Shown here: positions 1 through 16,675 of the stretch, piece by piece
Numbering within the stretch: position 1 is the first letter of the stretch
How the letters are laid out: each line of letters begins with the position of its first letter
IMG/VR virus record: IMGVR_UViG_2639762982_000011
Source of the DNA: a virus
Taxonomy: Duplodnaviria > Heunggongvirae > Uroviricota > Caudoviricetes
Strand: one strand, 5' to 3'
Length of the DNA stretch: 16,675 bases
Notes under the pieces: model-generated
Told to the model about the DNA's origin: nothing
The model's input: only the letters and a program-made list of their open reading frames with translations
Databases searched by the model: none
Made by a program: the position numbers and the translations under genes

Positions 1-63
1 GCGGGGAAGTTTGCTTCTTTGAGGGGCAGGTTTTCGTTTACGGGGTTTAGCTGAACGGGACAT
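1..63 (-). CDS. 5' end of outward-reading ORF, partial (N-terminus MSRSAKPRKRKPAPQRSKLPR...); duplicate of the ORF starting at 16552
   Basis: ATG is the reverse complement of 61..63 and the frame stays open to the window edge. Identical to the right-arm copy, which continues YVVKLHDDDFFDEEDAEALR. Weak SD (AGGT) upstream. Confidence 0.45.
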   Translation of the reverse strand, partial: MSRSAKPRKRKPAPQRSKLPR

Positions 64-76
64 ATAACTACCTGAA

Positions 77-125
77 AGACAATGATATTGTCTGTTTTTA
101 TAACGGTAATTTCAGGCCATGACAA
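77..125 (-). promoter_or_regulatory. Putative sigma70 promoter plus palindromic operator (left-arm copy)
   Basis: Mirror of the right-arm element: -35 TTGTCA (rc 120..125), 17-bp spacer, -10 TATAAA (rc 97..102), then perfect palindrome AGACAAT-N3-ATTGTCT (77..93) between -10 and the ATG. Confidence 0.4.
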
Positions 126-621
126 GCCGCAGCCGCCAGGCTGCCTACTCGATATTAAATCCCATCCAGAATAATTGAATAACGGCTATTATTTAGTCGC
201 CGCAATATCTTCAAAGTTTTTTTCTCACCCCATTGCTTTTTGCGCACAGCTTATCTGGCTTGCGGTGCGCCGAAATGTAAATTCGCCTTCAGAGTTATCC
301 ACAAAGTTATGCACTTGCAACGAGGCCATTTTCCTCATACTGTGTTTGCACACACAGGAAATGGATATTTTATTAATTGAATTTTATTAAATAATAATGA
401 TAAGGAGAAAATTTGAGATGTAATCATGACATTAATAGATAGGGCCTGCATTACAGGCCCCAACTACATCAAGGAATTCACAGTTCCCTGATTTTTATAC
501 CGAAAACATGTGCCGTAAGTTCACGTTAACGACTTTCTTTCACCGAATCCAACTATATAGAGGTTGGGTTTCTACGTCAACGTGAGAGCACACAGCTTTA
601 CATTTGACGAGGATTACCCTG

Positions 622-759
622 ATGATTGTATTTTTTCAGTTTCTAAGTGCATTTTTAAATGCGCCTGTTCTTAGCCAAGTGCTGGCGATTGTCTTCATCG
701 TGGTTCTGATATGGTTTTTCAAGTCAGTGATAAACAGAGGCGTGCGCTGGCTTATTTAA
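622..759 (+). CDS. Small hydrophobic peptide, 45 aa (MIVFFQFLSAFLNAPVLSQVLAIVFIVVLIWFFKSVINRGVRWLI); single predicted transmembrane helix
   Basis: Hand translation; below the ORF-track length cutoff. GAGGA at 609..613, 8 nt upstream of ATG 622. Basic C-terminal tail. Confidence 0.3.
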   Translation: MIVFFQFLSAFLNAPVLSQVLAIVFIVVLIWFFKSVINRGVRWLI

Positions 760-1297
760 TGTCGCGCTGAGATATTAATTCCCTTGCTGTTTAACCATTT
801 TTTGTGTGTGCTGGTGAGCGTGTGAAGGCTCAATTTGTTGCCCACCAGTATTTACTATTTCTAAGCTCCACAGTGTCACTTCCGCACAAACAACTTAGCG
901 CGGAATCAGTATTCGGCCCAAGATGTAAAAAGCCAACCTGCGTTATGGTTCGCATTTCCAAATAGTGTTCTGAACGCCCGTGCCGGGCGCGAGATGTGGA
1001 TTAGCGTTCGCGCTATGCTGATATACGGCTTTAGACTTTCCATATTGCTGACAGGCTTTATCTGCGGTTTTTTGCAGGCTATCCAGCCCATACCAGCCAT
1101 CAGACTGGATGCTTACCTTTTCACCGTCATTGTATTGCACCATCGCGAACCCAAACATAGCTATCATCGCACCGACAATACCGCTTTTCCAAAAAGCTCT
1201 AATTAGGTCATTCGTTGCCTAATGTCCGAACTGCTAAAGCATCAAAGTTGCTGTAGAATCACCGCCAATTACTTAAGCCTGAAATAAGTGGAAGAAA

Positions 1298-2854
1298 ATG
1301 ACAAGTATTCAACAACGTGCAGAACTTCATCGCCAGATCTGGCAAATTGCTAACGATGTCAGGGGTTCAGTCGATGGATGGGATTTTAAGCAGTACGTTC
1401 TGGGCGCGCTTTTTTATCGTTTTATCAGCGAAAATTTTTCCAGCTATATGGAAGCCGATGATGACAGCATCTGTTATGCAGCACTGGATGACAGCGTAAT
1501 TACTGATGACATTAAAGACGATGCCATCAAAACCAAAGGCTACTTCATCTACCCAAGCCAGCTTTTCTGCAACGTAGCTGCGAAAGCAAATACCAATGAC
1601 AGACTGAATGCAGATTTAAACAGTATCTTCGTTGCTATCGAAAGTTCTGCTTACGGCTACCCTTCAGAAGCAGACATCAAAGGTTTGTTTGCTGATTTCG
1701 ATACCACCAGTAACCGCCTGGGTAACACCGTTAAAGATAAAAATGCCCGCCTGGCTGCGGTTCTGAAAGGGGTTGAAGGGTTAAAACTTGGTGACTTCAC
1801 CGAACATCAGATTGATCTGTTCGGTGACGCCTATGAGTTCCTGATTTCTAACTATGCCGCGAATGCCGGTAAGTCCGGCGGCGAGTTCTTTACACCGCAG
1901 CACGTCTCTAAGCTGATTGCACAACTGGCTATGCACGGGCAGACCCACGTTAACAAAATCTACGACCCGGCAGCAGGCTCCGGTTCGCTGTTGTTGCAGG
2001 CTAAAAAACAGTTTGATGACCATATCATCGAAGAAGGTTTTTTTGGTCAGGAAATCAACCATACGACCTATAACCTGGCGCGTATGAACATGTTTTTGCA
2101 CAACATCAACTACGACAAGTTTGATATCAAGCTGGGCAATACGCTGACTGAACCACACTTCAGAGATGAAAAACCGTTTGATGCCATCGTTTCTAACCCG
2201 CCGTATTCGGTGAAATGGATTGGCAGCGATGACCCGACGCTGATTAACGATGAACGTTTTGCCCCGGCTGGCGTTCTGGCCCCCAAATCAAAAGCTGACT
2301 TCGCCTTTGTACTACATGCGCTGAACTATCTTTCTGCCAAAGGTCGTGCTGCGATTGTTTGCTTCCCGGGTATTTTTTACCGTGGCGGCGCGGAGCAGAA
2401 AATCCGTCAGTATCTGGTTGATAATAACTATGTCGAAACCGTGATTTCACTGGCACCGAACCTGTTCTTTGGCACCACCATTGCCGTAAACATTCTGGTG
2501 TTGTCTAAACATAAAACAGATACAAAAGTTCAGTTTATTGACGCCAGCGAACTATTCAAAAAAGAGACCAACAACAATATCCTGACCGATGCCCATATCG
2601 AACAGATTATGCAGGTATTTGCCAGCAAGGAAGATGTTGCTCATCTGGCGAAATCAGTCGCGTTTGAGACCGTTGTTGCTAATGACTATAACCTGTCGGT
2701 GAGCAGCTATGTTGAAGCGAAAGATACTCGCGAAATTATCGATATCGCTGAGTTGAATGCAGAGCTGAAAATCACGGTCAGCAAAATCGACCAGTTGCGT
2801 AAAGATATTGATGCGATTGTGGCTGAAATTGAAGGCTGCGAGGTGCAGAAATGA
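1298..2854 (+). CDS. hsdM: Type I restriction-modification DNA methyltransferase subunit HsdM (N6-adenine), type IC family
   Basis: 518-aa ORF. AdoMet-binding motif [10 protein letters not shown] and catalytic NPPYS motif. Stop overlaps the hsdS start (ATGA at 2851..2854). N-terminus [15 protein letters not shown] resembles EcoR124-family HsdM as I recall it. Confidence 0.95.
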
Positions 2855-4107
2855 GCGAGTTGAGTTATCTGGAAAAATTGCTGGATGGGGTTGAGGTTGA
2901 GTGGAAACCCTTGAAGGATGTTTGTGATTTTAAAAATGGATTTGCATTTAAAAGCAGCTTATTTAAAGAAACTGGGTTACCGATAGTTAGAATCACAAAT
3001 ATAGATGGATTTAATGTTGACTTAGATGAGGTGAAATACTTTTCACTAAATGATTACAAGGAAGATTTATCCTCCTTTGAGGTATCTATGGGAAATATAT
3101 TGATTGCAATGTCAGGTGCCACTACAGGAAAAGTGGGAATTTATAAAAAAGGAACAAAATGTTATCTTAACCAACGGGTTGGAAAATTCATACCCAAAGA
3201 AAATATTCTAAACAATAATTATTTATACCATTTTTTATTGTTAAATACAGAGACTATTTATATCCTCGCCGGGGGCGGAGCACAACCGAATCTAAGCTCA
3301 AATGCATTGATGTCAAAACTACTCATCCCAATTCCCTGCCCGGATAATCCGGAAAAATCCCTCGCCATCCAGTCTGAAATCGTTCGGATTCTGGACAAAT
3401 TTACTGCACTTACCGCTGAGCTTACCGCTGAGCTTAACATGCGTAAAAAACAGTACAACTACTATCGCGACCAGTTGCTGAGTTTTAAAGAGGGTGAGGT
3501 TGAGTGGAAGGCATTGGGAGAAGTAGCCAAAATACAACGTGGGGCATCCCCCAGGCCAATTGTTAATTATCTTACTGAACAAGGAAATGGTATCCCATGG
3601 ATTAAAATCGGAGATACTATCCCCGGCTCTAAATACATTGACAAAACCTTACAAAAAATAACTGCAGAGGGTGCCCAAAAATCGCGAATCTTGAACCCCG
3701 GTGATTTCGTCATTTCTAACTCTATGAGCTTTGGCAGACCATATATTTTAAGGATAACCGGAGCTATCCATGATGGATGGGCATCAATCAGCAATTTTGG
3801 TGAAAAATTAAATGCTGATTATCTGTATCACTATCTTTCATCAAAAAAGGTGAAAAATTATTGGGAAAGTAAAATCAATAGCGGGTCGGTCAGTAACTTG
3901 AATGCAGATATTATAAAAACATTACCAGTGCCATTGCCTGATAAACAGAAACAAGAGCGAATATCTGCTCTGCTCGATAAATTCGACACCCTGACCAACT
4001 CCATCACCGAAGGTCTCCCGCGTGAAATCGAGTTGCGCCAGAAACAATACGAGTACTATCGTGACTTACTGTTCAGTTTCCCGAAACCTGAAACTGTCAG
4101 TAATTAA
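2851..4107 (+). CDS. hsdS: Type I restriction-modification specificity subunit HsdS, type IC family, two target-recognition domains
   Basis: 418 aa. Central conserved region ...[33 protein letters not shown] and C-terminal conserved region ...[36 protein letters not shown] separate two variable, AT-rich domains. Translationally coupled to hsdM. Confidence 0.95.
3409..3432. repeat. Two tandem copies of 12-bp unit CTTACCGCTGAG (LTAE-LTAE) in the hsdS central conserved region
   Basis: Direct read: cttaccgctgag cttaccgctgag, in frame with hsdS. This is the repeat whose copy number sets spacer length in EcoR124I versus EcoR124II. Confidence 0.9.
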
Positions 4108-4228
4108 TTGACCATTGCTACCGACCGGACCACCTTAACATCCGGTCTGTATATAGACTATTTTTTACGTGCCGGAAGTCACCCTTAACTCCCTTCCGGC
4201 CCTTGCCAGACGGCACAAAGGATGCGCT
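4108..4228 (+). promoter_or_regulatory. hsdS-hsdR intergenic region; possible independent hsdR promoter and hairpin
   Basis: 121-bp gap. Hairpin ACCGGA...TCCGGT (about 4124..4147) followed by a T-run. Candidate TTAACA-N17-TAGACT. SD AAAGGA before ATG 4229. Weak promoter match. Confidence 0.3.
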
Positions 4229-7200
4229 ATGACTCATCAGACACACACTATTGCTGAATCCAATAACTTTATCGTCCTTGATAAGTACATCAAAGCTGAG
4301 CCAACAGGCGACAGCTACCAGAGCGAATCGGACCTGGAACGTGAACTGATTCAGGACCTGCGGAATCAGGGCTATGAATTTATATCCGTAAAATCTCAGT
4401 CGGCTATGCTGTCCAATGTTCGGGAACAGCTTCAGAGCCTCAATGGTGTGGTGTTTAATGACAGCGAGTGGCGGCGTTTCACGGAGCAGTATCTGGACAA
4501 CCCGAGCGATGGCATTCTGGATAAGACCCGTAAAATCCATATCGACTATATTTGCGACTTTATTTTTGACGACGGGCGTCTTGAGAACATCTATCTGATA
4601 GATAAAAAGAATCTCATGCGCAACAAAGTGCAGATTATCCAGCAGTTTGAACAGGCAGGTTCTCACGCTAACCGTTATGACGTAACTATCCTGGTTAATG
4701 GCTTGCCTCTGGTGCAAATCGAACTGAAAAAGCGCGGCGTGGCGATTCGTGAGGCTTTCAACCAGATACATCGTTACAGTAAAGAGAGTTTTAACAGCGA
4801 AAATTCCCTGTTTAAGTATCTGCAACTGTTTGTCATTTCTAACGGCACCGATACCCGTTACTTTGCCAACACCACAAAGCGCGATAAAAATAGTTTTGAC
4901 TTCACCATGAACTGGGCGAAATCAGACAACACGCTGATTAAAGACCTCAAAGATTTTACCGCTACCTTTTTCCAGAAACATACTCTGCTGAATGTTCTGG
5001 TGAACTACAGCGTTTTTGACAGTAGTCAGACGCTACTGGTGATGCGACCGTACCAGATTGCCGCCACCGAGCGCATTCTGTGGAAAATTAAGAGCTCCTT
5101 TACAGCGAAGAACTGGTCAAAACCGGAAAGCGGTGGGTATATCTGGCACACCACGGGTTCCGGTAAAACCCTGACCAGCTTTAAAGCCGCGCGTCTGGCA
5201 ACAGAACTGGACTTTATTGATAAAGTTTTCTTTGTGGTCGACAGGAAAGACCTCGATTACCAGACCATGAAGGAATATCAGCGTTTTTCGCCAGACAGCG
5301 TCAACGGCTCGGAAAATACCGCAGGTCTTAAACGAAATCTGGATAAGGACGATAACAAAATTATCGTCACCACTATTCAGAAACTTAATAACCTGATGAA
5401 AGCAGAAAGCGACCTGCCTGTATACAATCAGCAAGTGGTGTTTATATTTGATGAATGTCACCGCAGCCAGTTTGGAGAAGCACAGAAAAACCTGAAGAAG
5501 AAATTCAAACGCTATTATCAGTTTGGTTTTACCGGCACACCTATTTTCCCGGAAAACGCCTTAGGCTCAGAAACGACCGCCAGCGTATTTGGCCGTGAAT
5601 TGCATTCATATGTTATTACCGATGCGATTCGTGATGAAAAAGTGCTTAAATTCAAGGTGGACTACAACGATGTGCGGCCACAGTTTAAGTCTTTAGAGAC
5701 AGAAACTGACGAGAAAAAACTGAGTGCGGCTGAAAATCAGCAGGCGTTCCTTCATCCCATGCGTATTCAGGAAATTACGCAATATATCCTGAATAACTTC
5801 CGCCAGAAAACCCACCGTACTTTCCCTGGCTCCAAAGGTTTTAATGCCATGCTGGCAGTGAGCAGCGTGGATGCCGCGAAAGCCTATTACGCGACGTTTA
5901 AACGGTTACAAGAGGAAGCCGCTTATAAATCTGCTACCTATAAACCACTACGTGTTGCGACAATCTTCTCCTTTGCCGCTAATGAAGAACAAAATGCCAT
6001 TGGTGAAATTTCCGATGAAACTTTTGATACCAGCGCAATGGACAGCAGTGCTAAAGAGTTTCTCGACGCTGCAATTCGTGAATATAACAGCTATTTTAAA
6101 ACTAACTTCAGTACCGACAGTAACGGTTTTCAGAACTACTATCGTGATTTAGCCCAACGGGTTAAAAATCAGGATATCGATCTGTTAATTGTCGTTGGGA
6201 TGTTTTTAACCGGCTTCGACGCTCCAACATTGAACACGCTATTCGTCGATAAAAACTTGCGTTTTCACGGCCTGATGCAGGCATTCTCCCGCACCAACCG
6301 CATTTATGACGCGACTAAAACCTTCGGTAATATCGTCACGTTCCGGGATCTGGAACGCTCAACCATTGATGCCATAACGCTGTTTGGTGACAAAAATACC
6401 AAAAATGTGGTTTTAGAAAAGAGTTATGCAGAGTATATGGAAGGCTTTACTGATGCTGCCACTGGTGAAGCTAAACGCGGCTTCATGACAGTAGTTTCAG
6501 AACTGGAACAACGGTTCCCTGACCCTACCAGTATTGAAAGTGAAAAAGAGAAGAAAGACTTCGTTAAACTGTTTGGCGAATACCTGCGTGCCGAGAACAT
6601 CCTGCAAAACTATGATGAATTTGCCACGCTAAAAGCCCTGCAACAAATCGATCTTAGCGATCCTGTTGCGGTAGAAAAATTCAAAGCAGAACATTATGTG
6701 GATGATGAAAAGTTCGCTGAATTGCAAACAATTCGTCTCCCTGCTGATCGCAAGATTCAGGATTATCGTTCTGCCTATAACGATATTCGCGACTGGCAGC
6801 GCCGTGAGAAAGAAGCTGAGAAAAAAGAGAAATCAACCACTGACTGGGATGATGTAGTTTTTGAGGTCGATTTGCTGAAGTCTCAGGAAATAAACCTGGA
6901 TTATATCCTTGGACTGATTTTCGAACACAACAGACAAAATAAAGGCAAGGGCGAAATGATCGAAGAGGTCAAACGCTTAATTCGTTCAAGCCTGGGAAAC
7001 CGGGCGAAAGAGGGCCTGGTGGTCGATTTTATTCAGCAAACGAACCTGGATGATTTACCAGACAAAGCCAGTATCATTGAGGCATTCTTTACGTTTGCTC
7101 AACGCGAACAGCAACGTGAAGCAGAAGCATTGATAAAAGAAGAAAACCTCAATGAAGAAGCAGCAAAACGCTATATTCGCACGTCTTTAAAACGCGAATA

Positions 7201-7345
7201 CGCCACCGAAAATGGCACAGAATTAAACGAAACATTACCAAAACTTAGTCCGTTGAATCCGCAATATAAAACGAAAAAACAGGCAGTTTTCCAGAAAATC
7301 GTCTCGTTTATTGAGAAGTTTAAAGGCGTAGGCGGAAAAATATAG
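4229..7345 (+). CDS. hsdR: Type I restriction enzyme endonuclease/helicase subunit HsdR
   Basis: Walker [14 protein letters not shown]-type box FDECHR, nuclease-like D...ELK motif in the N-terminal region (VQIELKK). ATG 4229 has SD AAAGGA about 7 nt upstream; the ORF-track start at 4169 is a GTG without SD. Confidence 0.93.
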
Positions 7346-7361
7346 CCCAATTCGTGTTTTT

Positions 7362-7389
7362 CTTGCGGGTTCTTAATTAAACCCGCAAG
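7362..7389. other. 9-bp stem hairpin just after the hsdR stop (CTTGCGGGT / ACCCGCAAG)
   Basis: Perfect inverted repeat with 10-nt loop. T-run precedes rather than follows the stem on the + strand, so not a canonical terminator. Confidence 0.3.
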
Positions 7390-7424
7390 AGACCGTGGGG
7401 TTCCAAATGGCTAATATACTCCCC

Positions 7425-7511
7425 TTACCCATGCGCAACGATGCCGCCAAAAATGATAGAGAACAGCCAGAAATAGATCGCGGCCATAATGATTTTGAAT
7501 GCCGTGTTCAT
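7425..7511 (-). CDS. Small membrane peptide, 28 aa (MNTAFKIIMAAIYFWLFSIIFGGIVAHG)
   Basis: Hand translation. Strong SD AGGAG about 8 nt upstream of the ATG (rc of 7509..7511). Single hydrophobic helix. Lies downstream of operator-like promoter 7581..7610. Confidence 0.4.
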   Translation of the reverse strand: MNTAFKIIMAAIYFWLFSIIFGGIVAHG

Positions 7512-7539
7512 ATTTTCAGCTCCTGTGATTGATTGGATA

Positions 7540-7570
7540 CATGCCGCGCCTTGCGGCATGTTTTTATTTT
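7540..7570 (+). terminator. Rho-independent terminator-like hairpin (CATGCCGC-GCCTT-GCGGCATG followed by TTTTTATTTT)
   Basis: 8-bp GC-rich stem, 5-nt loop, T-rich tract immediately 3' on the + strand. On the minus strand it sits in the leader of the 28-aa ORF. Confidence 0.5.
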
Positions 7571-7580
7571 CACTTTCTCT

Positions 7581-7610
7581 GTTTTAAAAATCAAGACTTA
7601 TTAGAGCAAT
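7581..7610 (-). promoter_or_regulatory. Operator-like element ATTGCTCTAATAAGTCT (P1 C1-operator-like) fused to a conserved ATTTTTAAAAC element; putative repressor-controlled promoter
   Basis: Minus-strand read ATTGCTCTAATAAGTCTTGATTTTTAAAAC. 13/17 match to the P1 C1 operator consensus ATTGCTCTAATAAATTT as recalled. Same bipartite 30-nt element recurs at 9723..9752 (26/30 identical). TTGCTC-N17-TAAAAC geometry. Confidence 0.5.
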
Positions 7611-8116
7611 TATTGTTGATGGAGAAGCGCGTTTTCATACTCCCTGACCATTAACGTAAGTACGCCGTGACTCCTGAAAACACGCGCCACTTCAATCTTA
7701 TCTTCCAGCGCGAACGCAATTTTACTTAGACCAATTTTCTTCAGGAGATCAATCTTTGCTGGACCGTCATTTCTGTCATCGGTGGCAGGACGCATAGATA
7801 GCAAAGGCTCAGCCCCATTTGTTACGTGCTTACGCAACCAGGCTCGTGTTTTATCCCTGGCTATCTCACAGCGCCCGGTTACAAACCAGAGGGTGTAAAT
7901 GCCGGACAACTGGCGCACCATATCAATAACTGGAGTGATGGGAGCATCAGTGTCACAGGCAAGGTTAAACTCGTTCCAGTGCTCTGTTAATGCACCTTTG
8001 CCAGGTGGTGGAAGTAAATGCAGCCTGTCTTCCGTTGCCTCTGATATCGTCCCATCAATATCTACTATGACGATGTACGGACGTTCCTGGTGTGCGTGTT
8101 TATTGAAAATACTCAA
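7610..8116 (-). CDS. HAD-superfamily phosphatase-like protein (168 aa)
   Basis: N-terminal motif IVIVDIDGTIS (DxDGT, HAD motif I). Start is TTG at 8116 with strong SD GAGGAGG upstream. Substrate not inferable. Confidence 0.7.
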   Translation of the reverse strand: MSIFNKHAHQERPYIVIVDIDGTISEATEDRLHLLPPPGKGALTEHWNEFNLACDTDAPITPVIDMVRQLSGIYTLWFVTGRCEIARDKTRAWLRKHVTNGAEPLLSMRPATDDRNDGPAKIDLLKKIGLSKIAFALEDKIEVARVFRSHGVLTLMVREYENALLHQQ

Positions 8117-8188
8117 ATGCCCTCCTCATTGGACGAAAAAAATGCTGGTGGGAGCACTCCACCAGCATTAAAAGTGACACTGTAACTA

Positions 8189-9394
8189 TCAGCGAACGTA
8201 AATAGTGCCGCCGTTCTCTTTTTCCCATGCATCGCTACGTGCATAGCAAACATCGAGAAGTCTTCTTGCCGCAGTTTCCTCTAAACCCAATTCGACAACC
8301 AACTGCTCATGACGGCGGGTAACCACATCAAACAGGGTATGCAGCCCTTTAGTTGCCAGATCATCAATGAATTCCGGTTCGAACGGCAGCTCTGCATCTG
8401 CTAACATAACCTCTTGCGCCCACTCAACTCGACGGACCAGTTCCGGGCGGCGGCTTTCCATCTCTTTACAGATCAATTCATGGAAGAACTCTACCCAACC
8501 TTCCGGCTGGAACTCGCGGAAAATTGCCAACGGCTGGAAGTTTGGCATCAACCATTCGTTGATTCGGATATCAATGGCATAGCCCATGTCGCAGCAGAAC
8601 TGATAAGCAAAGTCCAGCTTAGAAACGATATAAGGACGCTCGTTATTGAACTCTTTAGGCGATGAGATCCCATAAGCCAGGAGGCGCGGGAAGAAGGAGA
8701 TTTGCCCTAACGTCGGATGAAGTTTGCTTGCAGGGAAACGGCGCTCAGTAATGCCATACATTTCCTTCTTGAGCGTCGCAAATTTGGCATTCTCATTAAC
8801 CAGCGCGGTAACCTCTGCTTTTTTATTAGCAAATGCCACGCGCGCTTCGCTTGCATCTTTAATAGTTTTTTTGAGCTGTTGGTTAAGGTCGGCGACCTGC
8901 TTACGCAGTTCCTGTCGCTCGCTTTTAGCTTTGTTATAGCGTTTCTCAAGGTTAAAAGGATCAAGTTTCATGATCTCTTTATATTGAGATTTTAGCGTTG
9001 AAATCTGTGAGTTCCGCAGTTCAACCATCGCGGTCATTTCATTGAGTTTTGTTTCCAGCTCAATGCTTATACGTTCGGCATTATCAGCACGCTGGTTGGC
9101 GTCATGCGTCGCATCGTCGATCGCGTCCTGTTGCTGGCGTTTCAAATGTTCAATTTGCAGCTGAAGCTCTTCAATTTCTTTACCCTTCAGACCGAGATCC
9201 AACTGCATATTTTCAGCTGCATCTACCAGGGAGTTATGGCTATCAGCTTCTGCGTTATAAACATCAATAAGCTGTGCGTGAAGCATCTCCGCTGACTGAA
9301 CCGCATTATCAAAAAAAACGTGCTGTGAGGTCATCACAACTAACGCGGCGTTGCGCGGCCCGGATGTTCTGGATAATGGCCGGGATACCGGCAT
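8189..9394 (-). CDS. Coiled-coil protein with uncharacterised C-terminal domain (401 aa as called); 5' end probably extends to ATG 9452 across a frameshift
   Basis: N-terminal half is heptad-rich and charged (EELQLQIEHLKRQQQ..., RQELRKQVADLNQQLKK); C-terminal about 200 aa is globular-looking. No SD before ATG 9394 or 9334. See homopolymer at 9311..9318. Confidence 0.75.
   Translation of the reverse strand: MPVSRPLSRTSGPRNAALVVMTSQHVFFDNAVQSAEMLHAQLIDVYNAEADSHNSLVDAAENMQLDLGLKGKEIEELQLQIEHLKRQQQDAIDDATHDANQRADNAERISIELETKLNEMTAMVELRNSQISTLKSQYKEIMKLDPFNLEKRYNKAKSERQELRKQVADLNQQLKKTIKDASEARVAFANKKAEVTALVNENAKFATLKKEMYGITERRFPASKLHPTLGQISFFPRLLAYGISSPKEFNNERPYIVSKLDFAYQFCCDMGYAIDIRINEWLMPNFQPLAIFREFQPEGWVEFFHELICKEMESRRPELVRRVEWAQEVMLADAELPFEPEFIDDLATKGLHTLFDVVTRRHEQLVVELGLEETAARRLLDVCYARSDAWEKENGGTIYVR
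9311..9318. other. A8/T8 homopolymer tract at a frame junction inside the 5' region of the coiled-coil gene
   Basis: ORF starting at ATG 9452 (MSTSAQNQSIENVSIPDVLNAGIPAIIQNIRAAQRRVSCDDLTARFF) stops immediately after the tract. Removing one T fuses it in frame to the 8189..9394 ORF. Confidence 0.8.
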
Positions 9395-9453
9395 TCAGGA
9401 CATCAGGGATAGATACATTTTCGATTGATTGGTTTTGTGCTGAAGTGCTCATT

Positions 9454-16675: not shown

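Follow-up and report, generated by a model that had tools for sequence, protein, structure and literature searches.

The hsdS gene in the DNA analyzed here (the window, a stretch of 16,675 nucleotides) contains a 12-bp sequence repeated twice in tandem, and the same hsdS allele exists in a 2-unit and in a 3-unit form, each of them in an intact M-S-R system. The repeat is very probably the TAEL 'molecular ruler' of a type IC specificity subunit (HsdS), in which misalignment of the units would change the spacer of the DNA target by 1 nt while the half-sites are kept. This is a known mechanism, correctly identified in a new family member that has distinct recognition domains and is carried on a P1-like phage-plasmid. 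The main value of the analysis is confirmation, together with an intact EcoR124-type system on this type of carrier.

The repeat consists of two perfect tandem copies of CTTACCGCTGAG on the plus strand, at positions 3409-3420 and 3421-3432 of the window. They are in frame within the open reading frame (ORF) 2851-4107 and give the peptide LTAE-LTAE-L; the copies encode L187-TAE-LTAE194 of HsdS, with TAEL present twice at amino acids 188-195. An incomplete third unit, CTTA, follows on the same strand at 3433-3436, after which the sequence decays into CTTAACATG (L-N-M). This reading is consistent with the output of Tandem Repeats Finder (TRF), which reports the array at 3409-3436 with a period of 12, 2.3 copies, 100% matches and no indels. 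The preliminary description of this DNA had placed a doubled 12-bp unit encoding LTAELTAEL at 3409-3432, in the central region of hsdS. The repeat was confirmed by reading the sequence, by TRF and by the ORF frame, and its central position by an alignment to the EcoR124I HsdS chain (PDB 7bst). By chance, only about 0.001 perfect 12+12 tandems are expected per 16,675 bases of the same composition, and none of 300 shuffles contained one. A search of the window for further exact copies of the unit gave none. The remaining TRF matches in the window (4543-4565, 6805-6827 and 16648-16666) are low-scoring and comprise 1.9-2.1 imperfect copies.

The array is part of an operon with the gene order hsdM-hsdS-hsdR, in which all three genes are intact and on the plus strand. 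The methyltransferase gene hsdM (1298-2854) encodes 518 amino acids, which match TIGR00497 (646 bits) and the Pfam families N6_Mtase and HsdM_N. Its product aligns to PDB entry 7bst_D over 518/518 amino acids with 1142 bits and about 8 substitutions. The first 4 nt of hsdS (2851-4107; 418 amino acids, WP_001293041.1) are also the last 4 nt of hsdM, and the HsdS protein matches Pfam Methylase_S in two stretches. After a gap of 121 nt follows hsdR (4229-7345), the gene for the motor/nuclease subunit. The 1038 amino acids of HsdR match TIGR00348 and the Pfam families HSDR_N, SWI2_SNF2, T1R_D3-like and EcoR124_C, and align to PDB 2w00_A over the full length (1-1038) with 2288 bits.

Members of one type I family share more than about 70% similarity, and in type IC the central conserved region contains a tetra-amino-acid unit such as TAEL or LEAT in tandem (PMC10030836). 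The HsdM and HsdR proteins of the window are close to those of EcoR124I, the conserved regions of its HsdS flank two variable domains, the TAEL repeat lies in the central region, and the operon has the order given above and is located on a 139-kb plasmid. As far as sequences can tell, the system has every testable defining feature of the type IC (EcoR124) family. The preliminary description had already likened the repeat in the central region of this hsdS to that of the EcoR124 family; the assignment is supported by the alignments to 7bst and 2w00 and by Pfam. From the near-identity of HsdM and HsdR it is very likely that the system would show complementation, antibody cross-reaction and DNA hybridization within the family.

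The alignment of HsdS with the S chain of EcoR124I (7bst_A; E = 4.6e-85) separates conserved from variable parts. The N-terminal region differs in one residue. The central conserved region (about amino acids 159-220; 3325-3510), which forms the first helix of the coiled coil and separates the recognition domains, is identical in both proteins, including a common stretch of 61 residues. The C-terminal region is also identical; its conserved helix of 44 residues (3973-4104) is the partner helix and carries no repeat. Both recognition domains are poorly conserved in this alignment. Domain 1 (approximate limits 2905-3324) is unlike the GAA domain of EcoR124I, and domain 2 (approximate limits 3511-3972) is unlike the RTCG domain. 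Domain 1 also differs in those relatives that match just the query positions 476-1257. Domain 2 is common to the alleles of two sister P1-like plasmids, L002 (NZ_CP122597.1) and L003 (NZ_CP062905.1), where it lies inside a stretch with about 97.6% identity. The hsdS of E. coli AW1.7 is 98.4% identical to that of the window. Since both recognition domains are unlike those of EcoR124I, the half-sites of the window enzyme should not be GAA and RTCG. The window hence encodes a type IC system with the machinery of EcoR124I and two other recognition domains. The analogy to the specificity of EcoR124 drawn earlier should hold for the spacer rule but not for the half-sites.

Some further features of hsdS are recorded here. 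Positions 2889-2913 and 3492-3516 form a 25-nt direct repeat with 84% identity, which encodes GVEVEWK and GEVEWK at the starts of the two recognition domains. This repeat is a trace of the two-fold internal duplication of HsdS, and domains could be swapped by recombination here. On the minus strand, opposite the conserved region, an ORF of 87 amino acids (3319-3582) has no sign of being a gene. The reference chain 7bst_A is itself named 'EcoR124II specificity protein', yet with 404 amino acids and two TAEL it is the EcoR124I form; repeat number should not be inferred from the names of database matches.

The TAEL spacer mechanism has been textbook knowledge since 1989. The 12-bp sequence is present twice in EcoR124I, which recognizes GAA N6 RTCG, and three times in EcoR124II, which recognizes GAA N7 RTCG (PMC3874165); the same rule was quoted in the preliminary description and agrees with this source and with PMC7383803. 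EcoDXXI and EcoPrrI have three TAEL each and an N7 spacer, and in hybrids of EcoR124I and EcoDXXI the spacer tracked the repeat number as predicted, regardless of the recognition domains (PMC3874165). Applied to the window, each 12-bp unit would lengthen the first coiled-coil helix by four residues, slightly more than a helical turn; the coiled coil is taken to hold the two recognition domains apart. The gain or loss of one unit is always in frame. One unit should move the domains by about 1 base pair of DNA; both half-sites would be kept and the spacer would change by 1 nt. By analogy, two units would give N6 and three units N7. As EcoR124I has the same or nearly the same central helix, partner helix, HsdM and HsdR, we strongly infer that the 2-unit and 3-unit forms would recognize the same half-sites, one base further apart in the 3-unit form.

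The lengths of the two helices can be compared directly. From DKF to RKKQY the central helix (3391-3450) has 13 amino acids with two TAEL and 17 with three. The corresponding segment of the partner helix, from DKF to RQKQY, has 17 amino acids and is thus 4 amino acids longer than the central helix with two TAEL. A third unit would equalize the two helices. This fits the remark of Loenen et al. (2014, PMC3874165) that three units are perhaps the optimum; the same authors raised the tolerance of the coiled coil to a 2-unit mismatch as a structural question.

The most direct evidence for a change in unit number comes from the window's own allele. The IMG/VR contig IMGVR_UViG_648276648_000009 (L020) aligns to window positions 152-9699 at 99.83%. 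Over this span of 9.5 kb, L020 has 12 extra nt in the repeat, three substitutions and, far downstream at window position 9311, a deletion of 1 nt. The hsdS gene of L020 is identical at 1257/1257 window positions and has a third unit in addition (422 amino acids). Its HsdM protein is identical to that of the window; hsdR differs by one synonymous SNP (S32), with an identical HsdR protein. Identical genes that differ only in unit number are the defining genetic feature of the EcoR124I/EcoR124II switch, and they were found here in the pairs window/L020 and L002/L003. The preliminary description had named an invariant copy number across all relatives as the result that would speak against a switch; the window's exact allele already has a 3-copy form.

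The two forms of this allele are unequally represented. The 2-unit form occurs in 4 complete plasmids and its protein on 91 + 21 contigs (about 110), while the 3-unit form is a single record. These numbers, and the fact that all four complete plasmid records of the allele have two units, could mean that the two units are a fixed structural feature and that the lone 3-unit relative arose by a rare accident in the past, without any function as a switch. We consider this very unlikely. The 3-unit DNA differs from the window only by the few changes listed above, with M, S and R intact, which indicates that the change is recent and was not purged. Furthermore, half of the alleles with two or more samples occur in more than one copy number (see below), and the change is functional in published experiments on a protein with an identical central region (PMC3874165). 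The ruler remains the preferred reading, and with just two units in the window and about 110 2-unit contigs against one 3-unit record, the array looks like an occasional evolutionary switch and less like a case of rapid phase variation. Misalignment needs at least two units, and switching may therefore be rare. When 1-, 3- and 4-unit versions of the window and L003 proteins were designed and looked up by exact match in a collection of 15 billion proteins, none of them was found. This absence is weak evidence because the real RefSeq 3-unit protein of L002 is also missing from that collection.

The second pair comes from the sister plasmids. The L002 sequence (3 units, 402 amino acids) and the L003 sequence (2 units, 398 amino acids) are identical over 3.8 kb except for one unit, and each form is present in three independent records. 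To extend the comparison, 189 complete HsdS proteins were sorted into 161 alleles with the repeat masked. Twelve of these alleles were sampled at least twice, and 6 of the 12 occur with two copy numbers. The count of repeat copies in relatives that had been suggested earlier hence yields five alleles with two copy numbers in addition to the window's own. Five allele pairs were compared as DNA; over 1.6-11.3 kb, each pair has a single gap of 12 nt and 0-7 substitutions. These natural pairs of 2-copy and 3-copy genes support the earlier claim that specificity can be switched by expansion or contraction of the repeat, the effect on the spacer being expected by analogy.

The frequency of the two forms was estimated by counting loci that have the left flank of the window together with one unit. 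The best 120 protein homologues are almost all 2-copy, a sample biased to the 2-copy query, and the census was therefore made by DNA searches. The IMG/VR loci comprise 22 with two units and 9 with three, with no other number. Metagenomes contributed 28 loci with two units, 17 with three, one with 4 and one with 6. Among the complete E. coli genomes, 60 evenly spaced records out of 1341 matching ones were sampled and counted by ourselves from alignment length differences; about 25 have two units and about 28 have three, one has 1, one has 4, two have 5, and three are not classifiable. Both two and three copies are common across relatives. A scan of GTDB with one genome per species, which is a sparse sample, gave only one locus, in Mixta tenebrionis. 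Some candidates for 1-unit loci were rejected on inspection: the metagenome loci L065 and L084 are imperfect multi-unit arrays, and L041 is a frameshifted EcoR124I-like gene and not a clean 1-unit case.

Assemblies can miscount tandem repeats, and the variant copy numbers might in principle be artefacts of sequencing or assembly. This explanation is hardly credible. The whole array has 24-36 nt and is far below any read length. Three assemblies, independent of each other and differing in country and source, contain the 3-unit L002 allele, and a pair with 1 and 2 units was read on 24 contigs per form.

The route by which the ruler changes its length is a separate question. Unit number would change through misalignment of identical units, by replication slippage or by unequal crossing-over. 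The preliminary description spoke of a slipped-strand switch; the change in copy number stands, while for the route the literature names unequal crossing-over (Loenen et al. 2014, PMC3874165), and the two routes look alike at the level of sequence. Another possibility is that misalignment within the locus plays no part and that the copy number is altered by recombination or gene conversion with a second type IC hsdS of the cell, for example between plasmid and chromosome. Alleles are nearly identical to each other in the central region, some E. coli genomes have up to 6 matching places, and recognition domains are shuffled as a whole; the window and L002/L003, for example, have domain 2 in common but not domain 1. 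All this would favor an exchange between loci. Nevertheless we consider it unlikely as the source of the variation in copy number. The flanks of the pairs are identical up to the edge of the repeat, and arrays with 5, 6 or 8 units could not be imported from the common 2- or 3-unit alleles.

The spelling of the units also argues against an import. Three 12-nt units with different sequences encode the LTAE peptide repeat: CTTACCGCTGAG is the one in the window and most relatives, CTGACAGCAGAA that of L040, and CTTACAGCAGAG that of the L091-L097 loci. Each lineage has essentially perfect repeats of its own unit; mismatches inside the arrays are absent except for a synonymous third-base change in an end unit of L039 and L040. 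The L040 array, for instance, reads CTGACAGCAGAA three times followed by CTGACAGCAGAG, and L095 has CTTACAGCAGAG twice near position 5550. This pattern points to repeated duplication in situ with homogenization, and not to import, as the probable origin of the arrays.

Loci with abnormal unit numbers were inspected individually. Eight units are present in the chromosome of E. coli 33-6 (L004 1053-2360), where hsdM and the 5' end of hsdS are cut by IS1. The metagenome contig L056 has six units (about 4127-4969, minus strand) and is without domain 1 and hsdM. Five units occur in the NT1F10 chromosome (L039 4011-5246) with hsdM cut by IS2, and four units in the 1000C-3 chromosome (L040 2065-3330) with hsdS cut by ISVsa5. 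The chromosomal locus L091-L097 (5001-6281) exists with 1 and 2 units, and hsdM lacks the first seven codons in both forms; this is the pair mentioned above that was read on 24 contigs per form. One more locus with four units, L060, is a fragment. In this small sample, unit numbers outside 2-3 were found only in damaged loci, except for L060, which is too short to judge. The result suggests that the array drifts once selection is lifted. It also fits an unstable array that is kept at two or three units as long as the enzyme is used, and selection appears to hold working systems at these numbers. To our knowledge, a tie between abnormal repeat numbers and broken type I systems has not been described before; it could aid the annotation of dead versus live type I loci.

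A bolder version of this idea is tentative and on balance rather unlikely. It assumes that the repeat is a fast-mutating site that is held at 2-3 units only while the enzyme works, that populations of P1-like phage-plasmids contain a standing N6/N7 mixture as a bet-hedging form of defense, and that the array drifts to 1, 4, 5, 6 or 8 units once hsdM or hsdS is broken. If this were true, the length of the array would be a simple read-out of the time since a type IC system died, and the natural series of 1-8 units would provide material on how the coiled coil absorbs a shift in register.

Known systems resemble the window to different degrees. EcoR124I and EcoR124II (R124, R124/3) have near-identical HsdM and HsdR, identical or almost identical conserved HsdS regions including the TAEL repeat, a location on plasmids and the 2-versus-3 unit polymorphism in otherwise identical genes. 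The window differs from them in both recognition domains and in its carrier, not R124 but a fusion of a P1-like phage-plasmid with an F-type replicon. EcoDXXI and EcoPrrI belong to the same family and have the same repeat; they show that three units are a normal working state with other recognition domains. Their recognition domains are in turn different from those of the window, whose allele has two units. An hsdS annotated as EcoprrI (H239) is among the matches of 3-unit length. The type IC system NgoAV of Neisseria gonorrhoeae is similar in that the number of a tetra-amino-acid repeat varies among natural strains; PacBio methylomes showed that one or two LEAT repeats result in GAC N6 TGC or GAC N7 TGC (PMC6789123). 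NgoAV differs in the repeat peptide and the host, and its poly-G frameshift switch is absent from the window locus.

Phase-variable type I systems with simple sequence repeats have long tracts of short units, whose frameshifts turn genes on and off at high frequency. In these systems, as would be the case in the window, a repeat located in a type I gene changes the methylation pattern (Atack et al. 2019, PMC7383803). In contrast to them, the window has a 12-nt unit that is in frame and present twice, and it would alter spacing and not expression. We rejected the window as a frameshifting phase-variable system, because the unit is a multiple of 3, is present twice and leaves all observed variants in frame. 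An inverting shufflon with multiple hsdS genes was also rejected; there is just one hsdS in the window and in its annotation, with no cassette repeats. The only inverted repeat within hsdS is short (16 nt) and lies inside domain 1.

Type IC enzymes establish efficiently in naive hosts, and their methylase has no preference for hemimethylated DNA (PMC12707154). For these reasons it is plausible that a cell with a freshly changed specificity survives. The window allele in its two ruler states offers a natural pair for the rule of four residues per 1 bp with new recognition domains. The pair also indicates that, among E. coli plasmids of livestock and human origin, type IC specificity is still diversifying by repeat change. 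A search for papers that link P1-like phage-plasmids with hsdS variation found none.

Plasmid pSvP1_F of E. coli SvETEC (NZ_MN510446.1, 139 kb, IncFIB) matches the window at 100% identity. The gene surroundings are those of a P1-like phage-plasmid; the sister plasmids encode a C1 repressor, terminase, late promoter activator, phd/doc, an S24 peptidase and a homologue of DNA polymerase III theta. The alignment of P1-like plasmids is confined to window positions 152-16463. Both ends of the window (1-151 and 16464-16675) run into IS91-family copies, with the accessory ORF WP_000091308.1 at both ends on opposite strands. These alignment limits and the IS91 copies indicate that in pSvP1_F, a P1/F cointegrate, a P1-derived block of 16.3 kb is flanked by IS91 elements in inverted orientation.

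Other changes were noticed on related plasmids. The sister plasmid NZ_CP122822.1 (L001 14379-18808) has an hsdS that is 100% identical to that of the window and an hsdR interrupted by IS1203; by its gene content this system probably still methylates and has lost restriction. The 1-nt deletion of L020 at window position 9311 lies inside the ORF 8189-9451 on the minus strand, and the hypothetical gene of this ORF is annotated as frameshifted in NZ_CP122822.1. This gene of the P1 backbone seems to be decaying repeatedly.

Follow-up and report, generated by a model that had tools for sequence, protein, structure and literature searches.

A small open reading frame behind the C1-controlled operator OpmgT of P1-like phage-plasmids is very probably a gene for a hydrophobic peptide predicted to span the membrane once

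Comparison of diverged relatives indicates that a 28-codon ORF, read from the minus strand just downstream of a C1 operator in a P1-like phage-plasmid, very probably represents a genuine gene that encodes a small hydrophobic peptide. The DNA analyzed, called the window below, is a stretch of 16,675 nucleotides of viral origin that is identified here as a P1-like phage-plasmid. The account of the locus that we regard as probable is that of an early, C1-repressed gene for a single-pass membrane peptide, with a protective 5' hairpin on its transcript and a translation that ancestrally feeds the next cistron, the gene being monocistronic in the window. The operator and promoter at this position were already known; what is new is the conserved coding ORF, which is absent from the P1 reference and was found in no paper, as a literature search returned no mention of the peptide and no ribosome-profiling or proteomic data for the ORF.

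The 400 bp surrounding the small ORF match phages P1, P7, SJ46 and RCS47 as well as 874 plasmid records at 95–100% identity. The P1 counterpart occupies positions 84293–84487 of NC_005856, where operator, predicted promoters, hairpin, ribosome-binding site and ORF constitute DNA 97% identical to that of the window. Reading along the minus strand, the order is pap, C1 operator, sigma-70 promoter, GC hairpin, AGGAG and 28-codon ORF, and the features of the locus in the window are the following.

7610..8116, minus strand: pap, the upstream neighbour, encoding a HAD/PNKP-type phosphatase; its stop codon (7612-7610) abuts the operator
7594..7610, minus strand: C1 operator ATTGCTCTAATAAGTCT, equivalent to P1 OpmgT (former Op88), matching the consensus ATTGCTCTAATAAATTT at 15 of 17 positions
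7566..7594, minus strand: sigma-70 promoter, -35 box TTGATT (7594-7589), 17-nt spacer, -10 box GAAAAT (7571-7566), equivalent to the predicted P1pmgT
7540..7560, minus strand: leader hairpin CATGCCGC-AAGGC-GCGGCATG (8-bp stem, 5-nt loop), located where the mRNA is predicted to have its 5' end
7526..7535, minus strand: unpaired CA-rich spacer CAATCAATCA between hairpin and ribosome-binding site, recognized by its conservation in alignments
7520..7524, minus strand: Shine-Dalgarno sequence AGGAG, 8 nt before the ATG, with GGAGC invariant in all lineages
7425..7511, minus strand: small ORF MNTAFKIIMAAIYFWLFSIIFGGIVAHG, a conserved open frame of 28 codons plus TAA, encoding a predicted single-pass membrane peptide
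7421..7424, minus strand: GGGG after the TAA, the terminal four bases shared with P1, beyond which the replaced segment starts
817..7420, plus strand: segment in place of P1 pmgT-pmgU-pmgV, an EcoR124-type (type IC) hsdMSR cassette
1298-2854, plus strand: hsdM, within the replacement segment
2851-4107, plus strand: hsdS, within the replacement segment
4169-7345, plus strand: hsdR, within the replacement segment; the hsd genes converge on the small ORF

The ORF and its AGGAG, 8 nt before the start codon, are thus where the original prediction had placed them, the strand being the minus strand, with the ATG at 7511-7509 and the TAA at 7427-7425; the neighbour that it had described simply as a phosphatase gene is more precisely pap, whose product is a HAD/polynucleotide-kinase-phosphatase-type protein. 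Homology to P1 spans pap, operator, leader and ORF up to a last shared base at window position 7421, 4 nt past the stop codon, and picks up again at window position 816 with 79% identity; since it stops and returns at these points, pmgT-pmgU-pmgV must have been swapped for window positions 817-7420. The HsdR of the window is nearly identical to EcoR124I/II HsdR (2288 bits vs PDB 2w00). The locus is therefore the same as that of the P1 OpmgT/PpmgT leader, except that P1 carries pmgT-pmgU-pmgV downstream and the window carries the convergent hsdMSR genes, and because the cassette replaced pmgT-pmgU-pmgV the peptide gene stands alone in the window. In two papers the stretch that runs from pap or pmgT towards lxr/humD is described as a hotspot of variation in P1-like phage-plasmids.

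The C1-operator-like promoter element that had been proposed ahead of the leader corresponds to the known P1 OpmgT/Op88. The window holds four 17-bp C1-operator sites where 0.07 would be expected by chance, and the one at 7594-7610 is identical at 16 of 17 bases to the annotated OpmgT of P1 in the same position, the difference being an A-to-G change at operator position 14. In the P1 record OpmgT is entered as a protein_bind feature with the description 'monovalent C1-controlled operator', and the annotation also places two predicted sigma-70 promoters, P1pmgT and P2pmgT, across it. The operator ATTGCTCTAATAAGTCT has one base in common with the pap stop codon (its last) and one with the -35 box (its first), and the -35 box of the alternative predicted promoter P2pmgT lies inside the operator; operator and promoter elements overlap, in a layout by which bound C1 would block RNA polymerase. 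A simple consensus promoter scan did not flag the sigma-70 promoter at 7566..7594. The operator is nevertheless kept in all six of the lineages described below (as ATTGTTCTAATAAATAT in one of them), together with a -35 box that reads TTGATT or TTGTTT and, beyond a 17-nt spacer, a -10 box rich in A and T, and transcription is predicted to start at about 7559-7560.

That predicted start coincides with the stable leader hairpin noted in the original prediction, which is present at 7540-7560 and conserved through compensatory changes. The initial 54 nt of the predicted transcript have a folding energy of -17.2 kcal/mol, and the hairpin begins 4–8 nt past the -10 box in every one of the six lineages. 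Stem sequences differ among lineages, the P1 type having an 8-bp stem of its own with a shorter loop. Covariation was evaluated on six sequences from the five lineages outside the P1 type, which have a common 7-bp stem: 95% of the possible pairs form, four of the seven pairs are changed on both sides, and the covariation score was reached by none of 500 shuffles, the controls with slid register being 14–52% paired. The leader hairpin is conserved as a structure. Two terminator functions were considered for it and rejected. A role as terminator of pap is set aside because no lineage has a T-run after the hairpin on the sense strand, and a role as conserved antisense terminator because the T-run required for it is confined to the P1 type. 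Read on the plus strand, with TTTTATTTT after it, the hairpin is scored as a terminator, in P1-type sequences only, and this may be incidental. Given its place where the transcript is predicted to begin, the hairpin is most simply read as a protective stem-loop at the 5' terminus, and it probably protects the mRNA against 5'-end-dependent decay. Stem-loops of the ompA type at the 5' terminus are established mRNA stabilizers (Emory, Bouvet & Belasco 1992). The likeness to these elements consists in a GC-rich hairpin that is predicted at or near the 5' end and of which the structure rather than the sequence is kept. The spacer CAATCAATCA is intact in five lineages, the sixth retaining only its last seven bases (CCAATCA), and in alignments it is more conserved than the coding sequence. 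It may act to enhance translation or serve as a binding site. An Rfam scan of 7250-7750 returned nothing above threshold; the hit to GcvB, 20 bits vs a gathering score of 42, is taken as chance.

No gene is annotated between operator and pmgT in the P1 reference record, although the 28-codon ORF is present in P1, where the sole difference in the peptide is T20 (I20 in the window). Variation within the P1 type is low. Among 72 P1-type copies, of which 51 adjoin pmgT, 19 adjoin hsd and 2 lie in other contexts, the variants comprise 8 non-synonymous and 9 synonymous changes and no nonsense or frameshift mutation, one recombinant being excluded, and all 20 P1-like phage records that have PmgS carry the small ORF too. 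Because this variation is too low to decide on coding, diverged copies were sought by tblastn, by a profile search of 5.8 billion proteins, by a motif scan of viral contigs and by contig look-ups. A scan of genome contigs for the leader motif gave 11 matches in unrelated taxa and no P1-like loci. Six diverged lineages were found, all of them in P1-like elements and all with the same layout.

P1 type: 28 aa, in the window and locus L001
Salmonella plasmid pCFSAN058588 type: 46 aa, loci L004 and L120
L075 type: 48 aa, locus L075
Cronobacter phage JK004: 53 aa, locus L005
L041 type: 53 aa, locus L041
L126/L128 type: 53 aa, loci L126 and L128

The conservation across related elements that the original prediction had proposed as a check thus yields an open frame in six of six lineages, with start codon and ribosome-binding site shared by all and in register. 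A substitution pattern at odds with coding, which the same prediction had named as the result that would count against it, is the opposite of what is observed: over codons 2-25, where silent sites are near saturation, pN (0.17–0.50) is lower than pS (0.41–1.0) in all 15 lineage pairs. The variable columns at codon positions 1, 2 and 3 number 20, 9 and 23, and the low second-position count is the pattern expected from a hydrophobic coding sequence. Of the six frames, the sense frame alone is open throughout the lineages, the other five gathering stops in the longer ones. M1, K6, A11 and W15 are invariant in eight aligned sequences and two further lineage peptides, and position 13 is always Y or F. 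The open frame, the excess of silent change, the codon-position pattern and the invariant residues together argue that the frame is under coding constraint. Another explanation would be that the ORF is a chance frame in a non-coding leader of which the operator, promoter and hairpin alone are functional. Open frames of 28 codons are not unusual by chance, and the P1 reference genome has no annotation there; nonetheless, retention of frame, start codon and ribosome-binding site in six lineages, substitutions specific to codon position with pN below pS in each pairwise comparison, and the decay of the other five frames make this explanation highly improbable. Part of the constraint may be for simple hydrophobicity, and the peptide evolves faster than its neighbours, with 24–56% identity between lineages vs 69–89% for PmgR, PmgS and Pap. 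Divergence within the P1 type itself is too small to prove selection on the 28-aa form, which could be what truncation has left of a longer ancestral protein.

The description of the product as a membrane peptide is borne out by a hydrophobic segment of 19 residues that is kept across lineages and that we take as a predicted single membrane-spanning helix, residues 7-25. Its 19-residue Kyte-Doolittle mean is 2.37, in a range among lineages of 1.8–2.4, and AlphaFold places a helix over residues 2-23 of a 53-aa homologue with pLDDT 86–90, the tail being of low confidence. The P1-type peptide stops three residues after the helix and has no tail, and the tails of the other lineages are not all alignable. 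By the positive-inside rule, the lone conserved lysine before the helix and the acidic tails of the longer forms suggest a cytoplasmic N-terminus and a C-terminus outside. A signal peptide was considered on account of A-x-A or V-x-A motifs following the helix in two lineages; it is rejected for the P1 type, in which nothing follows the helix and the aromatic-rich segment of 19 residues resembles a membrane anchor. Neither the 28-aa nor the 44-aa form of the peptide has a match in Pfam, NCBIfam or PHROGs, and with an exhaustive protein search added to these collections the family shows no similarity to any known toxin, holin or regulator. That HMMER search, over 1.84 billion representative proteins, gave 12 matches at E <= 0.001, all of them P1-type relatives but one, a repetitive protein of 220 aa (E = 9e-4) that was judged spurious; the family accordingly appears confined to P1-like elements of enterobacteria.

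The 44-aa form originates in database entries that overlap the same reading frame under other start codons. The Salmonella phage SJ46 gp098 'membrane protein' of 44 aa starts inside the hairpin, an NCBI 'hypothetical protein' of 44 aa (P0015) overlaps the frame as well, and gene_94 of Cronobacter phage JK004 is called from an internal ATG that cuts off most of the helix; none of the three has a function or a publication. The 44-aa start is rejected: it has no ribosome-binding site, it falls within the hairpin where transcription is predicted to begin, and in the Salmonella type, the one other lineage that was checked, the ATG of the hairpin is not in frame.

Downstream of the helix the arrangement differs between P1 and the other lineages. 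Stop codon and next start overlap as ATGA in each of the three lineages with 53 aa and as TGATG in one lineage, and in one further lineage (TAAttatATG) the stop lies 4 nt before the next start; in P1 the junction TAA-gggggatgc-ATG leaves a gap of 9 nt that contains the ribosome-binding site of pmgT. Such overlap or proximity marks the small ORF as the first cistron of a tightly packed operon. The genes that follow vary, being pmgT in P1 and small winged-helix-like proteins in the other lineages, for which weak winged-helix matches were the only ones obtained and gave no functional clue. The constant block terminates just after CATGGGTA, at the second base of the stop codon, and at least five different downstream segments start at this junction, namely pmgT, hsd and three others.

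L098 junction segment: GTTCGG...
L140 junction segment: TTCGAG..., giving a 38-aa product
L141 junction segment: CTGGGT..., giving a 65-aa product fused to a DUF551-like tail

Further tails arise in variants with a lost stop, a frameshift or an IS1 insertion, and over lineages and junction variants together the C-terminal tail ranges from 0 to 37 residues. Because different segments join after the helix-coding part, that part is the constant unit, and the tail and everything downstream are exchangeable; the module is intact with at least five downstream segments and, in the window, with none that is co-oriented.

This layout invites the reading that the small ORF is purely a leader ORF, which loads ribosomes on or regulates the downstream cistron through a peptide that has no function of its own, the window copy then being a relic. 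The proximity of stop and start codons in the five non-P1 lineages, the free replacement of the tail and the faster evolution of the peptide compared with its neighbours would all fit, as would natural copies that are broken after codon 18-19 (L043, P0026, P0028 and P0031), since these indicate that the small ORF is dispensable, at least for plasmid maintenance. However, delivery of ribosomes needs none of the features that are kept at saturating silent divergence, that is K6, A11, W15, an aromatic residue at position 13 and the full helix; the 19 copies adjoining hsd keep promoter, ribosome-binding site and frame with no co-oriented gene downstream; and no alternative attenuator, terminator or antiterminator structure was seen between the ORF and the next gene. 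We therefore consider a pure leader ORF unlikely and prefer a functional membrane peptide whose translation may also have served the next cistron.

The original prediction had further suggested a lysis or host-killing factor, for which no positive support was obtained, as the gene belongs to an early C1-controlled operon rather than to a late lysis cassette. Small single-pass inner-membrane proteins of enterobacteria and their phages include the type I toxins TisB and Hok and the regulators AcrZ, MgtS and MgrB. The small-ORF peptide is like these in size, in its single hydrophobic helix and in tight transcriptional control; it differs in having no sequence similarity to them and no cis-antisense RNA gene, and in being encoded by the first cistron of a phage early operon. 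A type I-toxin-like or lytic peptide that damages the inner membrane once C1 repression is lifted would have the size and the single helix of known type I toxins and membrane-damaging peptides, and would account for expression that appears tightly repressed in the lysogen. In the window, no canonical terminator was found in the interval between hsdR and the ORF, so that read-through from hsdR could cross the ORF in antisense and stop at the hairpin, which in the P1 type is terminator-like on the reverse strand. No promoter-like site is present, however, on the plus strand of 7250-7750, and the antisense T-run is missing from the other five lineages; with no antisense promoter found and the antisense terminator-like site not conserved, the layout of a type I toxin is not evident. 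The peptide is likewise without similarity to Pfam, NCBIfam or PHROG families, the P1 form has no charged C-terminal domain of the kind that holins typically have, the neighbouring genes include none for lysis, and the early operon lies away from the annotated P1 lysis genes lydA/lydB (~30.4–31.2 kb) and lyz (~20.3–20.9 kb; PMC8201110 Table S1). A toxin of this kind is thus quite improbable, and a role in lysis is unlikely.

Expression data for the genes that follow the ORF in P1 are in keeping with early function. In P1vir RNA-seq at 10 min the log fold changes of pmgT, pmgU and pmgV are 9.7, 9.8 and 8.4, vs roughly 3–5 for most late genes, in values that cover pmgT/U/V and leave the small ORF itself outside the quantified genes (PMC8201110 Table S1); that pmgT/U/V are among the most induced genes at this time fits an early C1-controlled operon. 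In a CRISPRi screen pap and pmgT/U/V were non-essential, the small ORF being outside its targets (PMC10695390).

Taken in sequence, the mechanism that we favour would operate as follows. In the prophage-plasmid state, C1 bound at the 17-bp operator would keep the promoter off, as homology to the P1 operator suggests. Upon inactivation of C1, or upon infection, host sigma-70 RNA polymerase is predicted to start about 7 nt past the -10 box, on the base that opens the hairpin, and the transcript would then bear a 5'-terminal stem-loop, supported as a structure by covariation, that probably shields it from 5'-end-dependent decay. The CA-rich spacer and the strong ribosome-binding site would drive translation of the 28-residue peptide, for which the coding constraint on the frame argues, and residues 7-25 would span the membrane once with K6 on the cytoplasmic side. 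In the five non-P1 lineages the terminating ribosome would find itself on, or 4 nt before, the next start, a layout that may feed the downstream genes by coupling; in the window the convergent hsdMSR genes have replaced those genes and the promoter would now serve the peptide alone. As for its role, a non-essential early function at the inner membrane seems most likely, exerted through helix-helix contacts with a membrane protein of host or phage. A more specific proposal, which we offer as speculative and unlikely, is that the helix is an early-lytic effector acting on a specific inner-membrane protein of host or phage and that operator, hairpin and peptide together make up an invariable 'expression socket' bordering a cargo hotspot of P1-like phage-plasmids. 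If this were true, the effector helix might exclude superinfecting phages or disarm membrane-associated defence, and different sets of genes would be inserted directly behind the helix-coding part, in some cases with the fusion of new tails to the helix.

The small ORF also bears on P1 DNA found outside P1-like elements. A note in the P1 record states that 84399-84482, which covers almost the whole small ORF, has 98% identity with DNA downstream of the hsdR gene of R124/3, and type IC hsd loci (R124/3, EcoDXXI) are flanked by P1-derived DNA; in the window the corresponding junction is seen within a P1-like element. In about 339 plasmid records the match to the peptide reaches only 80–90% identity, and this band is taken as one relic because the matches listed share an alignment span of residues 2-28. 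In the one such plasmid that was inspected, the IncF plasmid pMS6192A-NDM, IS1 has removed the promoter, the ribosome-binding site and the first three codons, and the remnant adjoins hsdR. Judged by what its sequence retains, the relic in pMS6192A-NDM is dead and the copy in the window intact. The plasmid relic is P1 DNA that travelled with a type IC hsd cassette, and the small ORF thereby explains the piece of P1 DNA that lies beside type IC hsdR on unrelated plasmids.

P1 is both a classic model and a widely used tool, and P1-like phage-plasmids often carry genes for resistance and defence. The practical gain from the present finding is modest until a phenotype is found. For the biology of these elements, the small ORF marks the exact left edge of the variable region from pap to lxr, where EcoR124-type cargo is exchanged; it is a candidate for an early membrane-directed function; and, as a repressor-controlled, conserved small membrane protein, its product would be a concrete addition to the P1 gene list.

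The conserved block that carries the small ORF ends exactly after CATGGGTA, at the second base of its stop codon (window 7421-7427; also the junction variants L098, L140 2582-2590 and L141 2582-2590), and at least five unrelated downstream segments begin at that stop-codon nucleotide. Some of these segments create C-terminal extensions of 10-37 residues, one of them a fusion to a DUF551-like tail, and in one variant an IS1 insertion lies at the same junction point. In the window, the pmgT-pmgU-pmgV genes of P1 are swapped for a restriction-modification cassette of the EcoR124 type (type IC; 817-7420), convergent with the small ORF; the cassette's HsdR and the HsdR crystallised for EcoR124I/II are almost identical. 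Its genes in the window are:

1298-2854, hsdM
2851-4107, hsdS
4169-7345, hsdR

On the upstream side, the lineage of the Salmonella plasmid pCFSAN058588 (L004 2835-3141) has no pap, and the module of operator, hairpin and small ORF directly follows pmgS; the module is therefore not bound to pap.

The leader hairpin, when read on the + strand (window 7539-7561) as its reverse complement followed by TTTTATTTT, scores as an intrinsic terminator, which could stop read-through from hsdR after antisense passage across the small ORF; its T-run is missing in the five lineages outside the P1 type. Directly after hsdR is a 10-bp palindrome, CTTGCGGGTT...AACCCGCAAG (window 7365-7395). On the + strand a T-run precedes its stem, and on the - strand this run follows the stem as an A-run; this placement rules the palindrome out as a canonical terminator in either direction. 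Compensatory changes are found in the leader hairpin between L126 and L128 (GGCGGTCGC/GTGACCGCC vs GGCAGTCAC/GTGACTGCC), two loci of a lineage that also has an operator variant, ATTGTTCTAATAAATAT (L126 2898-2914, L128 1687-1703). Between hairpin and ribosome-binding site, the spacer CAATCAATCA (window 7526-7535) is whole in five lineages (alignments A2 and A3), with CCAATCA alone left of it in the sixth. Conservation of this spacer exceeds that of the coding sequence; it may serve as a translational enhancer or as a binding site.

Beyond the operator of the small ORF, three C1-operator-like sites are present in the window:

9687-9703, + strand, and 9736-9752, - strand, the counterparts of P1 OpmgRb and OpmgRa upstream of pmgR
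13360-13376, + strand, between P1 genes 26 and pmgL by coordinate conversion

Annotations of the small ORF conflict between database records: the P1 reference has none, Cronobacter phage JK004 (L005 3002-3162) starts it at an internal ATG, with most of the helix lost, and SJ46 (L002 1642-1776) and NCBI start it at an upstream ATG within the hairpin.

The small ORF also persists as a relic. In the IncF plasmid pMS6192A-NDM (L003 4001-4081), IS1 has removed its promoter and ribosome-binding site along with codons 1-3. About 339 PLSDB records fall in the identity band of this relic, from which this one IncF plasmid was inspected; judging by the matching alignment span, the other records probably carry the same IS1-cut relic. 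The relic in pMS6192A-NDM adjoins hsdR, and is therefore P1 DNA that reached non-phage plasmids by travelling with the hsd cassette.

Follow-up and report, generated by a model that had tools for sequence, protein, structure and literature searches.

A probable loss-of-frame allele of pmgS, with an eight-base T run, in a P1-like phage-plasmid of Escherichia coli

Phase variation through homopolymers is characteristic of the simple-sequence contingency loci, such as those of the surface and restriction-modification genes of Neisseria, Haemophilus, and Campylobacter. Departures from the reading frame are also known from the +1 frameshift of the prfB type and from transcriptional-slippage genes, including Thermus dnaX, Shigella mxiE, and genes of IS elements (PMC1088944, PMC5009743). 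Programmed transcriptional slippage is associated with A/T runs of ∼9 or more nucleotides (PMC1088944). In the curated record of bacteriophage P1 (AF234172), pmgQ is followed by two C1 operators and the promoter PpmgR, then by pmgR (72 aa), pmgS (420 aa, coiled coil), and pap. Deletion analysis found pmgR to be essential for P1 virion completion (PMC9024508). In the same study, 24 of the 29 P1 knock-outs had no plaquing defect, and pmgS was not among the five essential genes (PMC9024508). CRISPRi likewise scored pmgS as non-essential for P1 lytic growth (PMC10695390), as did a deletion survey in the form in which that paper cites it.

The stretch of DNA analyzed here (the window, 16,675 nt) is identified by its sequence matches as belonging to a P1-like phage-plasmid of E. 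coli, in which the gene split by an eight-base run is pmgS and the upstream 72-aa open reading frame (ORF) is pmgR (Table 1). A 1.7-kb region of the window has matches in 679 E. coli records, with 676 of the 689 matched places located on plasmids, as well as in 683 PLSDB plasmids (95 to 100% identity) and in 19 phage records (∼99% identity), among them P1, P7, SJ46, and RCS47. The gene order pmgQ-pmgR-pmgS-pap is present together with the C1-controlled promoter, and the operator and promoter sequences are identical to those of P1. With the reading frame restored, the 420-aa product matches the PmgS-like family phrog_1660 over residues 1 to 420 (E = 1.1e-195), and the product of the upstream ORF matches phrog_3177. 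A Pfam search with PmgS returned nothing above the threshold, only sub-threshold coiled-coil noise. In every RefSeq plasmid inspected, pmgR is left unannotated by PGAP.

Table 1. Coordinates of the features of the window
Feature	Coordinates	Strand	Remarks
Type I restriction-modification system, EcoR124 family	1298..7345	+	Complete; beside pap
hsdM	1298..2854	+	
hsdS	2851..4107	+	
hsdR	4229..7345	+	
pap	7610..8116	-	168 aa; HAD/PNKP-type phosphatase; downstream neighbor of pmgS
Intrinsic-terminator-like hairpin	8136..8169	-	11-bp stem plus T7 run; between pmgS and pap
Terminator T7 run	8136..8142		Non-coding; IMG/VR: 85 T7, 7 T8, 2 T6
pmgS remainder	8189..9310	-	Codons 48-420 plus stop; +1 frame relative to the 5' fragment; inside the 401-aa ORF 8189..9394
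pmgS A7 run	8866..8872		Coding; IMG/VR: 101 A7, 1 A6
pmgS 5' fragment	9309..9452	-	47 codons plus TGA (PmgS residues 1-47); start matches P1 and RefSeq plasmids
T8 homopolymer (A8 on + strand); site of the pmgS T7 run	9311..9318	-	Coding; third base of Arg45, Phe46, Phe47, first base of premature TGA; IMG/VR: 119 T7, 1 T6
pmgR	9454..9672	-	72 aa; intact; adjoins pmgS via TGAaATG; P1 annotation and phrog_3177 match
OpmgRb (C1 operator)	9687..9703		P1 annotation AF234172
PpmgR (predicted sigma-70 promoter)	9723..9751	-	P1 annotation AF234172; overlaps OpmgRa
OpmgRa (C1 operator)	9736..9752		P1 annotation AF234172

An earlier note, made from the letters of the window, had described a homopolymer that splits the 5' end of a coiled-coil protein gene, and its reading of the sequence stands in every particular. 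The run is eight T residues long on the coding strand, and the ORF that starts at ATG 9452 ends at it after 47 aa, reading CGT TTT TTT TGA, so that the stop codon takes its first base from the end of the run. This start is tightly coupled to the 72-aa ORF, lying one base after its stop codon, and is preceded by a weak GGA/GGAG motif within the 3' end of pmgR that is conserved in diverged homologs. The 401-aa ORF reads through the run without a stop in the +1 frame, and its in-frame starts (9394, 9337, 9334, and 9286) are devoid of a convincing Shine-Dalgarno sequence. Deletion of one T yields a single continuous protein of exactly 420 aa, where the note had estimated about that length. No other homopolymer in the window reaches 8 bases; since ∼0.7 such runs are expected under an independent-base model, its mere presence is not statistically remarkable.

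The note's proposal that both ORFs belong to a single gene, divided by the gain of 1 nt in the run, and its suggestion of looking for an intact ORF in relatives, are borne out by the orthologs. In P1 and in hundreds of P1-like plasmids, pmgS is a single intact ORF with seven T residues, and the P1 and intact RefSeq copies carry one 1,263-nt coding sequence that starts at the equivalent of ATG 9452. None of this favors a start at 9394 or 9334, as the N-terminal 47 aa are conserved in homologs down to 51% identity. In the window, the reading frame is interrupted by TGA after codon 47, and the window copy is, by this comparison, a frameshifted allele or pseudogene of the pmgS family.

The surveyed records identify T7 as the reference state of the pmgS run. 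It is found in P1 (locus L004), in plasmid pSvP1_F (L005, NZ_MN510446.1), and in three further loci (L001, L003, and L006); T8 is found in the window, in plasmid unnamed6 of strain ETEC1731 (L002), and in loci L007, L008, and L009. Against pSvP1_F, the extra T is the sole difference over the 16,675 bases of the window, the remainder of pmgS having no substitutions relative to the intact pSvP1_F gene. Among 670 complete-genome E. coli records having the locus, exact 79-mer (T7) and 80-mer (T8) matches were counted. The T7 79-mer of the window's allele is present in 316 records and that of the second common allele, with GCG for GCA three bases upstream, in 291, so that T7 is confirmed in at least 607 of the 670, with 62 records falling outside these run-length counts. 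The exact T8 80-mer occurs in a single record, NZ_CP122822.1 (ETEC1731), and no T8 on the second common allele was seen in the 670 records. A length-tolerant pattern recovered 120 IMG/VR contigs, all T7 except for one T6 contig, which is the only short run in the IMG/VR scans; dedicated scans of the whole collection returned no contig with T8 or longer.

A single extra base in a homopolymer could be a sequencing or assembly error, as the earlier note had allowed, with a true run of T7 miscalled, for example, in a long-read consensus. The record NZ_MN510446.1 speaks for such an error: it has T7 and is identical to the window at the other 16,674 positions, both IS91 junctions included, so that either there is an error in one of these records or they are separated by a slip or reversion of very recent date. 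Nevertheless, no other indel distinguishes the window from pSvP1_F over 16.7 kb, and T8 is reproduced in assemblies of three other strains that carry the same near-clonal lineage, namely L007 (Logan SRR12827410; 1 substitution and no gaps over 6,144 nt relative to the window), L008 (GCA_000249735.2; 1 substitution and 1 gap), and L002 (ETEC1731; 2 substitutions in 7.7 kb). In a 2.36-kb pmgQ-pmgS alignment, all other 6- and 7-nt runs of L007 and L002 have normal length, and L008 departs from this at one place, the A6 run at 8819..8824, where 1 nt is deleted. The exact 47-aa fragment was found on 129 contigs (146 indexed blocks of the protein collection) from both NCBI assemblies and Logan assemblies of public runs, and downstream-part products of 381, 401, and 365 aa were found on 112, 9, and 44 contigs, respectively. 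The gene neighborhood of the window, with an EcoR124-type hsdR beside pap, is shared by 22 of the 24 contigs read. Judged by these near-identical independent contigs, the T8 run in the lineage of the window is most probably real and inherited, and a read error is less likely. If T8 is real, the T7 of NZ_MN510446.1 would reflect a reversion or else a mistake in the record; the SvETEC paper contains no information on the pmgS run.

Homopolymer miscalls are nonetheless common in public assemblies of this locus, which counts toward the read-error explanation. The noisy assemblies L131 (Logan ERR15567782) and L139 (SRR21973077) have an extra base in all three 7-nt runs; L145 and L146 (both T5) carry many 1-nt indels, mostly deletions, and L081 (T6) carries many as well, several of them insertions. 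The T6 product is limited to NCBI assemblies and was never seen in Logan, which points the same way, and the T9 product is absent from the protein collection. Given such systematic homopolymer errors, some of the pmgS "frameshift" alleles in the databases are artifacts. The T5 and T6 alleles, coming mostly from visibly noisy or long-read-style assemblies, were not counted as evidence of switching. In phage vB_EcoM-813R1 (L010, ON470617.2), the pmgS run is T5 and the gene is annotated as two ORFs, while the "PmgS" label sits on the neighboring pap-like gene, in what looks like an annotation slip.

In a 2.36-kb alignment of 102 loci, the T8 loci fall into several haplotype groups, most of which are nearer to a T7 sequence than to other T8 groups. 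Thus, L141 and L142 have no substitutions relative to the T7 locus L038 and 15 relative to the nearest other T8 group; the corresponding figures are 4 and 16 for L132, and 8 and 17 for L143. T8 products with other substitutions (S2I, S14C, and N7K) were looked up as well and come from contigs with differing downstream genes. Because the T8 groups lie nearer to T7 sequences than to each other, the slip from T7 to T8 has occurred repeatedly, arising independently in P1-like plasmids outside the lineage of the window. Such recurrence is to be expected of a 7-nt run that very many plasmids carry.

The ends of the window (1..152 and 16463..16614) are perfect 152-bp inverted repeats. In pSvP1_F, these repeats form the ends of two IS91-family copies (orf121 WP_000091308.1 plus transposase), which lie in inverted orientation on either side of this 16.3-kb P1 segment. 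Other P1-like plasmids match only positions 152..16463, so IS91 may have inverted the P1 segment or moved it.

The lengths of the neighboring runs offer a view of the forces that act on the reading frame. In the length-unbiased IMG/VR set, the run of the terminator downstream of pmgS varies in ∼10% of contigs, compared to ∼1% for both coding 7-nt runs of pmgS (Table 1). Because this nearby non-coding T7 run varies ten times more often, the pmgS frame is probably maintained by purifying selection, and in nature PmgS appears to be under such selection despite being dispensable for lytic growth under laboratory conditions. Diverged homologs, gathered by exact-protein look-ups (a scan of genome contigs gave 3 loci), come from Salmonella, Cronobacter, Pantoea, and metagenomes. 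At 51 to 71% identity, they keep the motif CDDLxxRFF(D/E)NA, and the tight pmgR-pmgS junction is conserved down to ∼52% identity. In these homologs, Arg-Phe-Phe is encoded by CGC TTC TTT, CGT TTC TTT, CGC TTC TTC, or CGA TTC TTC, with no run. As the TTC codons break the run, it is an incidental codon choice of the P1 clade rather than a conserved slippery site. For the same reason, a -1 slippery heptamer U_UUU_UUU in the intact T7 genes, followed by TGA TAA in the -1 frame, was considered and rejected. An internal terminator was rejected as well, the weak hairpin that precedes the run (9340..9322) being no better than those of shuffled sequence.

These observations bear on the suggestion, also made in the earlier note, that the run is a phase-variable (contingency) switch, maintained so that slippage between T7 and T8 switches PmgS between on and off states across the plasmid population. 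The repeated origin of T8 on different backgrounds is what such a switch would produce, as is the occurrence of both T7 (pSvP1_F) and T8 within one near-clonal lineage, and the -1 frame has TGA TAA directly past the run. However, confirmed T8 is limited to just one of the complete E. coli records, with none among the IMG/VR contigs, where a contingency locus would frequently differ in run length among close relatives. The run is also short, and instead of being conserved across diverged orthologs it is absent from the homologs that retain Arg-Phe-Phe; the tenfold higher variation of the non-coding run points to selection on the frame rather than to switching, and pmgS belongs neither to the surface genes nor to the restriction-modification genes. 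A maintained switch is therefore highly improbable, and the contingency reading of the note was not upheld. It is very doubtful, too, that the run works as a leaky or reversible on/off switch of low frequency, tuning PmgS dosage in resident P1-like plasmids by slippage between T7 and T8 along with +1 or transcriptional slippage of the T8 allele, the OFF state being favored in some host lineages, for example pig ETEC.

Another way to retain function would be recoding, whereby the T8 allele still yields functional full-length PmgS, either by +1 frameshifting at UUU UGA (prfB-like, with P-site tRNA-Phe re-pairing on UUU) or by RNA polymerase slippage on U8. The sequence CGU UUU UUU UGA does place a shift-prone UUU before UGA and allows perfect re-pairing on UUU in the +1 frame beside the stop codon. 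In human apoB, runs of eight A residues are reported to have yielded restored product at ∼10%, and in some IS elements such runs seem to allow slippage (PMC1088944), which speaks for recoding. The downstream ORF is free of additional lesions in the window, but a recent mutation explains this equally well. Against recoding, the upstream sequence GAC CTC ACA GCA CGT contains no GGAGG-like element that could serve as the Shine-Dalgarno-like stimulator of a prfB-type shift. Of the relatives resolved, more than 99% are in frame, so the two-frame arrangement is not a conserved one, and the run, with 8 nt in the window, 7 in relatives, and interruptions in diverged homologs, falls short of the length associated with programmed slippage. 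Recoding to a functional level thus has a very slim chance of being correct.

The frameshift falls within the most conserved N-terminal motif of PmgS. Reinitiation at the next in-frame Met (ATG 9286), which has no good Shine-Dalgarno sequence, would give a product without this motif. The AlphaFold model of PmgS (mean pLDDT of 77) consists of a short N-terminal helix, very long helices at residues 41 to 160 and 166 to 232, a small alpha/beta domain, and a helical bundle at the C terminus. In the model, residues ∼355 to 413 (window ∼8210..8390, minus strand) superpose on the N-terminal HhH domain of RAD51/RadA with an rmsd of 1.6 to 1.8 Å over 52 to 61 aligned columns; this resemblance is weak and not significant (E values of 0.07 to 0.4 in Foldseek and 0.2 to 0.4 in HMM comparisons). 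Neither a profile search against solved structures nor Foldseek against the PDB gave a match to PmgS at E ≤ 0.001, the weak likeness to the HhH domain being confined to the last ∼55 aa. A distant PmgS homolog, P0092, carries a precomputed Pfam HHH_5 hit. PmgS may bind DNA rather than being a part of the virion.

The explanation that best accommodates these data, and the one that is probably correct, is a genuine allele of pmgS in the window that has lost its reading frame; in P1-like phage-plasmids, pmgS is an accessory gene in the operon that it forms with pmgR under C1 repression. In this explanation, replication slippage would have added one T to the T7 run coding for Arg45-Phe46-Phe47 (CGT TTT TTT), and translation from ATG 9452 would end at the TGA formed at the end of the run, giving a 47-aa peptide. 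As the other 373 codons lie out of frame, with no credible ribosome-binding site of their own, PmgS would be absent or, conceivably, made in trace amounts by non-programmed +1 slippage at UUU-UGA or RNA polymerase slippage on U8. The origin by slippage, the loss of function (a null allele), and the trace read-through of T8 are all inferred. The allele would be tolerated because P1 can grow lytically and form plaques in the absence of pmgS, while pmgR, which is needed, lies upstream and is untouched. It would have been inherited within a near-clonal lineage of P1-like plasmids; those members that have been identified are from pigs or from pig ETEC (ETEC1731, and SvETEC for the T7 sister record). 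The case is therefore regarded as an ordinary +1 homopolymer frameshift in a known and dispensable phage-plasmid gene, not as a programmed or phase-variable switch.

For annotation, this means that both ORFs should be described as one frameshifted pmgS, not as two genes, and that the 72-aa ORF left out of the RefSeq annotations is pmgR. The T8 allele may serve as a lineage marker for near-clonal P1-like plasmids, including those of pig and pig-ETEC isolates. The locus also provides a small population-genetic illustration, as 7-nt runs are mutable (∼10% variation where non-coding) and the frame of pmgS is kept in ∼99% of cases. The T8 allele opens no new biological question.

Among the described systems, the contingency loci resemble pmgS in having a homopolymer near the 5' end of the ORF, in which +1 and -1 changes switch the frame and independent changes recur. 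They differ in that the pmgS run is short, rarely variable, and not conserved in homologs, and in that pmgS is a phage accessory gene for which the population data indicate selection for the in-frame state. With prfB and the transcriptional-slippage genes, the T8 allele shares a codon prone to shifting immediately ahead of UGA, as well as an A/T run capable of RNA polymerase slippage, but pmgS has no Shine-Dalgarno stimulator, the run is 8 nt rather than 9 or more, and the out-of-frame arrangement is a rare derived state instead of a conserved one. The likeness to pmgS of P1 itself (AAQ14063.1; PHROG 1660, "PmgS-like head morphogenesis") extends to 99% nucleotide identity over pmgQ-pmgR-pmgS-pap, a start codon that adjoins the pmgR stop, C1 operators and a promoter upstream, and a restored product of 420 aa. 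The differences are the run, T8 in the window versus T7 in P1, with the frame of the window broken past codon 47, and the genes downstream of pap, pmgT-pmgV in P1 and the EcoR124-family restriction-modification system in the window. Plasmid unnamed6 of ETEC1731 (NZ_CP122822.1) differs from the window by an IS1203-family IS3-like element annotated within the matched region, an hsdR gene annotated as incomplete, and the lack of the IS91 junctions found at the window ends. Yet it carries the identical T8 allele, and the frameshift is already known from this sister plasmid, where PGAP flags pmgS (QDY29_RS26410) as "frameshifted."
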